Shown: in pieces, positions 1 to 64,000 of the stretch | Layout: each line of letters starts with the position of its first letter | Position numbering within the stretch: the first letter of the stretch is position 1 | Virus record (IMG/VR): IMGVR_UViG_3300023296_000646 | Location: 30,981 to 94,980 of that record | Reading direction: 5' to 3' (one strand) | Source of the DNA: a virus | DNA length: 64,000 nt | Program-made: the position numbers and the translations under genes | Notes under the pieces: model-generated | What the model was told of the DNA's origin: nothing | The model's input: only the letters and a program-made list of their open reading frames with translations | Databases searched by the model: none

Positions 1-1731
1 CATTCCACCAATCAATCTTTTAATTTCATTCATTGAAATTGAATTTCTACCTATAGGGTCTCTTCCTAGTACATGCTTATCTGTAGCATACTTAGTTTGA
101 TTTCCTCTAGGTCTTCCACCCTGTTTATATTTTTCATCGTTTTCAAAATCTTCTGCATCTTCATCTTCTCCGGAGAATCCAGATACATCATCGCTATCTT
201 CATCTTCTCCGTTAAATGGATCTATTGCCTGACCACCAACTACATGTTGACCAGATTTTGCAGGATCATTTCCATCAGAATCTATCTGATCCAATCTATA
301 TTTGAATTTTGCATCGTTCACTAATCTCAATCGTTCTCTAACAATATCGTCTTCAGATAGTTTGAAAATAGTTTCATAAATCCAATCTACTGACAACAGC
401 TGTCCGGATTTAATATCATCACCAAGTCGAACCTTTTCTTGCCAAATTCTAATTTGCTCCTGTTCGTACACGGTAGAAGACATCGCTAATTCCAATGAGA
501 AGTCTATTAACTCCTTATCCGTGTATCCGTTTGCATATAAATGAACTATTGCTATTTTTGAAAGTTCAGATACAACAATTCTCTGAACCTTTCTAATACT
601 TCTAGCAAATCTCATATCCTCTTGAGCTAATGTACCCTTTCCACTTGTATCTTCTTCATAGCCAAGATATGCTCTAGGAATTTTAAGACCTGCAAATAAT
701 TTCTTTTGTAGGTATTCAATATCCTCTACTGTTTGATATTCCAATCCAGGAAGATTTTCAATTGATGTGCCATCCTTAGTACCACGAACTGGAAGGTAGA
801 AATCTTCTAACAGGTTTTGAATGTTAAATTTTAAATTGTATTCACCTGTATTGGGATCCATCAGCGATGCCTTTTTAGTCTTTTGCATAAGACGCTGCAT
901 ATATCCTTCTACATCCTTAGGAGGAATATTACCAATATCTACTTTATACATTCTACGTTCAGGAGCTCTAACGATTCTATGAACCATCATTGCGTCTTCC
1001 ATAAGTTTTATTTGTTTCCAAATTCTACGTATGTTTTCAACAATAGCCTTTCCGTATGGAAGGAAATTTGAATCTGTACCCAATCTAAAATGGGCCATTT
1101 CGTAATCATCGTATGTAGTTGCTTGATTACTTGAATATGTTGTTGCTCCTGATATATCATGAATAAATCTAACAGCCTTAGGATCTTCTATATCGTATCC
1201 TTCTTCTCGTATTATCTCGTATACTGAAAGTGGAATTACATCTATAACTCCAATTCCTTCTTCTATTTCTAGTTTTAAAAACAGATCACCATACTTACAT
1301 AAATTTCTAATCCATGCAGATAAATTGAAATTGATGTTTAGAATATCATAAAATAGATTATGAAGAATTTGCTTCACATCGTTATTAGATGTGGTAATTT
1401 TTAAGATTTGACCAAACTCATCTTCCAATGAAGATTCTTCTGCATACATATCTATTGCTGATGCAATAATTGGATCAGCATCCATTCCTTCATAATCCCT
1501 GAATAGGTGGTATCTGGTTGCTTGAAATACTCCAGTTTGATCCCTACCTTGGGCGCCAGGAGTTCTATATATGGATGCATGTCTTTGCTTCCAACTACCC
1601 TTAGGCATTAGCTGACTACTATTTGCGTCAAATACTTTTATTCCCTTTCCACTGCCCTTGCTTACTACACGAACTACAGATCCGTTTGAGAATAATCTTT
1701 TTAATCTTGCATTAAAGCTTTTGTTTGCCAT
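1..1731 (-). CDS. Portal protein, T4 gp20-like (3' end runs off window start)
   Basis: Not in ORF track because no stop lies inside the window. Manual translation from ATG at 1731: MANKSFNARLKRLFS...LFRDYEGMDADPIIASAIDMYAEE...WIRNLCKYGDLF...LMEDAMMVHRIVRAPERRMYKVDIGNIPP...NLLEDFYLPVRG...IEDIEYLQKKLFAGLKIPRAYL, typical gp20 portal motifs; adjacent to terminase. Confidence 0.92.
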   Translation of the reverse strand, partial: MANKSFNARLKRLFSNGSVVRVVSKGSGKGIKVFDANSSQLMPKGSWKQRHASIYRTPGAQGRDQTGVFQATRYHLFRDYEGMDADPIIASAIDMYAEESSLEDEFGQILKITTSNNDVKQILHNLFYDILNINFNLSAWIRNLCKYGDLFLKLEIEEGIGVIDVIPLSVYEIIREEGYDIEDPKAVRFIHDISGATTYSSNQATTYDDYEMAHFRLGTDSNFLPYGKAIVENIRRIWKQIKLMEDAMMVHRIVRAPERRMYKVDIGNIPPKDVEGYMQRLMQKTKKASLMDPNTGEYNLKFNIQNLLEDFYLPVRGTKDGTSIENLPGLEYQTVEDIEYLQKKLFAGLKIPRAYLGYEEDTSGKGTLAQEDMRFARSIRKVQRIVVSELSKIAIVHLYANGYTDKELIDFSLELAMSSTVYEQEQIRIWQEKVRLGDDIKSGQLLSVDWIYETIFKLSEDDIVRERLRLVNDAKFKYRLDQIDSDGNDPAKSGQHVVGGQAIDPFNGEDEDSDDVSGFSGEDEDAEDFENDEKYKQGGRPRGNQTKYATDKHVLGRDPIGRNSISMNEIKRLIGGM

Positions 1732-1756
1732 TGTAATACTAGGTTGTTTGTCAGTT

Positions 1757-1765
1757 TATAAATAT
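1757..1765 (-). promoter_or_regulatory. Putative late promoter ATAYTTATA (coding strand); further copies at 7213, 16345(+), 21858, 24678, 37610, 39346, 42698, 47646, 48314, 49282
   Basis: The same 9-mer recurs shortly upstream of structural genes, tmRNA and the leader RNAs, and flips strand with the single plus-strand gene. Confidence 0.7.
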
Positions 1766-1791
1766 ATGCACAAGTTAATTAGCCTAAAATA

Positions 1792-3420
1792 CTACCCTAA
1801 TAGCCAGCGCAAATCTTCCTCGTCACCATTACCTACGTCCATTTTGTATGGATCACTACCACCAGTAGAGTCTAAACTGTTATACATTCCATCATATGGA
1901 CGTTTAACTGATATTGAACTAATTGCTGCTGCCGTCAAATCTATTCCTTCTTGTTTAAGTTTTATTGCAGTATCTCTTACCCATAATCCTATGCCCAATG
2001 GCATTACCAAATCATCATTATATCCTCTAAGGGCTTGTGCCTTTCCATTAAGCCAATTAAAGGTAAATAATTCTTCTATAGTTCGTATTGATTTAATCGT
2101 TACTGCTTTATCTCTGAAGTATTCATCTAACTTAGAAATGATAAGTGGTCTAGTTCTTGCAGATGTAGTAAATCCTGCTACCATTTTGGTATCAGGATCA
2201 TACTTATTAATATTCATTTGGTGTTCTACGTCTACATACTTTAAATCGTTAGACATATAAAATAGATTTGGGTATCCTCTATCTATTACAACCTGAATCG
2301 CATGCCAACCTACTGTTGCGTTTTCTACTACAAGAAGGGCATCATTATATTCTGTTGCTATTGACAGTAACATATTTCCAAAGATTTTGGTAGTAACCTT
2401 ACCTTTAAATTCTGCTACCTGCGTCATTGTCTCTAGATCGAAAACATGATATGCAGAATAATCTGCACCATCACCCCTTGCAACGTCAGCCACAACTAGA
2501 TATCCCATTTTTCTGTTATAATCTACAGGTTCCCAAACCCATAAATTGGATCCCATTCCTCGTCTCTCTAATGGCTCTTCTACATATGTGTCTTTATAAA
2601 ATTGAATTACTTCACCAGGAATTACAGTATGACCAGACGCAATGAAATCGCAGTCACATTCCTGAGCTGATCCCTTTTCTCCCAACAATTCAGTCTGCTG
2701 ATCTCTCCAGTCTTGATCACGTTCTGGATGGAGTGACCAATGAATATTAATTGGGTTCCATGTAATAACGTTATTCTTAGTTTCTATTTTTTCTTTAGCC
2801 AGTGCCTTTTGCCATGTTTGATGGAACCAATTTCCCATTCCGTTTGGAGTAGATACAGCGATTGCAGTTCCACCCGTTGCTAAAGTCGAAGACGATGCTT
2901 TCCAAATTTCATCAATCTTATCAATAAACGCTGCCTCATCGAATATAAGAAGAGATAGCGCTTCAGAACGTCCTGCTTCTCCTGATGATGAAATTGCCTT
3001 TATTTGAGAACCATTTGCAAATCGCAATGACAATTTATTATCCTCTAGTGCCTTTCCCTTTAGCCATACTGGAAGATTTGAATGCATATGTCTAACCTTC
3101 GTAACTAGGTTTTTCGCAGTGTCTTGTTTTGTTGCAATCACTAATACATTCTTATCATCATGAAACAGAATCAACCAGAGCGCATAAGCTGCAGTTAGTG
3201 TTGATATCCCAGTTTGTCGACTCTTAAGAATTGCATTGAACCTGTGATTTTGGAAGTCCTTTAGTGCATCTTCCTGAAATGGAAACATTTTAAATAAAAT
3301 GCTACCTCGAATAGGATGTTGAATTTTGCAATACTTCCTTACAAAATGGGCAGGATCTATCATGCAGTTTTTATATTCCTGCTTTATTATATCCTGTAAT
3401 GATTGTTGTTTTTCTGCCAT
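1792..3420 (-). CDS. terL: Terminase large subunit, T4 gp17-like
   Basis: Walker A ILKSRQTGIST, Walker B LLIFDEAAFI, STPNG motif, RNase H-like nuclease VADVARGDGADYS and NDDLVM. Confidence 0.96.
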   Translation of the reverse strand: MAEKQQSLQDIIKQEYKNCMIDPAHFVRKYCKIQHPIRGSILFKMFPFQEDALKDFQNHRFNAILKSRQTGISTLTAAYALWLILFHDDKNVLVIATKQDTAKNLVTKVRHMHSNLPVWLKGKALEDNKLSLRFANGSQIKAISSSGEAGRSEALSLLIFDEAAFIDKIDEIWKASSSTLATGGTAIAVSTPNGMGNWFHQTWQKALAKEKIETKNNVITWNPINIHWSLHPERDQDWRDQQTELLGEKGSAQECDCDFIASGHTVIPGEVIQFYKDTYVEEPLERRGMGSNLWVWEPVDYNRKMGYLVVADVARGDGADYSAYHVFDLETMTQVAEFKGKVTTKIFGNMLLSIATEYNDALLVVENATVGWHAIQVVIDRGYPNLFYMSNDLKYVDVEHQMNINKYDPDTKMVAGFTTSARTRPLIISKLDEYFRDKAVTIKSIRTIEELFTFNWLNGKAQALRGYNDDLVMPLGIGLWVRDTAIKLKQEGIDLTAAAISSISVKRPYDGMYNSLDSTGGSDPYKMDVGNGDEEDLRWLLG

Positions 3421-3833
3421 TAGTTTCCTCCTGAACTATTAATGTTCTGTAACACTATAGAGGATACCAGTATGGTAGCTGCACCGTTTAAAAACCACAA
3501 TACCTTGCTTTGTCTCCAACCTCTCTTCTCTAGATGTGTTATATAATCAGTATGTGATTGTATTTCGTCTTCTAGCAGCCGAATACGTTGATCCTTAAAT
3601 CCTAGTAGTAGACTATCCTGTTCTACAATAAACTCTAATTTTCTAATTTCTAATTTCTTAAAACCAAGTAGAGTTCGTAAATCTGCATTATCAGTTTGCA
3701 GCGAATCTACTTGAGTAAAAAACGCTTGAAGTTCTGTTTTAGGAATTGTTACCGTATCTGTGCTATCCTGGGCCTGTACATTTTGAACTCCTAGCATTAA
3801 AACAAACAGCAATGCTAATAGAATCTTTTTCAT
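3420..3833 (-). CDS. Exported coiled-coil protein with signal peptide and C-terminal TM helix (possible spanin component)
   Basis: Likely start MKKILLALLFVLMLGVQNVQA (signal peptide); coiled-coil middle; C-terminal VLWFLNGAATILVSSIVL. Confidence 0.55.
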   Translation of the reverse strand: MKKILLALLFVLMLGVQNVQAQDSTDTVTIPKTELQAFFTQVDSLQTDNADLRTLLGFKKLEIRKLEFIVEQDSLLLGFKDQRIRLLEDEIQSHTDYITHLEKRGWRQSKVLWFLNGAATILVSSIVLQNINSSGGN

Positions 3834-3834
3834 A

Positions 3835-4155
3835 TTATTCATTACCATACTTTCTTTGAAAATCATCAATTGCGTTTCCAGTCTTATCTGGAGTTCTAGA
3901 GTTTATCCTATCTTCAATAATCTTAGCCTTGTTTTGAATATCCTTCAACTCTGACTTTGCCTTTGCCTTATTGGCTGCAGTCTCTACTTCTCGTTCGTAT
4001 AGGGCGTCGCGTCGACCTCTATTTTTATTTACCATTTCTTGATACTTTTCCTTAACTGCATCTGCGTCTCCTCTAGTTAAATACAAAAACGCAACTATTA
4101 GAAATAGTATTCCACTACCGATTAGTACTATATTGTTCCACAATTTTTTCATCAT
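3835..4155 (-). CDS. N-terminal TM plus coiled-coil protein (i-spanin-like architecture)
   Basis: IVLIGSGILFLIVAFLYL followed by charged helical domain. Confidence 0.5.
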   Translation of the reverse strand: MMKKLWNNIVLIGSGILFLIVAFLYLTRGDADAVKEKYQEMVNKNRGRRDALYEREVETAANKAKAKSELKDIQNKAKIIEDRINSRTPDKTGNAIDDFQRKYGNE

Positions 4156-4762
4156 CTTTGATCACCAATTCTTGTCGCATGCGGTTTAATTCTTTATTAG
4201 CTTCTGGTAGTATATATACGATATCATCCAATTCGGTCTGAATTCCATCTCTTATGGCTTCCCAATTGCCTGCAAATTCAAATCCTGTTATAATACCGTT
4301 AGCTGATACTAATTCTGATTTAGAATCTGAGTCTTCAGATAGTGCTTCTGTAAATTGTACCTTTAACTCAGTTAAAATTGAAATTTCGTTTTCAAAAACT
4401 TTAATACGTTCCCATAGTGGATACAATCCAGTAACCCTAAGTTTGTGTTCAAAATCTTGTTGACATGTGAAACAATGTCCAGTTCTATAGTAGAATTTGG
4501 TATCAAATTTGTTCTTCATATGCTGATTACATTTAGGACAAAAAGAAGGTACTCTAAACTCTTTAAAAATTTCAGATTTAGCTCTTCTATTTTCTTCTTC
4601 TCTGCTCAATCGCTCTTGGCGATCATCTTGAGATTCGGTCCATCCAAATGTGTCCTTTCTGTAATCGCCATTCATTACATCTAGAATTTTACGACGCGAC
4701 TTATGCATCTTATTTCTAGAATCTGTCTTATTGTACGTACCGTCCTTTACCTTTATTAACAT
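4115..4762 (-). CDS. Hypothetical protein with Zn-finger (CPKC...CFTC)
   Basis: ORF track; two CxxC pairs. Confidence 0.6.
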   Translation of the reverse strand: MLIKVKDGTYNKTDSRNKMHKSRRKILDVMNGDYRKDTFGWTESQDDRQERLSREEENRRAKSEIFKEFRVPSFCPKCNQHMKNKFDTKFYYRTGHCFTCQQDFEHKLRVTGLYPLWERIKVFENEISILTELKVQFTEALSEDSDSKSELVSANGIITGFEFAGNWEAIRDGIQTELDDIVYILPEANKELNRMRQELVIKDDEKIVEQYSTNR

Positions 4763-4776
4763 AACCTATAACCTTT

Positions 4777-7191
4777 TTATTGCTGCTCTATTGTCATTTT
4801 TTTGTCGTATGCGTCTTTTTTCATATCGACAATTTGTTGAATGAATGGCGATCTTCGTAAAGCTTTAAATGCAAGATTTTCTACAGATAATTCCCCACCA
4901 GATTCTAATCCGCTTTGTCTCATTCTTTTTAACTTATCTTGAATATCTTCAATTGCACTAATTACCTTATCATATTTAGCGTCATTCATATAACCTTCTA
5001 AAATTGGAATCATTCTCATAAAATTATCTGCCTTGCTGACTACATCATCTATATCAATAGTAGACACGTCTTTGTTAGGAACACTGATCCAATTATCCTT
5101 TACTATGGAATATAGACCAGACGCTATATGAGTTTCTCCAATGTTTTCTACAAATACTTCTACAGGAAACCCATGAATCTTAATATCGTGCTTTGTATTC
5201 CATACAGTCTTCTTAGCCAATACTAAATTGCGAACTAAATCTTCGTTTTCGTCTATATCAGAAAATTTAATTCTAATATGAAGATCTATGTCAGAAAATT
5301 TAGACCAATTGAAATTTGAAATACTTCCAGTAAGTGTAATGTCTTGTATTTTTACACCTTCATTAAATTCTAATCCTTCAAAAAATTCTTCTGCTATTAT
5401 TAGCAGTTTGGTGCGAACATCTGATTTTAGTTTGCTATCATTCCAAATTTTAGGATTTAGTGAATCCTGAGTTTTGAAGCTGTTCAATACGTCTGAAGGA
5501 ATATCTTCATTTATACCAAGTCTGTTACGAGTCTGAGCCGGTGTTTCTCCACGTCTAGCACCTCTAATTGGTTTTTCAGAACCCAATTTACCTTGAATCT
5601 TCTTTTTCTTTTTAATCATAGGAGATTTTCCATGATCAATATCTATTCCCTTAGCAGTATTACTTCCAGTATACTCAGAAGGTTTTATAATTCTAGTTCC
5701 CTTTTCATCCTTTCCTGCTGTCTTCTTTCCAAGATATATTTCTAATTTGTATTTATTGCCAATAATTTTAATTTTCAATTGACGTTCAATTGATTTTAGT
5801 ATTTTTAATAATACTGACTTATTTGGTGGATATTTCCAAAATGATATTACCTTACGTCTTATCCAAATTCTACCTGGATATTCCCAATCATCTCTATCGG
5901 TTGGTAGTAAATCAAACTCATCTTCATCTATAAAATCTTCATCCAATAAATGCATTGATAATTCATCATGATATGTATCATGATTTCTTGCAACATACGT
6001 TTTTCCCTTATATGAGCTAAAGGCTCTTGCATCTCGCTCATCATATTGAACTAAACTACCAACCCAATCTGGATTTTCGTTTAGTTTAGCCTTTCTAAAT
6101 GTTACAACCTTTCTTCCGTTTATTGTTGGCATTCCATGCTCATCTGTTCCAATGGCCTTTACTATAGTTTTCTTATTTTTAAATTTGCCAGTTAATATCG
6201 TATCACCAATTTTTACGTCTATACTAATTGCTTCATTTAGATATATGTTCTTTTCTGAAACCTTCTTAAATTTGGTTATGATATCCCCAGCTAGCGCATG
6301 TGCTTCTGTTTCTAATGGATCTGTTTGATCTATTGCCCATTTACTTCCGTCTTCTGCAATAGCCCCAAGTCTACCATCTTCATTCTGCTTATGATGAACT
6401 AACTCATGAACTACTGATCTTAGATAATCTGCTAGCGCTCTTCCTTTGGTATAAATTTTAATGTCAAATGACATTGGATTATAATAAGCAGTAGTAGAAA
6501 TATCTTCTCTGCTATCTGTTAATTTTATCGGAGGTCGTTCTCTAATGCTAAGTTCTTTAATGGCAAACTGAATTAAATCTTCTGTAATTGCCTTATCACC
6601 ATCTTCAGATTCATATTCAAATAATGTAACTGATTCTGAAATTTGTGGCTTTTCTTTTGCATCTGCTTTAGATTGCTTACTTGTTATACGTTTTTCTGCT
6701 GCAGTATTTATTCTAGTTTCTCTGCTTTTTACCAATTCATACCCAACCATAGCAGCTCGCCTGGTAACATGAGTAAACCACTTATTCCATGCTTCACTAC
6801 CAACTAAATCTTGCTGATTTGTTGGCGTTTTTTTTCCTGCATCACCTGCAGGGAAAAATGATACAGAATCTACTGGCCCATTTGGATATATTGGTGGGTT
6901 GTCATCATCATCAGATGCACCATCTATAATATAGTTGATAACAGACCATCCAATCTGCTCTGCTCTTTCTTTTGTAACTCTCTTATAAATAGAATGATTT
7001 TTGTAATGATAGTTTGGACCATCATCAACTGCTAACAATCCACCGCCTACGCTAGTATTTGTCAATTCGTCTAAAACATTTTTAAATGAATCAGTTTGCA
7101 CATACTCTAGTATTTCTTCTTCAGTTGGAAGGAGTTCTAATACGTCGTCTACTAAAAATAAGTCTGCTAATTGTATAGAAAGTTCGTTCAT
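4777..7191 (-). CDS. Multidomain protein: zincin (HExxH) module plus C-terminal Pol-beta-family nucleotidyltransferase; probable head-packaged polyprotein
   Basis: HELVHHKQ...ETEAHALAG zincin motif; LTGSISNFNWSKFSDIDLHI...VEVFVE NTase motif (GS...DxD); modules separated by LNE/INE. Confidence 0.75.
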   Translation of the reverse strand: MNELSIQLADLFLVDDVLELLPTEEEILEYVQTDSFKNVLDELTNTSVGGGLLAVDDGPNYHYKNHSIYKRVTKERAEQIGWSVINYIIDGASDDDDNPPIYPNGPVDSVSFFPAGDAGKKTPTNQQDLVGSEAWNKWFTHVTRRAAMVGYELVKSRETRINTAAEKRITSKQSKADAKEKPQISESVTLFEYESEDGDKAITEDLIQFAIKELSIRERPPIKLTDSREDISTTAYYNPMSFDIKIYTKGRALADYLRSVVHELVHHKQNEDGRLGAIAEDGSKWAIDQTDPLETEAHALAGDIITKFKKVSEKNIYLNEAISIDVKIGDTILTGKFKNKKTIVKAIGTDEHGMPTINGRKVVTFRKAKLNENPDWVGSLVQYDERDARAFSSYKGKTYVARNHDTYHDELSMHLLDEDFIDEDEFDLLPTDRDDWEYPGRIWIRRKVISFWKYPPNKSVLLKILKSIERQLKIKIIGNKYKLEIYLGKKTAGKDEKGTRIIKPSEYTGSNTAKGIDIDHGKSPMIKKKKKIQGKLGSEKPIRGARRGETPAQTRNRLGINEDIPSDVLNSFKTQDSLNPKIWNDSKLKSDVRTKLLIIAEEFFEGLEFNEGVKIQDITLTGSISNFNWSKFSDIDLHIRIKFSDIDENEDLVRNLVLAKKTVWNTKHDIKIHGFPVEVFVENIGETHIASGLYSIVKDNWISVPNKDVSTIDIDDVVSKADNFMRMIPILEGYMNDAKYDKVISAIEDIQDKLKRMRQSGLESGGELSVENLAFKALRRSPFIQQIVDMKKDAYDKKMTIEQQ

Positions 7192-7232
7192 TTTATGTAC
7201 TCTCGTTTCTCATATAAATATACGTGTAACTA

Positions 7233-10200
7233 TTATTCAATAATTTTCTCACGTTCTACACCATTCCAGTACTTGATAGCTGCTTCATCCTTTCTAGTTG
7301 CTATTACCAATACATTATATTCACCGTCAGTGTCTGCGTATACCCTCACTGCGTTTTTGTCTGGTGTTATTTTACCGTATGCTCTACCAAAATGATCAAC
7401 AGCATTTACCCATATTTGTACATCAGTGTTTAAGTAATGGAAATAATCTGGTATGAGGGTCCAGCCAGATCCATCATACACATCAACTGTGAATCTATAA
7501 ATGTTGTCACCAGCTGTTGGAGACTCAACAAACGAATGCCATAGAGTATGTGTATCCGTTTTTTCTGGATCTGGATGATCAATCATAAATGATCCAGCGG
7601 TTTTACTTAATGTACCTGCTACGTGGAGCGACGGTTCTACCACCCACCGAACATTAGTCCAGTCGTAATAAATTTCACTACCGAAGTTTAAAGATCCACT
7701 ATAAACTGGGGCAATGTATACTTTGTTTGCTGCCAATCCAGAACCAGATACTGCAGCAATTGCCAATCCAGTACTATTGGAAGTTCCTTCAGAATCCCGT
7801 AGTAAAAACTGAGCAAGTACGTTATTTGATCCATTAACCAATGCGTTAATTGATTCTTCAGATGTTATAGATCCCCTTGCTACTATCTTATTAGATGTTG
7901 ATGCTCCAAATGAATGACCAGAACCTACCGTCAGATGATCCGTAGTTGTTAACCCACCAACAGTAAGATCTGTTGATATTTCTTGACTACCAGTTACCGA
8001 AAGTTGACCAACTACCAATACTGCTGGTGTTGAATCTTGAACTCGTAAGTATGCGTCTGCGGCGGCTACTGCTTGAAATCCACCACCATTAATGGTTGTT
8101 TTTGCCAATTCCAACGTTGCACTTATAGTTTCTCCAGCCAAATTAAACGATGAATCTGGGACTGTTGACAGCGGTTTTGCAGAAAACCACCCACCACTCT
8201 CTTCAATGTGCCATTGCGCTGTATATGTTGTAATACCCGATGTTAAGTCAGCATCTACTGTGAATTTATGTGAAGTCCAACTTACTGTAGTATTCCAACC
8301 TTGATCTACTGAATATGATGTTATGGTTCTAGTACCACTTTCAGCTATCAACGTGGTACCATTAAAAATTTGTAACTTAACCGTTGCCGACGCTATACCA
8401 TTACCGTCAAATGCAGAATCACCACAATATACAGTCCTACTTGCATGTGCTCCAAGTGTAGCTGATACTGTGTACGTACCAGTTAATGTGGGTGCTGGGG
8501 AGAACGTTACTGGGTGGACATAAATTGATGATGATATTCCAGTATTAGCCCAAGAAACTGCGTGCGTTGTTGTGGTTGAAGTTTCAGTTAGAGTTTCACC
8601 CGCAGTTGGATCTGGTAGTGTCAATGCAGTATTTGCTAAGAATCTAGCCGCTCCATTTGAATCTCTAACACTTATAGAATCATTACTACCGTCAAGCGTA
8701 ATTTTACCACCCACAGACGTTAATGCAGTACCCGAAAGTGTAAATCCACCAACCTCACCGCTACTTGCACTAACAAATCCAGTGAAACTAGCGTTTTTTG
8801 CAACAAGTGATCCAGATGAATCTAAACTGAAGTTTGGTGCCTGTATCGAATCATTATATACGGCTACACCACCAATTGTACCACCTATGGCGTATATTGT
8901 ACCAGATACTGCCAATACGTTTGTACCCGAATTCCACGATAAGCCGTTACCAGATCCACCAGTTCCATTTAAATAAAAGTTACCATCGTTGTTCATGTAT
9001 GTTGTCCATGTACTTCCAACATGGAACCCAAGTTCGGTTGCAGTCAGAGACAATCCAGTACCTGTTGGTGCTGCATCTCGCCATACGAACCCCTGATTCG
9101 TTGTGAATATTGACAATGATGCACTTGTCAAATCTCCAGCCAACGACGATGAATATGCAGAAGACGATGCATATGAATTTGTAACATCATCTGCTAGAGA
9201 TCCAGAAACTTCATCAAATGCTCCAGAAACATTATTTGAACCCGAAGTGATATTATCTGCGAGTGATGATGAATATAAAGAAGATGATGCATATGAATCA
9301 GTAATACCACCCGCCAATGATCCAGAAACGGCATCAAACGCCCCAGAAACATTATTTGAACCCGAAGTGATATTATCTGCGAGTGATGACGAATATAAAG
9401 AAGACGATGCATATGAATCAGTAATACCAGTTTCATTCAGAGTAATTGAAATTCCTTGAGCGGTAACAGTTGTTGCAGCAGATGATGAATATGCAGATGA
9501 AGATGCAAATGAATCTGTAATTGAAATTCCTTGAGCTGTGATCGACGTCGCAGCAGATGATGAATACGCAGATGAAGATGCATATGAATTCGTTATTGAA
9601 ATTCCTTGAGCTGTGATGTCAGTTGAAAATGACGACGAATATCCAGAAGAAGAAGCAAACGAATCAGTAATTGAAATTCCTTGAGCTGTTATATCGGTTG
9701 ATAACGATTGAGAATACGCAGATGAAGATGCATATGAATTCGTTATTGAAATTCCTTGAGCTGTAATCGATGTGGCCAATGACGAAGAAGTTCCATCAAA
9801 TGCACCAGATACATTATTAGCGTTGGCTGTAATAGTAATTCCTTGAGCTGTGATCGACGTCGCAGCAGATGATGAATATGCAGATGAAGATGCGTATGAA
9901 TTCGTTATTGAAATTCCTTGAGCGGTTATATCTGTCTGAAACGATTGAGAATATCCTTCATTAGACTGTGATACCGAAGTTAATGTCAATCCCTGAGCAG
10001 TTAAATCTGCTTGAAATGATTGAGAGTATCCAGAAGAAGAAGCAAACGAATCAGTAATTGAAATTCCTTGTGCCGTAATATCAGTTGAAAATGACTGAGA
10101 ATAAGCTGACGACGACGCATACGAATTTGTTATTGAAATTCCTTGATCTGTTATTGATGTTGCGAATGATTGAGAAACCGTATCGAATGCCCCAGATATC

Positions 10201-13200
10201 GATGATGTTGTTGGGACATTTCCGCCAGTTACAGTAATCGCACCCTTCACCGATAAGTTGGAACCATTCCAAATCATATGACCGTTTGATCCTGACAATG
10301 ACATTTTTAATGTTTCACCACTAACTGATCCGGATCCTAAATAAAATCCAGACTGTGCGTAATTTTGGACAGATTGTCCTAACGAAATATATGGACTATC
10401 AATACCACCGTTTAATGCAATGTTAGCCTCACCAGATACTTCGTTTGTACCAATGTTTAAAACCTTTCCAATATATGCGTCCTGTGCAAGTAAAATATCA
10501 GTAGCAACTGCTGCGAAATTTGTAAAAGTTCCCCAATAATCAGTAGTATTAGAACCTGTTGGATGCCCGTTATTTGAGCTAATTGTAGATTTTAAATCTC
10601 CGTCAGATCCAGTATAATAATAATACGTACTACCGTGGGTAACAATATCTCTTCTAACATCGTCGTTTTGAAGTGGCCAATTTGCAAGTAAATCATCATA
10701 GTCACCTATATAAACTACTCCTGGACCCTGACGACCCTGATAGGCCTTTGTCACTGTAAATGAACCCTGAAGTGTCGTTGTATAATCACTATATGCCTTA
10801 GATGCAGTTACAGATACTAATGCAGTTTCTAGTGTGCTAGGTGTAAATGAATCTACTGCTATTGTTTCTTTATCTGTTGCGACTAGAGCTGACATATTTG
10901 CAGAACTACTGGCCCATGTCCATGTAGTATAATCGGTCTCAAGTTCTCCGTCTACATAGAGATATACATCTACAGTATTTGGCAAACCGGATATAACATC
11001 TCCAGTAGGTCCTGCTGGGACTACAAAGCTTTCTGGAGAAAATGATAGACCAAACGCATTACGAGGTTCTGATACTATTGTAAATTGTTCCTTTATTGTA
11101 ATAGATGCGCTAGTGAACGCGATAGTCATATTGCTAGTGCCGCCGCCATCTACATCAATAGATACGTTTGCCCAATCATCGGTTCTAAGACCAGTATTTT
11201 CTGATCCAGTTTGAAGATTCGTTCCGCTAATAGTTATGGGCCAACCTCTAGTCGCAGTTACAGTATCACCTATGTAAAACGATGCAGTAATTCCATTTGT
11301 AACATCGGTAGGTGTATAAACTCCAGTATTAGGGCTGTATTGCCAAACTCTGTTATTATCATCAAGGTTTAATATTCCGCTAGGTGCTGCTATTCCATCT
11401 GTTCCATCAGATACAACATGAAACGTTTCCTCTGTTGTGAGCGAAGTTCCGTATGTAGGATCTACATATGTAAACGTTACACTTAAATCCTTTGTATTTG
11501 CGTATGAATCTTCTGATACTGAATTGCCATCAACATCACTCACAGTGACAGCAATATCAGTAGATCCACCAGGTTCATAACTCCAGCTCATCTGATCAAC
11601 TGTACCTGTCCAATTTGGATCTATTCCTACATATCTACTATACACTACACCCGTTCCGTCGCTCTGGTTCGGTATATAAAAACTACCGGTAATTCCCAAT
11701 GTAGATGGGGTGTACTCATTGCTTCCGCTTCGAATTAACGTGCGACCTGAATCTGTGGAAATATATCCAGCAGGTTTTCCGTCTTGCAAATCTGCAAGGG
11801 TAATTGTATCAGCAACTACTGATCCAGATTTTGCAATAATAGTTAAAGATCCAGTTATTGCAGAACCACTAATTTGTGCGTGATATGGAAGAATTCCAGA
11901 TCCGTTATACGGAGAGCCTGTTGCTGTACCTGCTGAAATACCATTCATCGATCCTACTAATTCTACAGATGCAGAATAGAGTTTTATATCTCCTGAATTT
12001 AAAATATATTCCTGGGATCCTGATACCTTTACTAGTTGAATTTCTAAATTTCCTGCGTTACTTGGATCACCACCGTCTTTGTTTTTTAAGACAGTCCCAA
12101 AGAATGGTCTGATTAAATATGATACAGAATTAGTACCATCAGTAATATCAGATACTGAAATTGTATCTACTACTGCTAGAGCTGATCCAGAATACCATTC
12201 AAATACTTCTAATGAATCAATATCATCTTTAGTAATTCGATATACTGTTCCTCCAGGAAGAGATGCAGTAATATTTGAGTTATCACTCTGTTTACGCAGA
12301 TATGATGTAGAACCAGATATAATATCTGTAACAGATCCACTTGTTGTAGTTTGGGTTTTAAATTCTAAATATGCAGGCTGGTGTAATCCGGAATTTGGAT
12401 TTGTACTGAAATATGTGCCACTTATTGGAAGAATTGTGTGAGCTAACGTGTCTATGCTTCCAGAACCATCTAAACCTTCTACGGTTATGTAGAATGTCTC
12501 TTCTGTGGTCATCGTGTTTGCATATGTAGGATCAGTATACGTAAATGTTAAACTTAAATCAGTAGTAGTTGCATATGCGTCTTCTGAAACAGATCCACCG
12601 TCTAAGTCGTTTCCTATAACCTCAATATCAGAAGTTCCTCCTGTATCATAGCTCCAACTCATTTGATCTGCAGATCCATTCCAATTTGGATCTATGGATA
12701 CATACCTATTATATGTAGTACCTGATCCATCGGATTTGTTTGGTATATAAAAACTACCAGTTAATCCTATTGAATTAATATTATATGTAGATGTATTTGG
12801 ATCTCTCTTAAAAACTCTAGTATTTGCAGTGACATATCCTGCAGGAAGTCCATCTTGTAAATCTGCTAGAGTTATTGAATCCCATAAGATTCCAGATCCA
12901 GTATCCTCTGCAGTCAGTAATAATGATCCAGTAATAGCAGATCCGCTTATTTGTGCATTGTATCTAACATCTGCCAATCTGGTGCCATCACCTATTCCAT
13001 TAAAGCTAGTATTCAGTTCAACACTTGCTGAATATAATCTTACATTTCCAAGGGCTACAGATGAACTTACTAATCTACCATCTACAAACTTTACAATTTC
13101 TATTTCAAGATTTCCTGTGTTATCTGGATCTCCACCATCTTTGTTTTTTAAAACAGTTCCAAATACTGGGCGTATGAACACCTGCTTACCAGATAAGCCG

Positions 13201-16200
13201 TCGGTTGAGGTGTTTATTGACACAGCATCATATTTACCTTCCGAAGATGCAGTAATTTCAACATTCCCAACAGTATATCCATTATCAGATCCTGTGAAAT
13301 TGGCAACAGTCATTGTTCCACCAGAATCAGTTAAATCAGTCATTGTTCCTGGATAAACATCTGCTCCAAATGTAGAGAATAAATAGCATGTATCTGTAAT
13401 AGAATCCCTATTAACCGACGCAGTAAGTGGAAAGTCTGATCTCTGAAGTGTTAATGAACTAGTATTATTTCCATAAAAAGATGATGTGAATGTTTGGTTA
13501 CCAGTTCCACCAACTACGGATCCCACTAACGACGATGTTGTAATATTAGTACCATCGTTTTTCTTGACAGTAAAGTCTCCAGATATAATAGTACCAGATA
13601 AACTTTCTTGCTGTATAGTAAAGGTGACAGTGTCCGATGTTGGAATTGTAGACCCAGATTCTTGATATTCAATTGGACTAGGAGACGCAAACATTATTAG
13701 CTTTTCAGATCCACCTGATTTGTCCTTAGATACTGTGAACGTGTGCTCATACAGCATATCCGCTATGCTAGCGCTTAGAGTTACTGTTCCACTATCAGTA
13801 TCATCATGAAGAGATGCAGTATACAATCCAGTTGAATCTATACTAGCTGTTACTCCGGCAGATGAACCAGATAATGTAAATGTTGTCCCAGATGATACGT
13901 TATCATTTGCGCTAAAGACAAAGAAACTTCCAGTAGTTCCTAGATAGTTACCACCTGTGCCATTTGCTTCAGTTGCCACGCTATGGGTAGCATTTGAAAG
14001 AAATGTTACATATGACGATGTTTCGTATGATGCAGATGGGATTAAAGAACCAGAATCATCGAACGCCTGAGATGCATAAGTTATTGATCCTGTTACTAAA
14101 CCTCTAGTAGACGTAGTAAATGTTATAGCCTGGGCTATTGGATTTGCAGTCAATACGAAACTACCTGAAATATCTGGCGTATTGAATGTAAAGCTAGGTC
14201 TGTTTGCGCTAAAGTTTACCGATTTTCCAAACAGACTACCACCATAGAAACTTTGCTTATCTGATACTACAGTTATGTCGATTAGGTTAGAGTTGACATC
14301 AAAAAATTCTGATTTGAATTCATACGTTTGGTCATTTATCGTAGTCGGTATTTGAATCGTTGTTACAAATTGATTTGGACTAAAATTGGTTTCATGATAT
14401 TCCTTTAGACTAACATCACCTATGTACCATTCTGCACCTCTTATTACAAAATTAAGTACCCCAGTTCCATTATATGTTGGTTCAAAGTTTTCAGAAAAAT
14501 CTAATGTAGTTCTAACACCACCAACCTTTACGGATCCTATAAGTTGACCATACGAATGATTGTCATCTATTATTCCCAATGATCCTGTAGTATTGTTAAA
14601 TGATGAACCGCTAAGAAATACTTCCAATGATCCTTCACCCAATCCTATTGTGGAAAACGATACATTATATTCTGATCCTGTTACGTATGGTGTTTCAACT
14701 GAATTGTTAAATCCATATTCGTTTTTTACAGATGAACTATATGCATATGTACTTCCAGTATATTGACTAGTGCCTGCTAAGGAACTAGATACTTCTGCTA
14801 ATATGAATATTGTATTATCAGATCCATTATTGGCAATAAAGCTTGGGGTTGAAATTTCAGTAGATGCAGATACATAAAAGCTTTGTGTAGCGCCAGAAGA
14901 TATAGATTCGCTTTCGTAATAAACAGATCCAGTAAATGTACCAGTTCCTGCGTGTGATCTAGATTCATACGTTAAAATTTGAGTTAAAAATTCTGATGCC
15001 GATGATGTTGTGAACGTATAAGTAGCAGGAAATGTTGTTGATCCTGAAGTAAATTCTTTAACGGTTGCAGATGATGTTAGATGTACAGACTGGAATAATG
15101 TTGAATCATTATTTGATGCAGTTATAAAAAATGAAGACGTATTCCAATAGCTATCAATTGTTGCCTGAGTTCTAAATGTCCCAGTTCTGTATTCTGTGCC
15201 AGTTTTAGAATCGTCCTTTAATTCTTCCCTAGCTTCAATTACTTGATCTTGGACTAATTCGTAATCAGTTTCAACTGTACTGCCTATTGGTCTTCTATAT
15301 AGTTTAATCCTATGAACATCACCAGAAAATGTTTCTAAGTTTGTAATAGTAACCGTTGCAAATGATGCAGTACCGTCGTTTGATGGATCTGTTTCAAATG
15401 ATTCTGATGTATACGCAGAAATGAAACTGACATCGCTAAAATCTGCAATGACTTCTTTGTATGAGCTGGCGTGTATAGAATTGGACGATGTAATAAAATA
15501 CGGAGTGGTTGCTAACGCCTCAGTATCACTTAGTATCTTTTTTAACTTAGTCGTGTACGTTTGATTTAGTGACGATACCGTTATTATGCCCTCGCTAGGA
15601 ACCATTAGTTCGCTAAATGTAGATCCAGATATTGTTAATTTATATTCAGTATTACCGTTGAATCTACTCCAATCATGTCCTGCCTTTGGAAATCCTGCAG
15701 ATCCACTTAAACTACCAGAATTTTGAATTATTGTTGGAACTCTCTTTTTGAGATTAACAATGTTTTCTGTGACTGAAATTATTGGTCTAGAAGTAAATCT
15801 TACCCTAGTTTCGTTTGGTAATGATTTGTTAATGAATATTGGATATTCCCACCTAACATTATAATTGTCTTTCCATTCGTCAGGAATATCTATCAAATCT
15901 CCAGATTCATTTCTATACTTTCTAAGCTCACCTAGAATTGTAATTTTACCTTGACCAATTGGAGTATCGTCATATACCCACACAGAAACTACCTTAGATC
16001 TTCCTTCGTAATATTGTGGCCGTCCTTGGGCCACTTCATAGTAAACTGGGTTTCCATCAACATCTGTAATTTCAACCTTAACGGTAGTTCCTAATTCTAA
16101 TTCACGTGTTCCTGTAATTAGAAATCCGTTCTTTCCACCAGTCAGAGTTTGAGGTAGATCCGTTACTGCAAAATATCTAGAACCAACACTCCTGTCTTCT

Positions 16201-16259
16201 TTAAAGACTACGTATTGATCTAAATTTTGCTTTTCTACTATTCTCTTAATTCTTGGCAT
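7233..16259 (-). CDS. Giant (3008 aa) Ser/Thr/Gly-rich tail fibre / tail-associated structural protein
   Basis: Beta-rich low-complexity repeats, internal domain duplication, coiled-coil-like repeats, C-terminal FMIDHP...LWHSFVESP motif seen in fibre C-terminal domains; preceded by late-promoter-like motif. Confidence 0.8.
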   Translation of the reverse strand: MPRIKRIVEKQNLDQYVVFKEDRSVGSRYFAVTDLPQTLTGGKNGFLITGTRELELGTTVKVEITDVDGNPVYYEVAQGRPQYYEGRSKVVSVWVYDDTPIGQGKITILGELRKYRNESGDLIDIPDEWKDNYNVRWEYPIFINKSLPNETRVRFTSRPIISVTENIVNLKKRVPTIIQNSGSLSGSAGFPKAGHDWSRFNGNTEYKLTISGSTFSELMVPSEGIITVSSLNQTYTTKLKKILSDTEALATTPYFITSSNSIHASSYKEVIADFSDVSFISAYTSESFETDPSNDGTASFATVTITNLETFSGDVHRIKLYRRPIGSTVETDYELVQDQVIEAREELKDDSKTGTEYRTGTFRTQATIDSYWNTSSFFITASNNDSTLFQSVHLTSSATVKEFTSGSTTFPATYTFTTSSASEFLTQILTYESRSHAGTGTFTGSVYYESESISSGATQSFYVSASTEISTPSFIANNGSDNTIFILAEVSSSLAGTSQYTGSTYAYSSSVKNEYGFNNSVETPYVTGSEYNVSFSTIGLGEGSLEVFLSGSSFNNTTGSLGIIDDNHSYGQLIGSVKVGGVRTTLDFSENFEPTYNGTGVLNFVIRGAEWYIGDVSLKEYHETNFSPNQFVTTIQIPTTINDQTYEFKSEFFDVNSNLIDITVVSDKQSFYGGSLFGKSVNFSANRPSFTFNTPDISGSFVLTANPIAQAITFTTSTRGLVTGSITYASQAFDDSGSLIPSASYETSSYVTFLSNATHSVATEANGTGGNYLGTTGSFFVFSANDNVSSGTTFTLSGSSAGVTASIDSTGLYTASLHDDTDSGTVTLSASIADMLYEHTFTVSKDKSGGSEKLIMFASPSPIEYQESGSTIPTSDTVTFTIQQESLSGTIISGDFTVKKNDGTNITTSSLVGSVVGGTGNQTFTSSFYGNNTSSLTLQRSDFPLTASVNRDSITDTCYLFSTFGADVYPGTMTDLTDSGGTMTVANFTGSDNGYTVGNVEITASSEGKYDAVSINTSTDGLSGKQVFIRPVFGTVLKNKDGGDPDNTGNLEIEIVKFVDGRLVSSSVALGNVRLYSASVELNTSFNGIGDGTRLADVRYNAQISGSAITGSLLLTAEDTGSGILWDSITLADLQDGLPAGYVTANTRVFKRDPNTSTYNINSIGLTGSFYIPNKSDGSGTTYNRYVSIDPNWNGSADQMSWSYDTGGTSDIEVIGNDLDGGSVSEDAYATTTDLSLTFTYTDPTYANTMTTEETFYITVEGLDGSGSIDTLAHTILPISGTYFSTNPNSGLHQPAYLEFKTQTTTSGSVTDIISGSTSYLRKQSDNSNITASLPGGTVYRITKDDIDSLEVFEWYSGSALAVVDTISVSDITDGTNSVSYLIRPFFGTVLKNKDGGDPSNAGNLEIQLVKVSGSQEYILNSGDIKLYSASVELVGSMNGISAGTATGSPYNGSGILPYHAQISGSAITGSLTIIAKSGSVVADTITLADLQDGKPAGYISTDSGRTLIRSGSNEYTPSTLGITGSFYIPNQSDGTGVVYSRYVGIDPNWTGTVDQMSWSYEPGGSTDIAVTVSDVDGNSVSEDSYANTKDLSVTFTYVDPTYGTSLTTEETFHVVSDGTDGIAAPSGILNLDDNNRVWQYSPNTGVYTPTDVTNGITASFYIGDTVTATRGWPITISGTNLQTGSENTGLRTDDWANVSIDVDGGGTSNMTIAFTSASITIKEQFTIVSEPRNAFGLSFSPESFVVPAGPTGDVISGLPNTVDVYLYVDGELETDYTTWTWASSSANMSALVATDKETIAVDSFTPSTLETALVSVTASKAYSDYTTTLQGSFTVTKAYQGRQGPGVVYIGDYDDLLANWPLQNDDVRRDIVTHGSTYYYYTGSDGDLKSTISSNNGHPTGSNTTDYWGTFTNFAAVATDILLAQDAYIGKVLNIGTNEVSGEANIALNGGIDSPYISLGQSVQNYAQSGFYLGSGSVSGETLKMSLSGSNGHMIWNGSNLSVKGAITVTGGNVPTTSSISGAFDTVSQSFATSITDQGISITNSYASSSAYSQSFSTDITAQGISITDSFASSSGYSQSFQADLTAQGLTLTSVSQSNEGYSQSFQTDITAQGISITNSYASSSAYSSSAATSITAQGITITANANNVSGAFDGTSSSLATSITAQGISITNSYASSSAYSQSLSTDITAQGISITDSFASSSGYSSSFSTDITAQGISITNSYASSSAYSSSAATSITAQGISITDSFASSSAYSSSAATTVTAQGISITLNETGITDSYASSSLYSSSLADNITSGSNNVSGAFDAVSGSLAGGITDSYASSSLYSSSLADNITSGSNNVSGAFDEVSGSLADDVTNSYASSSAYSSSLAGDLTSASLSIFTTNQGFVWRDAAPTGTGLSLTATELGFHVGSTWTTYMNNDGNFYLNGTGGSGNGLSWNSGTNVLAVSGTIYAIGGTIGGVAVYNDSIQAPNFSLDSSGSLVAKNASFTGFVSASSGEVGGFTLSGTALTSVGGKITLDGSNDSISVRDSNGAARFLANTALTLPDPTAGETLTETSTTTTHAVSWANTGISSSIYVHPVTFSPAPTLTGTYTVSATLGAHASRTVYCGDSAFDGNGIASATVKLQIFNGTTLIAESGTRTITSYSVDQGWNTTVSWTSHKFTVDADLTSGITTYTAQWHIEESGGWFSAKPLSTVPDSSFNLAGETISATLELAKTTINGGGFQAVAAADAYLRVQDSTPAVLVVGQLSVTGSQEISTDLTVGGLTTTDHLTVGSGHSFGASTSNKIVARGSITSEESINALVNGSNNVLAQFLLRDSEGTSNSTGLAIAAVSGSGLAANKVYIAPVYSGSLNFGSEIYYDWTNVRWVVEPSLHVAGTLSKTAGSFMIDHPDPEKTDTHTLWHSFVESPTAGDNIYRFTVDVYDGSGWTLIPDYFHYLNTDVQIWVNAVDHFGRAYGKITPDKNAVRVYADTDGEYNVLVIATRKDEAAIKYWNGVEREKIIE
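9185..9430 (-). repeat. Near-identical 120-bp (40-aa) tandem duplication
   Basis: CCAGAAACATTATTTGAACCCGAAGTGATATTATCTGCGAGTGATGA occurs at about 9223 and about 9343. Confidence 0.9.
9430..10170 (-). repeat. About 10 tandem 75-bp (25-aa) coding repeats, consensus ITAQGISITNSYASSSAYSSSAATS
   Basis: GAAATTCCTTGAGC recurs at about 9523, 9598, 9673 and 9748 (75-bp spacing); 10 QG[IL] units in the protein. Confidence 0.9.
11400..13180 (-). repeat. Diverged internal domain duplication in the giant fibre, 1062-bp (354-aa) offset
   Basis: VLKNKDGGDP.N.GNLEI, LYSASVEL, AQISGSAITGSL, ITLADLQDG.PAGY, IDPNW.G..DQMSWSY each occur twice (e.g. 13129 vs 12067). Confidence 0.88.
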
Positions 16260-16264
16260 ATAAA

Positions 16265-16305
16265 AACTCCGGACTGTTACAGTTAAATATGCACAGCTCG
16301 GAGTT
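16265..16305. promoter_or_regulatory. Inverted repeat enclosing the promoter-like motif of the fibre gene (operator or terminator)
   Basis: AACTCCG-GA-CTGT ... ACAG-CT-CGGAGTT flanking TTAAATAT, with A/T runs on both sides. Confidence 0.5.
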
Positions 16306-16371
16306 ATTATTTTTGAGTATTTTAATAAATTTTACATTATTTCAATACTTATAAGAAATAGGTTATTACAT

Positions 16372-16545
16372 ATGTCTAGAAATACAGATTACAAAATGCT
16401 TCAGATACCACTAGAAGCACATTCAGTTCTAAAACGATATTGTTCAGAAAACGACTACAAAATGGGAAAGTTTGTTGGTAAACTAATTGTTAGGGAATTG
16501 GGAAAATTAAAGCCAGATGGAAAGATGTTACCTACGGGTAATTGA
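16372..16545 (+). CDS. Small ribbon-helix-helix-like DNA-binding protein (57 aa), the only convincing plus-strand gene
   Basis: Below ORF-track cutoff. MSRNTDYKMLQIPLEAHSVLKRYCSENDYKMGKFVGKLIVRELGKLKPDGKMLPTGN: strand-helix-helix pattern; preceded by ATACTTATA at 16345. Confidence 0.7.
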   Translation: MSRNTDYKMLQIPLEAHSVLKRYCSENDYKMGKFVGKLIVRELGKLKPDGKMLPTGN

Positions 16546-19500
16546 TGTAACTAAATCCATCTTCCTTTTTTATCTCAATTAATTTATCTACCACATCTCT
16601 CATAACATCTAAGTGGGATATTACGATTACAAATTCGAACTGACTTCTTAGATATTCAAACATCGTAAACATTGATGTAAGATTTTCTGAATCTAAATTT
16701 CCAAATCCTTCATCAACTACTAGGAAGTTTGACCTAGGTAAGCTACACACATTCATTGTAGCCACTCTCATACACAAATCAATAATGAACTGTTCCATTC
16801 CACTAGATAGTTCCACTAGCCAACTTGATCCATCTTCATTGATTTTACCAACAATATCCTTTCCGTCAACCTCTAATGATATTGTAAATTCTTGGGTTTG
16901 TCCTAATATGTTGTTTACTTCGTTTTCAATTGCAGGAAGAGTTTTAGCAATCAGCTCAGATGGAATTCCGTCTCGCTTAGTTGCAGTTAAATAATATTCG
17001 TAAACTGCATATTCATTTTCTAATTCTCTAAGCTGCTCAATTTGTTCTAACGTAGATTCAATTCTAGTTTCTAATGCTCGCAGATTACCAATTGCAGAAG
17101 TGTGAACTCTATATTTAGAATCATATGTTTCAGATAATGCTGAAAGTTCTTTGTTCAATAACGAAAGTTCAAGTTCAATTTTTGTATTTTTATCAATTTG
17201 ATCTTTATTATCCTTGAATCTTTGTATGTTTTCAGCTATAGGTAATAATCTATTTTGTCTATTTTGAATTTCACCACTTAGTCTAGCAACCCTATTTTCT
17301 GATTCTGATTTCGCTAATTCTAGTTTTGATACTTCACGAACTAATCTAATTGCGTTTGTGTACTCTACATAAATTGTGTTATCAACATTCAATTCTGACA
17401 TTTCCTTATTGATAATTCTAGCAGATTCAATTAGCGACTTCATATTTGATTTGTCGTTAGATATTTCTTCCTCTAATTGAGATACTAATTTAATATGACC
17501 TTTTGCGTTGAAAACGCAAAATCCACAATCTTCATCATAGTCGTATTCATCCTTTACTGAAGACAATCTTGCCTTTTTAGAAATGATAGCAGTTTTTAAT
17601 TCAACTGCCTTTCCCTTTATTGTTCTAACCTTAGTTGATAATTCCTCATTTCTATCATGTCTAAACGTAATTTCATCTACATCAACTTTATCTAATTTTT
17701 TAGATTTCCTTTTGAATTGTTTTGTATGTTCAGATAGTTTAGAATTTAATCCTTCTAAATCTATTTCAAGTTTAGATATTTCATATTCAAATGTAGCTAG
17801 CGTATCTTCTAATTTTTCTAAATCATTTCCATGTACATCTACCTTTACCATTGATGCTTCCTTAGTAGAAATTTTATCTCTAAGTTTTATGACATCCTTT
17901 TCAATTGCTTTAACTTCTACCTTAGTGGTATCAAACTCTGATTGAACACCGTCTAACTCTTCATCCAACTCAGTTAAAATTTCATCATGATCTACCTTCT
18001 TAAGCAATTTTACTTGAGCAGCTCGTTCTTTAGTATCTGTAGAAGCTAATTTATTAAGTCTATCATAAATGCCAATTCCCATAAACTGAGACAAGAGATC
18101 TTTACGCTGAGACTGTTTCTTTTTAATAAATGTAGAATTATTACCCTGAAGTGATATTGTTGTTGCTATGAAATCATCATACGTTCCAATATGGTTTCGT
18201 ATGTTAGCATTGGTACCATTTCTATCAGCTCCATTTAGAGGAATTCTAACCCCATCTTCCAACTTATAAAAACTCACAGGAACCCGTAACGATTTTGCAC
18301 CTTGAGTTGCTACCCTTTCAATAACATATTCAGTATCTGCAATTTGAAATTTAAATTCACATTCAAATCCATCAGATTTTCTGTTTTTAATATGATCTGC
18401 TTTAAATGTCTTAGATGATTTATCAAACAGACAAAATAACATCACATCCAATACAGATGATTTACCACTTCTATTTGGCGCAAACAGTCCATATAATCCA
18501 GCTAAATCCGTAAACTCTAATGAATTTCCAAGACCATATGAAAACATATTATCGAATTTTAACGATATCGGTTTCCATACAACATTTCGAATAATCTCTT
18601 CTTCTGAAAGTCTACTATTTAAATCTGCGTTAATTTTAGCAATCTCAGAAACGGTATCCATATCTAATGAAAATTTTCTATCCAAATAATCTTTTAGTAA
18701 CTCTAGCTGATATTCCACGTTAGTAACATCTCCGAATGTCAATGTGTTATCAGTTTTACCGTCTCTAGAAAATACGTCTAGCCTATTTATCGTATATGAC
18801 TTTATGTTATGCTTCTTTCGAAATTCAACTAACGCTAATTTTAAATCTGCAGATGTTGTGTTTTGAACTTGAATCCTAAGTCTAGGATTCTTAGGCATAT
18901 CGTCTACATTTGGAATTACACCATTATTAATTTCTAACGTATAATACCCATAGTCGTTTACAATATCTTGAAAATCTGCATCTTCTAATTTGCCATCTGT
19001 AAAGTTCCATTGCATAAATCCATGGCCATCTAATGCCTCACCATGATTTTGCTGAACTAGAGATCCTGCATATGCAATTAGTGGGTTATCTGATTCTGGA
19101 ATAATTTGACGCTTATGAATATCTCCACATAAAACTAGTGGACATCCTTCAAATGTTTCCGGAGTTGTATCCGTATCATATAATACGAATCCGGTATCCG
19201 TTTCAGATGCATCTACTGGACCATGAAATAATCCTATATTATATCTACCGTCGTCTGGGGGCGTTGGCCAATCCTTTGGATCTTCAAAAATGCCATAATG
19301 AACCAAATTGATATCTGCTAACCTATATACTCCTGAATCCTTCAAATAATGAATATTTGGATTATTCATGTTATCAATTATGGGAGATAGCGCATCTAGT
19401 CGATTGGCGTTATTTTGATTGCAATCATGGTTGCCTGGTATTAATACAGTTGGGTATCTACTTGAACATTCAGATAAAAAATTAGAGATCATCTGGATCA

Positions 19501-19717
19501 ATTCTGGTGACATCTCAGTTTTTGCGTGAGCAATATCACCAGCTATATAAATAATTGACTTTTTAGACGCCCGTTCTGGCTGATCAATCTCTTCTAGAAA
19601 GTTTTTAAATACTTGCCTATATTCTTCATGTCTCTTAACATTTCGAATATGTAAATCTGCTATGTGAAAAATTCTGTGTAGTTTCTTAAATCCTACATCA
19701 ATGGTTTCATAATTCAT
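16532..19717 (-). CDS. Fused Mre11/SbcD nuclease and Rad50/SbcC ATPase (T4 gp47-gp46-like)
   Basis: HIADLH, AGDIAH, PGNHD, GDIHK phosphoesterase motifs; Walker A APNRSGKSS, CGFC zinc hook, LSSGME signature, LVVDEGFGNLD Walker B/D-loop, VISH. Confidence 0.93.
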   Translation of the reverse strand: MNYETIDVGFKKLHRIFHIADLHIRNVKRHEEYRQVFKNFLEEIDQPERASKKSIIYIAGDIAHAKTEMSPELIQMISNFLSECSSRYPTVLIPGNHDCNQNNANRLDALSPIIDNMNNPNIHYLKDSGVYRLADINLVHYGIFEDPKDWPTPPDDGRYNIGLFHGPVDASETDTGFVLYDTDTTPETFEGCPLVLCGDIHKRQIIPESDNPLIAYAGSLVQQNHGEALDGHGFMQWNFTDGKLEDADFQDIVNDYGYYTLEINNGVIPNVDDMPKNPRLRIQVQNTTSADLKLALVEFRKKHNIKSYTINRLDVFSRDGKTDNTLTFGDVTNVEYQLELLKDYLDRKFSLDMDTVSEIAKINADLNSRLSEEEIIRNVVWKPISLKFDNMFSYGLGNSLEFTDLAGLYGLFAPNRSGKSSVLDVMLFCLFDKSSKTFKADHIKNRKSDGFECEFKFQIADTEYVIERVATQGAKSLRVPVSFYKLEDGVRIPLNGADRNGTNANIRNHIGTYDDFIATTISLQGNNSTFIKKKQSQRKDLLSQFMGIGIYDRLNKLASTDTKERAAQVKLLKKVDHDEILTELDEELDGVQSEFDTTKVEVKAIEKDVIKLRDKISTKEASMVKVDVHGNDLEKLEDTLATFEYEISKLEIDLEGLNSKLSEHTKQFKRKSKKLDKVDVDEITFRHDRNEELSTKVRTIKGKAVELKTAIISKKARLSSVKDEYDYDEDCGFCVFNAKGHIKLVSQLEEEISNDKSNMKSLIESARIINKEMSELNVDNTIYVEYTNAIRLVREVSKLELAKSESENRVARLSGEIQNRQNRLLPIAENIQRFKDNKDQIDKNTKIELELSLLNKELSALSETYDSKYRVHTSAIGNLRALETRIESTLEQIEQLRELENEYAVYEYYLTATKRDGIPSELIAKTLPAIENEVNNILGQTQEFTISLEVDGKDIVGKINEDGSSWLVELSSGMEQFIIDLCMRVATMNVCSLPRSNFLVVDEGFGNLDSENLTSMFTMFEYLRSQFEFVIVISHLDVMRDVVDKLIEIKKEDGFSYINYP

Positions 19718-20642
19718 ATGCTATACGTTGCTTCAATAATGTTTCAAATCCCATTTCAATTGAGTCAGTCTCTAATATTCCGCTGAATCCCAATTCACTT
19801 GGATCCTTTCCCTGAATATCTAACAGTCTTACACTTATGCCCTGACTCATGTATTTCTTTGCTATCTTTAGAGCATCTGCTCTTCCATCTAAATCTAGCG
19901 CTATGTTTATTCTAGAAACCCTATTACCCATAATTTTACTATGAAGGGAGTTAGATATAAATTTACCCAATAGCGGAATTGCATTGGACTTAATTGCCAA
20001 CGCATCAAACACGCCTTCTACTAATGTAATGGGCTCATTCCAATTTATATGGAGATCAAATAGAATTGTATCTCGTTCTGCTGGTGGATTTTTGTATGCA
20101 ATAGGATCATCTTTGTAATATGCCCTTGCTACAAAATAATTTAAACTAGCAGAATCATCGTACGACGGAACTATCAATCTATTTGAATATCTTCCTTCTG
20201 CACAATAACCAATGTTATGTTTAATAACATCTTCTCTAGTTATTCCTCTTAACTTTGCATAATGTAATGCATTTCTAAATTCTATTGAGTCTTCAAATTT
20301 GAGTAGAGATTTAAATTCCTTTGGAAGACGAAGGATTGGAATTTCCTTATCGTTCTTATCCTTCTTTCTATACGTTATGTATTCAGGATCTCTAGTTAAA
20401 TCGGATACTAGTTTTATCGTATGAGAATCTGCATTTGCCTTCTTAACCAATGAGTATAAACTCTTTCCTCTAGAATTACATACCCAACAATGCCATACTC
20501 CTCTATCAATAGAGACCTGCAATTTCAACTTTCTATGGTTACAAAACGGACATTTAAAGGATTCTTCGTTATCTGCTTTACTGTGTCTGCTAGGACCTAA
20601 TACAGAATTTAGAATTCTTAATAACTCACTTACGTTTCTCAT
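19707..20642 (-). CDS. DNA primase (zinc finger plus TOPRIM)
   Basis: CPFCNH...WHCWVC; LVEGVFDA; ALDLDG; KDPSE. Confidence 0.9.
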   Translation of the reverse strand: MRNVSELLRILNSVLGPSRHSKADNEESFKCPFCNHRKLKLQVSIDRGVWHCWVCNSRGKSLYSLVKKANADSHTIKLVSDLTRDPEYITYRKKDKNDKEIPILRLPKEFKSLLKFEDSIEFRNALHYAKLRGITREDVIKHNIGYCAEGRYSNRLIVPSYDDSASLNYFVARAYYKDDPIAYKNPPAERDTILFDLHINWNEPITLVEGVFDALAIKSNAIPLLGKFISNSLHSKIMGNRVSRINIALDLDGRADALKIAKKYMSQGISVRLLDIQGKDPSELGFSGILETDSIEMGFETLLKQRIAYEL

Positions 20643-21045
20643 TTATCCAATCGATCGGAATTGTTCCTTGAGCCCATTGAAAACCGTTCTTCTCAGCCCA
20701 CATTGCGTAAGTAGTTTTGCTACTCTTGCTTATTGTGTTTTTTGCTCTTTGGAAGACGAATCTTATATCTTTAGTTGGGTTTTGTTCCCTAACTAAAATC
20801 ATTTTTTTACGATCTGCTGCCTTTAATCGACCCTTTGCTTCTATAACAATACCATTTGGAAGAATGAAATCTGGTGTATATGTGTGTGGTATTGCAGGAG
20901 TTATGTACGCTAACTTAATAGTTTCGTATTCAATTGGAATTCGAATAACTTTTAAATTTTCTGCAATTGTACGTTCAAAATTACTACGGTACGGATCCGT
21001 CTTTACCCTTTTTGATCTTTTAAAAGCCAAATGAAATTCCACCAC
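20626..21045 (-). CDS. T7 endonuclease I-like Holliday junction resolvase
   Basis: YRSNFE...YTPDFILPNGIVIEAKG...DRKKM...DIRFVFQ...TYAMWAEKNGF. Confidence 0.9.
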   Translation of the reverse strand: MVEFHLAFKRSKRVKTDPYRSNFERTIAENLKVIRIPIEYETIKLAYITPAIPHTYTPDFILPNGIVIEAKGRLKAADRKKMILVREQNPTKDIRFVFQRAKNTISKSSKTTYAMWAEKNGFQWAQGTIPIDWINEKRK

Positions 21046-21253
21046 CTAAAGATCCACGATTGTTACGTGCTCTTAAATTTAATGTTGCCCTACCTCTTGA
21101 TCTTCTGCCTCCACTACTAAACGCAGATAGTCTAATATTGGCACTAGATCCTCTACCTCTTCTAGAAAGACTTGTACGAATAGATCCATTTCTGCTTCTT
21201 GAAGAAAATGTTCCACTTATACTTAATCGCGTTCTGCGTCTTCTGTGTGACAT
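21020..21253 (-). CDS. Small Arg/Ser/Gly-rich basic protein
   Basis: 77 aa with no acidic residues; shares upstream AGAGAACACTA with the neighbouring gene. Confidence 0.6.
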   Translation of the reverse strand: MSHRRRRTRLSISGTFSSRSRNGSIRTSLSRRGRGSSANIRLSAFSSGGRRSRGRATLNLRARNNRGSLGGGISFGF

Positions 21254-21265
21254 TAGTGTTCTCTA

Positions 21266-21562
21266 TTAGTATGTATCTCTAATCAAATCAAGGAATGTTT
21301 GCCCTGCGTTTGATTCTTTAAATTTGACGCCGTCCTTTAATACGATTTCATAAGTAACCGATATTCCAACTCCTTCACGACCTTGTCTATAAAAATTAGA
21401 TTTTAAAATTTTAACTTTACCACCCTTTCCGGTAGGGTATGTTTTGCCAACTTCATATTGATCGTATCCTGCATCTTTAGCTTCTGAAAGATTATTGCGC
21501 TTAAATTTGGCACTTTCATTTAAATCATTCATTAGCGTTCTTAATTTCATTGCATCTGTCAT
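21266..21562 (-). CDS. Probable internal head protein (propeptide ending LNE)
   Basis: MTDAMKLRTLMNDLNE; N-terminus paralogous with the next gene. Confidence 0.6.
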   Translation of the reverse strand: MTDAMKLRTLMNDLNESAKFKRNNLSEAKDAGYDQYEVGKTYPTGKGGKVKILKSNFYRQGREGVGISVTYEIVLKDGVKFKESNAGQTFLDLIRDTY

Positions 21563-21570
21563 AGTGTTCT

Positions 21571-21840
21571 CTAGTATAATTTACCGTATATGCCACGGAT
21601 TTCACTTTCAACTTTTTTCGCTTGTGCTATTGCCGCAATGAGAGCCTTTTCTGATTTAGAATTGCCGTCTCCATAATCATCTTCAATACCGCTTATTAAT
21701 TTTGTAAGTAAACTAATTTGTGTTTCTACAAGACTTTTAAATCTTTTTAGATTTGCAGAACCTTTTGCTTCGTCTAATGTAGGCTTAACGCTTTCATTTA
21801 AACCATCCATTAATTTTCGCATTTTATGTGCATCTGTCAT
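21571..21840 (-). CDS. Probable internal head protein (propeptide ending LNE)
   Basis: MTDAHKMRKLMDGLNE; late motif at 21858 and SD AGGAG. Confidence 0.6.
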   Translation of the reverse strand: MTDAHKMRKLMDGLNESVKPTLDEAKGSANLKRFKSLVETQISLLTKLISGIEDDYGDGNSKSEKALIAAIAQAKKVESEIRGIYGKLY

Positions 21841-21869
21841 ATTGTTCTCCTATTTCTTATAAATATACG

Positions 21870-22787
21870 TTAGGTGTCAAACCTGATAATAAAGTTGATT
21901 GGATAATCTGGCAATGATTTTACAGGTTTTGCCAACTTAGCAACTGCTACACAATTTAGATCATCGTCATAGAATGCCAGATTAGTAATGTATGGCGCTA
22001 AATATGATCCAGTAGGATCTACTGAAGATGAATATTCATAATCACCAAACCCACCACCCATTGAACTGCTAAATGATGACGTAAAATTCTTATCGTAATA
22101 AACTTCACCTTCTCCTGGAATATCATGGTATCCAGTCTTTCGTATGTAACCATAAAATGAAGATCCAGTATCATCGCTGATATATGACGTTGGATTTTGA
22201 GATACATTGAATTCTCCTTCACCAATTTCTACAAATATTTCGTTTTCATAAATAGTAGTAGTGCTTCTAAAATCCAATGTAAAATCTGCGGCAAATGATT
22301 CTGAATAGAATGACGATGTGCTAGTTGCAATAATTATTCCATGTGGATATATTACGTTTCCCAATTGAACAGACTGAGTTGCATTGTCTACTAAATTTCC
22401 CTTTCCATCGTCTATATACGTTCGTCCAGTTGTATCGTCTGTAATAGATACAGATCCTGAAAGAATCTCTTCACCAAAATACCTAGTAGGAATGCTAATG
22501 ACGTTACAGTGAGTATTGATCACCCTAATATTATCTTCAAATTGCCCCTTCATACCAACCATCTTTATGGGCGTTTGGTTTTGATAGTACATTTGATTGA
22601 TCTGATTATAAATCGATCGCTTAGGAACTAAATTACTAGTTGCTTCAGAAGCTGAGATAAAATTACTTCCAGTTATCTGTTCACCCCTGTAAACTAATAT
22701 ACCGTCCGACGCTTGGTCTAATGACCATAATTTGTACGCCTTAAACGGTCGTACATTATAATGCTTTGGATCTATAGTTTTGAACAT
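21870..22787 (-). CDS. Virion structural protein (tail/baseplate region)
   Basis: C-terminal YITNLAFYDDDLNCVAVAKLAKP...IIRFD paralogous to the next gene. Confidence 0.6.
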   Translation of the reverse strand: MFKTIDPKHYNVRPFKAYKLWSLDQASDGILVYRGEQITGSNFISASEATSNLVPKRSIYNQINQMYYQNQTPIKMVGMKGQFEDNIRVINTHCNVISIPTRYFGEEILSGSVSITDDTTGRTYIDDGKGNLVDNATQSVQLGNVIYPHGIIIATSTSSFYSESFAADFTLDFRSTTTIYENEIFVEIGEGEFNVSQNPTSYISDDTGSSFYGYIRKTGYHDIPGEGEVYYDKNFTSSFSSSMGGGFGDYEYSSSVDPTGSYLAPYITNLAFYDDDLNCVAVAKLAKPVKSLPDYPINFIIRFDT

Positions 22788-22796
22788 ATCTCATTC

Positions 22797-23990
22797 TTAA
22801 AAGTCGAGTTTTACTCTAACACTTAATTCACGATCAAACGATTTCTTATTTGGCTGAGATAGTTTAGCTACTGCTAAACATTCATTGGCTTCATTATATA
22901 ATCCAATTGTTGTTGGGAATGTTTTAGGATCTCCCTCAAATGTAGTATTCCTAAATTTACCAACTGAGCCTGTTATGAATGTTGGATTGTTAGAGAAATT
23001 AAACTCTCTATTGTTCAATCTTACGAAATAGTGGTTTGATGTAATATTTTCTGTAGATCTTGCTTGGAAATCGTTACCGTCATCTATAGCAACAAGAAGC
23101 TTTCGCTGATTATATTGATATGCTGAAAGAGATTTGTTTGGAGTTAGCGTTGTACCTAGTGATGATGATAGTGCGCTTGGATTAAGAATGAATATTCCTG
23201 CGTCAGGATACATAAGTCCAAATCCTTGTCCGTTCGATGCAGATGTTGCGTATACAGATGAACTAACTTGTCCAAGTTGAAGAGCTCCAGATGCAATATT
23301 AAATATTCTACCAGCCTTTCCAACATTATCTGTAATTTTCTTACCACTATCATCAATTAGTGTAATTGTAGATCCACCTGCAGTTAGTGTCAATGACCAG
23401 TTACCTGGATCTATTTTTTCTTTAAATCTGTTTCTAGCAACGTTGATCACGTAAATATCATCTATATCAGCAGTACCTGCAGCGGATCCAGTTACAACAG
23501 TAAATTTAGTATCGTTTGGTTCTAACAAAAGATTTTTATATTGATTGTAAGTTGCCCTTGTTGCAAGGTTAGATGTATCCAATTGTTCTAACGATGGAGC
23601 CCCTGCCCCAGATACGTGACCGTATGCGATAGAGAATTGAATTTCAGAACTTGTAGAAGATGTTGCAGCATTGTAGACATCTACATAATACTTGCCACTA
23701 TCTAAAACAGTATCTTGATTTGAACTTGTGAAGAATGTTGTAAGACTTCCAGTATTTCCTGCCCACAATCCAGTGGTAACAACTTCGTTTTTACCAAGAA
23801 CCATTTCATTTGGTCCTAATCGCTTATAAATACCGTCAGTTATCCCAGTATCTACGGTAGTCACTCTACTTTCTGCTGGGAGAAATGCATTAAGTACGGA
23901 TACAATATTATTTGTATCCAGCGCATTTCCTGAACTATTAATAAGTTCTTGAAGCTGTCTTGCTAATTGTCCTGTTGGTTCTATTGGCAT
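22797..23990 (-). CDS. Virion structural protein (tail/baseplate region)
   Basis: C-terminal TTIGLYNEANECLAVAKLSQP...VKLDF; Ser-rich. Confidence 0.6.
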   Translation of the reverse strand: MPIEPTGQLARQLQELINSSGNALDTNNIVSVLNAFLPAESRVTTVDTGITDGIYKRLGPNEMVLGKNEVVTTGLWAGNTGSLTTFFTSSNQDTVLDSGKYYVDVYNAATSSTSSEIQFSIAYGHVSGAGAPSLEQLDTSNLATRATYNQYKNLLLEPNDTKFTVVTGSAAGTADIDDIYVINVARNRFKEKIDPGNWSLTLTAGGSTITLIDDSGKKITDNVGKAGRIFNIASGALQLGQVSSSVYATSASNGQGFGLMYPDAGIFILNPSALSSSLGTTLTPNKSLSAYQYNQRKLLVAIDDGNDFQARSTENITSNHYFVRLNNREFNFSNNPTFITGSVGKFRNTTFEGDPKTFPTTIGLYNEANECLAVAKLSQPNKKSFDRELSVRVKLDF

Positions 23991-24008
23991 TTTCTATTCT
24001 CTATAATT

Positions 24009-24641
24009 TTAAGTAGATGTAGGTGCGGTTATTGTTACTGGGATTACTACAGTTCCACCAGTTTCATTTCCTACAATAGTAATCTTAGTAGTAATGTCTG
24101 TCGTAATTTGTGAATTAGGAACAAATTCAAATGTTATTCCACTTGCAACTTGAGCAGTAGCTGCAGTAGCATCTCCTAGATAAAATGGTACAGAACCAAC
24201 TTTAACGTTTTCCAATCCAAACGCCAACACTTCCCCAGCTCGTCTGTTATGCAGAATTGCTGTATATCCTAATCTAGAATTTCCACCACCATCTGTAGAT
24301 GGAGAAACTGCAACAACTCCTTGGTTGTATGCGCTAGATATGGATGGAATACCTGCAACTACTTGAGGAATTCTTGTTACTGTTTTTGGCAGAGTAACTA
24401 ATTTGTATCTCATAACTTGAGTTTCATCAGGAGTTGCCTCTGTTACCGGTAATGATGTAATTGCATCATCATAGTATGCAGATCCCAATGGATGAGCGGC
24501 GTCATATAGGCCGTAATCAATCTCATCATCAGCTGCTGCGAATTTAGTTACATTAAGTCCATTACCTGAAGAGAGTATTTGTCTACCCTTTTTAGTTAAA
24601 ATCGCTTGAACTGTAATGGTTGTATTATTCAAATATGCCAT
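24009..24641 (-). CDS. Virion structural protein
   Basis: AILTKKGRQIL...TKFAAADDEIDY; late motif at 24678. Confidence 0.55.
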   Translation of the reverse strand: MAYLNNTTITVQAILTKKGRQILSSGNGLNVTKFAAADDEIDYGLYDAAHPLGSAYYDDAITSLPVTEATPDETQVMRYKLVTLPKTVTRIPQVVAGIPSISSAYNQGVVAVSPSTDGGGNSRLGYTAILHNRRAGEVLAFGLENVKVGSVPFYLGDATAATAQVASGITFEFVPNSQITTDITTKITIVGNETGGTVVIPVTITAPTST

Positions 24642-24706
24642 ATGTGTTGCTCTAATTTATTTGCTCTACTATCTGTGTATAAGTATGTCTTTATCTTCGT
24701 TTTTTA

Positions 24707-27700
24707 TTATTCTACATTTAAAATAGGTTCATCATTGCTCCTATCGCTTTTATTAACTTTAATGGTTCCTACATTTGAAATAAATACTTCAATAGGTGGT
24801 GCACCATCAATTGTAGTTTCTTCCGTCAAATCTACTCCTTTATAAAACGAATTTCTAAGACCAGTAGATATATTTTGAGTTTTGGATGTATGAAACGGTA
24901 AATGTCCATGAACCTTAGTTCCTCCTGCTGTAAATGAAGCAGATGAATGGAGTACGTTTAAATGCTGAATAGATTCTGTTACTATTACATTGTGGTAAGC
25001 ACCTTCTTGACTATCAGTATTTCCGTCTATTAATTGACTTACTGTTTTGTAGCTATCAATATCTATAAGTTCCAGTTTAACTCTCTTTCTACCTTCTACT
25101 CCATCCTTAAGATAAATAATTTCAGCATCACCCTCAATTGCATAAATTCCAAATATACTTTGAGGCATTCCAAATGATGTGTAGTTATAGCTAGCAGATG
25201 CAAAATTTGGCCCGCTGTGATTAGGTACTTTGTAATTTTCATAGTATCCAACCATTATTGCCTTAGATTCTTGGTTAAAATCAATTGCAGTAGATCCAGA
25301 TAAAATTGAACCAACATCTCCATCGTATGTAGTATGATCTCCTGTCATAAAAATAGATTCTGTTGTAAATACAGATCCAGAATATGAAGTTTGATCTCCT
25401 GTCATTAAAATAGATTCTGTTACGAATAATGTTGTACTGTATGATGTTACTATACCTGACGCCATTGATCCAGTATCTATTGCGTTAATTGTACCTTCTG
25501 CAGAATATTCTAATAGAGATGGCTTTTTGAACGCTATCTTATTTCTTTCCAACATGTGAGGTTCAAAAAGAATACCCTTGGATAGTTTAGCTCTAATAGG
25601 AGTCATATCTTCTACATACTCAAAAACTGTTTTATCAAATTGACGAATTAGAGTGATATAATCATATATGTTCATTGAAGATGAATTTCTTTCCCAATAA
25701 TGCTCATTGATTGCAGATAGATCTGCATATGAAGAAGAATATCTTGCATCTGGGTCACCAATTTCATTCATGAAATCATGTCCACCAAACGCTCTAATCA
25801 TATCTCTATTTATTTCAGTAGTTGGTGAAAAGAATACTCCTAATCTATTTGAATCAATAGGAGATTGATCAAATGATTTTTTAGTAATTCTACTGTTGCG
25901 TTCTAGTTGCTTACCATCTAAGAATGATTGAGATTCAAATCGTATTTTATCTGATTCATATCTAAATCCAAGTGTTGGCACTTCAAACGAAGAATCTTGT
26001 TCTATTCTAGTAAATTGAAATGGATCGCTTACAACCGTTGTAAAGTTTGATGCGGTAGCATGTGATACACCATATCCATTAGATCCAGTATACGCAAAGT
26101 TTGGAAGTAAAGTTGAAGTTGCTAAGTTTTGTGGTCTATCAAACGTTAATCTGACCAGTAAATCTTGTACTGACGAAGTATAGTTGTTACCCCTAATAGA
26201 TTCATGCCATCTGACATGGTGATCAAATGATGTTTCAGTAAGAGGAACTTTCCATACGCTGAATTCGTCAACCGATCCACTAAATTCGTTTCCTATAATA
26301 ATGTCAGTAACATCTTCCCAAGAAGAGGTAGCAACGTTTACAGATGCAGAAGATGCATGAGTAATTTTTGTGTATAAACTTTTCTTAACGTAAAGATCAA
26401 AATTATCTGTAACAGATCCGCTAGTTCTAGTTACCATCATTGTAAATGAATCTCCGTCAAATAGTGGAAGTTTAGATGATGAAATTTGACTAATACCAGT
26501 AGATGAAGATATAGCCAATCTCACTCTACCGTTATATGATGATGAAGGTTCAGAATCGATAAATACGTTAATTGTGTCAGTAGAACCTGATTTTCCAGTT
26601 AATAGATTCCATGATCCGGATATTGCAGGAGAATTAAACTCTGGAATATTTGTTGTTCTAAAACTAATTTCAAGTGAATCTGGCTTCCTAGACAAATCAG
26701 AGTCTACCCAATCTATTTCTATCTGTTCAGAGCCAGACAATTTCAGTTCTGCAATTGGATCATCAAATGTATAATAGATGTTCTTACGAGTCATCAGGGT
26801 AGGCCCACCAAACTCTCGTATTTGAACAAACCCGTCAGGAATACCATAAATATGGAATATAGCCCTAATTGATGCTCTAGTTCCCTTTGTCTTTAGTAAG
26901 AACGGAAGATTATTTAAGAATCTTCTAAGAAGAAGTTCTTCTCTCTTTTTAGCAGTAGATGATGATAAGTTAGATCCATCTAGGTTTTTACCTAGTATAT
27001 AATCCGTTAATTCCCTATCTGATCCAGATGTTCTAATTTGCCATCCAAACGCTTCAAGTACAGGCTTTAAAAGTTCGGTAGGAGTTCCACTTCCAGATGT
27101 ATGTGTTCTCACATATACATTGCTCATGGAATCGATGTGAGATTTTATGATATCAAAATGTTGCCCTAGCATTGTTGTAAACAATACAAAATCTACGTTA
27201 GCCGAATCTCGTATAATGTGCTCTGGCAATAAATTGGCCAAACTATCAAAATTGCTATCGTCATATGTTTGAGCAATTGTAGATTGACTTGCAAAATATG
27301 CTATTGAATTAGAACCAGAAGTATGAATAACTGATCCATTAGATTTTGGCCAAGAACTATTGCCCTCGTCAAGGTATAAGAAATTTTCATAACCGTCGAA
27401 ACTTGTTTTAATTCTATTTATGTTAGAGCTCAGCTTTCCTAATTCTCTATTTACTAATATACTTCCTGTAACTGCTCCACCATCATTGATATTATTTATC
27501 TTTAGCTGATCTGCTTCTATTAACTGAAGTTTGTATTTGAAATTAGTTAATCTTTCGTCAGCTGAACTATAAAATACGAAATTACTAAACGATGTGTAAT
27601 CAATATCTAGATTGGCATCTGTAATGAAATTACTTCCACCTAATACAGAATTCATAATGTCAGTAGTTGCCGAACCTGAAGAAATATATCCATATCCGGT

Positions 27701-29209
27701 CAAATCATCGTCTGATATTGTATTATGCTCAGCATCTGTTTTGTAATTGAGCAAATCGTCTGCCCTATACATAGCAGTTCCGTTCCTAGTGTCAGCTCCT
27801 ACAATTTCGTTATTGGAAATAGGTAATCCCAAATCCATAGAATCATCAATATCAAAATTAGGACCACGCAACTCATTACGTACGACTACAGATCCTCTTT
27901 CAAATTTGAGATTAACAATGGATGAATCCATAACCTCATATGCTATGAAAAATGAATCTAAATTTGTTGATTCAGTAGGTTCGTATAATTTAGCCACTAT
28001 TGAATCATTAACATCTGTGACGTATGAAAACATCAATTGTTCTGTTCCGTCGTCTGATACTAGAATATTTCTAAGTACCTTCTTATCGTTTATGATGTGA
28101 TTAATATTTAATGGAATTTCTACATCACCACAAATGCCTATAAATAACTGATCTGTCAATTCGCTTATTGTTAGAGAACTCTTAGCTATTCCTGGCTGAA
28201 TTGTCAATAGAGAATTTATATAAACTCTAGTATCTCCAACATCATCATATCTTACAGCAGATTCAATAAACACTCTATATGTGCCCAGTGGAACTCCACT
28301 ATGAACTTTGATATCTCTTATTCTGCTTTCTAATGGCCTAGTGTCTAGTACATATTGAATTTCAATATTCTCATAGCTCTGAAGACCTACAATAACATCA
28401 GGTATTACAAATCCACCTGCTGCACCGTCATCTATAAAGAATCTTTCTGTATTTCTAGGTACATATGATACTATAATATCCTGTTCAGAAAATATAGCCT
28501 GTTTATTAATCTTAGGATCACTAAATATTGCTTCGCCTTCTGCAACGTCAAATGATTTAAATTCAATCTTTATTGGTTCAGTTTTACTTCTACCATTTAA
28601 ATTTAATGCAGATACTAATAATGATTTACGTCCAAATTGATTATCAAAAAATGTAAATGGAAAGAATTTCTTAAGTGTAGCAGGGGTTGTAGAATTTTCT
28701 ACATCTAGTGTAACAGAATTTCCAGTATTAAATAGTGTGTTAGGTCCACCTATTATAACTATGCTATCTGCGTTTGCATATGTTATAGAAATTACAGGTG
28801 CATCTGAAGGTGATTCATTTTGCTTTGTAATCACTAAGCTATGATTTACAGATGCAGTAAGCTCAATTGGAATTCCCACTAGAAAATGATACGTGTTGCG
28901 CCTGTCACTATTCGTTGAAACTGAAAGCCATCCATCGCCTATAGAAGTATTGGTGATAACATATGATACTACAACGTCGCTACCGTCTAATTTTAGTGGA
29001 GTGTTATTTACCGCACTTAGATTACTAGATGTGTCAACATTAAACGTGATATTGTCGACAGAACCGACACCGATCAATTTAATTTCAATCACATATGTCC
29101 TATTCAACTCAATAAAACTTGAATTGAATGATGTAGTTTTATTTAAGTCTACAGATCCCTCTGGGCTTAATGATGCTACCATATCATATATAGTTGAATT
29201 ATTCACCAA
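24707..29209 (-). CDS. Large baseplate/tail protein (1500 aa) with LamG-like beta domain
   Basis: NNLPFLLKTKGTRASIRAIFHIYGI (baseplate wedge/tail protein I-like motif); FSGSVDEFSVW LamG-like motif; context. Confidence 0.65.
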   Translation of the reverse strand: MVNNSTIYDMVASLSPEGSVDLNKTTSFNSSFIELNRTYVIEIKLIGVGSVDNITFNVDTSSNLSAVNNTPLKLDGSDVVVSYVITNTSIGDGWLSVSTNSDRRNTYHFLVGIPIELTASVNHSLVITKQNESPSDAPVISITYANADSIVIIGGPNTLFNTGNSVTLDVENSTTPATLKKFFPFTFFDNQFGRKSLLVSALNLNGRSKTEPIKIEFKSFDVAEGEAIFSDPKINKQAIFSEQDIIVSYVPRNTERFFIDDGAAGGFVIPDVIVGLQSYENIEIQYVLDTRPLESRIRDIKVHSGVPLGTYRVFIESAVRYDDVGDTRVYINSLLTIQPGIAKSSLTISELTDQLFIGICGDVEIPLNINHIINDKKVLRNILVSDDGTEQLMFSYVTDVNDSIVAKLYEPTESTNLDSFFIAYEVMDSSIVNLKFERGSVVVRNELRGPNFDIDDSMDLGLPISNNEIVGADTRNGTAMYRADDLLNYKTDAEHNTISDDDLTGYGYISSGSATTDIMNSVLGGSNFITDANLDIDYTSFSNFVFYSSADERLTNFKYKLQLIEADQLKINNINDGGAVTGSILVNRELGKLSSNINRIKTSFDGYENFLYLDEGNSSWPKSNGSVIHTSGSNSIAYFASQSTIAQTYDDSNFDSLANLLPEHIIRDSANVDFVLFTTMLGQHFDIIKSHIDSMSNVYVRTHTSGSGTPTELLKPVLEAFGWQIRTSGSDRELTDYILGKNLDGSNLSSSTAKKREELLLRRFLNNLPFLLKTKGTRASIRAIFHIYGIPDGFVQIREFGGPTLMTRKNIYYTFDDPIAELKLSGSEQIEIDWVDSDLSRKPDSLEISFRTTNIPEFNSPAISGSWNLLTGKSGSTDTINVFIDSEPSSSYNGRVRLAISSSTGISQISSSKLPLFDGDSFTMMVTRTSGSVTDNFDLYVKKSLYTKITHASSASVNVATSSWEDVTDIIIGNEFSGSVDEFSVWKVPLTETSFDHHVRWHESIRGNNYTSSVQDLLVRLTFDRPQNLATSTLLPNFAYTGSNGYGVSHATASNFTTVVSDPFQFTRIEQDSSFEVPTLGFRYESDKIRFESQSFLDGKQLERNSRITKKSFDQSPIDSNRLGVFFSPTTEINRDMIRAFGGHDFMNEIGDPDARYSSSYADLSAINEHYWERNSSSMNIYDYITLIRQFDKTVFEYVEDMTPIRAKLSKGILFEPHMLERNKIAFKKPSLLEYSAEGTINAIDTGSMASGIVTSYSTTLFVTESILMTGDQTSYSGSVFTTESIFMTGDHTTYDGDVGSILSGSTAIDFNQESKAIMVGYYENYKVPNHSGPNFASASYNYTSFGMPQSIFGIYAIEGDAEIIYLKDGVEGRKRVKLELIDIDSYKTVSQLIDGNTDSQEGAYHNVIVTESIQHLNVLHSSASFTAGGTKVHGHLPFHTSKTQNISTGLRNSFYKGVDLTEETTIDGAPPIEVFISNVGTIKVNKSDRSNDEPILNVE

Positions 29210-29963
29210 ATGCTACTCGTATGTTATTTTTAAATTCTGTTTTAAGTATTTCTTTAAATTCCGTTTGATCTGATATTCCGTTAAGGCGTATAAATTCAAA
29301 CGTACTTTGTCTAGTGTTACTAATTATCAAATCCAATTTGTTTGGAAGAACATATGAAAAATACGCGCCCATTTCGATAGGAGATGCACTTCCGTGTCTA
29401 TCAAACTTAAATAGTTCTTCCTTGAAGTTTTGAGTTAAATTTTCTGATATTATTTGTTCAGGAATAAACCCAGTAAATGGGTATGCTTCAGTTGGAGGCT
29501 TAAAGATATAATCTAACATTTTATTTATTTCTGCGTCAGATAGGCTAGCATTTGCAAATCTCTTAAATCTATCTTCATTTCCCTTAGTAGGTAATAATCT
29601 AACTTCAGTTTTTGATGGTGAAATTTCGCTTATGTATACTCCAGGAGAATCTACATCTCCAACCAAAATTCTCCAAAAATTGTATATAATTTTAAATTCC
29701 CCACTACTAAATCCGAATTCAGTAATATCTAATTCCGGATCTACTGATATTTTGCCCTTATCATATGCAGGAATATCAGTAGATATTATAGAATTAATCA
29801 AAAAATCATTTCTATCATATAGTCTCTTAACAATAACATCCGTTGGCCCACCACCGAACCTATCTACTATTGAATTTATAGAACCTATAAAAAATTCTGC
29901 ATCTCCACCAGATATTCTGTTCTGTGTGATTACGTTTATGCTATTTGTATCTATTTTTGCCAT
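29199..29963 (-). CDS. Hypothetical structural protein
   Basis: ORF track; ISEISPSKTEVRL; lies within the baseplate operon. Confidence 0.5.
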   Translation of the reverse strand: MAKIDTNSINVITQNRISGGDAEFFIGSINSIVDRFGGGPTDVIVKRLYDRNDFLINSIISTDIPAYDKGKISVDPELDITEFGFSSGEFKIIYNFWRILVGDVDSPGVYISEISPSKTEVRLLPTKGNEDRFKRFANASLSDAEINKMLDYIFKPPTEAYPFTGFIPEQIISENLTQNFKEELFKFDRHGSASPIEMGAYFSYVLPNKLDLIISNTRQSTFEFIRLNGISDQTEFKEILKTEFKNNIRVAFGE

Positions 29964-29970
29964 TTAAATT

Positions 29971-30918
29971 TTATCTAAAATCGTCCTGTCTAGTTGAATA
30001 AAACACATCATCAAGTAATTGCTCTAACCTATCTATGTCTATTCGTAATTTTTCAAGCTGACGTCGATTCATTTCTGCAAATATTGTGTCGAATGCATCA
30101 TGTATATCTGACATTACTGTAGATGACCGTATGATAGCAATTTCACTGACAAGTTGTCTAGTATTGCTAGTACTCATATCGGAAATTACAGTTCGAGCAA
30201 TACGTCTAATTTCATCAATAGGTCTGACTACAACAACATTGCCATCTCCATCTAGTTCAACACCACCATCACGTCCACCTCTATTGCCATCATCATCGCT
30301 ATTCAAACTTCCACCTAATCTAATTACTTCGCTTCTAAGCGCAGCGTTTTCAAAAGATAATTTTTTGTTTTCTATGCTCAACTGTTGAACTGCGTCATCT
30401 CTAGTAGTTGCTGCACGTTCTAGGGAACTATTGCACTCTCGTAGTACTTCTATTGCAGTTACTAGCTCTTCAAAATCATTAGTTAATGATTCTAATTCAG
30501 ATCTCAATTCGAATATGGTTCTATTTAGTTCTGATTGATCTGTGAGCTGTAACGTTAATCGTTCAATTTCTGCTTTTAATTTTTCAACTAAGATAGAAAG
30601 TGCATCCTTAGATTCTAATTCTACTGAACATAAAGTTCCAAATACATCGTCAGATAACACAAATGATCTGGCACCTCCAGTTAATTCTCCTATGGTAACA
30701 TCAATAGATTTTATCATTTGACCGTAATCTACTTGTGCTTGAGTAGATTCTAAACTAATAGTATTGATATTCAGTTGAGGCTGACCTTCACTGTCGGTTA
30801 AAATTACTTCGCCAGTAGGATCAAGCATATCATACTGTAGATCTACCGTTTCTCCAGTAGTCGGGTCTATATTAAAAGTTTGTATGCCTACGTTTTGTAT
30901 GTTTACAATTCTAGTCAA
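29971..30918 (-). CDS. Hypothetical coiled-coil protein
   Basis: ORF track; long heptad region. Confidence 0.5.
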   Translation of the reverse strand: MTRIVNIQNVGIQTFNIDPTTGETVDLQYDMLDPTGEVILTDSEGQPQLNINTISLESTQAQVDYGQMIKSIDVTIGELTGGARSFVLSDDVFGTLCSVELESKDALSILVEKLKAEIERLTLQLTDQSELNRTIFELRSELESLTNDFEELVTAIEVLRECNSSLERAATTRDDAVQQLSIENKKLSFENAALRSEVIRLGGSLNSDDDGNRGGRDGGVELDGDGNVVVVRPIDEIRRIARTVISDMSTSNTRQLVSEIAIIRSSTVMSDIHDAFDTIFAEMNRRQLEKLRIDIDRLEQLLDDVFYSTRQDDFR

Positions 30919-30920
30919 TG

Positions 30921-32012
30921 TTATCTCACAACCTTAAATACGTTATCTTCATCATAATAGTCTACTAGACTGTTACGCTCTATTTTAAGTACAACTCTGT
31001 AAACGCGCTCAGGCTGAAAGCCGCTAAACCACTGATCGAAATAGCTACCATTAGAATCTATACTTAATTTTGTGTTATCGCTAAATGGTATAATAACATC
31101 CTCTGTTACTGCATCCTGAATTGAATAGTAAGATGAAGTTGGTAAGAAATTGTTTATATCGTATTGACTACCAGTAGTAAATGTTTTTGAAGGATATCTT
31201 GCCCTTGAAAAATACCGTATACGAGCTTTAGAATTTCTCTTATACTCACTACGTAAATCTTTAAGGTATACTACTCTATCAGAATCTGTTGACTCTGATA
31301 GTGATCCTGTTGACACTGAAGAGTCATCCCATGCCACTTCTAATGTTGGTGGATAAATTGTGTTCGTGTCCATTGAAAAGAACGCCAATGTTCCATAATC
31401 TTGAATGTCAGTTTCAACTGCCTCAGTATGTTTAACTATAAAACCATGATTAGGAATACTTCCACTTAACCACTGTCTCATAATTACAGAAACATCCATT
31501 CTGATATTTGAAGATTCGTTTGAAAACGATTGGGATGCAGCAGATGATGTATACCAAGTTCCCCCACCAGATCCGTCAACAGATCCACTTGTATTTGCTG
31601 CTAATGATCCAGTTGCAGTAGTTGATCCTGATACCCACAGCGATGCAGAATCTGCAGAATTTTTGTAAAGCCAAGATGCTCCAGTAGTTGTTACTCCATC
31701 ATATTTAGTACCAACTCCCATTTGCCAGCTCTGAGATACTGGATATGCGTATAGTGTATATTCCAATGGAATTTGCTTAGCATCTGCTATTGTCATATTA
31801 AGATAATATGAAGCTCCTGCTGCAATTGTACCACTGACGATAGAATTTGAAATTGGAGTGATATCGAAACTAACTAAACCTCTAGCGTTTTCTCTAAGAG
31901 TACCATTATAAAAGCTTTTTTCCACTTCTATGATTTCATCAATACCCGTATTTTGGGTCGACTGCTGCATATAAAGGGTAGTGTCTTTATTTGGAAAAAT
32001 GAAATGATGCAT
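30921..32012 (-). CDS. Baseplate-associated protein with DNRLRE-like beta domain
   Basis: DTTLY...NTG...RGLVSFD...W..G...NHGFIVK...F.S......P.LEV.WDD pattern. Confidence 0.55.
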   Translation of the reverse strand: MHHFIFPNKDTTLYMQQSTQNTGIDEIIEVEKSFYNGTLRENARGLVSFDITPISNSIVSGTIAAGASYYLNMTIADAKQIPLEYTLYAYPVSQSWQMGVGTKYDGVTTTGASWLYKNSADSASLWVSGSTTATGSLAANTSGSVDGSGGGTWYTSSAASQSFSNESSNIRMDVSVIMRQWLSGSIPNHGFIVKHTEAVETDIQDYGTLAFFSMDTNTIYPPTLEVAWDDSSVSTGSLSESTDSDRVVYLKDLRSEYKRNSKARIRYFSRARYPSKTFTTGSQYDINNFLPTSSYYSIQDAVTEDVIIPFSDNTKLSIDSNGSYFDQWFSGFQPERVYRVVLKIERNSLVDYYDEDNVFKVVR

Positions 32013-33943
32013 TATAGTACTCTGCCTCTTATGTCTTTAGATGGATATTTCACCTCAAAAATACTGGGGTCTAAACTAGGATAGATTATTTTTCCAAGTT
32101 CTGTAGATCCGTCTACTGCCGAAGTGTTTCGTCTTGCTCTTTTGATATTATATGAGAAGTCTGAATATAAACCTCCTGATAAATTTCGTACAACTATGTT
32201 TTGAACTGATGAAACTCCCTTTACTGAAGCTAAATCTAATTCTAATTCTGAAAGATTTATTGGTTGGTTAAATGTCCAATTGTCTATATTAAAAAATTCT
32301 TTTGCCTTTTCTATCGCCCTCAATAATACTTCTTTTTTGTTTTCAGATCTAAATGCAGTAATCGAAAAATCAACTCCTATGTTAACTACAAATCCGTTTA
32401 TGAGATTTACACCATCAGTTACCATTCTGTATTCACTTAGATAGGTTTTTAAATTTTCCTTTACTGCGTCGTTTATGTTTACTAATTTTTTGTTTGCGTC
32501 GTATCCTAATGCATACATATTGATTGCAAATGGATTATGCTTTTCTTGCTCATCATTTACTGATACATCACCGTGTGCATCTTGTGAAACTACAACCTTA
32601 GCTATGCTACCAAATCTAGGTGGCATAGACAATGCTCTAATTTCGTAGTCGCGTTTAGTAACTGCTCTTTGTTGTGATGCAAAATATGCAATAGCATTAT
32701 TCCTAATATTTTCCAATGGTTCTTCATCTCTACCACCTGTTCCTGGAACTGTATTAGTCACAGATAAACTCTGTTTCAATTCAGATACCGTTATTGATTG
32801 TGCTGAGGTAAATGTTTCATCTTCAGTTTCAAATTCAATTTTGCGAATGCTAGTAAGATCATTAACAGATACGTTTGAAGATAGGCCACCACCTTCAACA
32901 TACTTAACAGTTAGTGTAGTATTTGCTGGAACTTGTCCATATGTTCTAGTTGAAAAGAAATTCTGAGGATCAATCGGATCAGATAATGATTTTGCATTAT
33001 TTCCAAGTCCAATATCCTTAGGAGAAGGAATTAATGTTTGATCTGCATCTGACGATACACCAGATCCAAATTGAATTTCTAGTTTATTTTCTTCAGTTAG
33101 TCTAGTAACAAATCTCCGTGGAGTTTTAAGCATTCTAAGAAGAAATGGCACAGAATCTTTATGAGAAGAAAGGGCTGTGTCGTATCTGTCAGTATTGGCG
33201 TAATCGATATACACAAAATCTTGGACTAGATACGGAACTTCATACCACGTATTATTATTAGAATCGGTAACAGATGATATTTCCACAACTTTAGTGCTGT
33301 CTATTGTTAATGTCTTAAATTCTTCTGCAGATCCAATTGTAAATGTGGTTGTTTTTTCAGCACCAGCTAAAGCATCTACTTGCTTTTCTAATAAATAAAA
33401 TATTGGTTCGCTAGAAACTGAATCTCTACTGTAAACACTTGTAGATGTTGGATCAAACGAACTACTAAACCCGAAATCAACTGGGATCTCAGTTCTAAAT
33501 CGCACAGTAGGATCTATAGCAGATTCTACTTCCATTCCAGATTTTACAGTTAATGTATATGAATAATCCGGTACATTATTAATACCAGTCCCAGTAGCAG
33601 GCACTAATTGATATACGTTTAATCTGGTTGTAGCAGGAGTAATAGGATGAATTTTATATCCAAAAAACTGTGCAAGATTTACAATATTTTTTCGTTCTTG
33701 CGCATATGGAAGAAGACTTTCCTTTAATGAGTCATCTATATAATATGAAAGAACATCACCCACAAACGAAGCCATTTCTATGATCATCATTCCAGGAGAT
33801 GATTCATTATAATCATTATACGTATCTGGAAAGTATGTCTTAGCATACTCAATCAAATTACGTCTAAATTGAGTGAAATCTTTAGATAGGTAATTTATCT
33901 CTTTATTTCTGTTATTATTTTGGTCAATGTTAACTAATGCCAT
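32012..33943 (-). CDS. Baseplate wedge subunit, T4 gp6 / baseplate J-like
   Basis: YLSKDF...YFPDTYNDYNESSPGMM..E....GDVLSYYID; GGRDEE...IR......FASQQRAVTKRDYE. Confidence 0.88.
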   Translation of the reverse strand: MALVNIDQNNNRNKEINYLSKDFTQFRRNLIEYAKTYFPDTYNDYNESSPGMMIIEMASFVGDVLSYYIDDSLKESLLPYAQERKNIVNLAQFFGYKIHPITPATTRLNVYQLVPATGTGINNVPDYSYTLTVKSGMEVESAIDPTVRFRTEIPVDFGFSSSFDPTSTSVYSRDSVSSEPIFYLLEKQVDALAGAEKTTTFTIGSAEEFKTLTIDSTKVVEISSVTDSNNNTWYEVPYLVQDFVYIDYANTDRYDTALSSHKDSVPFLLRMLKTPRRFVTRLTEENKLEIQFGSGVSSDADQTLIPSPKDIGLGNNAKSLSDPIDPQNFFSTRTYGQVPANTTLTVKYVEGGGLSSNVSVNDLTSIRKIEFETEDETFTSAQSITVSELKQSLSVTNTVPGTGGRDEEPLENIRNNAIAYFASQQRAVTKRDYEIRALSMPPRFGSIAKVVVSQDAHGDVSVNDEQEKHNPFAINMYALGYDANKKLVNINDAVKENLKTYLSEYRMVTDGVNLINGFVVNIGVDFSITAFRSENKKEVLLRAIEKAKEFFNIDNWTFNQPINLSELELDLASVKGVSSVQNIVVRNLSGGLYSDFSYNIKRARRNTSAVDGSTELGKIIYPSLDPSIFEVKYPSKDIRGRVL

Positions 33944-33954
33944 TACTTATCTCA

Positions 33955-34392
33955 TTATGCCTCTACTAAAAGTGTTAGATCAGAAGATCCCACAACGTTT
34001 GATACAGAATAATTTATGCTTATTCTCAAAGAATAAATATCTGGCTCTCCGCTTTCTTTCTGAATTGTAACTGAATGGATATTGACAAACGGCATCCACC
34101 TAGATATAGCTTCTCTAACCCTATCTTCTACGTCAGATTCTATGTCTACAGATTGTTGAGTAAACACTAAGTCGTATAATGTTGATCCGAATTCTGGATT
34201 CATTGGACGTTCACCAACCTTAGTTAATAATAGATTTATCAAATCAGTTCGTATTGCTGCATCTGTAGTAAATGATTGTCTAAAATACCCAGTTGATCCC
34301 TTAACAATTGGTAATGTAATACCAACTGCCTTAGATGGTGATTGATCTAATGGATCTGAAGATGACAATGATTGGGATACGATTAATGGCAT
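33955..34392 (-). CDS. Baseplate wedge / sheath initiator, gp25 (GpW)-like
   Basis: LINLLLTKVGERPMNPEFGSTLYDLVF...AISRWMP. Confidence 0.92.
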   Translation of the reverse strand: MPLIVSQSLSSSDPLDQSPSKAVGITLPIVKGSTGYFRQSFTTDAAIRTDLINLLLTKVGERPMNPEFGSTLYDLVFTQQSVDIESDVEDRVREAISRWMPFVNIHSVTIQKESGEPDIYSLRISINYSVSNVVGSSDLTLLVEA

Positions 34393-34398
34393 TTATTA

Positions 34399-34995
34399 TT
34401 ATTTTTTAGACATCATTCCTGAATAATCCTTTGTTAATGCGCTTGCTAGTGATTTCCCTGCTGATGAGTTTATATCTATTTGTTGACCTCCAGTACCTCT
34501 AGTTTGAACTGGTACTGCATTTCCTGCTCCACCTGCATGCATTGCTGCTGCTGAAAATGTTTGAGTATCTGACACTCCACCTGCTATTTCATTAAAGTCT
34601 CCACCTTGCCCATCATCATGCCCACCGTATTGTGAGTATTCACCGACAATTCCACCACGCATACTTGCTAATACTTCGTCTATTTTGCCCTTTCCTGTTT
34701 TCAGTGTGTGAGTCGGTACAGCTAATACAGGCTCTGCCTGCTGTTGAGGTTGTGATGACTGTACTCCAGAATTTCTAAAATCTTGAAGAACCTTAGCTGC
34801 ATCAGCAAACGCATCGACATTTTGTGATGTGTGATGTTCTTGTACATTAGATTTAGTAGCTATTGCTTCTAATAATGATCCATAATCTTCCTTAGAAAGT
34901 AAAATATGTTCTGCCAATATGGACTTTACCTGCTTTTTAACTTCCCGTTCGACCATTAATCGTATTTTTGTGATTAACTTTTGTGCATTTTTCAT
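34399..34995 (-). CDS. Hypothetical protein
   Basis: ORF track; late-type motif upstream; ALTKDYSGMM C-terminus. Confidence 0.55.
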   Translation of the reverse strand: MKNAQKLITKIRLMVEREVKKQVKSILAEHILLSKEDYGSLLEAIATKSNVQEHHTSQNVDAFADAAKVLQDFRNSGVQSSQPQQQAEPVLAVPTHTLKTGKGKIDEVLASMRGGIVGEYSQYGGHDDGQGGDFNEIAGGVSDTQTFSAAAMHAGGAGNAVPVQTRGTGGQQIDINSSAGKSLASALTKDYSGMMSKK

Positions 34996-35053
34996 TTTGC
35001 ATTTACCTCTATTAATATACTAGTAAATATCCACATAGTAGAATTGTGTCTGC

Positions 35054-35866
35054 TTATCTCAGTAGTGTTGTTCTAATTCTAGTAATGTTATCCTTGAAGC
35101 GATCTATTGCAGATTCACCTCCTTCGTATTGAAGCATAATAAACGGATCATCTTGAAATTCAGATGCGTCAGTTATGATTTCATCTAGTGTGTCTATGGC
35201 ATTTAATTTTTCAAATATGATATCGCATTCTGATTGTGTTGACGGAAGTCTGCTTGCGTTCAACTCTTCTAACTCTAATTGAATATCATCTAAAATTTTA
35301 TTGTAACCATCCTCATCAAATTCGAAGTATGGATCTGGATCTATTTCACCAAATTCCGTAACGTCATCTGCATAGGCTAGATTTTGAACTTCGTATAGCT
35401 CTTCTAGTTTAGCTGCACAAAACAAATTTATCAATGCTGCTCCTGAAGAAATTACTGCGGTTGTAGTTGCGACTCGTTTTAGTATATCTTGTGCCTTATA
35501 ATATAATGTTGCAAAGTCAGCAGCTGCAGGCGGTGAAAATCTAGTTGCAAATTTTGCAATTCGTAGAATCACTCTAATGATTATTGCCACTGTAGTTAAA
35601 ATTAATCCTAGCTTTACAATTTTTCTAGTTCGCTTCTCACACCAATATAAAGTTTTTCTTGCCTTTTCCCATTGACTTCTAAGTTTTTCCTGCTTTGCAG
35701 CTTCTGTATCATTTATTGGATCACCATGATCATCTAAAATAAGTTTAGTTAATAGTATTTGTGAAATAACAGCAGACACTTCCCATAGCGATCCCATGAT
35801 TCTACTCATAGCGGATCCTATTTTATTACCAACTCCTAGTGTTTTTAATTTAGATAGTCTACTCAT
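35054..35866 (-). CDS. Hypothetical protein with hydrophobic helices
   Basis: ORF track. Confidence 0.5.
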   Translation of the reverse strand: MSRLSKLKTLGVGNKIGSAMSRIMGSLWEVSAVISQILLTKLILDDHGDPINDTEAAKQEKLRSQWEKARKTLYWCEKRTRKIVKLGLILTTVAIIIRVILRIAKFATRFSPPAAADFATLYYKAQDILKRVATTTAVISSGAALINLFCAAKLEELYEVQNLAYADDVTEFGEIDPDPYFEFDEDGYNKILDDIQLELEELNASRLPSTQSECDIIFEKLNAIDTLDEIITDASEFQDDPFIMLQYEGGESAIDRFKDNITRIRTTLLR

Positions 35867-37167
35867 TATTTATTGGGTCCTATGAATACAGTGTTGCTCA
35901 ATAATGCTTGTTTGATATCTTCTGTAAGTACATATTGCTTGTTTACATTTTCTGAAAATGCATTTACCATATCTACTAATCCTGGGATGTTCAATTGACC
36001 ACCCCTCTCAGCAGAATCAAATAGACTAGAAAGAATTTTCATAAAATCTCTAAGATCTTTAAAAAATCCATCTAAATGAATTAGTGTATTTGTTCCTAAT
36101 AGCGCTGGTTGATCTATATTGTTTTCCTTTCCTAAATAGATATCTGACGAATTTATATATGTGTTGTTAGATTTTAATCTAAAGCTTGAATTTGGAGTTG
36201 ATAGGTCTATTCCTAAATTACTATCAACTGAAAATTTACTATCACTGAATATTCCAAATTGACCTTTAGAAAAGAATAGTGTTTCGTGTATGTTCGATGT
36301 AAATACTAATCTATCAGATGAAATCAATACTTGGTTACCATCTAACTCCCTAGGATATATAAACGAACTTGTTGTGCCACCCTTTACTGTAGTAAATTTT
36401 TCATATCCATTTCCATCAATTAAAACTTTTTTAGCCTTATCATAATAGACAGTTGGCTGAAGATTCACATTAGCAGGCCCGCTAGTAAGATAAATAGAAG
36501 AACCATCTCTATTGATATTTTCTTCAGAAATGACAATTGAATTTTTAGTTGTAGTACCTCTAATATCATTTGTTATTAGAATCGACGGAGAATACGAACT
36601 TATATTATCATCATTTGCCGAAGAATCTGTAAATCGAATTGCAGATCCAAATCTACTTTGAATTATAGTATCTCCTGAACTAGGAATTAATTGTCTACTC
36701 CCAATGCTTGGTAAAAACGAGTTAGAAGTATTATCATTAGAATTTCCAATACCTATTCCATCTCTAGTATTTAAATTCCTGTTACCATTGTAATTTATGT
36801 TGTTAAAATAATTCAATGGCCAATAGAACGGAACTGGAGAAGTTCCAAACTCTCCAACTACTACCATTTCATTTACTACTGGGAATTGCTTCACACTTGG
36901 GCTCATTGGATATGCAAGAATTGCATCATCATCGCCCCTATTTGTCATAGAATGAATTGGCTTGCATAGGACAGATCCAATAAGAGATAGATTTCCAGTT
37001 TTAGTTATTTCAGGATCATCTATTGAATCTATTACCCTAATAACTATCGCAGTATCCAATTCAAAAAAGTATGATGTCTTATCAACATCCCTGTTATGAT
37101 TTGTCTTTATAGCAGATTCTTGAGTATTCTTAAATCTGTGTAATGTTTTAGTATGACCTACACCCAT
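35866..37167 (-). CDS. Baseplate hub/spike, gp5-like
   Basis: OB-like N-terminus (QFPVVNEMVVV), GDTIIQSRFGSAIRF, QVLISSDRLVF beta repeats, QPALLG; context next to gp25. Confidence 0.6.
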   Translation of the reverse strand: MGVGHTKTLHRFKNTQESAIKTNHNRDVDKTSYFFELDTAIVIRVIDSIDDPEITKTGNLSLIGSVLCKPIHSMTNRGDDDAILAYPMSPSVKQFPVVNEMVVVGEFGTSPVPFYWPLNYFNNINYNGNRNLNTRDGIGIGNSNDNTSNSFLPSIGSRQLIPSSGDTIIQSRFGSAIRFTDSSANDDNISSYSPSILITNDIRGTTTKNSIVISEENINRDGSSIYLTSGPANVNLQPTVYYDKAKKVLIDGNGYEKFTTVKGGTTSSFIYPRELDGNQVLISSDRLVFTSNIHETLFFSKGQFGIFSDSKFSVDSNLGIDLSTPNSSFRLKSNNTYINSSDIYLGKENNIDQPALLGTNTLIHLDGFFKDLRDFMKILSSLFDSAERGGQLNIPGLVDMVNAFSENVNKQYVLTEDIKQALLSNTVFIGPNK

Positions 37168-37581
37168 TTATTCCTCAGTTGTAGTATCATCTTCAGTGAT
37201 TGGCTCTTCTAGCGTTTCCTTTTTAACGTCGTTTGCCCAATCCTTTGCTTCCTGTTTCAACTGTTCAATTGCACTATCACTTAGGAATCCGTCATCTCCA
37301 AGTTCTTTCATTTCCGCAATTGCTATTCTCTGATAGAGTGTTGCCAGCTTAATTAGATGATCATCGTTCCTAACAGCAGTTTCTAAATAATCCCTAATCA
37401 TTGGAAGAATCAGTTTAGAATCGTATTTGTTATCCTTTCCACCATCTTCCTTCCCAATCATATCTGTCATTTTAGAAATAATACCATCTATCGTTCTAGC
37501 TTTTCTAGTAGAATTCGAATAGATGTCGTTCATTAGACTATCAAATGACTTATTTCCAAATACCTTTTTTGATGTATCCAT
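37168..37581 (-). CDS. Hypothetical helical protein
   Basis: ORF track; late motif at 37610. Confidence 0.5.
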   Translation of the reverse strand: MDTSKKVFGNKSFDSLMNDIYSNSTRKARTIDGIISKMTDMIGKEDGGKDNKYDSKLILPMIRDYLETAVRNDDHLIKLATLYQRIAIAEMKELGDDGFLSDSAIEQLKQEAKDWANDVKKETLEEPITEDDTTTEE

Positions 37582-37627
37582 TTTGCTTTATACCATATTT
37601 CAGTTCTTCTATAAATATACTAGGCAT

Positions 37628-37662
37628 AAAAAAAGTGGGGTTTGATATGATTCAAACCCCAC
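37628..37662 (-). terminator. Rho-independent terminator after the sigma gene
   Basis: Minus strand GTGGGGTTTGA-ATCATA-TCAAACCCCAC-TTTTTTT. Confidence 0.85.
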
Positions 37663-37690
37663 AATTCATTACATCACTATCCTCTATCAC

Positions 37691-38692
37691 TCACCACTTG
37701 AAACTGCTACTCATATTAAATTCTCGTCCTACCTCTACAATATCTCCAGTATTTCGAAATTCAGTTAACATATCAAACTGGGTCTTTTTCATTATGTTTA
37801 CAACCCTAGTTATGTATTGAGTTTTACAATCTGCCATTTCTCTAATTAGCAAATACAGATGCTTTTTATTGAAGTTTTCAATGCTATCTGATCTCCTGAA
37901 CAATTCTAATATGGCATCTGCAATTTGTATGTCTCTCTTTTTTCTAAATACAGTAGTTAGATTTTTATCCCAAAAATCTAGCATTATACCTTTAAATTCT
38001 ACCCACTCAGAAACGTCTTCTCTTTCGAAAAAATTATCTTCAATTTCCCAATTTTCTGGCATAGTAGACATTAATGTAGATCTCTTATACCTTCTGTGAT
38101 TACTATTATTCAACTGCATAAGATAATGCTTAGCAACTACTGTGAAATACGAAAATGCCCTAGTTCCCTTTGATTCATCGTACTTATGAAGGTTCAATAA
38201 TAAGTTATGAAGAGCTTCTGTTTTAATATGATCAGGTGGAGCATCAAAATATGAAAGCTTATATTTGTTGTACATATTCTCCACTATTTTTTCAAGTGGA
38301 TATATAATATGATCGCTAAATATTTTATTTTTCCAGTACTCTATTTCGGTTGATCTGTGATCTGTATAGAGCAGAGTGGTGTATTCTAACTGAGCAGTTA
38401 GTCTTTTTATTTTGTGATTAAGATCACTTAGCTTGAGTTCCTTATCTTCTAGCTCCATTGTTATATTGGTAACTCTGTGTAACTCATCATATAACTTAGC
38501 CAAGGTCTCTACACATACATCAGATTTCCAAGACATTTTGTTATAGAGAACAATAGCATTTTCAGTCTCCTGCGTAAAATAAAATATTTTCTTTTTACGA
38601 CCACGATTTCTAGTAGCCGTCTTGGCCTTTTCTTCTAGAAATTCTTTTGCCTTAGTTACTATTTCGTACTGTACAACTTCACTTAAATTCAT
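37691..38692 (-). CDS. Late-transcription sigma factor, gp55-like
   Basis: YFTQETENAIVLYN...KIVENMYN...KYDESKGTRAFSYFTVVAKHYL (region-2 AFSYFT motif). Confidence 0.8.
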   Translation of the reverse strand: MNLSEVVQYEIVTKAKEFLEEKAKTATRNRGRKKKIFYFTQETENAIVLYNKMSWKSDVCVETLAKLYDELHRVTNITMELEDKELKLSDLNHKIKRLTAQLEYTTLLYTDHRSTEIEYWKNKIFSDHIIYPLEKIVENMYNKYKLSYFDAPPDHIKTEALHNLLLNLHKYDESKGTRAFSYFTVVAKHYLMQLNNSNHRRYKRSTLMSTMPENWEIEDNFFEREDVSEWVEFKGIMLDFWDKNLTTVFRKKRDIQIADAILELFRRSDSIENFNKKHLYLLIREMADCKTQYITRVVNIMKKTQFDMLTEFRNTGDIVEVGREFNMSSSFKW

Positions 38693-38943
38693 ATATTGTA
38701 TTCTATAGTTTGAAGATTTTCTGCTGCTGCTAATAATTCTTCAAAAATATCACCAACTTCATCGTCCGATTGAAACGCTCCACCTTCATCAATTTCTTGC
38801 ATTTCTGAAAGTGTGTTTTGTATCTTTAAAACGGTATCCTCTGCCCATTCTTCATACAAACCGCTTTTACGGTCTGCATTCCAATTGGCATATACTGAGA
38901 TAATCAGTAAGATAAAAGTCAATAAGAATAAGTAAAACCACAT
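38689..38943 (-). CDS. Small membrane protein
   Basis: N-terminal TM; GAFQSDDEVG. Confidence 0.6.
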   Translation of the reverse strand: MWFYLFLLTFILLIISVYANWNADRKSGLYEEWAEDTVLKIQNTLSEMQEIDEGGAFQSDDEVGDIFEELLAAAENLQTIEYNI

Positions 38944-38974
38944 ATTGTACGGTAAGTTAAAAAATAATTAATCG

Positions 38975-39336
38975 TGGAGATGCCGGGAGTCGAACCCGGG
39001 TGTTACATTGTTTCAATACAAAGTCGTTCACGTGTGTAGGTAATTTCTTTCCAATTTCCAAAGTCACATTGAATTTTGCGTTATGCAATGTTTAACGAAA
39101 CAAGTTTTTCAGTTCTACATATTTCTTAGAACATGGTTTGTAAAAGTCTTTGATTAAGACCCCAAGTTAGCTTACGCTAATACTTCTTCTACAGGAGTCC
39201 CAACGAGTGCCATGGCATCTTCGAAGGTAAAGTCAGAAAGTGATTCTGCATTTATTTGTTTTTTGATGTTTAAGACCTTTCTAGTCTACACGCACTTCAT
39301 ACCGCTCCAACATAGTCGAATACCAAGTACATCCCC
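38975..39336 (-). ncRNA. ssrA: tmRNA
   Basis: 5' GGGGATG...TTCGAC and 3' CCGGGTTCGACTCCCGG-CATCTCC-A; acceptor stem with G3:U wobble; ATAAAT-GCA resume context; tag ORF 39249-39172; late motif at 39346. Confidence 0.92.
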
Positions 39337-39363
39337 ATATTGTTATATAAATATACTCATAAC

Positions 39364-39495
39364 CTATTCTAAAGTTCCATTTGAGTATTCAAATTCATCA
39401 TAGTCCAACAATAGTTGAACAACTTCCCGTACCATAGCCCAGTTTTCTGAGTCTAAGGCTGTTTGTAATAATTCTGCCATTTCGCTTAATTTCAT
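39364..39495 (-). CDS. Small hypothetical protein (43 aa)
   Basis: Manual translation MKLSEMAELLQTALDSENWAMVREVVQLLLDYDEFEYSNGTLE fills the gap. Confidence 0.55.
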   Translation of the reverse strand: MKLSEMAELLQTALDSENWAMVREVVQLLLDYDEFEYSNGTLE

Positions 39496-39496
39496 A

Positions 39497-39835
39497 TTAA
39501 GATTCACCGATATCGGGTTTAGAAAGAAATCCTCTATACCCTTTGTGTTTTGCTTCTTTTACTTTGGTTAGTTCAGATTTTATATAGACTGCTGTTTCTT
39601 CAGTATCGCGTTCAATATCACTATGCTGCGCACCATTCAATCTATGTAAAAAATCTTCTCTATCCATTATCCCTTCTTCAAACAATAAGTATACAGTAAT
39701 TTCTAAATAATGGCGTAAAACACGAATTGATGCTCTAGAAGTTGCAGCCTCTACCATTAAATCATTATTTGACTTAACTAACTTATCAATTTGATCTTCT
39801 AATTTTTTTAGTCGCTCTTCGTCTGAATAATACAT
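39497..39835 (-). CDS. Hypothetical protein
   Basis: Likely start MYYSDEE overlapping the upstream stop (TAATG). Confidence 0.55.
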   Translation of the reverse strand: MYYSDEERLKKLEDQIDKLVKSNNDLMVEAATSRASIRVLRHYLEITVYLLFEEGIMDREDFLHRLNGAQHSDIERDTEETAVYIKSELTKVKEAKHKGYRGFLSKPDIGES

Positions 39836-40440
39836 TATGGTGCACCATATACCCATCCATCTACTCCGTCTCGCATATCCATAGGATTGTTTGGAGTATC
39901 CCAAGTTGGATAGCTCTTATTATACCCATACACTCCAGTCATAGTTGACGGGTAATACGCATGAGTAATTCCTTCATAACGATTAGGAACTCCCATTACT
40001 AATACGTTTCTTGCAATATCGTATGCTTCATTGAAATGAGAATTATTAGAATCTAATGTTAATTTCTTATATCTATTCCATGATTCTCCAGTAACAGCTG
40101 AGAATTGCCGTTTGTCATGAATGACTGACCATACATTAGTTTTTCTTCTATGCTCAGTGTCTACTCTATTTTTAACAATAGAAGCCATCATTATCCAAGG
40201 TTTTCTTCTAGTATCTTCACTTAAAAGAACCCTAGCAATCCAAAGAGATTCGTTATGAATCTTTTCCTTATCTTCATTGGACATGACTGCCCATTTGTAA
40301 TCAAAGGTTTCAATAATTCTAGCATACAATCTCAGTGATGTGGGAAGACCACCATTACTTTTAACCGGAATCGGTATAATCGAAATTCCCAATATGCATA
40401 TAACTAGTATTGATATTAAGTATTTAAATTGCATTGACAT
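39835..40440 (-). CDS. SleB-like cell wall hydrolase with N-terminal signal/anchor
   Basis: IARVLLSE (catalytic Glu)...SIVKNRV...VWSVIHDKRQFS. Confidence 0.8.
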   Translation of the reverse strand: MSMQFKYLISILVICILGISIIPIPVKSNGGLPTSLRLYARIIETFDYKWAVMSNEDKEKIHNESLWIARVLLSEDTRRKPWIMMASIVKNRVDTEHRRKTNVWSVIHDKRQFSAVTGESWNRYKKLTLDSNNSHFNEAYDIARNVLVMGVPNRYEGITHAYYPSTMTGVYGYNKSYPTWDTPNNPMDMRDGVDGWVYGAP

Positions 40441-40733
40441 AATATGTGTTCTCGTATTATTGATAATCTATTTATGTAACTACTAAGAACCAGTTCGTTG
40501 CTTATGCTATTGTTAGTAAAAAAACGTTCGCACATGTTAAGTGCTAACGGCCAATCTTCTTTATGCATCCAAATGGTTTGACCTGTTGGATGGGTTAAAA
40601 TTTTCTTTTTGTCTGTATCAAACAAAACACATATTTCTAATGTGTCCATAATCCGATTGTGGTAAATATAATCAGAAGGGGTGTCTTTTAACAATTCTTG
40701 TATTTCTTTTTCCAATAGACCCAAATCTAACAT
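40416..40733 (-). CDS. Hypothetical protein
   Basis: ORF track. Confidence 0.5.
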   Translation of the reverse strand: MLDLGLLEKEIQELLKDTPSDYIYHNRIMDTLEICVLFDTDKKKILTHPTGQTIWMHKEDWPLALNMCERFFTNNSISNELVLSSYINRLSIIREHILCQCNLNT

Positions 40734-40736
40734 ATA

Positions 40737-41369
40737 TTATTTAACCTCCCATCCTTCACCTAACAGGTGTATTCCATGCTTATATTTCATAAATTCTGCA
40801 TCTCCTGTCTTAACATTCATAAACATAACTTGTTCATTTCTACCGTACTTTTTAACTTTAGAAACAGTACTAGAATACACTCTATCTTTAATTGTAATTC
40901 CATTCAGATGGTCTATCTCATGCTGAATTACTACTGATTGCAGAAACCCAACATCATTCCAGAAGTTTACTGGGTTTGCATCCCAATCTTCTCTACTATC
41001 TGGACCAAAAACCATATCATCTGCTAGATTATCTGCTCTAACCTTTACCCACTCAAACCGCTCAGTTTTGATTAGCTTCTTTTTCGTTTTTGGAATAGAT
41101 AAACATCCCTCATAATACGTAAACCGTTCTTCAGAAGTTTCTACGATCTGAGGGTTAATTAAATAAAGAGGTTCCTCCTTAACATTAATTACGCATACTC
41201 GCTTACTCAATCCTATCTGATTTGCAGATAATCCCAATCCACCTGCTATCGTTAATTCTGAAAATAGCGCTGCTGAAATTACTTCAGCTTCATTTGATTC
41301 AAAATTACTTACCGGTACAGGTATTCTTAATTTGTCTAAGTCTGTTGTTATCATATTATTAAACTCCAA
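40737..41369 (-). CDS. def: Peptide deformylase
   Basis: GLGLSANQIG, EGCLS, QHEIDHLNG. Confidence 0.95.
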   Translation of the reverse strand: MEFNNMITTDLDKLRIPVPVSNFESNEAEVISAALFSELTIAGGLGLSANQIGLSKRVCVINVKEEPLYLINPQIVETSEERFTYYEGCLSIPKTKKKLIKTERFEWVKVRADNLADDMVFGPDSREDWDANPVNFWNDVGFLQSVVIQHEIDHLNGITIKDRVYSSTVSKVKKYGRNEQVMFMNVKTGDAEFMKYKHGIHLLGEGWEVK

Positions 41370-41390
41370 ACAAGTAATACTCTGTTTGGT

Positions 41391-42464
41391 TTAAATTGTT
41401 TCAGGATCTATGTGGTCGAAAAGTGGCCTTGCGTCTATATGAACATGTGGTTTGAATTCCTTAGCCTTTATGATTACCCTTCCACCTGCAGTTGCAACAT
41501 CATAATGTGTTGGCTTTTTATCTTCTATAATTGATTCAGTAGCTACAGCTTCGTTAAAACTATTATCATCTCTAACTGCTCGTTTGAGAATTTCGTCGTC
41601 TTCACTATCATTTTCTTTATTCCAAAACGCTTCACCGTGCTTGTACATATCGCCAAATATCATATTGTCATCTTCTTCAATTGAATCTTCAGGATCTTTC
41701 TTATTTTCTCTATCTACTCTAATTGCGTTGTTGAACGAAATGATTAATAATAGTGCCAGCGGATCAAATACAAATATGAGAAGAAAAATAAACCACTTCA
41801 CAACAGTATCTAATTCTACTCCTAACGCCTCTGCTACAAATTTAAATCCACCAATTTCGCGTTCAGTATCTATATTTACAAGCCTAGTATCAAAGACTAA
41901 TGTACTTAATGAATCTGCATCAACCCTTGCTTGGGTAATCTGATCACTCAACGAATTAATTTCAACATTTGCTTCAGTTATAAGATCTGTAGTTTTTCTA
42001 GCATTTACCCAATGCTCTCCTGCTACTAAACTATCATATCTAACTTCCTGGCGAGTTCTATTTTCAGATAGTGTATTGATCCTATTTTCCCACCTTGGAA
42101 TATCAACTAATGCGCTATTACGTTGGGTTTCAAACAAGGTCACCCTGGACTCTACCTGATTCACACTAATCTGGGTTTGTGTATAAGCATTTGAAAGAAA
42201 TCCAAATATGCCTGCTGAAGTGATTAGCACCAATATAAGAATGATTGATACCATTGCGTTCCTAACAACAACATTCGTTTCTTTCCAATAGTTATGAAGA
42301 TGGGATGTTGCTACTAGTTTACCAAATTCTAAAAGGCCTGCCATAAAGTAAACTGCAATTGCAGCTCCACTGAAAAGAAGTCCAAATCCTGTAACTGAAA
42401 AATATGCAGCACACATAGCTAACGCCACTGCTGAAAATCCAGTTAGAAATGTGATAAATCGCAT
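41391..42464 (-). CDS. Multi-TM membrane protein with coiled coil (type common in T4-like phages)
   Basis: AAYFSVTG...LEFGKLV...LITSAGIFGFLS...IFVFDPLA. Confidence 0.65.
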   Translation of the reverse strand: MRFITFLTGFSAVALAMCAAYFSVTGFGLLFSGAAIAVYFMAGLLEFGKLVATSHLHNYWKETNVVVRNAMVSIILILVLITSAGIFGFLSNAYTQTQISVNQVESRVTLFETQRNSALVDIPRWENRINTLSENRTRQEVRYDSLVAGEHWVNARKTTDLITEANVEINSLSDQITQARVDADSLSTLVFDTRLVNIDTEREIGGFKFVAEALGVELDTVVKWFIFLLIFVFDPLALLLIISFNNAIRVDRENKKDPEDSIEEDDNMIFGDMYKHGEAFWNKENDSEDDEILKRAVRDDNSFNEAVATESIIEDKKPTHYDVATAGGRVIIKAKEFKPHVHIDARPLFDHIDPETI

Positions 42465-42485
42465 TAGAGTCTCAAATTAAGATAT

Positions 42486-42662
42486 TTAATCTTCTAGAGT
42501 TAGTGCTTCTTCAAGTCTCTCAACTTCTTCCTTTAATTCATCTATAGCTCGTGTAGCAGTTTCCTGATTTGCTGGAACTCTACCTAATACCATACGCTCT
42601 AAAATAAGAACTTTGAGTCCTAAGCGGTCTACAGTATTTGTCATTTGTTGTTTGTATCTCAT
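42486..42662 (-). CDS. Small helical hypothetical protein (58 aa)
   Basis: Manual translation MRYKQQMTNTVDRL...EALTLED; SD AAGGA; late motif at 42698. Confidence 0.6.
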   Translation of the reverse strand: MRYKQQMTNTVDRLGLKVLILERMVLGRVPANQETATRAIDELKEEVERLEEALTLED

Positions 42663-42780
42663 AATAACTATTCCTTTCGGGGTTTATGTTTGTTGACTAT
42701 AAATACTCCATATACTAGAAAAGAGGAATATTTCTACTCCTCTTCTAGTATAAAATGTGTTAATTGTGTGCAGTATTATT

Positions 42781-43149
42781 TTATCTTCCGGATGTTTTCC
42801 ATTTGTTGCCATCAAGAACCGTATATGTGTATCTAGTAGCATTTCCGTTATGGCCACCACCTGGATGATGATAATCAAATTCTATTAGAATTACAACAGT
42901 ACCACCACCATAGTCAGGATCACTACCGACCCTAACCTCAAACGTAAGATCTTCAAACATATTTCCAATAAAACCAAGAGTAGATGGATTAATTTTACCA
43001 GAATCTAATAATTGCATTTTATCTTGCAAATCTGATTGTTTTGCTTTCTTTTTAACACCTAGCTCCTTGAGCTTAGCGTTTATAAGTTTTAAGAAATCTG
43101 GTTTCTTATCTGCTTCGGTCAGCAATTCTGTTAATTTAACGTGGGCCAT
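42781..43149 (-). CDS. Probable internal head protein (propeptide MAHVKLTELLTE)
   Basis: Capsid-targeting-like N-terminus ending LTE; late-type motif upstream. Confidence 0.55.
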   Translation of the reverse strand: MAHVKLTELLTEADKKPDFLKLINAKLKELGVKKKAKQSDLQDKMQLLDSGKINPSTLGFIGNMFEDLTFEVRVGSDPDYGGGTVVILIEFDYHHPGGGHNGNATRYTYTVLDGNKWKTSGR

Positions 43150-43185
43150 TTCAATTCTCTGTTAGTATACTCTTAAATATAATGT

Positions 43186-43848
43186 CTATACTGTAAATTC
43201 ACTTTCTCTTTCTATTGTTGCAGCCATATGATCTGCCCAATGAAGAATATATGGAATTGTTCTTCTCAATTGCTGATCTTCACCAAACTTACATAGATAT
43301 AATGAATTGCCTTCTTCATACATTCCATCCGTAAGTCTAATGCCAATCATCTCATTTTCAGTAAGAGTAATTCCATACTTTTGAAGAGTAAAGAATGCCC
43401 TATCAGTAACAGGCATAAACTCTAGTTCTGGATTGTGCTTGAAATATTCATTGCGGTTTTCAATATGCCACTTTGAATCGTTAATCATATAGTACATTTC
43501 ATCAGGAGTACCAAGCTTTCCTAGATCATGGTGAAATGCTGCCATTGCCAATTCTTCTGAAGTGAAATTAATTGTTCCACCTAAAGACTTATATACCTTC
43601 GCCAACTTTCTAGAAAACTTTACCACATTTAAAATGTGATCTATATAACCACCCTGATATGCGGCATGAAAGTGTGGTCTCCCTGATGCTGGACTAAGAA
43701 CTAATGATCCACCTAATTCATCTTCTGAATACATATGTTCTAATAGTTCATATCGTTCAGGACTTACCAGTTTTTTGAGAACTGACATAAACTCATTGTA
43801 TCTATCTTCTAACTCGTCGTTAGAGTACCTTACGTAAGGTGGCTTCAT
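43186..43848 (-). CDS. HD-domain phosphohydrolase
   Basis: PAS...FHAAYQGGYIDH...AFHHDLGKLG...LHWAD. Confidence 0.9.
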   Translation of the reverse strand: MKPPYVRYSNDELEDRYNEFMSVLKKLVSPERYELLEHMYSEDELGGSLVLSPASGRPHFHAAYQGGYIDHILNVVKFSRKLAKVYKSLGGTINFTSEELAMAAFHHDLGKLGTPDEMYYMINDSKWHIENRNEYFKHNPELEFMPVTDRAFFTLQKYGITLTENEMIGIRLTDGMYEEGNSLYLCKFGEDQQLRRTIPYILHWADHMAATIERESEFTV

Positions 43849-43851
43849 ATT

Positions 43852-44088
43852 CTAATCCCATTCATATCGCAACATTTGCATGTCGTCGAAATTTGTAACT
43901 TTACTCTTCTTCAGCAGCCTTACAACTTCATCTCTGTTATCTCGCACGTACTTGTGCATATTAACGTTTTTGTGTAAAACTACTTCCATTTTAGTTGGAA
44001 CCATCATAGTGATCGTAAATGTTACGGCTTCTGATGGATCTACGTTAGTATGTTTAGATCTGTTTTTGGATCCCTTAGGACGTCCCAT
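43852..44088 (-). CDS. Small protein with N-terminal AT-hook
   Basis: MGRPKGSKNRSK. Confidence 0.6.
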   Translation of the reverse strand: MGRPKGSKNRSKHTNVDPSEAVTFTITMMVPTKMEVVLHKNVNMHKYVRDNRDEVVRLLKKSKVTNFDDMQMLRYEWD

Positions 44089-44230
44089 TTTCTCTGTGTA
44101 TTTTTGAGTTCGTAGAGTATTTTAAACCCCAATAGCAAAACTAAACCTATCATAGATAAAAATTCTGTACCCATCATAATGTATGCGTTATTAGTGTTAA
44201 CATACCTAATATAATCAAAAATGCCATAAC

Positions 44231-44416
44231 TTAAAACCCGTCGTCGCCATAGATGTCAAGTATCAGTGAGTCAAATTCTAGTCTATTTTGATGATCGTCT
44301 TCATACATATCTTCCATGAAGTCGTCTTTATACTTGCCCTTTTTATGAGGAACTGTTTTACGGTTCTTTGTTTTGACGTTTGAGAAATCATTCTCAGTCT
44401 TACGAGTTTTTCCCAT
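44231..44416 (-). CDS. Hypothetical protein (basic N-terminus, acidic C-terminus)
   Basis: ORF track; coupled to the thioredoxin stop. Confidence 0.5.
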   Translation of the reverse strand: MGKTRKTENDFSNVKTKNRKTVPHKKGKYKDDFMEDMYEDDHQNRLEFDSLILDIYGDDGF

Positions 44417-44715
44417 TATGATAACATGTTTTCCAATAGTGGATAAGGAACTATTCCGTTTTTTGCAGTAGTATTGCCACCATTAATAATAACGGTAGCA
44501 GGTACCGATCGAATATTAAAATGTTCTTTTAATTCTGGTGATTCATCAACATCTGCCCGAATAACTGTCACGTCACTTATTGTTTCGTTTATTCGTTCAT
44601 ATACTCGCTTATATATTTTGCATGGTCCACACCAAGTGGCATGAAATACTAACATAACCTTTCCTACTGCCGATACACTTTTCAATTCGCTAAGTGTGGT
44701 AATATCTCTAATCAT
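44416..44715 (-). CDS. trxA: Thioredoxin
   Basis: FHATWCGPCK...IRSVPAT. Confidence 0.92.
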   Translation of the reverse strand: MIRDITTLSELKSVSAVGKVMLVFHATWCGPCKIYKRVYERINETISDVTVIRADVDESPELKEHFNIRSVPATVIINGGNTTAKNGIVPYPLLENMLS

Positions 44716-44993
44716 TTTTTTACATGTTGAATTATTGCGTCTCTAATGACACAACATATGTCGTAATCTTCTTGTTTGACAAAATATTCTAAACAATGTT
44801 CCAATATTTCTGAGAATTCTGAATGATCTATCAAACAAACGTATGGCTCATGTTTCATATCAAATAGCATACATTCAGATAAATTTTGATCTATTGCAGA
44901 AAAAATCTTTGCTGAAATAATATCGTATAGCTGGTACTTAGGCGCAGTTTCAGAAGTGAAAAGTTTATGCCAATCTGAATATTCTAATTCCAT
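44712..44993 (-). CDS. Hypothetical protein with UVR-like C-terminal motif
   Basis: FVKQEDYDICCVIRD. Confidence 0.55.
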   Translation of the reverse strand: MELEYSDWHKLFTSETAPKYQLYDIISAKIFSAIDQNLSECMLFDMKHEPYVCLIDHSEFSEILEHCLEYFVKQEDYDICCVIRDAIIQHVKK

Positions 44994-45002
44994 AGTAGTA
45001 AC

Positions 45003-45221
45003 TTAATTTGTAAAGCACATCCAAACTCCAATTCCCTTAGCGTATACTTGCACATGGTCGCTTCCTGGTGGTTTAGATTCATAGATATCGTCATCATATA
45101 CAATTGCACCTAGGTCCATTATATCATCCATAAACAAATCTTCAACAAAAAAGCTTCTATTAGTGTAAAGCCACTCAATAAACTCTTCCTTACTCATATT
45201 ATTAAAGTCTTCAGGATTCAT
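45003..45221 (-). CDS. Hypothetical acidic protein
   Basis: ORF track. Confidence 0.5.
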   Translation of the reverse strand: MNPEDFNNMSKEEFIEWLYTNRSFFVEDLFMDDIMDLGAIVYDDDIYESKPPGSDHVQVYAKGIGVWMCFTN

Positions 45222-45259
45222 AATAGTTACTCCGTTTATACAAATAAGTATAATGAACC

Positions 45260-45733
45260 TTAACTATACAGATACCAATCGTCTAGATACCATCCAATAT
45301 TTAATAAGTTTTGGTTAAGATTTTTTACAGAATTTTCGTTTACCCAAGTGTATATTCGCTTAATGGAATTATCCTTAAAAATTTCAGATATAACTAAACT
45401 TAAAAAAATGTGATAAGTTGAGTTTGAAATATTTCCATATTCTGAAAATTTGTGTAGAGCTAGTGTATTTTTAAGTGTGTGCGGCACTCCACATGGGTGA
45501 ACAAAATCACTACTCCATACACTACACTCAGTATCATTATCAAGTTTTAATCTATATCCAGTTTCACAATTTAACGCCCTCCAATTGATATCCTCTCTTG
45601 ACATAGAATGGCTTCCAATTGATGTATCAAAGGATTTCATATTAACAATTTCTAAATTTGGAAGTGGTGATCCCCAATTTTCAGAAGTTACTAAATGATT
45701 TATAGATTTGCGACGTATGGTTAATGTAACCAT
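45260..45733 (-). CDS. Hypothetical protein
   Basis: ORF track. Confidence 0.5.
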   Translation of the reverse strand: MVTLTIRRKSINHLVTSENWGSPLPNLEIVNMKSFDTSIGSHSMSREDINWRALNCETGYRLKLDNDTECSVWSSDFVHPCGVPHTLKNTLALHKFSEYGNISNSTYHIFLSLVISEIFKDNSIKRIYTWVNENSVKNLNQNLLNIGWYLDDWYLYS

Positions 45734-45740
45734 TTATTTT

Positions 45741-46193
45741 CTATTCTCCAGTAGATCCGAACCCTTTGTCTCCCCTAGAAGTTTCATTAGTAAACTCTTC
45801 CACTTCAGTTATTCCAAGACTATGTTCAAATACTGGTATGATTACCATCTGTGCTACCTTATCTCCTCTGTAGAACGTTTTGACCTTACCACTAACGTTA
45901 TGCATAAGAATTTTAATTTCACCGCGGTATTCGTTATCAATCACACCTGCGTGTACGAATATACCTTGCTTAGAACTAATCGACGATCTATCCTTAATGA
46001 ATGCACCAAATCCATCTGGAAATCGTACTGCAACTCCAGTTGAAATTAGTTTATATTCGCCTGGGAATAGAGTCTCCTGTTCTCCACAAAATAAATCCCA
46101 CCCTAAGTCACCTAGATGTGCTTTTTCTGGAATAACTGCGTGATCTAATAGTTTGACAACCTCAAACGCGTTTGGGTTTCTAATGTACATCAT
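45741..46193 (-). CDS. dut: Trimeric dUTPase
   Basis: GWDL, RSS, AGVIDNEYRGEI, GDKVAQ, RGDKGFGSTG. Confidence 0.95.
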   Translation of the reverse strand: MMYIRNPNAFEVVKLLDHAVIPEKAHLGDLGWDLFCGEQETLFPGEYKLISTGVAVRFPDGFGAFIKDRSSISSKQGIFVHAGVIDNEYRGEIKILMHNVSGKVKTFYRGDKVAQMVIIPVFEHSLGITEVEEFTNETSRGDKGFGSTGE

Positions 46194-46530
46194 TGTCTAT
46201 CTTGTTAAATTTAATTACTGTTGCAATCCCAAACCATTTGGGATCATCAAATTTTAAGTATTCAAATAACTCTTCAGTAGATTTGAATCCACAGTTATAA
46301 ATTTCAGTTTGAGTTATGCCGAAAAAATTGGAAAATTTAATTCCAGTTAATTCGACTGCTTGCGTGTCTCTAGACGACGCATTGCATAGCACCAACCCAT
46401 CCAATGTATTGCACTCATATTTTCCAACCCGTATTATATTGATCTTTCGATTCGATTTAATTAATTTAAATTCCCAAGGTAATACTGTTAAATATCTAAG
46501 TGCCATACTAATATATAGTTTTTTGATCAT
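46180..46530 (-). CDS. Hypothetical protein, weakly ASCH/PUA-like
   Basis: IT..E....GFKSTEELFEYLK resembles the ASCH C-terminal helix. Confidence 0.4.
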   Translation of the reverse strand: MIKKLYISMALRYLTVLPWEFKLIKSNRKINIIRVGKYECNTLDGLVLCNASSRDTQAVELTGIKFSNFFGITQTEIYNCGFKSTEELFEYLKFDDPKWFGIATVIKFNKIDNDVH

Positions 46531-46535
46531 ACAAA

Positions 46536-46559
46536 GGCAGGGAACTATAGTTCCCTGCC
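46536..46559 (-). terminator. Perfect hairpin, probable terminator after the 320-aa gene
   Basis: GGCAGGGAAC-TATA-GTTCCCTGCC followed by TTTGT on the minus strand. Confidence 0.75.
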
Positions 46560-46579
46560 AATATATGAATCACGTGTAT

Positions 46580-47542
46580 TTAAATCTGTCCACCACAAGT
46601 TGCACAAAACTTCCAGTTTCGCTTTGCTCGTGTTCCGCAGTTAGTACAATATGATCTAACATCCGAATTGCTGTACGACTCTCGTGTTGATTCAGGTTTA
46701 ATGTTTAAATTGATTTCATACGAATGTAAAAGATCAAAATGAACATCAACTGAATCTAAACGTTGATCGCTAGATTCTCCTTTTGCAATTCTGCCAGTTT
46801 CAACCTTATTGAGATCTCGTACTGGCATATAATAATCTTCATTTAGATCAAATGAATCCGTTGTTGTAGTTGTCATTACTACGTTATCTGCATTGTATGC
46901 ATCTGTAGTTGTGAAATTAACTGCGTCTCCAGATGTTGAATCTATTGTAAGAGAACCGTGTGCCGTCGACCCAGCGTCAGTAATGTTAGAATTATCTAAC
47001 AATAGCGAAGTACCTGTGCTAGACACATTAAGAGTTGAACTAGGAGTTGATGTTCCTATTCCAACTGTTGCGTTACTATACATAATACTAGCAGATCCTG
47101 AAACATTCATTGATCCGGTAATTCCAGGGGCACTAATATTAAGCGGAAATGTTCCTGTGCTAGAAAACGACCAGTCAACTGGATCTATTTGTTGATTTAT
47201 TGTTACTTGTTTTTCTTTGTAGAATTTAACAAATACGTTTCCGTTATTCTTAATTGCCTCTTGAACTTGTTCATCATCACCATCTACTTCATATGTTTCA
47301 AATAAAAACTTTACTTGATCATCGATGTAGCGATCTAAGAAAACTCGTTCTCCAGGTTTAAGTACCAACTTAGATGTCGATATTGGAGATCCATTTAATT
47401 CAAGTATAACACCGAATGTGTCTTGTTCTCCGTTGAACAACTCTACTTGAAAGTTTGATTCATCTTTTAGATAAACCGTATTGCCATGGTATTCCTTTAG
47501 TCTACCTTTATTTAGGGCAATATGAGCTTCTAATTTACTCAT
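46580..47542 (-). CDS. Protein with beta-sandwich-like N-domain, S/T-rich linker and C-terminal zinc ribbon
   Basis: FQVELFN...LVLKPGERVFLDRYID...VETGRIAKGESSDQ...YCTNCG...FCATCG. Confidence 0.7.
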   Translation of the reverse strand: MSKLEAHIALNKGRLKEYHGNTVYLKDESNFQVELFNGEQDTFGVILELNGSPISTSKLVLKPGERVFLDRYIDDQVKFLFETYEVDGDDEQVQEAIKNNGNVFVKFYKEKQVTINQQIDPVDWSFSSTGTFPLNISAPGITGSMNVSGSASIMYSNATVGIGTSTPSSTLNVSSTGTSLLLDNSNITDAGSTAHGSLTIDSTSGDAVNFTTTDAYNADNVVMTTTTTDSFDLNEDYYMPVRDLNKVETGRIAKGESSDQRLDSVDVHFDLLHSYEINLNIKPESTRESYSNSDVRSYCTNCGTRAKRNWKFCATCGGQI

Positions 47543-47566
47543 TGTTTTTCCTCATTTTATGTTTTT

Positions 47567-47640
47567 GTCCACACATCGTTTTATGACCTTAAATCATTCT
47601 AAAGCTCAGAAATTCTGAACTCACGACCAATGAACGCGAG
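47567..47640 (-). ncRNA. Candidate structured cis-regulatory leader RNA, copy 1 (three-way junction)
   Basis: CTCGC-[GTTCATTGGTCGT]-GA-[GTTCAGA att TCTGAGC]-TTTAGA-[ATGATT taa GGTCAT]-AAA-[ACGATGTGTGGAC]; lies between promoter motif 47646 and SD/ATG 47542. Confidence 0.7.
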
Positions 47641-47655
47641 ATGTATATAAGTATA

Positions 47656-47928
47656 TTAGACGTTTACCTTTTCGATGTTTGCTTCATATAATTCTTGACG
47701 TTTTGCCCATTCCTTTCTACGTTCAATCACCTTAGGTGAAATCGTATAGTAGTAATGGTAACATCTGTTGATCCAATCTATATGGTGTTGTTTTGCTGTA
47801 CCAGTTAGCAATTGAGTTTCAATCTGAGAGATATGGTGCAATTTGTATCGTGTGATTTTAACATTACCCCAAACTTCATCACCACCATTTCTATACCACG
47901 CTCTTACTGCATCTATTTTATTTTTCAT
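47656..47928 (-). CDS. Hypothetical protein (90 aa), translationally coupled to the Pth2 stop
   Basis: ORF track; ATGA overlap at 47925-47928. Confidence 0.6.
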   Translation of the reverse strand: MKNKIDAVRAWYRNGGDEVWGNVKITRYKLHHISQIETQLLTGTAKQHHIDWINRCYHYYYTISPKVIERRKEWAKRQELYEANIEKVNV

Positions 47929-48281
47929 TTTGTGTACCTGTCATTTTGATTACCGTTTTTTAATGTGAGAGGAAGGTTCGATGTGTATTTATCGATACCT
48001 TCCCCAATTGCTGCTACAGAACATAATTCACCATCTAAATCTGGCTCATAAAATCCAGTGACTGATATGTCATCGTCTTCACATAACTGTCTTAGTAGTT
48101 TATCTAACCTTATTTCATTTCGTGCGCTTAAACATACTATCGTATTGTTCTTCCACGTATTAAATAAAAATGGATATCGAATAGCGAACTCTGCAACTCC
48201 GTGTGCAGTTTGTGCTACCTGATATCCATCTGGCAAATCTCTTCTAGTAATTACGTAAAATCTTTCTTGTGTCTATGTCAT
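47925..48281 (-). CDS. Peptidyl-tRNA hydrolase, Pth2/PTRHD1-like, with in-frame TAG at codon 3
   Basis: SD AGGA, then ATG ACA TAG ACA CAA GAA AGA TTT TAC GTA ATT ACT AGA AGA GAT TTG = MT*TQERFYVITRRDLPDGYQVAQTAH...IVCL...FYEPDLDGELCSVA...SNLPL. The family's first strand (YVITRRDL) lies upstream of the track's TTG start at 48236. Confidence 0.85.
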
Positions 48282-48298
48282 TGTATTATTCCTATTGC

Positions 48299-48433
48299 TT
48301 ATAAAATTAGAACTATAAATATTATAGTACCTATTGCTATGCATGAATTGTAAATCCATTTTCTAAGATTTCCAGTTTCTAGATCTAAAAAGATCCAGTA
48401 TCCTAGCTATCCTAATTCTTCTTTACTTTTCAT
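48299..48433 (-). CDS. Possible 44-aa membrane peptide with in-frame TAG at codon 9
   Basis: MKSKEELG*LGYWIFLDLETGNLRKWIYNSCIAIGTIIFIVLIL; ATG is 5 nt after the tRNA 3' end. Confidence 0.4.
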
Positions 48434-48437
48434 ATCG

Positions 48438-48508
48438 TGCTCGTACAGAGACTTGAACTCTGATCCAACGCTTTAGAGGCGCATGCTCTACCATTGAGCT
48501 ATACGAGC
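48438..48508 (-). tRNA. tRNA with CUA anticodon (amber suppressor); CCA not encoded
   Basis: GCTCGTA TA GCTC AATGGTA GAGC A TGCGC CTCTAAA GCGTT GGAT CAGAG TTCAAGT CTCTG TACGAGC A: complete cloverleaf, loop C-U-CUA-A-A. Confidence 0.9.
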
Positions 48509-48509
48509 T

Positions 48510-48560
48510 TATAGATACGTAGTACTATTAAACGATTTAATTGTTTAATACGTATCTATA
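48510..48560. other. Long hairpin immediately 5' of the tRNA
   Basis: TATAGATACGTA...TACGTATCTATA (12-bp perfect arms) with inner TATTAAACGATT/AATTGTTTAATA pairing. Confidence 0.7.
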
Positions 48561-48575
48561 TTTGCTAATCAAATA

Positions 48576-49175
48576 TTAAACTTGATCTGCATTTTCTGTT
48601 CTATAGGAAGTTGAACGTGTGCTCATTGAACTGTAGTTTAAAGTAGTACCATCAAATGTTGATGCGAATGAAACTGAATCTGCTTTAGATAACCCATAAT
48701 TGGCTCCACCTTGGGCAAATCCGTCAATTCCTGTGCCAGCAAACATAAATTCCCAACCTAGAGTTTGTTTACCCTGAATTAGTTCTTTAGCTTGATTGGT
48801 GTTGTACTCTCTACTTGAATTTTCTTGACCATCCGTATTAATAAATACCATTGCTCTTCCATCACTATATCTTAATAGTGTTTCTCCAATTGCATCATTC
48901 AATGCAGTACCATATCCACCACAACTATATTCATTTCCAGTTAAAACCGGCGTATCTTGAATATCAATTCTATTGTGAAGTGTTGTAACTTTGTTGTTGA
49001 ACATTATTGTACTTAATATTGCTTCTCCCTTTACTAGCTTTTGTTCCTGAATGAATTCGTTGAAACCACTAATAACACTATCTGTCAGATGCGACATTGA
49101 TGGTGATTGATCCAATATACAAATGATATGTACTGGGCCTTCCTTATTTGCTACTACCTTTTTTGCATTAGCCAT
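48576..49175 (-). CDS. Stand-alone von Willebrand factor A (VWA) domain protein
   Basis: MIDAS motif ILDQSPSM...GGYGTALNDAIG...FINTDGQENSSREY...GWEFMFAG. Confidence 0.9.
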   Translation of the reverse strand: MANAKKVVANKEGPVHIICILDQSPSMSHLTDSVISGFNEFIQEQKLVKGEAILSTIMFNNKVTTLHNRIDIQDTPVLTGNEYSCGGYGTALNDAIGETLLRYSDGRAMVFINTDGQENSSREYNTNQAKELIQGKQTLGWEFMFAGTGIDGFAQGGANYGLSKADSVSFASTFDGTTLNYSSMSTRSTSYRTENADQV

Positions 49176-49200
49176 TGTTTTCTCCTTTCTTTAATTGAAT

Positions 49201-49276
49201 ATCCACCAATCATTTTGTGACCTATCTTTTTATGATCACTCTAAAGTCTTAAAGACTCATAACCAATAGATGCGAG
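49201..49276 (-). ncRNA. Candidate structured cis-regulatory leader RNA, copy 2
   Basis: CTCGC-[ATCTATTGGTTAT]-GA-[GTCT tta AGAC]-TTTAGA-[GTGATC ataaaaagata GGTCAC]-AAA-[ATGATTGGTGGAT]; lies between promoter motif 49282 and SD AAGGAG/ATG 49175. Confidence 0.7.
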
Positions 49277-49304
49277 TTATATATAAGTATATCAAACTTA
49301 GTGT

Positions 49305-50726
49305 TTAATTAACTAGATGTGCGTCTGCATTGTAATTAAATGTAGCCTTATATCCAGCCTCTCCACTATACAAATACATTTGGCCTGCTCGTAGAGTTCC
49401 TACAAACGTTTTAAGATGATGCCATCCATCTGTTTTTGAAAGAGAAGGTGCTTGACGAACTGTAACTCCCTTGTCTTCTGCATATTCTGTAATGAAATAT
49501 CCACCATCCTTTTTGTGAAGGTGACCAGTATGAACTTCTCTATATGGACATTTAAACCAATTTTCTGAATATTCAACTGCCATAAATCCTTGAGCATTTT
49601 TGAATGTTGAATTATTACCATGGACTCCCATAAAGAAATTTTTCTTATATGCGTGATCTGCAACTCCATGTTTATGGACGCTTACAGTAACATCATCAGT
49701 ATGTGCAAAATGCGACTGAATTGATTTACATATTCCATAGCTAGTATTCCAATCATGGTTACCTGCTACATGACGCACATATACATGATCACAATATTCT
49801 CTACAAATATTTGCAGTTTGAATTCCTAACTCCAATCCAGCATCAAACTGACTATACCAACTTGCGTTAGATTCAACTTGTGTTCCACGAGTCGTTTGAC
49901 CTCTAACATTATCAGTATGGGTTAAATCATTACCCCACCAAATAATAATTTCTTCAATGTTGTAAATTCCAGCTTGAGCTAACATAAATCGAACTGCTCG
50001 TTCATGTTCTGCCATTGCATCTTTAATCGTCCAACTTTCATCTACAGCTAATTTGCCAAGATGAAGATCTGCTATGTTTATTACAAGGCAGTGTGGAGTT
50101 TCAAATTGAACTCCATGTTTGAACGTTCGTTTGGCTACACTACCAATTGGACCTGTTTTTTCTAAACGTTCTAATAATAGTTCAAGAGATTTAACCTTTG
50201 TTTGAACATCTTTATTTGGTCGTAACTCTGCATGAATAGACCATGCACTGTGACTATGAGGAACTTCAATATATCCAAATGATCCATCAGATTTGACATG
50301 TTCATGTCTAAGCTTCATTGCAACCGTTCTGGGTTTAACAGTTAGCTTCTGGATGATCCATTCATCTTCTTTTAAGTTTACCAGTTTGAAAATATCAGAT
50401 GCATCTATGTTTGCACCACCCACAGTTCCACTAATAACTCTTGTTCCGTTTTCAAGAATTGTTGCATGTAACCCTTCATACTCTTTATCATCTAGAGTTT
50501 TACCTGCATCCCGTTCGGATTTAGTTTCTACCCATGATTTTAGTGTGGTAAATCGATCGTCGTCTAAATCCGAATCAATATAACCTTCCTCATCACGTAG
50601 ATCTGTGTTTGCCCATTTACTAACGTGGTTAACTCCCATTCCCATAACATTGGAAATTTCAACTCTAGTTAAATTTAAAGGATAGTTGACCGCATTTTTA
50701 ATCAGTCTGTGTAATTTGATATTCAT
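49305..50726 (-). CDS. Calcineurin-like metallophosphoesterase with N-terminal extension
   Basis: IADLHLGK, GNDLTH, AGNHD, VHGN, HTGHLH. Confidence 0.85.
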   Translation of the reverse strand: MNIKLHRLIKNAVNYPLNLTRVEISNVMGMGVNHVSKWANTDLRDEEGYIDSDLDDDRFTTLKSWVETKSERDAGKTLDDKEYEGLHATILENGTRVISGTVGGANIDASDIFKLVNLKEDEWIIQKLTVKPRTVAMKLRHEHVKSDGSFGYIEVPHSHSAWSIHAELRPNKDVQTKVKSLELLLERLEKTGPIGSVAKRTFKHGVQFETPHCLVINIADLHLGKLAVDESWTIKDAMAEHERAVRFMLAQAGIYNIEEIIIWWGNDLTHTDNVRGQTTRGTQVESNASWYSQFDAGLELGIQTANICREYCDHVYVRHVAGNHDWNTSYGICKSIQSHFAHTDDVTVSVHKHGVADHAYKKNFFMGVHGNNSTFKNAQGFMAVEYSENWFKCPYREVHTGHLHKKDGGYFITEYAEDKGVTVRQAPSLSKTDGWHHLKTFVGTLRAGQMYLYSGEAGYKATFNYNADAHLVN

Positions 50727-50749
50727 ATGTTTCTCATTCGTTCATAAAA

Positions 50750-50796
50750 AGTTAATTGCAAGTTTAATAGTTAATTGCAAGTTTAACTTTGCAATT
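50750..50796. repeat. 18-bp direct repeat plus overlapping inverted copy upstream of the phosphoesterase
   Basis: AGTTAATTGCAAGTTTAA at 50750 and 50769, then ACTTTGCAATT. Confidence 0.75.
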
Positions 50797-50797
50797 T

Positions 50798-50977
50798 CTA
50801 ATTGATTAGGTCTGAACCTTCTCCAACCATCGCAACTAAGTATGCAAGGGTATCCTGCGTCATTATAGCATAACCATCTTCTACGATGATTTCCCCATTT
50901 TCTAATTCTTTTATGTTCTTGCGCTTTCCAAACTTGCGCTTTAGGAACATACGTAACGTCTCTTTGTCTTCACTCAA
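50798..50977 (-). CDS. Small hypothetical protein (about 59 aa)
   Basis: Manual translation from TTG: LSEDKETLRMFLKRKFG...DLIN. Confidence 0.5.
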   Translation of the reverse strand: MSEDKETLRMFLKRKFGKRKNIKELENGEIIVEDGYAIMTQDTLAYLVAMVGEGSDLIN

Positions 50978-50981
50978 AATC

Positions 50982-51455
50982 TTATACTCTACTGCTTACA
51001 GTTATTTTTCTAAATGTCGAAGAATATGAAATACAATAAATGTTATTTCCAATTGACATATAATAAATCTTCCATGATTTTACTGGAGAATCAAGTTCTA
51101 CAACAGTATATCCAAATGCTACAGCATTGTTGACATCCGTATCAAACGTCTCTACGTTATATCCCTGAGTTGTATTTATCGTTAATGAACACAATAGCGG
51201 ATTTGTTTCACTAACGGTCTTAGTTGGTACAATTTGAAACAGCGCTGAAAGATGTGAGGTAACTAAATTTGATGCACCATCTTCAGAATTGGCAATCACA
51301 TAATCAGTTACTTCTGAAAATGTTCTATTCTTTAAAGAATCAACAGAAGTTTTAATATGAATCGCAATATCTAAATCTTCGTGTTGATTCTTTATCTTCT
51401 TCCGCTTACCGTGAAGTTTGCGGTTTCCAAATTCTTTATGTTTAGTTTCTAGCAT
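50982..51455 (-). CDS. Hypothetical protein
   Basis: ORF track; late-type motif at about 51463. Confidence 0.55.
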   Translation of the reverse strand: MLETKHKEFGNRKLHGKRKKIKNQHEDLDIAIHIKTSVDSLKNRTFSEVTDYVIANSEDGASNLVTSHLSALFQIVPTKTVSETNPLLCSLTINTTQGYNVETFDTDVNNAVAFGYTVVELDSPVKSWKIYYMSIGNNIYCISYSSTFRKITVSSRV

Positions 51456-51502
51456 AGTATTGATAAATATGACGTATAGTGTCTATTGCTCTAATCAATT
51501 AC

Positions 51503-51541
51503 AAAATAAAAAGGAGAGTGTAGATTTGCTACAGGCTCTCC
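51503..51541 (-). terminator. Probable terminator ending the small-gene block
   Basis: Minus strand GGAGAG-CC-TGTAG-CAAAT-CTACA-CTCTCC-TTTTTATTTT. Confidence 0.65.
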
Positions 51542-51659
51542 AGTGTATTGACATTAAGTGCAATGAGATCTATTGTTCAAAAACTTCTTCTTTTATTTTC
51601 TAAAAATTTAATAAACTATAAGATATAATGTTTATATTGTAATAGTTTGTATTATTAAT

Positions 51660-51687
51660 AGATGGTAGATAGTAGATAGTAGATAGT
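51660..51687. repeat. 4 tandem heptamers AGATRGT in an AT-rich non-coding gap
   Basis: AGATGGT AGATAGT AGATAGT AGATAGT. Confidence 0.8.
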
Positions 51688-51747
51688 ATCTATACTTATT
51701 CTTTTCCTAAATTTTTGTTTCCTAAAAATCTACAATTTATTCATAAA

Positions 51748-52107
51748 TTAATAAACCATTAGAGCATACGTTCCAATTAGACAGGAAATGTGAATGAATT
51801 GGTCTATGCCAATTATTAAGAAAAATGTATGAATCTTTTTTTCTTCCCAATATTTTGAAGTAAGTCTAGATGTAACATAATCTGTAACCCAATGTAAGAT
51901 TCCGTTTAATAGTGCATATTGCCAAGAAATAAGAATAAATACACACGAATACGTGCCCGCGTGAAGTGATAACCATTTAATACTTTTACTCTTATTTTCT
52001 GCCATTTTCCTGGTTTGAAGGGCAAAATCTGCAATTACATGCATAGCGCATAGCATAATTACGATCACAACTGGGATATTCAGCATCATTATATCATTCA
52101 TGACCAT
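51748..52107 (-). CDS. DUF3307-like membrane protein
   Basis: HVIADFALQT...HAGTY...HWVTD...IGIDQFIH. Confidence 0.8.
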   Translation of the reverse strand: MVMNDIMMLNIPVVIVIMLCAMHVIADFALQTRKMAENKSKSIKWLSLHAGTYSCVFILISWQYALLNGILHWVTDYVTSRLTSKYWEEKKIHTFFLIIGIDQFIHISCLIGTYALMVY

Positions 52108-52502
52108 TCTCCTGCAATATAGTCAGTTATAGTAACTCTTGGTGATTCATCTTGCAATCTCTTGGACAACTCTGGATACAATGAAACTACATCTATTTTG
52201 TGTACAGTTCTTTTAACAGGGAACTTCTTTAAGAGCCATGCTGGGAATACGTCCTGTTTAAAGTGTTGCCACCAGCTAGTTGGTACCCCTTTAATTTCGT
52301 AATTACGGTTATTTCCGTACACATGGGCTTCCAGTCTAAATGTTAAATTTTGAGCAACTTCAGAAAGAGTACGATCTACTCGTAGGCTGTCAATAAGCTT
52401 ATCAGTTTTGAGTTGAGTATCTGGAACTGCCGCACATATAAATGTACGTATTTTTTCCAATTGATGTTGCTCAATTGTATATGAGTCGTGTATATCTATC
52501 AT
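52098..52502 (-). CDS. Hypothetical protein
   Basis: ORF track; overlapping operon packing. Confidence 0.6.
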   Translation of the reverse strand: MIDIHDSYTIEQHQLEKIRTFICAAVPDTQLKTDKLIDSLRVDRTLSEVAQNLTFRLEAHVYGNNRNYEIKGVPTSWWQHFKQDVFPAWLLKKFPVKRTVHKIDVVSLYPELSKRLQDESPRVTITDYIAGEWS

Positions 52503-52771
52503 ATTTTTATTACCCTAGCTGCTATTCTAATGTTTCCGTCGCTTATTAAAAACGATCCTTTTTTATCTGCCCTATGTAATTCTATAAGTTCGTCATCGGG
52601 TTCATCATATGGTTCATCTTTAGCAAAACAAAAATTCCGTGAAAGAATAATTGCCTTATCATTTGCTTCCTTTATTTTTGCCTTTGGATCTAGATGAACA
52701 AAAAACACCCTTCGTCCACCGTTTCTATAGTTAGCTATAAATTTGTATTCCTTCTTTCCTAATATTGTCAT
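52499..52771 (-). CDS. Hypothetical protein
   Basis: ORF track; ATGA coupling. Confidence 0.55.
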   Translation of the reverse strand: MTILGKKEYKFIANYRNGGRRVFFVHLDPKAKIKEANDKAIILSRNFCFAKDEPYDEPDDELIELHRADKKGSFLISDGNIRIAARVIKI

Positions 52772-53046
52772 TTTTTCGTTTCACGTTTTGCATATTTATT
52801 TGCAACTCTAACTGCTTTAGACATCGTTGCTAAATCTCTCTTTAGAGTTAATGGGTTTTGCCCATGCCTCTCTGCATCTTTTACCAATTGAGCACATCTG
52901 TCTATTGCGCTTTGAATATCTATTGAATACCCAGAAGGCCCAGATTTAGAAGATGATATTACAGTATATGATTGGTTTATACATCCTGTGCAATTACACA
53001 TACACCCTGCATAAAAATTATCTTTCTCAATCCATGCTACTACCAT
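52768..53046 (-). CDS. Hypothetical protein, Cys-rich N-terminus
   Basis: ORF track. Confidence 0.55.
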   Translation of the reverse strand: MVVAWIEKDNFYAGCMCNCTGCINQSYTVISSSKSGPSGYSIDIQSAIDRCAQLVKDAERHGQNPLTLKRDLATMSKAVRVANKYAKRETKK

Positions 53047-53047
53047 A

Positions 53048-53234
53048 TCAATCCTCTATATCTAAAGGTCCATAAAATGTGTAATCGTCCAACACGCGAA
53101 CAGTAGACACCAATACCCAATTCATGATGTCTACTGTAAACTTCCACTTATAGTCCATATGATCTTGTATCATATATTGACCAGGTGGAGCTCCCGTTAT
53201 TTCAGATCCTTTCCATTTTTTTTGGAACTATCAT
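53048..53234 (-). pseudogene. Small gene frameshifted in an A8 run
   Basis: Coupled TAATG start, ATG ATA GTT CC A8 TGG; with A7 it reads a 61-aa ORF to TGA at 53048. Confidence 0.45.
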
Positions 53235-53599
53235 TACTCATCTTCTTCTTTAAGTTCAAATCCTAGAGCTTCTGCTACTTCATAATCTTCAACATAATTG
53301 ATTATTTCAATTCTATCAATTTTGTGTTCACCATGGCATGGAATTTCGAATTCTTGATCCCATTCACTAACCTCCAATGGTTTATGTGTAAACGCAGAAT
53401 CTAACAGTTGTCCCAATTTCCATGCAGGATTTCCATCTGACCAAAGCTCGTTGTACATTATTACATATGAATCATCAATAAAGTTTCCACACGCTTCCAT
53501 AATCTTTCTAAGGAGTTCTGGATTGTCTGCTCCTTGCTTTTCAAATGAATCTACTACTGCGTGTGCTTTGTATGCATAAGCGTCTACTGACATTCCCAT
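53234..53599 (-). CDS. Hypothetical acidic protein
   Basis: ORF track. Confidence 0.6.
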   Translation of the reverse strand: MGMSVDAYAYKAHAVVDSFEKQGADNPELLRKIMEACGNFIDDSYVIMYNELWSDGNPAWKLGQLLDSAFTHKPLEVSEWDQEFEIPCHGEHKIDRIEIINYVEDYEVAEALGFELKEEDE

Positions 53600-53602
53600 A
53601 TA

Positions 53603-54118
53603 TTAGTTCCAGTTTATGTGAGGACAATTTTCTTTATACGTAGCCTTAATTTTAGCTGCTAACAGAGATTCTGTGTGTGGTTCTGGAGTACGATTCTTTT
53701 CGTATTGTACAATTAAATATCCAATTCCCATAATTACCACACATGTTAATCCAATAATAGCTAATCCGGAAATCCAGTTAAATATTAATCCTGTTCCAAA
53801 TAACCATTTACCAAGAAAGTATGCTCCAGTATTGGCACCCCAAAATCCTGCACCTGCAAGTACCTTCATTGGCCAATCTGCAACTCTATCTGATTTAACT
53901 AGTTTTAGCTGCTGATTGAATGGATATGCCACTGCTGTCAGTGGAAACCAAACACATGCTGCAGCTACTTGCCAAAAATATGGACAAAGATTTGTTGGAG
54001 CTTTTCTATTGAATGATGCTCTAAAAAATTTGTAATGCCAATCATTTTTTGAAAGGTTCACTTCTGTTTTTTCTTGGATATCTTCTTCTTGATCGTATCC
54101 TTCATTCATATGCGCCAT
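53603..54118 (-). CDS. Hypothetical membrane protein
   Basis: WHYKF...PTNLCPYFW; 2-3 TM segments. Confidence 0.65.
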   Translation of the reverse strand: MAHMNEGYDQEEDIQEKTEVNLSKNDWHYKFFRASFNRKAPTNLCPYFWQVAAACVWFPLTAVAYPFNQQLKLVKSDRVADWPMKVLAGAGFWGANTGAYFLGKWLFGTGLIFNWISGLAIIGLTCVVIMGIGYLIVQYEKNRTPEPHTESLLAAKIKATYKENCPHINWN

Positions 54119-54119
54119 A

Positions 54120-54323
54120 TTAGCTTGCTCGTATTATGTTAATTGATGAACCAACATTTAGTTGGTCTAGCGTTTTACTTAGAAGATCATCCATTTGATC
54201 AGCTTCAGATAAATTTATGTGATGAGAAATTTCAGCTTCTTCCATTTCTTGAGTTCTCATTGCCTTCACAATTTCATGATAAAAATTTATATCGTATCGA
54301 TAATCCAGATCTTTACTATTCAT
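54120..54323 (-). CDS. Hypothetical protein
   Basis: ORF track. Confidence 0.5.
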   Translation of the reverse strand: MNSKDLDYRYDINFYHEIVKAMRTQEMEEAEISHHINLSEADQMDDLLSKTLDQLNVGSSINIIRAS

Positions 54324-54574
54324 TATTTCTTTCTTTTGTGTTTTGGAGGATCGTTTAAGATTTCTGGAAGTATGGAGTCTATTTCTTCCTTCGATGGTTT
54401 AGTCCATGCGCCATCACTTAATATTTTTTTTATTATTGGAAACCATTCTGGATCCAGTTTATGCTTTAGAACCCCAATTCCGCTATTTTCAAATAATGCA
54501 AATCCATACATTGTAACTGCACGTACTTGATCTATTCTTGGCATTTTATTAAATGCTTCCTTTGATGGTTCCAT
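54323..54574 (-). CDS. Hypothetical protein
   Basis: ORF track; TAATG coupling. Confidence 0.55.
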   Translation of the reverse strand: MEPSKEAFNKMPRIDQVRAVTMYGFALFENSGIGVLKHKLDPEWFPIIKKILSDGAWTKPSKEEIDSILPEILNDPPKHKRKK

Positions 54575-54789
54575 TATCTAGTATGCAGTGTCAATGTTGA
54601 TATATTTGGGGTTCTATTTAAAAGATCAGTAAGAATCTTTACCCATGTTTGAGCATCCTGTTCGCTTGGTGCAATAATAAAAGTTTTAGCAGGATGATCT
54701 AACCATTTAATTGAATATGTATCCATAACATAGTATACAATTATTTTTCCATTAACTAGGATTTCACGTCTATTCTTATTCTTTGACAT
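54574..54789 (-). CDS. Hypothetical protein
   Basis: ORF track. Confidence 0.5.
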   Translation of the reverse strand: MSKNKNRREILVNGKIIVYYVMDTYSIKWLDHPAKTFIIAPSEQDAQTWVKILTDLLNRTPNISTLTLHTR

Positions 54790-54792
54790 ATT

Positions 54793-55353
54793 TTATTTAC
54801 CAGTTAGAGATGTAGTGTACCAACCGTCTTTGCTTCTAACCAAATCTCTAGTGTTATCTGGCTGGGCTTTAATATCACCCATCCAACGTCTCCATCTTTG
54901 ACATCCTGTTAAAAATCCACTAACCCTACTAAGAGGAACTTTAACAATTTGATTTGATGTCAATTCATATCTCTGATATCCATTTTTATCTACAACATCT
55001 TTATCAATTATAATAACATTTATTCCAAACATTCCAGGAATAAATCCGTTAATTGTCTTGTCATTTGTACAATGGGCGTTAAATGTATGTCCAGTTGTGC
55101 TACTATAGTGGCTGAGTTCACCTGCTAATACTGTTGCAATTATATATGGCTCTGAAAATCCTTCCCAAATATTTTTTAGTTCTGATTGAGGCTGTCCTTT
55201 AACAGTTTCTAAAGTTTCAACCCTATTCATCAATTCTGAATACTCGTCAGAATGTCCTAGAGTATTAGATATAAACCCGAATTGTAGTGCTGCTACTAAG
55301 ATTATAGCAATCATTCCGAATGAATACCATGCGATCGTTTTGTTCATTTTCAT
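54793..55353 (-). CDS. Hypothetical membrane-anchored protein
   Basis: Likely start MKMNKTIAWYSFG; N-terminal TM. Confidence 0.55.
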   Translation of the reverse strand: MKMNKTIAWYSFGMIAIILVAALQFGFISNTLGHSDEYSELMNRVETLETVKGQPQSELKNIWEGFSEPYIIATVLAGELSHYSSTTGHTFNAHCTNDKTINGFIPGMFGINVIIIDKDVVDKNGYQRYELTSNQIVKVPLSRVSGFLTGCQRWRRWMGDIKAQPDNTRDLVRSKDGWYTTSLTGK

Positions 55354-55556
55354 TTTAGTTTGTGTTTGATTACGATAAAAAGCATGTCTATTAGAAATAC
55401 TACCAGTATAGTAGTTCCAAGTTTCCAATGATGTAAAAATACTTGCATCTCTGAGAGTTCAGGGTTTCTAACCCAATAGGTAAATGCTATTATCATGTAC
55501 AATAACATTAAGCCATACATAGCATACGAAAGATATTTTTCTAAAAATTTAATCAT
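55350..55556 (-). CDS. Small 2-TM protein
   Basis: Likely start MIKFLEKY; WVRNPELSEMQVFLHHW. Confidence 0.5.
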   Translation of the reverse strand: MIKFLEKYLSYAMYGLMLLYMIIAFTYWVRNPELSEMQVFLHHWKLGTTILVVFLIDMLFIVIKHKLK

Positions 55557-55872
55557 TTGATCTGTTAAACCGTTCTGAATATGATTTTGATAAATCGAAT
55601 GTATCAATCGGAACTTCCATATCAGCAGTCCCATGGCTGATGTTACCATTTGCATTGTCTGATCCAGTTGTGCCTGACGTAGTTTGGGTAGGCGGAAATT
55701 GACCGTTTTGGTAAACCCCATTGCTGTCTGCGTACATTGTATTAAATGTGATTGTATTATCTAACACCTGAATGGTTACAGTCTTATTGCCGTTAAATAG
55801 CCAATATGTGCCTGCAACTACAATAAGAATTAATATAACCCATCCACCACCATCAAATAAAGTATTTTTCAT
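55549..55872 (-). CDS. Membrane-anchored hypothetical protein
   Basis: N-terminal TM; C-terminus FDLSKSYSERF resembles YDLDAEYTKRF of 60836-61096. Confidence 0.5.
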   Translation of the reverse strand: MKNTLFDGGGWVILILIVVAGTYWLFNGNKTVTIQVLDNTITFNTMYADSNGVYQNGQFPPTQTTSGTTGSDNANGNISHGTADMEVPIDTFDLSKSYSERFNRSND

Positions 55873-55968
55873 ATTTTTGTTTTGTAACATCTAGAACAAT
55901 ATGTGTCTGTTCTATGAGTTGATATCCATACGGATATATAATTGTGTATTCTGAAGTAACATAAGATT

Positions 55969-56370
55969 CTACTTAGCTTTCTTTTTCTTACTACCATCGA
56001 ATTTCATATTTATCTTAATGAGTTCCACTTTAGTTATGGTATCTTCTCTAGATTGAGTTGTACTAATGCTAAGTGGAAACGATGGAACACGTTCGTTTCG
56101 TATTAGTTCCTTCATGATAGATCCATTAGGAGTATTTAAAACATCTACAGATACCATAACTTTGCCATCTTCTATCGATGCGTTGTTTATCACATGTGAT
56201 ACCTTATGCAAATTGATTGTCCAAGGATTTGGATCATTCTCATCAAAGGGTTCACCATATCTATTACCCTTATTTATCTGAGAAACAATAGATTCGCATG
56301 CTTCTCTAGAATATATGATCCCAAATTGATTTGGTTTTTCTACTTGAAAAAGGCATACTCGCAAATTCAT
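55969..56370 (-). CDS. Short T4 gp21-like prohead protease homologue, apparently lacking catalytic motifs
   Basis: IYSRE...RYGE...INLHKVSHVI......GKVM....VLNTPNGSIMKELI matches the gp21 core; no ELxHP or SSRG. Confidence 0.65.
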   Translation of the reverse strand: MNLRVCLFQVEKPNQFGIIYSREACESIVSQINKGNRYGEPFDENDPNPWTINLHKVSHVINNASIEDGKVMVSVDVLNTPNGSIMKELIRNERVPSFPLSISTTQSREDTITKVELIKINMKFDGSKKKKAK

Positions 56371-56543
56371 AATTCACCGTCTAAGGTTTTAATTTTTGGA
56401 TCTATTGAGATTTTTCTTCCACAACCATAGCATGTATCAGATGGCCATTTATTATCTAGGTGAACGTGTTTACACTCAGAATTCCATAAATATGTTTTAA
56501 GTATTCCATCAAAACATCGTGTCCACTTACATATGTCTATCAT
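56367..56543 (-). CDS. Small zinc-ribbon protein (58 aa)
   Basis: Manual translation MIDICKW...SECKH...CYGCGRKI. Confidence 0.55.
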   Translation of the reverse strand: MIDICKWTRCFDGILKTYLWNSECKHVHLDNKWPSDTCYGCGRKISIDPKIKTLDGEL

Positions 56544-56724
56544 CGTTCAATAATTGTCTTTCGCTTTGAGTACTGGTAATATACCCATTAAAGTTAGATT
56601 CAAATGTCTTAACTGCATTATCAGCTTCAGTTGATGCCCTATTTGAAGTTGAATTACCAATACAGTTTGCATATACTTTTGCCCACAATCTTAGTTTCAT
56701 TTTATTAAATTCTGATGTTGTCAT
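56527..56724 (-). CDS. Hypothetical protein
   Basis: ORF track. Confidence 0.5.
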   Translation of the reverse strand: MTTSEFNKMKLRLWAKVYANCIGNSTSNRASTEADNAVKTFESNFNGYITSTQSERQLLNDDRHM

Positions 56725-56727
56725 ATT

Positions 56728-57144
56728 TTATTTTATTCCTGTTGAACTTGTGCCTTTAAATTTAAGCTGCACATTAATGGGTTCTTGTTCTTGTGTGAAC
56801 AGTGTGTTTCCGCTCACGCCTCTAAAAATCAGTAATTCTTGATTACTTGAAGTTGTTACTAGAGTTCCAGTTTTAACTTGTGACCACAAAGGATCAATAA
56901 TAGCTCGTTCTTCAACGGCATATTTTTCCCACCATGAATCGTCTTCTACTATAGGTAATTTATTATGGTTGTATGCTGATATAAACGCATATGATAGTGT
57001 AATTCCTACTACGGCATCTATTACTGAGAATCTTAAGAATAATTCAGGAGAGTCAATGTATACTCCTATTATTGAAGTTAACGTAACGTAAAGTAAAATG
57101 TAACATAGAAAATATTTTGAAAAGATATAATCTAGCATAATCAA
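56728..57144 (-). CDS. Hypothetical membrane protein
   Basis: ORF track; two TM segments. Confidence 0.5.
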   Translation of the reverse strand: MIMLDYIFSKYFLCYILLYVTLTSIIGVYIDSPELFLRFSVIDAVVGITLSYAFISAYNHNKLPIVEDDSWWEKYAVEERAIIDPLWSQVKTGTLVTTSSNQELLIFRGVSGNTLFTQEQEPINVQLKFKGTSSTGIK

Positions 57145-57293
57145 TTAACCTCTTCATATTGAAGATTAACACTTCCTATTTCAATAGAACCCTCTGGAAA
57201 TTCCAGATTAGCCAATCTCTTACCAATCTTCAGTCATTGCATATTTTCGTATGTAATCAAATAACTCGGAACTAATACTTTCATTAAGGTACA

Positions 57294-57557
57294 CTACATA
57301 AAAACTTCCGTTCGCTTTACTGTATGTGGAGTTTCTTTAAGTTTGGTTCTTTTCAGTGCAGTTTTAGCACTCTCTTCTGTTATGTACTGTTTAGCATTAT
57401 TCTTAGTAGTACTTAGTGAATATTCAATATATGAATCACGTTGATTTCCCTTGACAGTTTCAACTATATAATGAAACGTATCATCTGTCCCGTTTGTAAC
57501 GAACGCCCTGAATTTACCATTGCTAAGTTCTGATATGAAATATTTTCTGTGCTTCAT
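57294..57557 (-). CDS. Hypothetical protein
   Basis: ORF track. Confidence 0.55.
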   Translation of the reverse strand: MKHRKYFISELSNGKFRAFVTNGTDDTFHYIVETVKGNQRDSYIEYSLSTTKNNAKQYITEESAKTALKRTKLKETPHTVKRTEVFM

Positions 57558-58068
57558 AATTTTTCTATTGGCATCGTATTATATGGTCAATAGGTACTGG
57601 TGCTCCCATATCAAGGCTGCACCATACATAGTGATTACAAACGAAATTGCCTTGATGAATAAATCTACAAGGGTATCTTTACCCCATGCAACAGTCATAA
57701 CTGCAAATATTAGTGTGGCTATCCATACAAATGCTATATAACTCATTGTCTTGTGTGTTTTTGGTTAGACATAACACATAATAAACAAAAAATTACATAA
57801 AGTACACTAATCGACCACTTTAAGAAGGGCTGTCCAATCTTTTGCTAATTTATCTGCCTTAGTGTTGACCATATGTATTTTGAATTTCATATTTTTATAT
57901 AGAAAAGTAAATTATCCATAATACAGTAATTGCAAGTCCTAAAATGAATTTCGCAATTGATGGGCCTCTCTGGGCCCATATAGCTTCAGTATCACATTCA
58001 CGTTCAATTTTTGCAATTACAGGATCTTCGCTATATGTTCGCCTAACTGGCTTTTTAATTCTGTTCAT

Positions 58069-58320
58069 TTAATTGTCTACTACTACTACTACGTTTTCTC
58101 CGTTCACCCATGCTTCTTGGGCATCTCCTGGAGTAAGATCCTTAGATGGTGTAATTTGCTTTGCCACGTGAGCTACATCATCCCAATTCATATTACCAGA
58201 AGCCCAATCACAAATCTCATAATCGTCACTTGGATCACTATCCAATACGATTTTCACTTGACCAACTGCACACGCAAATCCTATAATTAGATATAAGACT
58301 ATCCATAAAAATACCATCAT
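58069..58320 (-). CDS. Hypothetical protein with N-terminal TM
   Basis: ORF track. Confidence 0.5.
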   Translation of the reverse strand: MMVFLWIVLYLIIGFACAVGQVKIVLDSDPSDDYEICDWASGNMNWDDVAHVAKQITPSKDLTPGDAQEAWVNGENVVVVVDN

Positions 58321-58784
58321 TTGTTTAATATTTTTTTAGTTAATATTTTATTGATTTCGTCTACTGACCAACCTTTGAGATATGGATAATATTTCTGCAT
58401 TCCTCTTGCTTCTCTGAAAATCCAATATTCCATCGTGTATTTTGTTTCATTTCCATTTTCAGTAAGATGATTAAGGTATGCTCTACCTTCCACTGCATGA
58501 CTCCATATTTCAATGTGGGCTCTTAAAATCGGTAGCTGACATATTACTGCAGGAAGAATTCCAAATAAGATTAAAAGTGTCCACAACCAATACTCTGCCT
58601 TCTCTTGTTCCATGGTCCATGATGGAGTGTTATCATCATATACTATTCCATAAAATGGGTAATTGCTAGCTTTTCTTTTTCCACGACCTGTAGGTTGTAT
58701 GTCGCCTTCTACTTTATGTAGTAAAAATTTTGGTATCCAAATCATATTTATGCTCACGTTTGTTACATATAAATATAATTGCAA
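58317..58784 (-). CDS. Hypothetical protein
   Basis: ORF track. Confidence 0.55.
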   Translation of the reverse strand: MQLYLYVTNVSINMIWIPKFLLHKVEGDIQPTGRGKRKASNYPFYGIVYDDNTPSWTMEQEKAEYWLWTLLILFGILPAVICQLPILRAHIEIWSHAVEGRAYLNHLTENGNETKYTMEYWIFREARGMQKYYPYLKGWSVDEINKILTKKILNK

Positions 58785-58787
58785 TTG

Positions 58788-59060
58788 TTAATCTCTAATT
58801 GATGTTACCTTTCCAGATTCATCTCTATAGATTTTCCAAAAGTTTTCCATACGTAATGGATCTGAAGATTGAACGACTCTAATAATTTCCGCAGTATCTG
58901 GAACAAGTTCCATATAGCCACCTCTGTAAAAGAATTCATCGTTAAATGTAGATCCCTTTAAAGGATCTTCTACCCACTCATCCTCTAATCGTTTTGAATG
59001 AAATGGTGCTATCCAGTATAACCATACTGAATCTATCATTTTTGCAAATACATATGCCAT
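58788..59060 (-). CDS. Hypothetical protein
   Basis: ORF track. Confidence 0.55.
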   Translation of the reverse strand: MAYVFAKMIDSVWLYWIAPFHSKRLEDEWVEDPLKGSTFNDEFFYRGGYMELVPDTAEIIRVVQSSDPLRMENFWKIYRDESGKVTSIRD

Positions 59061-59063
59061 ATT

Positions 59064-59297
59064 TTACACCTTACAATTTGGTCCTTTACACATTTCCATT
59101 TTACATATTACTCCATCTAAATATGGATTTCCTGAAATTCGTTTTGCACCACATTTCTGGCATTTGTATTCATGGATACCTGGAAATTTAGAAATCTTTC
59201 TAAGCGTTCCGTTACATGTTGTGTTAGTCATATTGTGGCTTTTTAACCTCTTTAAAATTTGGATCGTATTTGGCTTCAACATCAAAGTTAGGATCAC
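59064..59297 (-). CDS. Small Cys-rich (Zn-binding) protein; start uncertain
   Basis: YKCQKCG and further Cys residues. Confidence 0.5.
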   Translation of the reverse strand: MILTLMLKPNTIQILKRLKSHNMTNTTCNGTLRKISKFPGIHEYKCQKCGAKRISGNPYLDGVICKMEMCKGPNCKV

Positions 59298-59715
59298 GTT
59301 CCCAATGTTCCTTTAGATATTTTTCGTCAAGCCATCTAGCAGCATATAGTGCGTGGTGCTCAGTCATACATAAGGAGTTGAATCCGTAAGATGAAGAAGA
59401 CCATGCACCTACAACTCCTTCTTCAATTTGATAGTGGCGTTTAATCCAGCATCCGTATGCTCCATACTTAATACGTGGTTGATCCTTTGCCCATTTCCAT
59501 CTTGATAGTGTAGTATCAATAATGTTAAGCAATTCATCAGACGCACATCTATACACTTCCATTTCTCTCTTACGTTCAAGTGCAGATATATCCATAACTG
59601 GGGCTCCGTGAATCTTAATCCACTCTAAGGTATCTCCCATAGTTAAGACTTTATTTATCCACTTAGAAGTTGGAATACGTTTTTGTTGGAGTTGAGTATT
59701 CATTGTTATACCCAT
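59224..59715 (-). CDS. Hypothetical protein
   Basis: ORF track. Confidence 0.55.
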   Translation of the reverse strand: MGITMNTQLQQKRIPTSKWINKVLTMGDTLEWIKIHGAPVMDISALERKREMEVYRCASDELLNIIDTTLSRWKWAKDQPRIKYGAYGCWIKRHYQIEEGVVGAWSSSSYGFNSLCMTEHHALYAARWLDEKYLKEHWERDPNFDVEAKYDPNFKEVKKPQYD

Positions 59716-60059
59716 TCTAAAATGTCAGAAGGACGAAGTGGAAATCCATACGTATCCTCTACTGGATATGATGTACCTGCCACCTTAGTTCCTATTGTAG
59801 TAACTCCTTTGCCTTCTACGTATCCTAAAATACTATAGTCATTGAAGTAAATTTCGGAAACTCCTCGTACTCTATACGCAATGGAACCATCAAAAATGAA
59901 TTGAGTTCCGATAATGGCTACAGTAACAATTCGTGTTGCCCCTTTGCATCCACGTTCCGCTTCAACAAATCGCCCAACGTTCTTTTCTAATTCGTTTGCT
60001 GGGGTGTCCCAAAGGTGATGAAAGGCATCTTGTTCTTTGTGAGATTTATGAATAGCCAT
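59706..60059 (-). CDS. Hypothetical protein
   Basis: ORF track; SD AAGGA. Confidence 0.55.
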   Translation of the reverse strand: MAIHKSHKEQDAFHHLWDTPANELEKNVGRFVEAERGCKGATRIVTVAIIGTQFIFDGSIAYRVRGVSEIYFNDYSILGYVEGKGVTTIGTKVAGTSYPVEDTYGFPLRPSDILEWV

Positions 60060-60122
60060 TTTCCTTTACACTTTATTAGTTGGTGTGTAGACCAATATAA
60101 CAAAACATATTTAAAAAGTATA

Positions 60123-60512
60123 CTAAACCTCAAATTCCTTTCTTAACATTTCATATTGAGCGCGCTTACTGGATATGTTTCTTGCCTCAACTAATGCCAA
60201 TTGCAATTTTACGTATTCATTACTTATTGCCTGAGTGGTAACTCCAAACTCAACTAAATAACCCCATAGTTCACTAGATACATTTTCATTTCTAATACGT
60301 ATCGGACATTCAGTAATAAAATCTATATCACCTTGTTCATATCCACCATTTGCTTCAATACGTGTCCATGTTCCAGATTTAAAACTAATGTATATGGTGT
60401 TGTAACTACCATATCTAATTTCTCTAACCAATTCTCCCTGAAGAAATTTAGTTTCAAATTCTACAAATGAATCTATTAGGGTATCTCGAATATCTTCTAA
60501 TCTCTTTTTCAT
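60123..60512 (-). CDS. Hypothetical protein
   Basis: ORF track; SD AAGGAG. Confidence 0.6.
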   Translation of the reverse strand: MKKRLEDIRDTLIDSFVEFETKFLQGELVREIRYGSYNTIYISFKSGTWTRIEANGGYEQGDIDFITECPIRIRNENVSSELWGYLVEFGVTTQAISNEYVKLQLALVEARNISSKRAQYEMLRKEFEV

Positions 60513-60578
60513 TACTCCTTTACGTTTTTATTTTCCAGTTTGAACACTCATCAATACAAATTCTATGTTGATACCCAG

Positions 60579-60830
60579 TCATTGTGGCATATTTGGGATT
60601 AGGTATGGAAGACCTACGTTCTGTTTTGTGGTATCTAATGTGTACAACGGTCCCACTTCATCTTGGTGAAAGTGGACAACTATGGAAGATCCCTTTTCAG
60701 TTTCTATAGCACCAAATAATACACGATCTCCATTTACCTTAGATCTTCCACTATGGTACGTTCCAAAGAACTCCGTTTTAGTTGGATTATTTCTACTTAC
60801 TTGTTTACGTAACGCCTGCTGAGAGTTCAT
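60579..60830 (-). CDS. Hypothetical protein
   Basis: ORF track. Confidence 0.5.
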   Translation of the reverse strand: MNSQQALRKQVSRNNPTKTEFFGTYHSGRSKVNGDRVLFGAIETEKGSSIVVHFHQDEVGPLYTLDTTKQNVGLPYLIPNMPQ

Positions 60831-60835
60831 TATCG

Positions 60836-61096
60836 TTAGTTTTTTGGAAATCGTTTTGTGTATTCTGCATCTAGATCATATGGCTCAGGAGATACAATTT
60901 TTGTAGTATCAGTTTGAACTAATGTAGCTTCCGATCTAGTATCTTGCTGTTCAGTTTGAGTAACTTCGTCCTTTGGAGGTTCATTTGACTTTTTGTCGTC
61001 GCTATCGTCTGGCCATATTAGCCATATGAAAAGAATAATCCAAAATATTGGAATTCCGTCTTCGTATAGTCTGTCGCGTTTTCTAAATAAATTCAT
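60836..61096 (-). CDS. Membrane-anchored hypothetical protein
   Basis: N-terminal TM followed by acidic tail. Confidence 0.5.
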   Translation of the reverse strand: MNLFRKRDRLYEDGIPIFWIILFIWLIWPDDSDDKKSNEPPKDEVTQTEQQDTRSEATLVQTDTTKIVSPEPYDLDAEYTKRFPKN

Positions 61097-61258
61097 GTGT
61101 GTTGTGTTTTATAACCATATAAGTCTAATTAGAACAAATAGGGCAAAAATGACTAATGGCAAATATGTAGTAGATACCAATCCGTAAAATCCTATGAAGC
61201 ATATTAGGGCTAGTAATAGTGCTTGGTAAAAATGCTTAGTTTGAGTTTCCATGAAATC

Positions 61259-61288
61259 AATATAAAATAAAATGGGCTAACTTGTCAA
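61259..61288 (-). promoter_or_regulatory. Sigma70-type early promoter
   Basis: Minus strand TTGACA-N18-TATATT just upstream of a small ORF. Confidence 0.6.
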
Positions 61289-61325
61289 TTCTTCAGAATA
61301 ATGAAACGTATGTTCACTTTTCATG

Positions 61326-61649
61326 CTAATATCTCCATCCAGAAACTCGTCCAACACGAATCGTGTACGATATTGGATCTCCTATTTGGTATCGTTCATA
61401 TCTTCCATGACTTACCGACTTTGAATCATCGTGACCATCTAGCGATTTAATGTCAACACTCCATGATGGTGGATGTGACTGAATGTGTGGCATATCATTA
61501 ATATATGTAGTTGTAACATACGCAGGATGATAGTGCTTATCTGTTACCATTCCAGTTTGAGGAATGTCTGGTTGAAATGCACAATCTATCGGAAGGAATA
61601 TAAATATGAATGCCAATAGACATCCAAATAATACAGTTAATACTTTCAT
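61326..61649 (-). CDS. Membrane-anchored hypothetical protein
   Basis: ORF track; N-terminal TM, beta-rich domain. Confidence 0.55.
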   Translation of the reverse strand: MKVLTVLFGCLLAFIFIFLPIDCAFQPDIPQTGMVTDKHYHPAYVTTTYINDMPHIQSHPPSWSVDIKSLDGHDDSKSVSHGRYERYQIGDPISYTIRVGRVSGWRY

Positions 61650-61954
61650 ATCGCGTCGTCTAACTGTTTAGTTGATGGTTTTTCAAAATGAACACATCCA
61701 AAGTCTGTATCTGTTACTAAGCAATATCGGCTTCGTTCTACGTTACCGAAAGGTATCTGATCACTTTGACTTTCAAATCTCTGTTCACCATTTCCCTTTT
61801 CGGAACGGTTACTTCTATCTAGAACTGTAGCTGCAGAATCGTTATGTATTGTAAACTTCCATTTAGCAGAAGTACATATTCCCTTAAAGATTGAATATCC
61901 AATTTCTGCTTGCTCATTTTTCCAATGGGCACAATTTTTACAAATTTCTTTCAT
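61646..61954 (-). CDS. Cys-motif protein (CKNCAHW...GIC...FGCVHF)
   Basis: ORF track; 4-Cys pattern. Confidence 0.55.
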   Translation of the reverse strand: MKEICKNCAHWKNEQAEIGYSIFKGICTSAKWKFTIHNDSAATVLDRSNRSEKGNGEQRFESQSDQIPFGNVERSRYCLVTDTDFGCVHFEKPSTKQLDDAI

Positions 61955-61990
61955 ATGTCAAGCCTAGTGGTTATTTTTTGATATCCGGAT

Positions 61991-62227
61991 TCACTTATCG
62001 TCTCCTGTCACAATTGCACCAATTGCAGCAACTAATCCACCTACTAATAGATGGGCAAATGTTGCATTGTCAAATAGTCCCAAAGCTAGCATGCGATAAA
62101 ACGCAAAAATAACTGAAGGGGCTGAAATGATAATGGCAATTACTTTTGTGTTATGGGCTATTTTAGCTGTCATCTTTTTGTTTTGTTTTAGAGCGTTCGT
62201 TCTTTTCCCACAAATTGGGCTTTCCAC
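61991..62227 (-). CDS. Small 2-TM protein
   Basis: ORF track. Confidence 0.5.
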   Translation of the reverse strand: MESPICGKRTNALKQNKKMTAKIAHNTKVIAIIISAPSVIFAFYRMLALGLFDNATFAHLLVGGLVAAIGAIVTGDDK

Positions 62228-62403
62228 GCAGGATCTTTTTGTTTTTCGATTAATGTTGCGTATGCATCATTGTATGCGTGTCTCATAAGATCAATTTCAA
62301 AATTTAGTTCTTCTACTTGATCCTTTTTATCTGCGATCTTTGTCATCAAAGATCTAGTTTTAGTTTGAAGTGCTGGAATTGATAAGTTTTCGTTATGGTG
62401 CAT
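62188..62403 (-). CDS. Small coiled-coil protein
   Basis: ORF track. Confidence 0.5.
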   Translation of the reverse strand: MHHNENLSIPALQTKTRSLMTKIADKKDQVEELNFEIDLMRHAYNDAYATLIEKQKDPAWKAQFVGKERTL

Positions 62404-62430
62404 TATGAATCTAATGTAATAAATTTTTAA

Positions 62431-62667
62431 CTAGTAAGTTCTATTTTCCGATTGTTCTTCTTTAGATAACTCTGAAATTTTTCTATCAGTTAATATTGGT
62501 GTAACGGTTAGATTGTTAATAGTTGGAGGTCCTGTAGGATATCCAGTGTTTTCATACCATCCAATCACAACACTCTCACCACCTTCAGAATATTCTAAAG
62601 ATCGTGCCCTAGTAAGTGCTTCTATCAATCCGTCTACTTGTATAAATGAAAGTTTAAATTCTGGCAT
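62431..62667 (-). CDS. Hypothetical protein
   Basis: ORF track. Confidence 0.5.
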   Translation of the reverse strand: MPEFKLSFIQVDGLIEALTRARSLEYSEGGESVVIGWYENTGYPTGPPTINNLTVTPILTDRKISELSKEEQSENRTY

Positions 62668-62672
62668 AATCT

Positions 62673-63029
62673 TTATGTGATACTTGTAAAGATAAAAACA
62701 GTAGGTTCTGGTACTATTCCGTTTTCTGGTATTTTAAACAATTGTCTATACCGATTCATTATTGCGGTTGGATCTTCTAACGTTTTCATGGCTTGAGTGA
62801 TGTCAAACGGATCCCATGAATAATATTTACCACCATCCTCTTGTGCAAGAATTTTTCCAAATACTGGAGTGCCGTGCTCACCTGTGATTAGACTAAAGTC
62901 TTCGCCGATATGTCCCTCAATCATAGGTAAGAATTCATCATCCCAAAAATCAATTTCGTTACCTTCGTAATCTTCCGTCAGTTCCAGTTGATATCCATGT
63001 ACAATATAATCTGTTCTGTCAACTCCCAT
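62673..63029 (-). CDS. Hypothetical acidic protein
   Basis: ORF track. Confidence 0.6.
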   Translation of the reverse strand: MGVDRTDYIVHGYQLELTEDYEGNEIDFWDDEFLPMIEGHIGEDFSLITGEHGTPVFGKILAQEDGGKYYSWDPFDITQAMKTLEDPTAIMNRYRQLFKIPENGIVPEPTVFIFTSIT

Positions 63030-63255
63030 CTTGTTCGTCCCCTATTTGCTTTAGAATAAAGTCTTTTACATATAGACATAACAGAATAGGAAGTCCAACG
63101 AACCAAAAAACTGATAGCTGAGCTTCGCCCTTGTGTGGTCTTTCAGTTCGTCGACTCGTGTCAAGTCCATGATAGTTTCTAAAAAGTCCCATATGGACTC
63201 CTGCCATTGTTGCATATGCAACAATTATTATAAGTATGATTAATAGAATTGTCAT
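63019..63255 (-). CDS. Small 2-TM protein
   Basis: ORF track. Confidence 0.5.
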   Translation of the reverse strand: MTILLIILIIIVAYATMAGVHMGLFRNYHGLDTSRRTERPHKGEAQLSVFWFVGLPILLCLYVKDFILKQIGDEQDGS

Positions 63256-63560
63256 TTTTTAGTATTTCCTCTAATTTTATCAATAGCCCGTTGAATATTA
63301 TCGTCACGATTTTTAGCGTATGGTGCACATTCGTTTCGTAGGCGTTCAAGCGCCCGTTCTGGAACTAAATACTTATCAAACTTCATAAGTGTAAGTAGGT
63401 TAAGCATTACTATAGGAGAATCTGTTTTGAATTGTTCTCCGGCCATATGATGGTCAAACGTATCTGTCTTTGTTTGAATCATGCATACCAACGTACTGTC
63501 AAGATATTTCAAAACATATACGTTGCTATCATCTCCAATTCTACAATAAGTCATATTCAC
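63252..63560 (-). CDS. Hypothetical protein
   Basis: MTYCRIGDDSNVYV...VPERALERL. Confidence 0.55.
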   Translation of the reverse strand: MNMTYCRIGDDSNVYVLKYLDSTLVCMIQTKTDTFDHHMAGEQFKTDSPIVMLNLLTLMKFDKYLVPERALERLRNECAPYAKNRDDNIQRAIDKIRGNTKK

Positions 63561-63562
63561 AG

Positions 63563-63979
63563 TTACCAGTCTATATTAATTACGTATTCACCTGAGTCCA
63601 AAAATCCTTTCGTGTGCAAATCGTTAGCAAGTGTCATAACGTCTGGGTAAAAATTCCGTTCCCAAAATAATCTTAAATGAAAATGTTCCATAGTAGATTC
63701 GTCTACCACATCAACCCCCAACCATTCAGTTGGGCTACGGGCTAACCAATTTACGAACTTAACACCCATTTCATCCCCGTTAACTACCTCTGGGATAGAC
63801 TCAGGGTAACATTCGTCCATTTCAGGATATTTCTCAGGCACATTTAATGCGAAAGTACCACGATTCCTACAACCTTCTTGCTGTTGAAAATTATAGATCC
63901 GACAGTACACATCAGTGACTAGGCGATCCCATTCAGCACACTCAACCATCGTTACCAATTCTGTCTTTAATTTTTTCAT
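63563..63979 (-). CDS. Hypothetical protein
   Basis: ORF track; YNFQQQEGC...FWERNFYP. Confidence 0.6.
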   Translation of the reverse strand: MKKLKTELVTMVECAEWDRLVTDVYCRIYNFQQQEGCRNRGTFALNVPEKYPEMDECYPESIPEVVNGDEMGVKFVNWLARSPTEWLGVDVVDESTMEHFHLRLFWERNFYPDVMTLANDLHTKGFLDSGEYVINIDW

Positions 63980-64000
63980 CCTTTTTGTGATTTGTTAGGT

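Follow-up and report, generated by a model that had tools for sequence, protein, structure and literature searches.

Two copies of a predicted three-way-junction RNA leader with covarying helices in a phage genome

Described structured elements and the locus

The translational operator of T4 gene 32 is a pseudoknot controlling its own gene product, and protein nucleated at the fold can occlude initiation. We compared this and other described systems with two stretches, copies A and B, on the minus strand of a 64,000-nt window (the whole stretch of phage DNA that was analysed). Each copy resembles the operator in that a folded 5' element is followed by an unstructured A/U-rich stretch with the ribosome site, and differs in that the fold is a three-way junction and stands before two unrelated genes. 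Junction-type riboswitches such as the purine and TPP classes share with the copies a size of about 75 nt, three helices, an invariant junction, covarying stems, variable peripheral hairpins and a place in the 5' leader. Unlike them, the copies have no Rfam match, no expression platform, no loop-loop contact, no phylogenetic spread and no ligand-indicating genes.

Type III hammerhead ribozymes are built on the core CUGANGA ... GAA, with a single H17 beside the A15.1-U16.1 pair. Their helix order and junction-strand lengths are similar to those seen here and 9 of 13 core positions coincide, but the catalytic G5, A6, G12 and H17 differ and there is no covariance-model match. The put element of HK022, which we liken to the locus by position only, is a promoter-proximal two-stem RNA that makes polymerase resistant to terminators. 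T-box leaders carry a Stem I with a specifier loop and distal platform, and the conserved T-box in an antiterminator or anti-sequestrator. We rejected a T-box assignment: there is no model match, each copy has only 74-76 nt without a switchable helix, and a single strand, the UAG junction strand, complements the anticodon loop of tRNA(CUA).

In T4-type phages, PeSL cassettes have an early promoter of the sigma-70 type, and within or next to it lies a terminator stem-loop (PMC2839356). This is a simple G/C-rich stem-loop, present about 50 times per genome in hyperplastic regions (Arbiol et al. 2010; PMC2839356). Like PeSLs, the two copies form a repeated compact module of stop codon, promoter, structure, SD and start codon that stands before unrelated accessory genes and brackets a small block. 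Here, in contrast, the promoter motif is of the ATAYTTATA type, the structure is a three-way junction downstream of the motif without a U run, there are two copies and no sigma-70-type site was found at either; we did not place the locus among the PeSLs. In the k-junction, the bulged strand runs from the C helix through the loop and G1b A2b to the NC helix, and the non-bulged strand from the NC helix through G2n A1n, a connector and the third helix directly to the C helix (PMC10573300). With P2 as the C helix and P3 as the NC helix, the bulged strand fits (UUUA, GA), but the AAA after P3 supplies no G2n and two additional bases (GA) lie between P1 and P2; in the other mapping the loop plus GA is missing.

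Fold and covariation of the two copies

Folded singly, copies A and B adopt the same three-way junction as both MFE and centroid fold, in the order CUCGC, 13-position P1, GA, P2, UUUAGA, P3, AAA and P1' (Table 1). The sequence-only reading had placed both stretches at these coordinates, on the minus strand and with this order of segments, and we found them as it described. Its 13-bp P1 holds for copy B, in which all 13+4+6 pairs are standard, but in copy A 11 of the 13 positions pair and the other two are U.U and G.G. The GA and UUUAGA strands, which it had assigned to the junction, are identical between the copies, but the MFE folds additionally pair GA with the first two U of UUUAGA.

Table 1. 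Features of the two leader modules and their surroundings, in window coordinates (position 1 is the first letter of the window).
Feature	Position	Strand	Details
Promoter-like motif of copy B	49282..49290	-	ATACTTATA; wider identical block ATATACTTATATA
Copy B leader	49201..49276	-	76 nt; MFE/centroid fold and match to the copy-A-only model
Copy B 5' tail	49276-49272	-	CUCGC
Copy B P1	49271-49259 with 49213-49201	-	
Copy B junction strand	49258-49257	-	GA
Copy B P2 hairpin	49256-49246	-	4 bp
Copy B junction strand	49245-49240	-	UUUAGA
Copy B P3 hairpin	49239-49217	-	6 bp, 11-nt loop
Copy B junction strand	49216-49214	-	AAA
Copy B linker	49173..49200	-	A-rich, unstructured (25 nt), high unpaired probability; AGGAG, then VWA gene ATG
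VWA-type gene after copy B	48576..49175	-	199 aa; TerY/YegL-like
tRNA between the leaders	48438..48508	-	anticodon CUA
Stop of upstream 90-aa ORF	47658-47656	-	TAA
Promoter-like motif of copy A	47646..47654	-	ATACTTATA; starts 2 nt after the upstream TAA
Copy A leader	47567..47640	-	74 nt; MFE and centroid fold, pair table
Copy A 5' tail	47640-47636	-	CUCGC
Copy A P1	47635-47623 with 47579-47567	-	
Copy A junction strand	47622-47621	-	GA
Copy A P2 hairpin	47620-47604	-	7 bp
Copy A junction strand	47603-47598	-	UUUAGA
Copy A P3 hairpin	47597-47583	-	6 bp, 3-nt loop
Copy A junction strand	47582-47580	-	AAA
Copy A linker	47540..47566	-	A-rich, unstructured (24 nt); GAGG, then Zn-ribbon gene ATG
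Zn-ribbon gene after copy A	46580..47542	-	320 aa
Terminator-like hairpin	46536..46559	-	strong, 10 bp (7 G-C) plus U run; closes the block after the Zn-ribbon gene

The predicted folding energy is -20.1 kcal/mol for copy A (z -2.25) and -17.5 kcal/mol for copy B (z -2.0), and the antisense strands, at -8.1 and -6.4 kcal/mol with z about 0, do not form the three-way junction. A folding z-score of about -2 is modest. Extending the folded sequence by the linker and the gene's first 30 nt leaves the junction intact. As P1 of copy B contains six G.U pairs and the fold forms on the sense strand only, the element is an RNA-level structure and not a DNA palindrome. The two copies share no conserved loop-loop or pseudoknot contact.

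Downstream of the fold, the distance from the end of P1' to the ATG is 24 nt in copy A and 25 nt in copy B. The sequence-only reading had put the end of each copy about 25 nt before the ribosome site; that distance fits the ATG, whereas GAGG or AGGAG follows after about 13-14 nt. The SD region, in the MFE folds as in near-optimal ones, either stays unpaired or pairs with coding sequence only. Neither leader copy is followed by a terminator-like site, and in the folds that we examined the 74-76-nt element has no switchable helix.

Of the 38 helix bases in P1 and P3, 12 differ between the copies, whereas the 16 bases of junction and 5' tail show no difference (Fisher p 0.011); the invariant bases are the 11 of the junction and the 5' CUCGC. 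Despite these substitutions, copy B pairs at 19 of 19 P1 and P3 positions. When 12 substitutions were placed randomly in P1 and P3 of copy A with the observed transition/transversion mix, 19/19 standard pairs were reached in 0.013% of runs (p 1.3e-4), and the three double compensatory changes seen in these two helices were matched in 1.8% (p 0.018). Over all three helices, six pairs change on both sides. Pairing holds in 96% of cells, and falls to 33-46%, with 0-1 both-side-changed pairs, when partner columns are slid. The helix changes are mostly transitions (10 of 12), which often preserve pairing through G.U. P2 is wholly rebuilt, with a different hairpin in the same place. The individual examples of covariation in the sequence-only reading were all correct: the outer P1 pair and P1 pair 12 each change from G-C to A-U, the closing pair of P3 changes from A-U to G-C, and P2 has 7 bp in one copy and 4 in the other. 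All of these statistics amount to a single pairwise comparison, since there are only two copies, from one phage lineage, whose sequences also served to define the structure.

Outside the fold the copies have diverged strongly, with 6 of 20 positions identical upstream of the promoter block, 12 of 30 in the coding starts and about 16 of 25 in the linker; the longest identical run between the two repeats is 13 nt. This high neutral drift indicates that the invariant segments are conserved and not merely young. We consider the element very probably a genuine, selected RNA structure.

Promoter motif, gene context and further copies

Each copy begins 5 nt past ATACTTATA, a variant of the ATAYTTATA motif class. 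A promoter-like motif about 5 nt ahead of each copy had been proposed from the sequence, and both the spacing and the distribution of the motif class bear this out: 14 of 19 ATAYTTATA copies are intergenic, in a record with 8.9% intergenic sequence (binomial p 1.4e-11). The motif is sense-oriented; most starts follow it at a distance of 17-36 nt, and the tmRNA 5' end follows it at 9 nt. In two related phages, too, this word shows enrichment ahead of genes. Elsewhere the leaders behind ATAYTTATA span 17-36 nt, whereas the two three-way-junction leaders span 103-106 nt. The fold thus amounts to an insertion of about 75 nt in a normally short leader and is therefore expected at the transcript 5' end, and we infer from this arrangement that the transcription start would coincide, or nearly coincide, with the 5' end of the fold. 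The three-way junction is absent from the long leaders behind ATAYTTATA in relatives G001 and G002, and a search of relatives for the promoter motif followed by CUCGC gave one match, by chance.

The gene after copy B encodes a VWA-type protein that matches PHROG 7371 (E 2e-45); its own Pfam matches are below threshold, and its homologues carry PF00092/PF13519 or bear the name YegL. The protein encoded after copy A has, in an AlphaFold model, a beta-sandwich core, a disordered insert rich in S/T, and a zinc ribbon at the C-terminus, and its Pfam Zn-ribbon matches are just under threshold. It has 138 homologues, with those of Lak megaphages at 33% identity, and comparison of its model with the PDB gave nothing better than E 0.06 and no nucleic-acid-binding match. 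No metabolite is indicated by either downstream protein. Homologues of both proteins appear to occur together on two other contigs, judging from carrying contigs of the same size (9,040 and 48,131 nt), which fits a need to express the pair together; in no homologue locus that was retrieved are the two genes adjacent.

The 1.6-kb block between the repeats holds, in order, the VWA gene, the tRNA, a hydrolase-like gene and ORF90. The sequence-only reading had described the two genes behind the leaders as flanking a suppressor-tRNA/Pth cassette. The tRNA does lie between the copies, but the copies are the first and last leaders of the block and not outside flanks, because leader B heads the first block gene and leader A the last gene before the terminator. 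The hairpin that closes the block stands directly before the ATG of the next gene, at 46530. Oddities of the block are an amber-suppressor tRNA and an amber-gated hydrolase-like gene, with a phage tmRNA nearby. The source is an uncultured salt-lake phage with a distant likeness to T4, seen in its TerL (54% to Flavobacterium phage immuto) and a neighbour of gp20 type; its record is estimated to be 51% complete. The host group is probably Bacteroidota, bacteria with atypical translation initiation.

A search of the whole window against Rfam 15 at gathering thresholds returned tmRNA and tRNA only. When the E limit was raised to 10, searches with the 2.2-kb region and with either 96-97-nt element gave only chance rows of 13-16 bits, to snoRNAs, a BMV pseudoknot and, outside the elements, a histone stem-loop, which accords with the earlier view that the element belongs to no known family. 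A covariance model built from copy A alone recovers copy B at 46.7 bits (E 8e-11) and nothing beyond it in the window. Covariance model R2 found just copies A and B in the whole source record and no further copy at 159 loci around VWA homologues, in 32 TerL-related phage records (one a complete 166-kb genome) or in the whole Lak-A1, Lak-B4 and Flavobacterium phage immuto genomes. The covariance-model search for homologues suggested by the sequence-only reading thus yielded the two known copies only, in related loci and records that together cover about 4.7 Mb. The blank in the TerL relatives says little, because those relatives lack both downstream genes.

Pattern scans of the collection were likewise blank: CTCGC with P1 words gave 11 matches, all chance; a 3' half pattern gave none; and a junction pattern gave 91 stretches, mostly one GC-rich 76-nt coding sequence, none of which fits the model. 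The junction combined with P3 was found in no viral contig and in four genome stretches, two at 13 bits and two without a match. Near-identical contigs are present at depth 2-4 in four salt-lake DNA runs, among which we saw one low-depth change within the element (CUCGC to CUCGU in copy A) and no joint between the repeats; the sequencing runs listed as carrying the sequence include no RNA run. The element is an orphan RNA with two copies, in one phage, and without a catalogued family match.

Candidate mechanism and alternative readings

The data are consistent with a model in which a single module of about 125 nt, made up of promoter, leader and ribosome site, exists in two paralogous copies; its middle 74-76 nt would fold in the mRNA as a compact three-way junction near the transcript 5' end. 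Selection would have kept this fold, with helices that drifted by about a third while retaining pairing and peripheral hairpins that changed length. The fold would form a closed domain off the ribosome-binding region with no terminator after it, and the invariant junction would be recognised by a factor acting in trans, most probably a protein of the phage or its host, which would set the translation or stability of both mRNAs jointly. We favour such recognition tentatively, with somewhat less than even confidence, and judge it likeliest because the closed fold leaves the ribosome site free and no terminator follows. In this weighing, the kept distance from P1 to the ribosome-site region (24 vs 25 nt) was counted for the best explanation. 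From the shared module, it is reasonable to infer that both downstream genes would be controlled together. An invariant junction could also reflect tertiary folding alone or a small-molecule pocket, and covariation statistics and gene context cannot yet narrow the mechanism of an orphan element with two copies. If the fold is a true regulatory element, it would represent an undescribed RNA family and would link the two accessory genes at either end of an unusual block related to translation; as a two-copy orphan it is of limited value at present.

A passive 5' structure, giving two late mRNAs cap-like protection from 5'-end-dependent decay or shielding their ribosome sites against upstream sequence without ligand or factor, is rather unlikely. 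It agrees with the predicted place at the transcript 5' end and with a stable, closed domain that does not occupy the ribosome site and has no expression platform, and it needs no additional partner. A stable helix would suffice for such a role, however, leaving unexplained both the 16 of 16 invariant unpaired bases against 32% helix drift and the invariant single-stranded 5-nt tail; in enterobacteria, such a tail would weaken protection from RNase E. We regard as improbable a riboswitch in which the junction would form a binding pocket, be it for a metabolite, an ion or a signalling nucleotide. The sequence-only reading had called the element a riboswitch-like regulator, and the invariant junction, covarying helices and variable-length hairpins do form an aptamer-like pattern, as read from two paralogues, with a typical size, a 5'-leader position and absence from Rfam. 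Nothing specific to a riboswitch is supported, because the fold spares the ribosome site and no terminator follows; moreover, the two copies in one phage have no homologue in the searched sets, the downstream genes suggest no ligand and no loop-loop or pseudoknot contact is conserved.

The two direct repeats of stop, promoter, structure, SD and ATG bracket accessory genes in a distantly T4-like phage, an arrangement that would suit recombination substrates that move or delete the 1.6-kb block, with the RNA fold secondary. Such a DNA-level cassette is quite improbable given a transcribed junction without a U run, only two copies, a longest identical run of 13 nt, and compensatory change and strand asymmetry that show selection on RNA. 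Antitermination of the HK022 put type, in which the nascent RNA binds polymerase for terminator read-through, could account for a promoter-proximal, multi-helix element of about 75 nt at two promoters, without an expression platform and with a strong hairpin directly ahead of the next gene's ATG; it is very improbable, as no recognisable intrinsic terminator lies between copy B and the tRNA and the kept spacing to the ribosome site would not be required. Nor do we give much credence to the absence of any function, namely a duplicated intergenic segment that pairs by chance and through transition and G.U bias. There are two sequences only, most helix changes are transitions and z is low, but the simulation already included the observed substitution mix, P2 is wholly rebuilt, and the junction is invariant against flanks that are 30-64% identical; this reading is highly improbable. 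The faintest prospect is a self-cleaving ribozyme such as a diverged type III hammerhead: the strand order is alike (open stem, hairpin, a purine-rich 7-nt CUUUAGA for CUGAUGA, hairpin, AAA for GAA and an innermost U-A pair), but U, U, A and GA stand in place of G5, A6, G12 and the single H17, and at E 10 neither the hammerhead models nor those of other ribozymes give a match, even in the 96-nt searches.

Beside factor recognition at the junction, one further candidate partner was considered. The junction UUUAGA (UUUAGAG in copy B) contains UAG and is exactly complementary to the tRNA(CUA) anticodon loop, CUCUAAA, at positions 33-38, or 32-38 in the case of copy B; UUUAGA would turn up in a shuffled leader with a probability of about 0.05, which is not significant. 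That the leader might be a sensor or docking site for the phage amber-suppressor tRNA, kissing the junction, has in our judgement only a very slight chance. It would couple the first and last genes of the block to suppressor-tRNA supply, and would make the element a minimal tRNA-responsive leader unrelated to the T-box. A T-box-like double contact, with P1 UGGU pairing to the tRNA ACCA, was rejected as geometrically implausible in 75 nt.

Other arrangements within the element were set aside as well. A short ORF that opens at CUC and closes at the UAG of the junction keeps its frame in the two copies, with no start codon and mostly non-synonymous changes, and mini-ORFs starting in P3 (AUG/GUG) have unconserved ends. 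An alternative hairpin, with no covariation by which to judge it, would pair CUCGC with G/A-UGAG through 5 vs 4 pairs in the two copies.

Fold and conservation of the two leader copies

Two intergenic gaps carry a module with the same order of elements (see the table). In each, a ATATACTTATATA block is followed by five poorly conserved bases, the 5′ tail CUCGC, helix P1 (13 positions), the junction strand GA, the P2 hairpin, UUUAGA, the P3 hairpin, AAA and the 3′ strand of P1, after which an A-rich linker of 24 or 25 nt, with GAGG or AGGAG inside it, leads to the ATG of the gene. The intervals that the sequence-only reading gave for the leaders (copy A, 47640-47567; copy B, 49276-49201) match the CUCGC-to-P1′ segments exactly. 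The leader, we conclude, is a structured mRNA element, so far undescribed and confined to its lineage: known in kind, new as a family and at present an orphan. The fold looks real and is seated in an intriguing translation-related block; two copies in one phage are too few to establish mechanism or generality.

When each copy was folded alone, the three-way junction was both the minimum-energy and the centroid structure (-20.1 kcal/mol, z -2.25, and -17.5 kcal/mol, z -2.0), and the junction domain was unaltered in folds extended through the linker and 30 nt into the gene. The reverse complements reached just -8.1 and -6.4 kcal/mol (z near 0), and P1 of copy B contains six G.U pairs, so what folds is the sense RNA rather than a palindrome in the DNA. 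Trained on copy A only, a covariance model recovered copy B (46.7 bits, E 8e-11), with no other match in the window.

The copies are identical at 16/16 bases of CUCGC, GA, UUUAGA and AAA, at 26 of the 38 bases in the P1 and P3 helices and at approximately 16/25 linker positions. Identity is 6/20 over the 20 nt preceding the promoter block and 12/30 in the genes' first 30 nt. The P2 hairpin has 7 bp in one copy versus 4 bp in the other, and the P3 loop has 3 nt in one and 11 nt in the other. Because the flanks have diverged and P2 and the P3 loop have been rebuilt, the duplication is old: the identical segments reflect conservation and not a recent origin.

In copy B all 19 P1 and P3 pairs are standard, none of the 12 helix changes having disrupted pairing. 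Both partners have changed in three pairs of P1 and P3 (six over all three helices), and 96% of cells across the three helices are paired, compared to 33-46% with the partner columns shifted. In simulations placing 12 random substitutions in the copy A helices with the observed transition/transversion mix, the share of trials with 19/19 pairs was 0.013%, and the share with three double changes 1.8%. Given that these covariation figures come from a single pairwise comparison, and that the structure was read from those same two sequences, we consider a selected RNA fold likely and go no further. Folding, the copy A model and covariation together confirm the earlier observation of one three-way junction present twice.

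Coordinates of the leader modules, their neighbours and related features
Feature	Position	Strand	Details
Intergenic gap with copy A module	47655-47543	minus	113 nt
Intergenic gap with copy B module	49304-49176	minus	129 nt
Protein with C-terminal zinc ribbon, behind copy A	46580-47542	minus	320 aa
VWA-type protein, behind copy B	48576-49175	minus	199 aa
tRNA between modules	48438-48508	minus	anticodon CUA
Hairpin between modules	48559-48549 pairing with 48521-48511	minus	11 bp
Small hydrolase-like gene	47925-48281	minus	starts ATG ACA TAG; just downstream of tRNA(CUA)
ORF between modules		minus	90 aa
Strong terminator-like hairpin	46559-46536	minus	end of block, after Zn-ribbon gene
ATAYTTATA copies (examples)	1757-1765, 7213-7221, 21858-21866, 24678-24686, 37610-37618, 39346-39354, 58768-58776	minus	
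Phage-encoded tmRNA	38972-39336	minus	75.5 bits; tag peptide AESLSDFTFEDAMALVGTPVEEVLA
Long leaders with ACGAATACCT	G000:C1:14335-14423 and 25740-25833	minus	phage's own record, upstream of window

Neighbouring genes and the promoter motif

The genes behind the two copies are unrelated to each other. Each product has homologues at approximately 50% identity, and for both proteins one lies on a contig of 9,040 nt and another on a contig of 48,131 nt; from these matching lengths, two or more other phages probably carry the Zn-ribbon and VWA genes as a pair. Full-length homologues of the Zn-ribbon protein (~33% identity) also occur in Lak megaphages, and its structural model is a confident beta-sandwich split by a disordered S/T-rich insert of ~125 aa. 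For the hydrolase-like gene, earlier called Pth2, Pfam PTH2 was unmatched even at E 5 and the only matches were PHROG 3668 'hydrolase' (1.9e-9) and PHROG 1866 (unknown function).

The 11-bp hairpin, which has extra pairing within its loop, ends 2 nt 5′ of tRNA(CUA) and looks like a structured precursor leader of this tRNA. At the end of the block, the U run of the terminator-like hairpin continues into the start codon of the next gene (ATG, 46530), 5 nt past the stem. Expression of that gene requires either read-through or a start located within the hairpin or immediately ahead of it.

The motif class ATAYTTATA covers ATACTTATA and ATATTTATA, which differ by one base and together have 19 copies in the 95-kb record. 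Intergenic DNA, 8.9% of the record, holds 14 of these copies (binomial p 1.4e-11); 13 of the 14 precede a same-strand gene, eight of them 17-36 nt ahead of the start codon. Another ATATTTATA copy, scored as coding by a crude gene caller, lies 9 nt upstream of the tmRNA 5′ end. As ATATTTAT is among the most enriched upstream-of-gene words in two related phage records (G001, 31 genes; G002, 18 genes), ATATTTAT/ATAYTTATA very probably serves this phage group as a promoter element, and we infer that it is late-type, an analogue of T4's TATAAATA. Behind this motif the leaders of copies A and B measure 103 and 106 nt, the three-way junction amounting to 75 nt inserted into a usually short leader, and the RNA should start within a few bases of CUCGC. 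The word ACGAATACCT is common to two further leaders of unusual length (80 and 85 nt) that follow this motif; the one at G000:C1:14335-14423 also holds a 12-nt inverted repeat, CATATAAAGGTA / TACCTTTATATA.

Searches for related RNAs

Searches of Rfam 15 with the 2.2-kb region and with each element alone returned no family, at gathering thresholds and at E up to 10, in agreement with the earlier view that no described RNA family matches the leader. The phage's own record contains no copy beyond the two. The covariance model from both copies found nothing credible in 159 loci around VWA homologues (viral and metagenome collections), in 32 phage records with a large terminase 50-58% identical (one complete 166-kb genome included), in the whole of Lak-A1 and Lak-B4, each coding for a homologue of the Zn-ribbon protein, or in the closest cultured relative, Flavobacterium phage immuto (TerL 54% identity). 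The terminase relatives have neither the VWA gene nor the Zn-ribbon gene, so the blank among them is uninformative; relatives better placed to inform do exist, in the phages of the 9,040-nt and 48,131-nt contigs. Degenerate pattern scans of a viral and a genome collection gave only chance or coding matches, and in G001 and G002 the long leaders that follow the promoter word showed no comparable junction.

Several resemblances were rejected. For a type III hammerhead, the junction strands CUUUAGA and AAA do not supply G5, A6, G12 and H17; for a k-junction, G2n is absent and extra bases lie between P1 and P2. The leader differs from PeSL in promoter type and in the position of the structure, which here is no terminator, and a T-box is contradicted by the absence of a model match and of a switch helix.

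All public runs in which this DNA occurs are salt-lake metagenomes; their sequences are near-identical and offer no useful variation. One salt-lake run, X4, has on one contig (depth 3.3) a plus-strand A for G at position 47636, giving copy A CUCGU for CUCGC, which may be a sequencing error.

Possible modes of action

The fold leaves the ribosome site free and has no terminator behind it, so neither a classical riboswitch nor an attenuator design is visible, and the riboswitch-like interpretation of the sequence-only reading is left without specific support. Any mechanism has to account for a closed domain whose 11 junction bases and 5′ tail do not vary and which is kept at a fixed distance, 24 or 25 nt, from each of the two start codons. 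The most likely mechanism, which we propose tentatively, is that a trans-acting factor, probably a protein, would recognise the junction and would set the translation or stability of both mRNAs jointly. Ranked next, and doubtful, is a purely passive 5′ stabiliser or insulator, which accounts for the position of the leader but leaves the invariant unpaired bases unexplained. A small-molecule aptamer is improbable, and the readings that follow are given in falling order of probability: a PeSL-like recombination cassette, a put-like antiterminator, a leader that has no function, which we regard as very improbable, and a ribozyme, the least credible of all.

The strand UUUAGA(G), which includes UAG, is exactly complementary to bases 33-38 of the tRNA(CUA) anticodon loop (32-38 for copy B). 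With shuffling giving the hexamer by chance in ~5% of cases, pairing between the leader and this anticodon loop would be a low-probability reading of the complementarity.

What the first reader, a model, noticed from the sequence alone, without database searches (positions are those of the whole stretch)
47925..48508. Amber-gated peptidyl-tRNA hydrolase: Pth2 gene begins ATG-ACA-TAG directly downstream of its own amber suppressor tRNA
Seen: SD AGGA, then ATG (48281), ACA, TAG (48275-48273), then an open frame TQERFYVITRRDLPDGYQVAQTAH... that is a complete Pth2-type hydrolase. The first beta strand (YVITRRDL) lies between the TAG and the only alternative start (TTG 48236, no SD), so functional protein should need read-through. 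A CUA-anticodon tRNA sits about 160 bp upstream on the same strand. The rest of the window uses TAG as a normal stop. Established: two-codon minigenes (lambda bar type) cause peptidyl-tRNA drop-off that Pth must clear, and RF2 autoregulation uses a premature stop as a sensor of release-factor activity. Inference: this is a local stop-codon switch. Pth output would report the competition between host RF1 and charged suppressor tRNA, rising when termination is impaired and falling when the suppressor is sequestered or cleaved. The un-read-through product, fMet-Thr-tRNA, is itself a Pth substrate. Gene callers would annotate only a truncated gene.
Basis: partly seen in the sequence, partly recalled or inferred. 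Interest (0 to 1): 0.95.

Follow-up and report, generated by a model that had tools for sequence, protein, structure and literature searches.

The report
Suppressor-tRNA-gated phage Pth2-like gene
A salt-lake phage that otherwise uses the normal genetic code keeps a UAG stop as the third codon of a small tRNA-hydrolase-like gene, just downstream of its own UAG-reading tRNA; dozens of distant phages, some lab-grown, share this pairing, so the enzyme is probably made only when that tRNA overrides the stop.

Summary
On the minus strand lie tRNA(CUA) 48508-48437, then SD AGGA, ATG 48281, ACA and TAG 48275-48273. A 115-codon frame follows that folds as Pth2 (pLDDT 93.6; TM 0.65-0.73 to archaeal Pth2 and Bit1). 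Starting at TTG 48236 would delete strand beta1.

The phage uses code 11, and 15 of 110 ORFs end in TAG. Contigs of four runs reproduce the stretch exactly.

- Among 50 clusters of phage homologues, 23 have ATG, then 0-12 sense codons, then TAG, before the conserved core.
- One cluster has TAA instead, and its locus carries a tRNA(UUA). None clearly has TGA.
- Every amber-gated locus in this set holds a same-strand tRNA(CUA).
- The seven loci with neither a suppressor tRNA nor an early stop all start plainly.
- The leader ATG is in frame in 23/24 cases (1-2/24 in the other frames). The base after the stop is never U.
- Cultured phages pT24 and XacN1 show the same leader under mis-called starts.

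Best reading (0.62): translation needs UAG read-through by the linked tRNA. What this achieves is inferred, and nothing here is experimental. I found no paper describing it. This scan has reported the same cassette on other genomes.

The parts
48437..48508 (-). tRNA gene with anticodon CUA (amber suppressor); G1-C72, discriminator A, no encoded CCA; the only tRNA in the 95-kb record
   Evidence: ARAGORN; Rfam RF00005 67.1 bits
48282..48436 (-). 155-nt spacer between the tRNA and the gene. It forms a stable long hairpin and has no terminator-like site, so co-transcription is plausible
   Evidence: fold z -3.72; terminator scan
48290..48293 (-). Shine-Dalgarno AGGA, 8 nt before ATG 48281 and 17 nt before the codon after the TAG
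   Evidence: sequence
48273..48281 (-). Leader ATG-ACA-TAG: start codon, Thr codon and the gating amber codon (48275-48273), followed by A at +4
   Evidence: homologous leaders
47925..48272 (-). Pth2-like body, 115 codons plus TGA 47927-47925. Strand beta1 is residues 5-10 (FYVITR). Family-invariant residues are H24, F74, E76, P77, D78
   Evidence: AlphaFold2 pLDDT 93.6; Foldseek; profile vs PDB 2zv3 E 7e-9; alignment A2
48234..48236 (-). TTG, the only canonical start after the TAG. It is the conserved Leu of RxDL, and starting here deletes beta1
47656..47928 (-). 90-codon ORF of unknown family whose ATG overlaps the Pth2-like stop (ATGA). It may be translationally coupled and so co-gated (inferred)
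   Evidence: no PHROG hit
48576..49175 (-). Upstream same-strand gene (phrog_7371, unknown function; DxSxS and TDG motifs seen by eye). Probably the first gene of the same transcription unit
   Evidence: paralogous leader elements bracket the unit

Best explanation
This is a lock-and-key cassette. The phage encodes an amber-suppressor tRNA(CUA) and, 155 nt downstream on the same strand, a Pth2-fold gene whose third codon is UAG.

Proposed steps:
1. Ribosomes start at the SD-served AUG 48281 and add Thr.
2. At the UAG, either host RF1 ends the dipeptide, or the charged phage tRNA inserts a residue into the unstructured N-terminal tail.
3. Only the second outcome yields the full 118-residue protein with strand beta1.

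Shown:
- the anatomy;
- the Pth2 fold;
- the standard code of the phage;
- deep conservation of the early stop;
- its in-frame AUG;
- a +4 base that favours read-through;
- strict co-occurrence with a cognate suppressor tRNA.

Inferred:
- the tRNA is expressed, given its CCA end and charged by a host enzyme;
- read-through is what makes the protein;
- the purpose is to tie the amount of a tRNA-recycling enzyme, and perhaps of the overlapping ORF90, to the activity of the suppressor. In this view the clean-up enzyme is made only where and when stop codons are being overridden.
For: Anatomy.

Fold: AF2 pLDDT 93.6, with beta1 at residues 5-10. Top Foldseek hits are all Pth2 or Bit1. The family profile matches PDB 2zv3 at E 7e-9, aligned from residue 2 of the chain.

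Conservation: of 50 clusters at 80% identity, 23 carry ATG, then 0-12 sense codons, then TAG, then the core with no canonical start before beta1. One cluster has TAA and none clearly has TGA. In the same loci, gene stops are TAA 59%, TGA 25%, TAG 16%.

Further cases:
- huge-phage records;
- soda-lake contigs with ATG ACG TAG and the tRNA upstream;
- MAG contigs;
- L112, L128 and L134;
- cultured Tenacibaculum phage pT24 and Xanthomonas phage XacN1 ORF364.

Leader ATG: it is in frame with the gate stop in 23/24 cases, against 1/24 and 2/24 in the other two frames. Strong SDs sit before the leader ATG and not before the post-stop codon: AAGGAGG + 5 nt in L134, GGAGG + 5 nt in L128, AGAGGA + 8 nt in XacN1, AGGA + 8 nt here.

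Link to the tRNA:
- All 23 amber-gated clusters of the first set have a same-strand tRNA(CUA) in the locus.
- The TAA-gated L053 has a tRNA(UUA).
- The seven loci that lack both a suppressor tRNA and an early stop (six of them one high-GC clade) all start plainly.
- The nearest tRNA to the gene is CUA in 32 of 49 loci. It often lies 6-41 nt after the stop and is often the only tRNA present.

Context: the +4 base is A 17, G 5, C 2, U 0. +4U is the base that lowers read-through (PMC5289835).

Genetic code: no TAG-specific gain in coding density in the window, the whole record or the gated loci.

The TAG is real.
Against: - Nothing is experimental. Expression, CCA addition, charging and the identity of the tRNA's amino acid are all unknown, and body similarity to Lys- or Thr-type tRNAs is weak.
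- 15 of the phage's 110 ORFs end in TAG, 8 of them with +4 A. An efficient suppressor would therefore extend the phage's own proteins, which argues for modest read-through or an unseen cost.
- The codon after the stop is ATT, ATA, GTN or CTN in 19 of 24 cases, which is also what a restart at a near-cognate codon would predict.
- In Bixzunavirus and Myrna mycobacteriophages the arrangement is (A/G)TG TAG GTG, and the SD is spaced for the GTG, so suppression is not required there.
- About half of the family has a plain start yet still sits beside a CUA tRNA. The protein-tRNA link is therefore broader than the gate.
- Pfam membership is below threshold and the canonical GKGK lysine is replaced, so hydrolase activity is unproven.
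- The phylogeny is poorly resolved, so the number of independent origins of the gate is unknown.
Confidence: 0.62

Rival explanations
1. Mini-ORF plus restart. ATG-ACA-TAG would be a separate 2-codon upstream ORF (start-stop or lambda bar-like). The protein would then be made by re-initiation or independent initiation at or after the stop, so the TAG is a regulatory uORF stop and not a read-through site.
For: The codon after the stop is a near-cognate start (ATT 11, ATA 2, GTA 3, GTT 1, CTG 1, CTT 1) in 19 of 24 cases. Mycobacteriophages have TAG directly before a well-spaced GTG. XacN1 has an ATG 4 codons after the TAG.
Against: - It does not explain why the stop is TAG in 23 of 24 cases when TAA dominates gene stops in these AT-rich phages. 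It also does not explain the cognate tRNA linkage or the TAA-UUA pair.
- In this window the codon after the TAG is ACA. In L030, L057, L060, L068, L089 and L128 it is AGA, AAA, ACT, GAC, ACT and GGT. None of these can initiate.
- Here the only restart codon is TTG 48236. It removes beta1 and is simply a conserved Leu.
Confidence: 0.15
2. Incipient code change. The phage would be on the path to reading TAG as sense (code 15), and this TAG would be one of the first sense TAGs, with no gene-specific regulatory meaning.
For: Phage suppressor tRNAs in standard-code relatives are proposed precursors of recoding (bioRxiv 10.1101/2021.08.26.457843). Lak phages, which are recoded, also carry a homologue. 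Two TAG-ended genes of the window are in frame with the next gene.
Against: - The TAG always lies in the first 14 codons of this one family, and never in the body of the ~110-codon cores extracted from 50 clusters.
- It survives indels on both sides and GC contents from 26% to 67%.
- There is no TAG-specific rise in coding density.
- PHROG profiles do not span the other candidate TAGs of the window.
Confidence: 0.08
3. Dead gene or sequencing artefact: a nonsense mutation or assembly error in an otherwise ordinary Pth2-like gene.
For: A single in-frame stop near the start is what a fresh nonsense mutation looks like. Gene callers output only the truncated 103-aa form.
Against: Four runs give identical contigs. 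The same feature recurs in dozens of independent assemblies and in cultured phage genomes. The body is intact and under clear constraint.
Confidence: 0.02

Closest known systems
Stop-codon-recoded phages with their own suppressor tRNAs (TAG read as Gln, 'code 15'; crAss-like, Lak and others; bioRxiv 10.1101/2021.08.26.457843, PMC7886860)
   Same: A phage-encoded tRNA(CUA) lets in-frame UAG codons in phage genes be translated in a host that terminates at UAG. A regulatory role has been proposed for it.
   Different: In those phages many genes, mainly late ones, carry scattered in-frame TAGs and coding density collapses under code 11. Here the genome is standard code, TAG ends 14% of ORFs, and a single TAG sits at a fixed place (codons 2-14) of one small gene family that is physically linked to the tRNA.
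prfB (RF2) autoregulation through an early in-frame UGA
   Same: An early in-frame stop codon makes the yield of a translation-termination or recycling factor depend on how that stop is decoded.
   Different: prfB needs a +1 frameshift, and its product is the factor that reads the stop, which closes a proven feedback loop. Here the bypass is in-frame read-through by a dedicated tRNA. Whether the product acts back on UAG decoding is unknown.
Peptidyl-tRNA hydrolase 2 (PF01981; PDB 2zv3, 3erj, 1wn2, 1xty, human Bit1 1q7s); PTH2 noted in jumbo phages (PMC7824862)
   Same: It has the same alpha/beta fold over the whole length, the Q-x-x-H-A helix motif, and an acidic residue at the D-A-G position.
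   Different: Sequence identity is only 14-23%. The GKGK lysine is replaced by Y/Q and DAG by E-P-D. Pfam scores below its cut-off. The family is nearly confined to phages, with 3 hits in 185,579 species genomes, all on MAG contigs. Activity is untested.
Lambda bar-type two-codon minigenes
   Same: SD, AUG, one sense codon and a stop: an architecture known to cause peptidyl-tRNA drop-off that Pth must clear.
   Different: Here the minigene is in frame with, and continuous with, a long ORF. Leader length varies from 1 to 13 codons in relatives, so the two-codon form is not the conserved feature.
Pyrrolysine and selenocysteine systems
   Same: A dedicated tRNA reads a stop codon inside particular genes.
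   Different: No dedicated synthetase or recoding element was seen. The tRNA bodies differ widely between phages, and the stop lies in an unconstrained tail, so the residue inserted seems not to matter. ARAGORN's 'tRNA-Pyl' label reflects the anticodon only.

Membership tests
Peptidyl-tRNA hydrolase 2 (PF01981) | Pth2 alpha/beta fold over the whole domain | tested here: met
   AF2 pLDDT 93.6, pTM 0.86. The 12 Foldseek hits with E <= 0.001 are all Pth2, Bit1 or relatives, TM 0.57-0.73.
Peptidyl-tRNA hydrolase 2 (PF01981) | Score above Pfam's gathering cut-off | tested here: not met
   12.7 bits against a cut-off of 23, and only for the 103-aa form. Two homologues in the protein database do carry PF01981. 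A profile of 48 phage members hits PDB Pth2 2zv3 at E 7e-9.
Peptidyl-tRNA hydrolase 2 (PF01981) | Active-site residues of archaeal Pth2 (Lys of GKGK, Asp of DAG, nearby His). Which residues are catalytic is from my memory of the Sulfolobus work. | tested here: inconclusive
   In the alignment the His is kept (H24, invariant), Asp aligns with invariant E76, and the Lys is replaced by Tyr/Gln.
Peptidyl-tRNA hydrolase 2 (PF01981) | Hydrolysis of peptidyl- or N-acyl-aminoacyl-tRNA | not testable with these tools
   Needs an enzyme assay or complementation of an E. coli pth(ts) strain.
Stop-codon-recoded (code 15) phage | Many genes with in-frame TAG; low coding density under code 11 that is restored by reading TAG as sense | tested here: not met
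   Coverage is 0.81 under code 11, 0.85 with TAG as sense and 0.86 with TGA as sense; the same holds for the whole record and for gated relatives. TAG ends 13 of 78 ORFs.
Stop-codon-recoded (code 15) phage | Phage-encoded suppressor tRNA | tested here: met
   tRNA(CUA) at 48437-48508.
prfB-type autoregulation | Early in-frame stop in the gene of a termination or recycling factor | tested here: met
   TAG at codon 3.
prfB-type autoregulation | Bypass by +1 frameshift at the stop | tested here: not met
   The body is in the same frame as the ATG and the TAG.
prfB-type autoregulation | The product controls decoding of its own gating stop (closed loop) | not testable with these tools
   Requires biochemistry on the enzyme and the suppressor tRNA.
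Lambda bar-type minigene | SD, AUG, one sense codon, stop | tested here: met
   AGGA, 8 nt, ATG ACA TAG. Relatives have 0-12 sense codons, so this form is not conserved.
Lambda bar-type minigene | Peptidyl-tRNA drop-off and toxicity when Pth is limiting | not testable with these tools
   Needs expression in a Pth-deficient host.

The most novel reading that the evidence does not exclude
The cassette is a self-contained homeostat for viral stop-codon read-through. The Pth2-like enzyme would act preferentially on the acylated suppressor tRNA itself (or on its read-through products). More suppression would then make more enzyme, which lowers suppression. This would be an RF2-like closed feedback loop that lets standard-code phages run a tuned, low level of UAG read-through, with tmRNA as the third member of the kit.
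Probability: 0.13. Interest if true: 0.92.

Novelty: new variant of a known kind. Interest (0 to 1): 0.8.

Why it matters
Suppressor tRNAs turn up in many phages that use the standard code, and their targets are unknown. The XacN1 authors searched for targets and found none (PMC5852040). The phiKp24 authors left the question open (PMC8386662).

This cassette gives a concrete, conserved target that sits next to the tRNA. It has been missed because gene callers start the gene after the stop, as in the 103-aa call here, pT24 gp293 and XacN1 ORF364.

It would be a natural counterpart of the amber-suppression switches built in synthetic biology. It links three translation quality-control parts that phages carry: suppressor tRNA, Pth2-like enzyme and tmRNA. 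It also offers a plausible first step on the road to full TAG recoding.

Because cultured phages of Tenacibaculum, Xanthomonas and Mycobacterium smegmatis carry the module, the idea can be tested directly.

Tried and rejected
Its call also starts at the LPDGYQ Leu.
- The metagenome scan gave only 2 loci, and the scan with L053 alone found only itself. The TAA-UUA covariation therefore rests on one cluster.
- No listed run holding the stretch is on record as RNA.
- Other amber-gated genes were sought in the window (TAGs at 43854, 62433, 55971, 45266, 44745). PHROG profiles do not span any of them, and a crude scan for 'ATG, short leader, stop, long ORF' shows no excess of TAG.
- The mini-ORF MKSKEELG-TAG in the tRNA-gene spacer is not conserved in relatives.
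- An initiator-tRNA reading, with UAG as the start codon, is rejected. The tRNA has G1-C72 and no GGG/CCC anticodon stem, and the in-frame ATG is conserved.
- Amino-acid identity of the tRNA could not be settled. The nearest bodies are Lys- or Arg-type in 19 of 44 suppressors but scores are low, and one blastn hit is to a phage tRNA-Thr.
- Rfam at a loose threshold finds no ribozyme or other family beside the tRNA.
- The HD-domain gene 43186-43848 is not a detectable relative of the HD-like domain fused to Pth2-like in pT24 and XacN1.
- The +4 base of the phage's genuine TAG stops is not protective: A in 8 of 15.
- The alignment of all 48 members was too diverse for the genome scan, so a subset was used.

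Full report
**What is there.**
The window is the last 64 kb of a 94,980-bp IMG/VR virus record (CheckV 51% complete) that recurs in salt-lake metagenomes. Nearly all its genes lie on the minus strand. Reading the minus strand, the features run in this order:
- a gene of PHROG family 7371 (48576-49175);
- a 15-bp hairpin;
- a tRNA gene with anticodon CUA (48508-48437; ARAGORN, Rfam 67.1 bits);
- a 155-nt spacer without a terminator-like site;
- AGGA (48293-48290), 8 nt, then ATG (48281) ACA TAG (48275-48273);
- 115 open codons ending at TGA 47927-47925;
- the ATG of a 90-codon ORF, which overlaps that stop (ATGA).

The only canonical start after the TAG is TTG 48236.

**Is the stop real, and is TAG a stop in this phage?**
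Contigs assembled independently from four runs match 47900-48520 base for base, at depths of 25, 25, 9 and 4. Under code 11, ORFs of at least 100 aa cover 81% of the window. Reading TAG as sense adds no more coverage than reading TGA as sense. TAG ends 13 of 78 ORFs in the window and 15 of 110 in the record. The record holds a single tRNA, the CUA one, and a tmRNA. This is a standard-code phage with one suppressor tRNA.

**What the protein is.**
- Pfam alone does not recognise it: PF01981 scores 12.7 bits against a cut-off of 23. PHROGs 1866 and 3668 ('hydrolase') match at 1e-10 and 2e-9.
- A 48-member alignment (A2) gives an AlphaFold2 model with pLDDT 93.6. Its 12 Foldseek hits with E <= 0.001 are all archaeal Pth2, human Bit1 or related structures, TM 0.57-0.73.
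- The family profile hits PDB 2zv3 at E 7e-9, aligned from residue 2 of that chain.
- Strand beta1 is FYVITR, residues 5-10 after the TAG, so a product started at TTG 48236 lacks it. That TTG is simply the conserved Leu of the RxDL motif. In 49 homologues the codon is CTC, TTA or CTT far more often than a start-capable codon, which occurs in 7 of 49.
- The family keeps the Q-x-x-H-A motif and an invariant F-x-E-P-D-L. It lacks the lysine of the canonical GKGK motif. I therefore call it Pth2-like; its activity is untested.
- It is close to phage-specific: 3 hits among 185,579 species genomes, all on MAG contigs.

**The comparative test.**
A scan of IMG/VR returned 80 loci, which form 49 clusters at 80% identity; with the window that makes 50.
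- In 23 clusters the conserved core is preceded by ATG, then 0-12 sense codons, then TAG, with no canonical start before beta1. Three of these (L023, L057, L060) have a start codon inside or beside beta1 and are ambiguous.
- One cluster (L053) has TAA. None clearly has TGA; L069, whose start is unclear, has a TGA upstream with no in-frame ATG.
- In those same loci gene stops are TAA 357, TGA 149 and TAG 97. A stop drawn from ordinary usage would almost never be TAG 23 times in 24.
- The distances from ATG to TAG and from TAG to the core both vary through in-frame indels. Host GC content ranges from 26% to 67%. Identity between members falls to 28%. The TAG persists through all of this.
- An ATG within 13 open codons upstream is in frame with the gate stop in 23 of 24 cases, against 1 and 2 of 24 in the other frames.
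- Where hosts use strong SDs, the SD serves the leader ATG: AAGGAGG + 5 nt in L134, GGAGG + 5 nt in L128, AGAGGA + 8 nt in XacN1, AGGA + 8 nt here.
- The base after the stop is A 17, G 5, C 2, U 0. U is the base known to lower read-through (PMC5289835).

More cases came from every other source I tried:
- three huge-phage GenBank records;
- two soda-lake contigs with the tRNA upstream and ATG ACG TAG, the layout of this window;
- three MAG contigs;
- three further viral contigs.

**Linkage to the tRNA.**
- All 23 amber-gated clusters of the first set have a tRNA(CUA) on the same strand in the fetched locus.
- The single TAA-gated cluster has a tRNA(UUA).
- The seven loci with neither a suppressor tRNA nor an early stop (six of them one high-GC clade) all have plain starts.
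- The nearest tRNA to the gene is CUA in 32 of 49 loci. It often lies 6-41 nt after the stop codon and is often the only tRNA in 10-20 kb.
- About half of the family has a plain start and still sits beside a CUA tRNA, for example the Bixzunavirus 'peptidyl tRNA hydrolase' followed by 'tRNA-Pyl(cta)'. The protein-tRNA partnership is therefore older or broader than the gate.
- The tRNA bodies are heterogeneous, and one has a long variable arm. This fits a stop placed in an unconstrained tail, where any residue will do.

**Cultured phages.**
- Tenacibaculum phage pT24: gp293 is annotated from an internal ATG. The frame actually begins ATG AAA TAG ATA, and one of the phage's four tRNAs, 2.6 kb upstream on the same strand, is CUA.
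- Xanthomonas phage XacN1: its authors reported two CUA tRNAs and could find no target (PMC5852040). ORF364 is a fusion of an HD-like domain and a Pth2-like domain. Its SD is followed by ATG AAG TAG, four codons before the annotated ATG.
- Bixzunavirus and Myrna: the arrangement is (A/G)TG TAG GTG, with the SD spaced for the GTG, so there the gate is not obligatory.

**Mechanism.**
The best-supported reading is in-frame read-through of UAG by the linked suppressor. The full protein is then made only when the phage tRNA is expressed, matured, charged by a host enzyme and able to compete with RF1. ORF90 may be co-gated through the ATGA overlap.

The purpose is inference. The simplest logic is feed-forward: a tRNA-recycling enzyme is supplied in proportion to stop-codon override. 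This fits with the tmRNA found in 17 of 49 carrier records, in 8 of the 11 that are at least 90% complete, and directly after the tRNA in L134. A closed negative loop, in which the enzyme acts on the suppressor itself, is the bolder variant.

**Weak points.**
- No experiment stands behind any step.
- The phage's own 15 TAG-ended genes, 8 of them with +4 A, would also be read through.
- The post-stop codon is a near-cognate start in 19 of 24 cases. This keeps a uORF-restart model alive for some members. It cannot apply here, where the codon is ACA, nor in six relatives with AGA, AAA, ACT, GAC, ACT or GGT.

**Literature.**
Full-text searches found nothing linking a suppressor tRNA to a Pth gene or describing an amber-gated Pth2. 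PTH2 in jumbo phages is noted without this link (PMC7824862). The phage-recoding preprint does not mention Pth.

This scan's own notes list the same cassette on many other genomes: 382 notes in at least 238 genomes hold the search words. The follow-up agents reached the same reading. One later check priced the observation at 85/100 and the self-contained-switch reading at 20/100. I reached my reading before opening those notes. They are not independent evidence.

Noticed in passing
window 38972-39336 (-): A phage-encoded tmRNA (Rfam 75.5 bits) with an unusually long tag, AESLSDFTFEDAMALVGTPVEEVLA. tmRNA scores over Rfam's cut-off in 17 of 49 records that carry the Pth2-like gene, and in 8 of the 11 that are at least 90% complete. 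In L134 the order is gated Pth2-like, tRNA(CUA), tmRNA.
   Followed up: partly
window 49176-49300 and 47543-47661 (-): Two paralogous leader or promoter-like elements of about 120 nt (43-nt core 79% identical). The exact word ATATACTTATATA occurs only at these two places in the window. They bracket the unit phrog_7371 gene, tRNA(CUA), Pth2-like gene, ORF90, and probably mark two transcription starts. Another first-stage note calls them a riboswitch-like leader; I did not test any structure.
   Followed up: partly
window 48510-48560 and 48340-48436 (-): A 15-bp hairpin lies directly 5' of the tRNA. In the tRNA-gene spacer there is a stable long hairpin (z -3.7) that contains a mini-ORF, ATG 48433 MKSKEELG, TAG 48409-48407, then 35 more open codons. 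No counterpart was found in relatives.
   Followed up: partly
L018, L027, L035, L038, L040, L045, L070 (viral contigs, GC 58-67%): The Pth2-like clade without a suppressor tRNA sits directly beside tRNAs that ARAGORN reads with A at the wobble position (aat, aag, aaa, aac). This is unusual for bacteria and phages. In L018 and L027 the ORF runs straight out of such a tRNA.
   Followed up: no
L149 (Tenacibaculum phage pT24, 194137-195036) and L156 (XacN1 ORF364): In two cultured phages the Pth2-like domain is fused to an HD-like domain (motifs HDxGKP and RHFPNHA). The HD-like domain is C-terminal in pT24 and N-terminal in XacN1. Both annotated starts lie downstream of an ATG-AAR-TAG leader.
   Followed up: partly
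window 43852-44088 / 43186-43848 and 62431-62667 / 62188-62403 (-): Two TAG-terminated genes are in frame with the next gene, so read-through would fuse them (221 and 80 extra codons). The first pair would join a 78-aa ORF to an HD-domain phosphohydrolase. PHROG profiles do not span the TAG, so this may be chance.
   Followed up: partly
L091 (MAG contig labelled Methanobacterium, 170 kb): A gated copy (ATG ACA CAT TAG GTA) with its tRNA(CUA) about 20 nt upstream lies on a contig binned to a methanogenic archaeon. This may be an archaeal virus or a binning error.
   Followed up: no
L002, L008, L015, L019, L020, L112: In several gated loci a tRNA-Cys(GCA)-like gene sits immediately before the tRNA(CUA), 5-7 nt apart in L002 and L112.
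   Followed up: no
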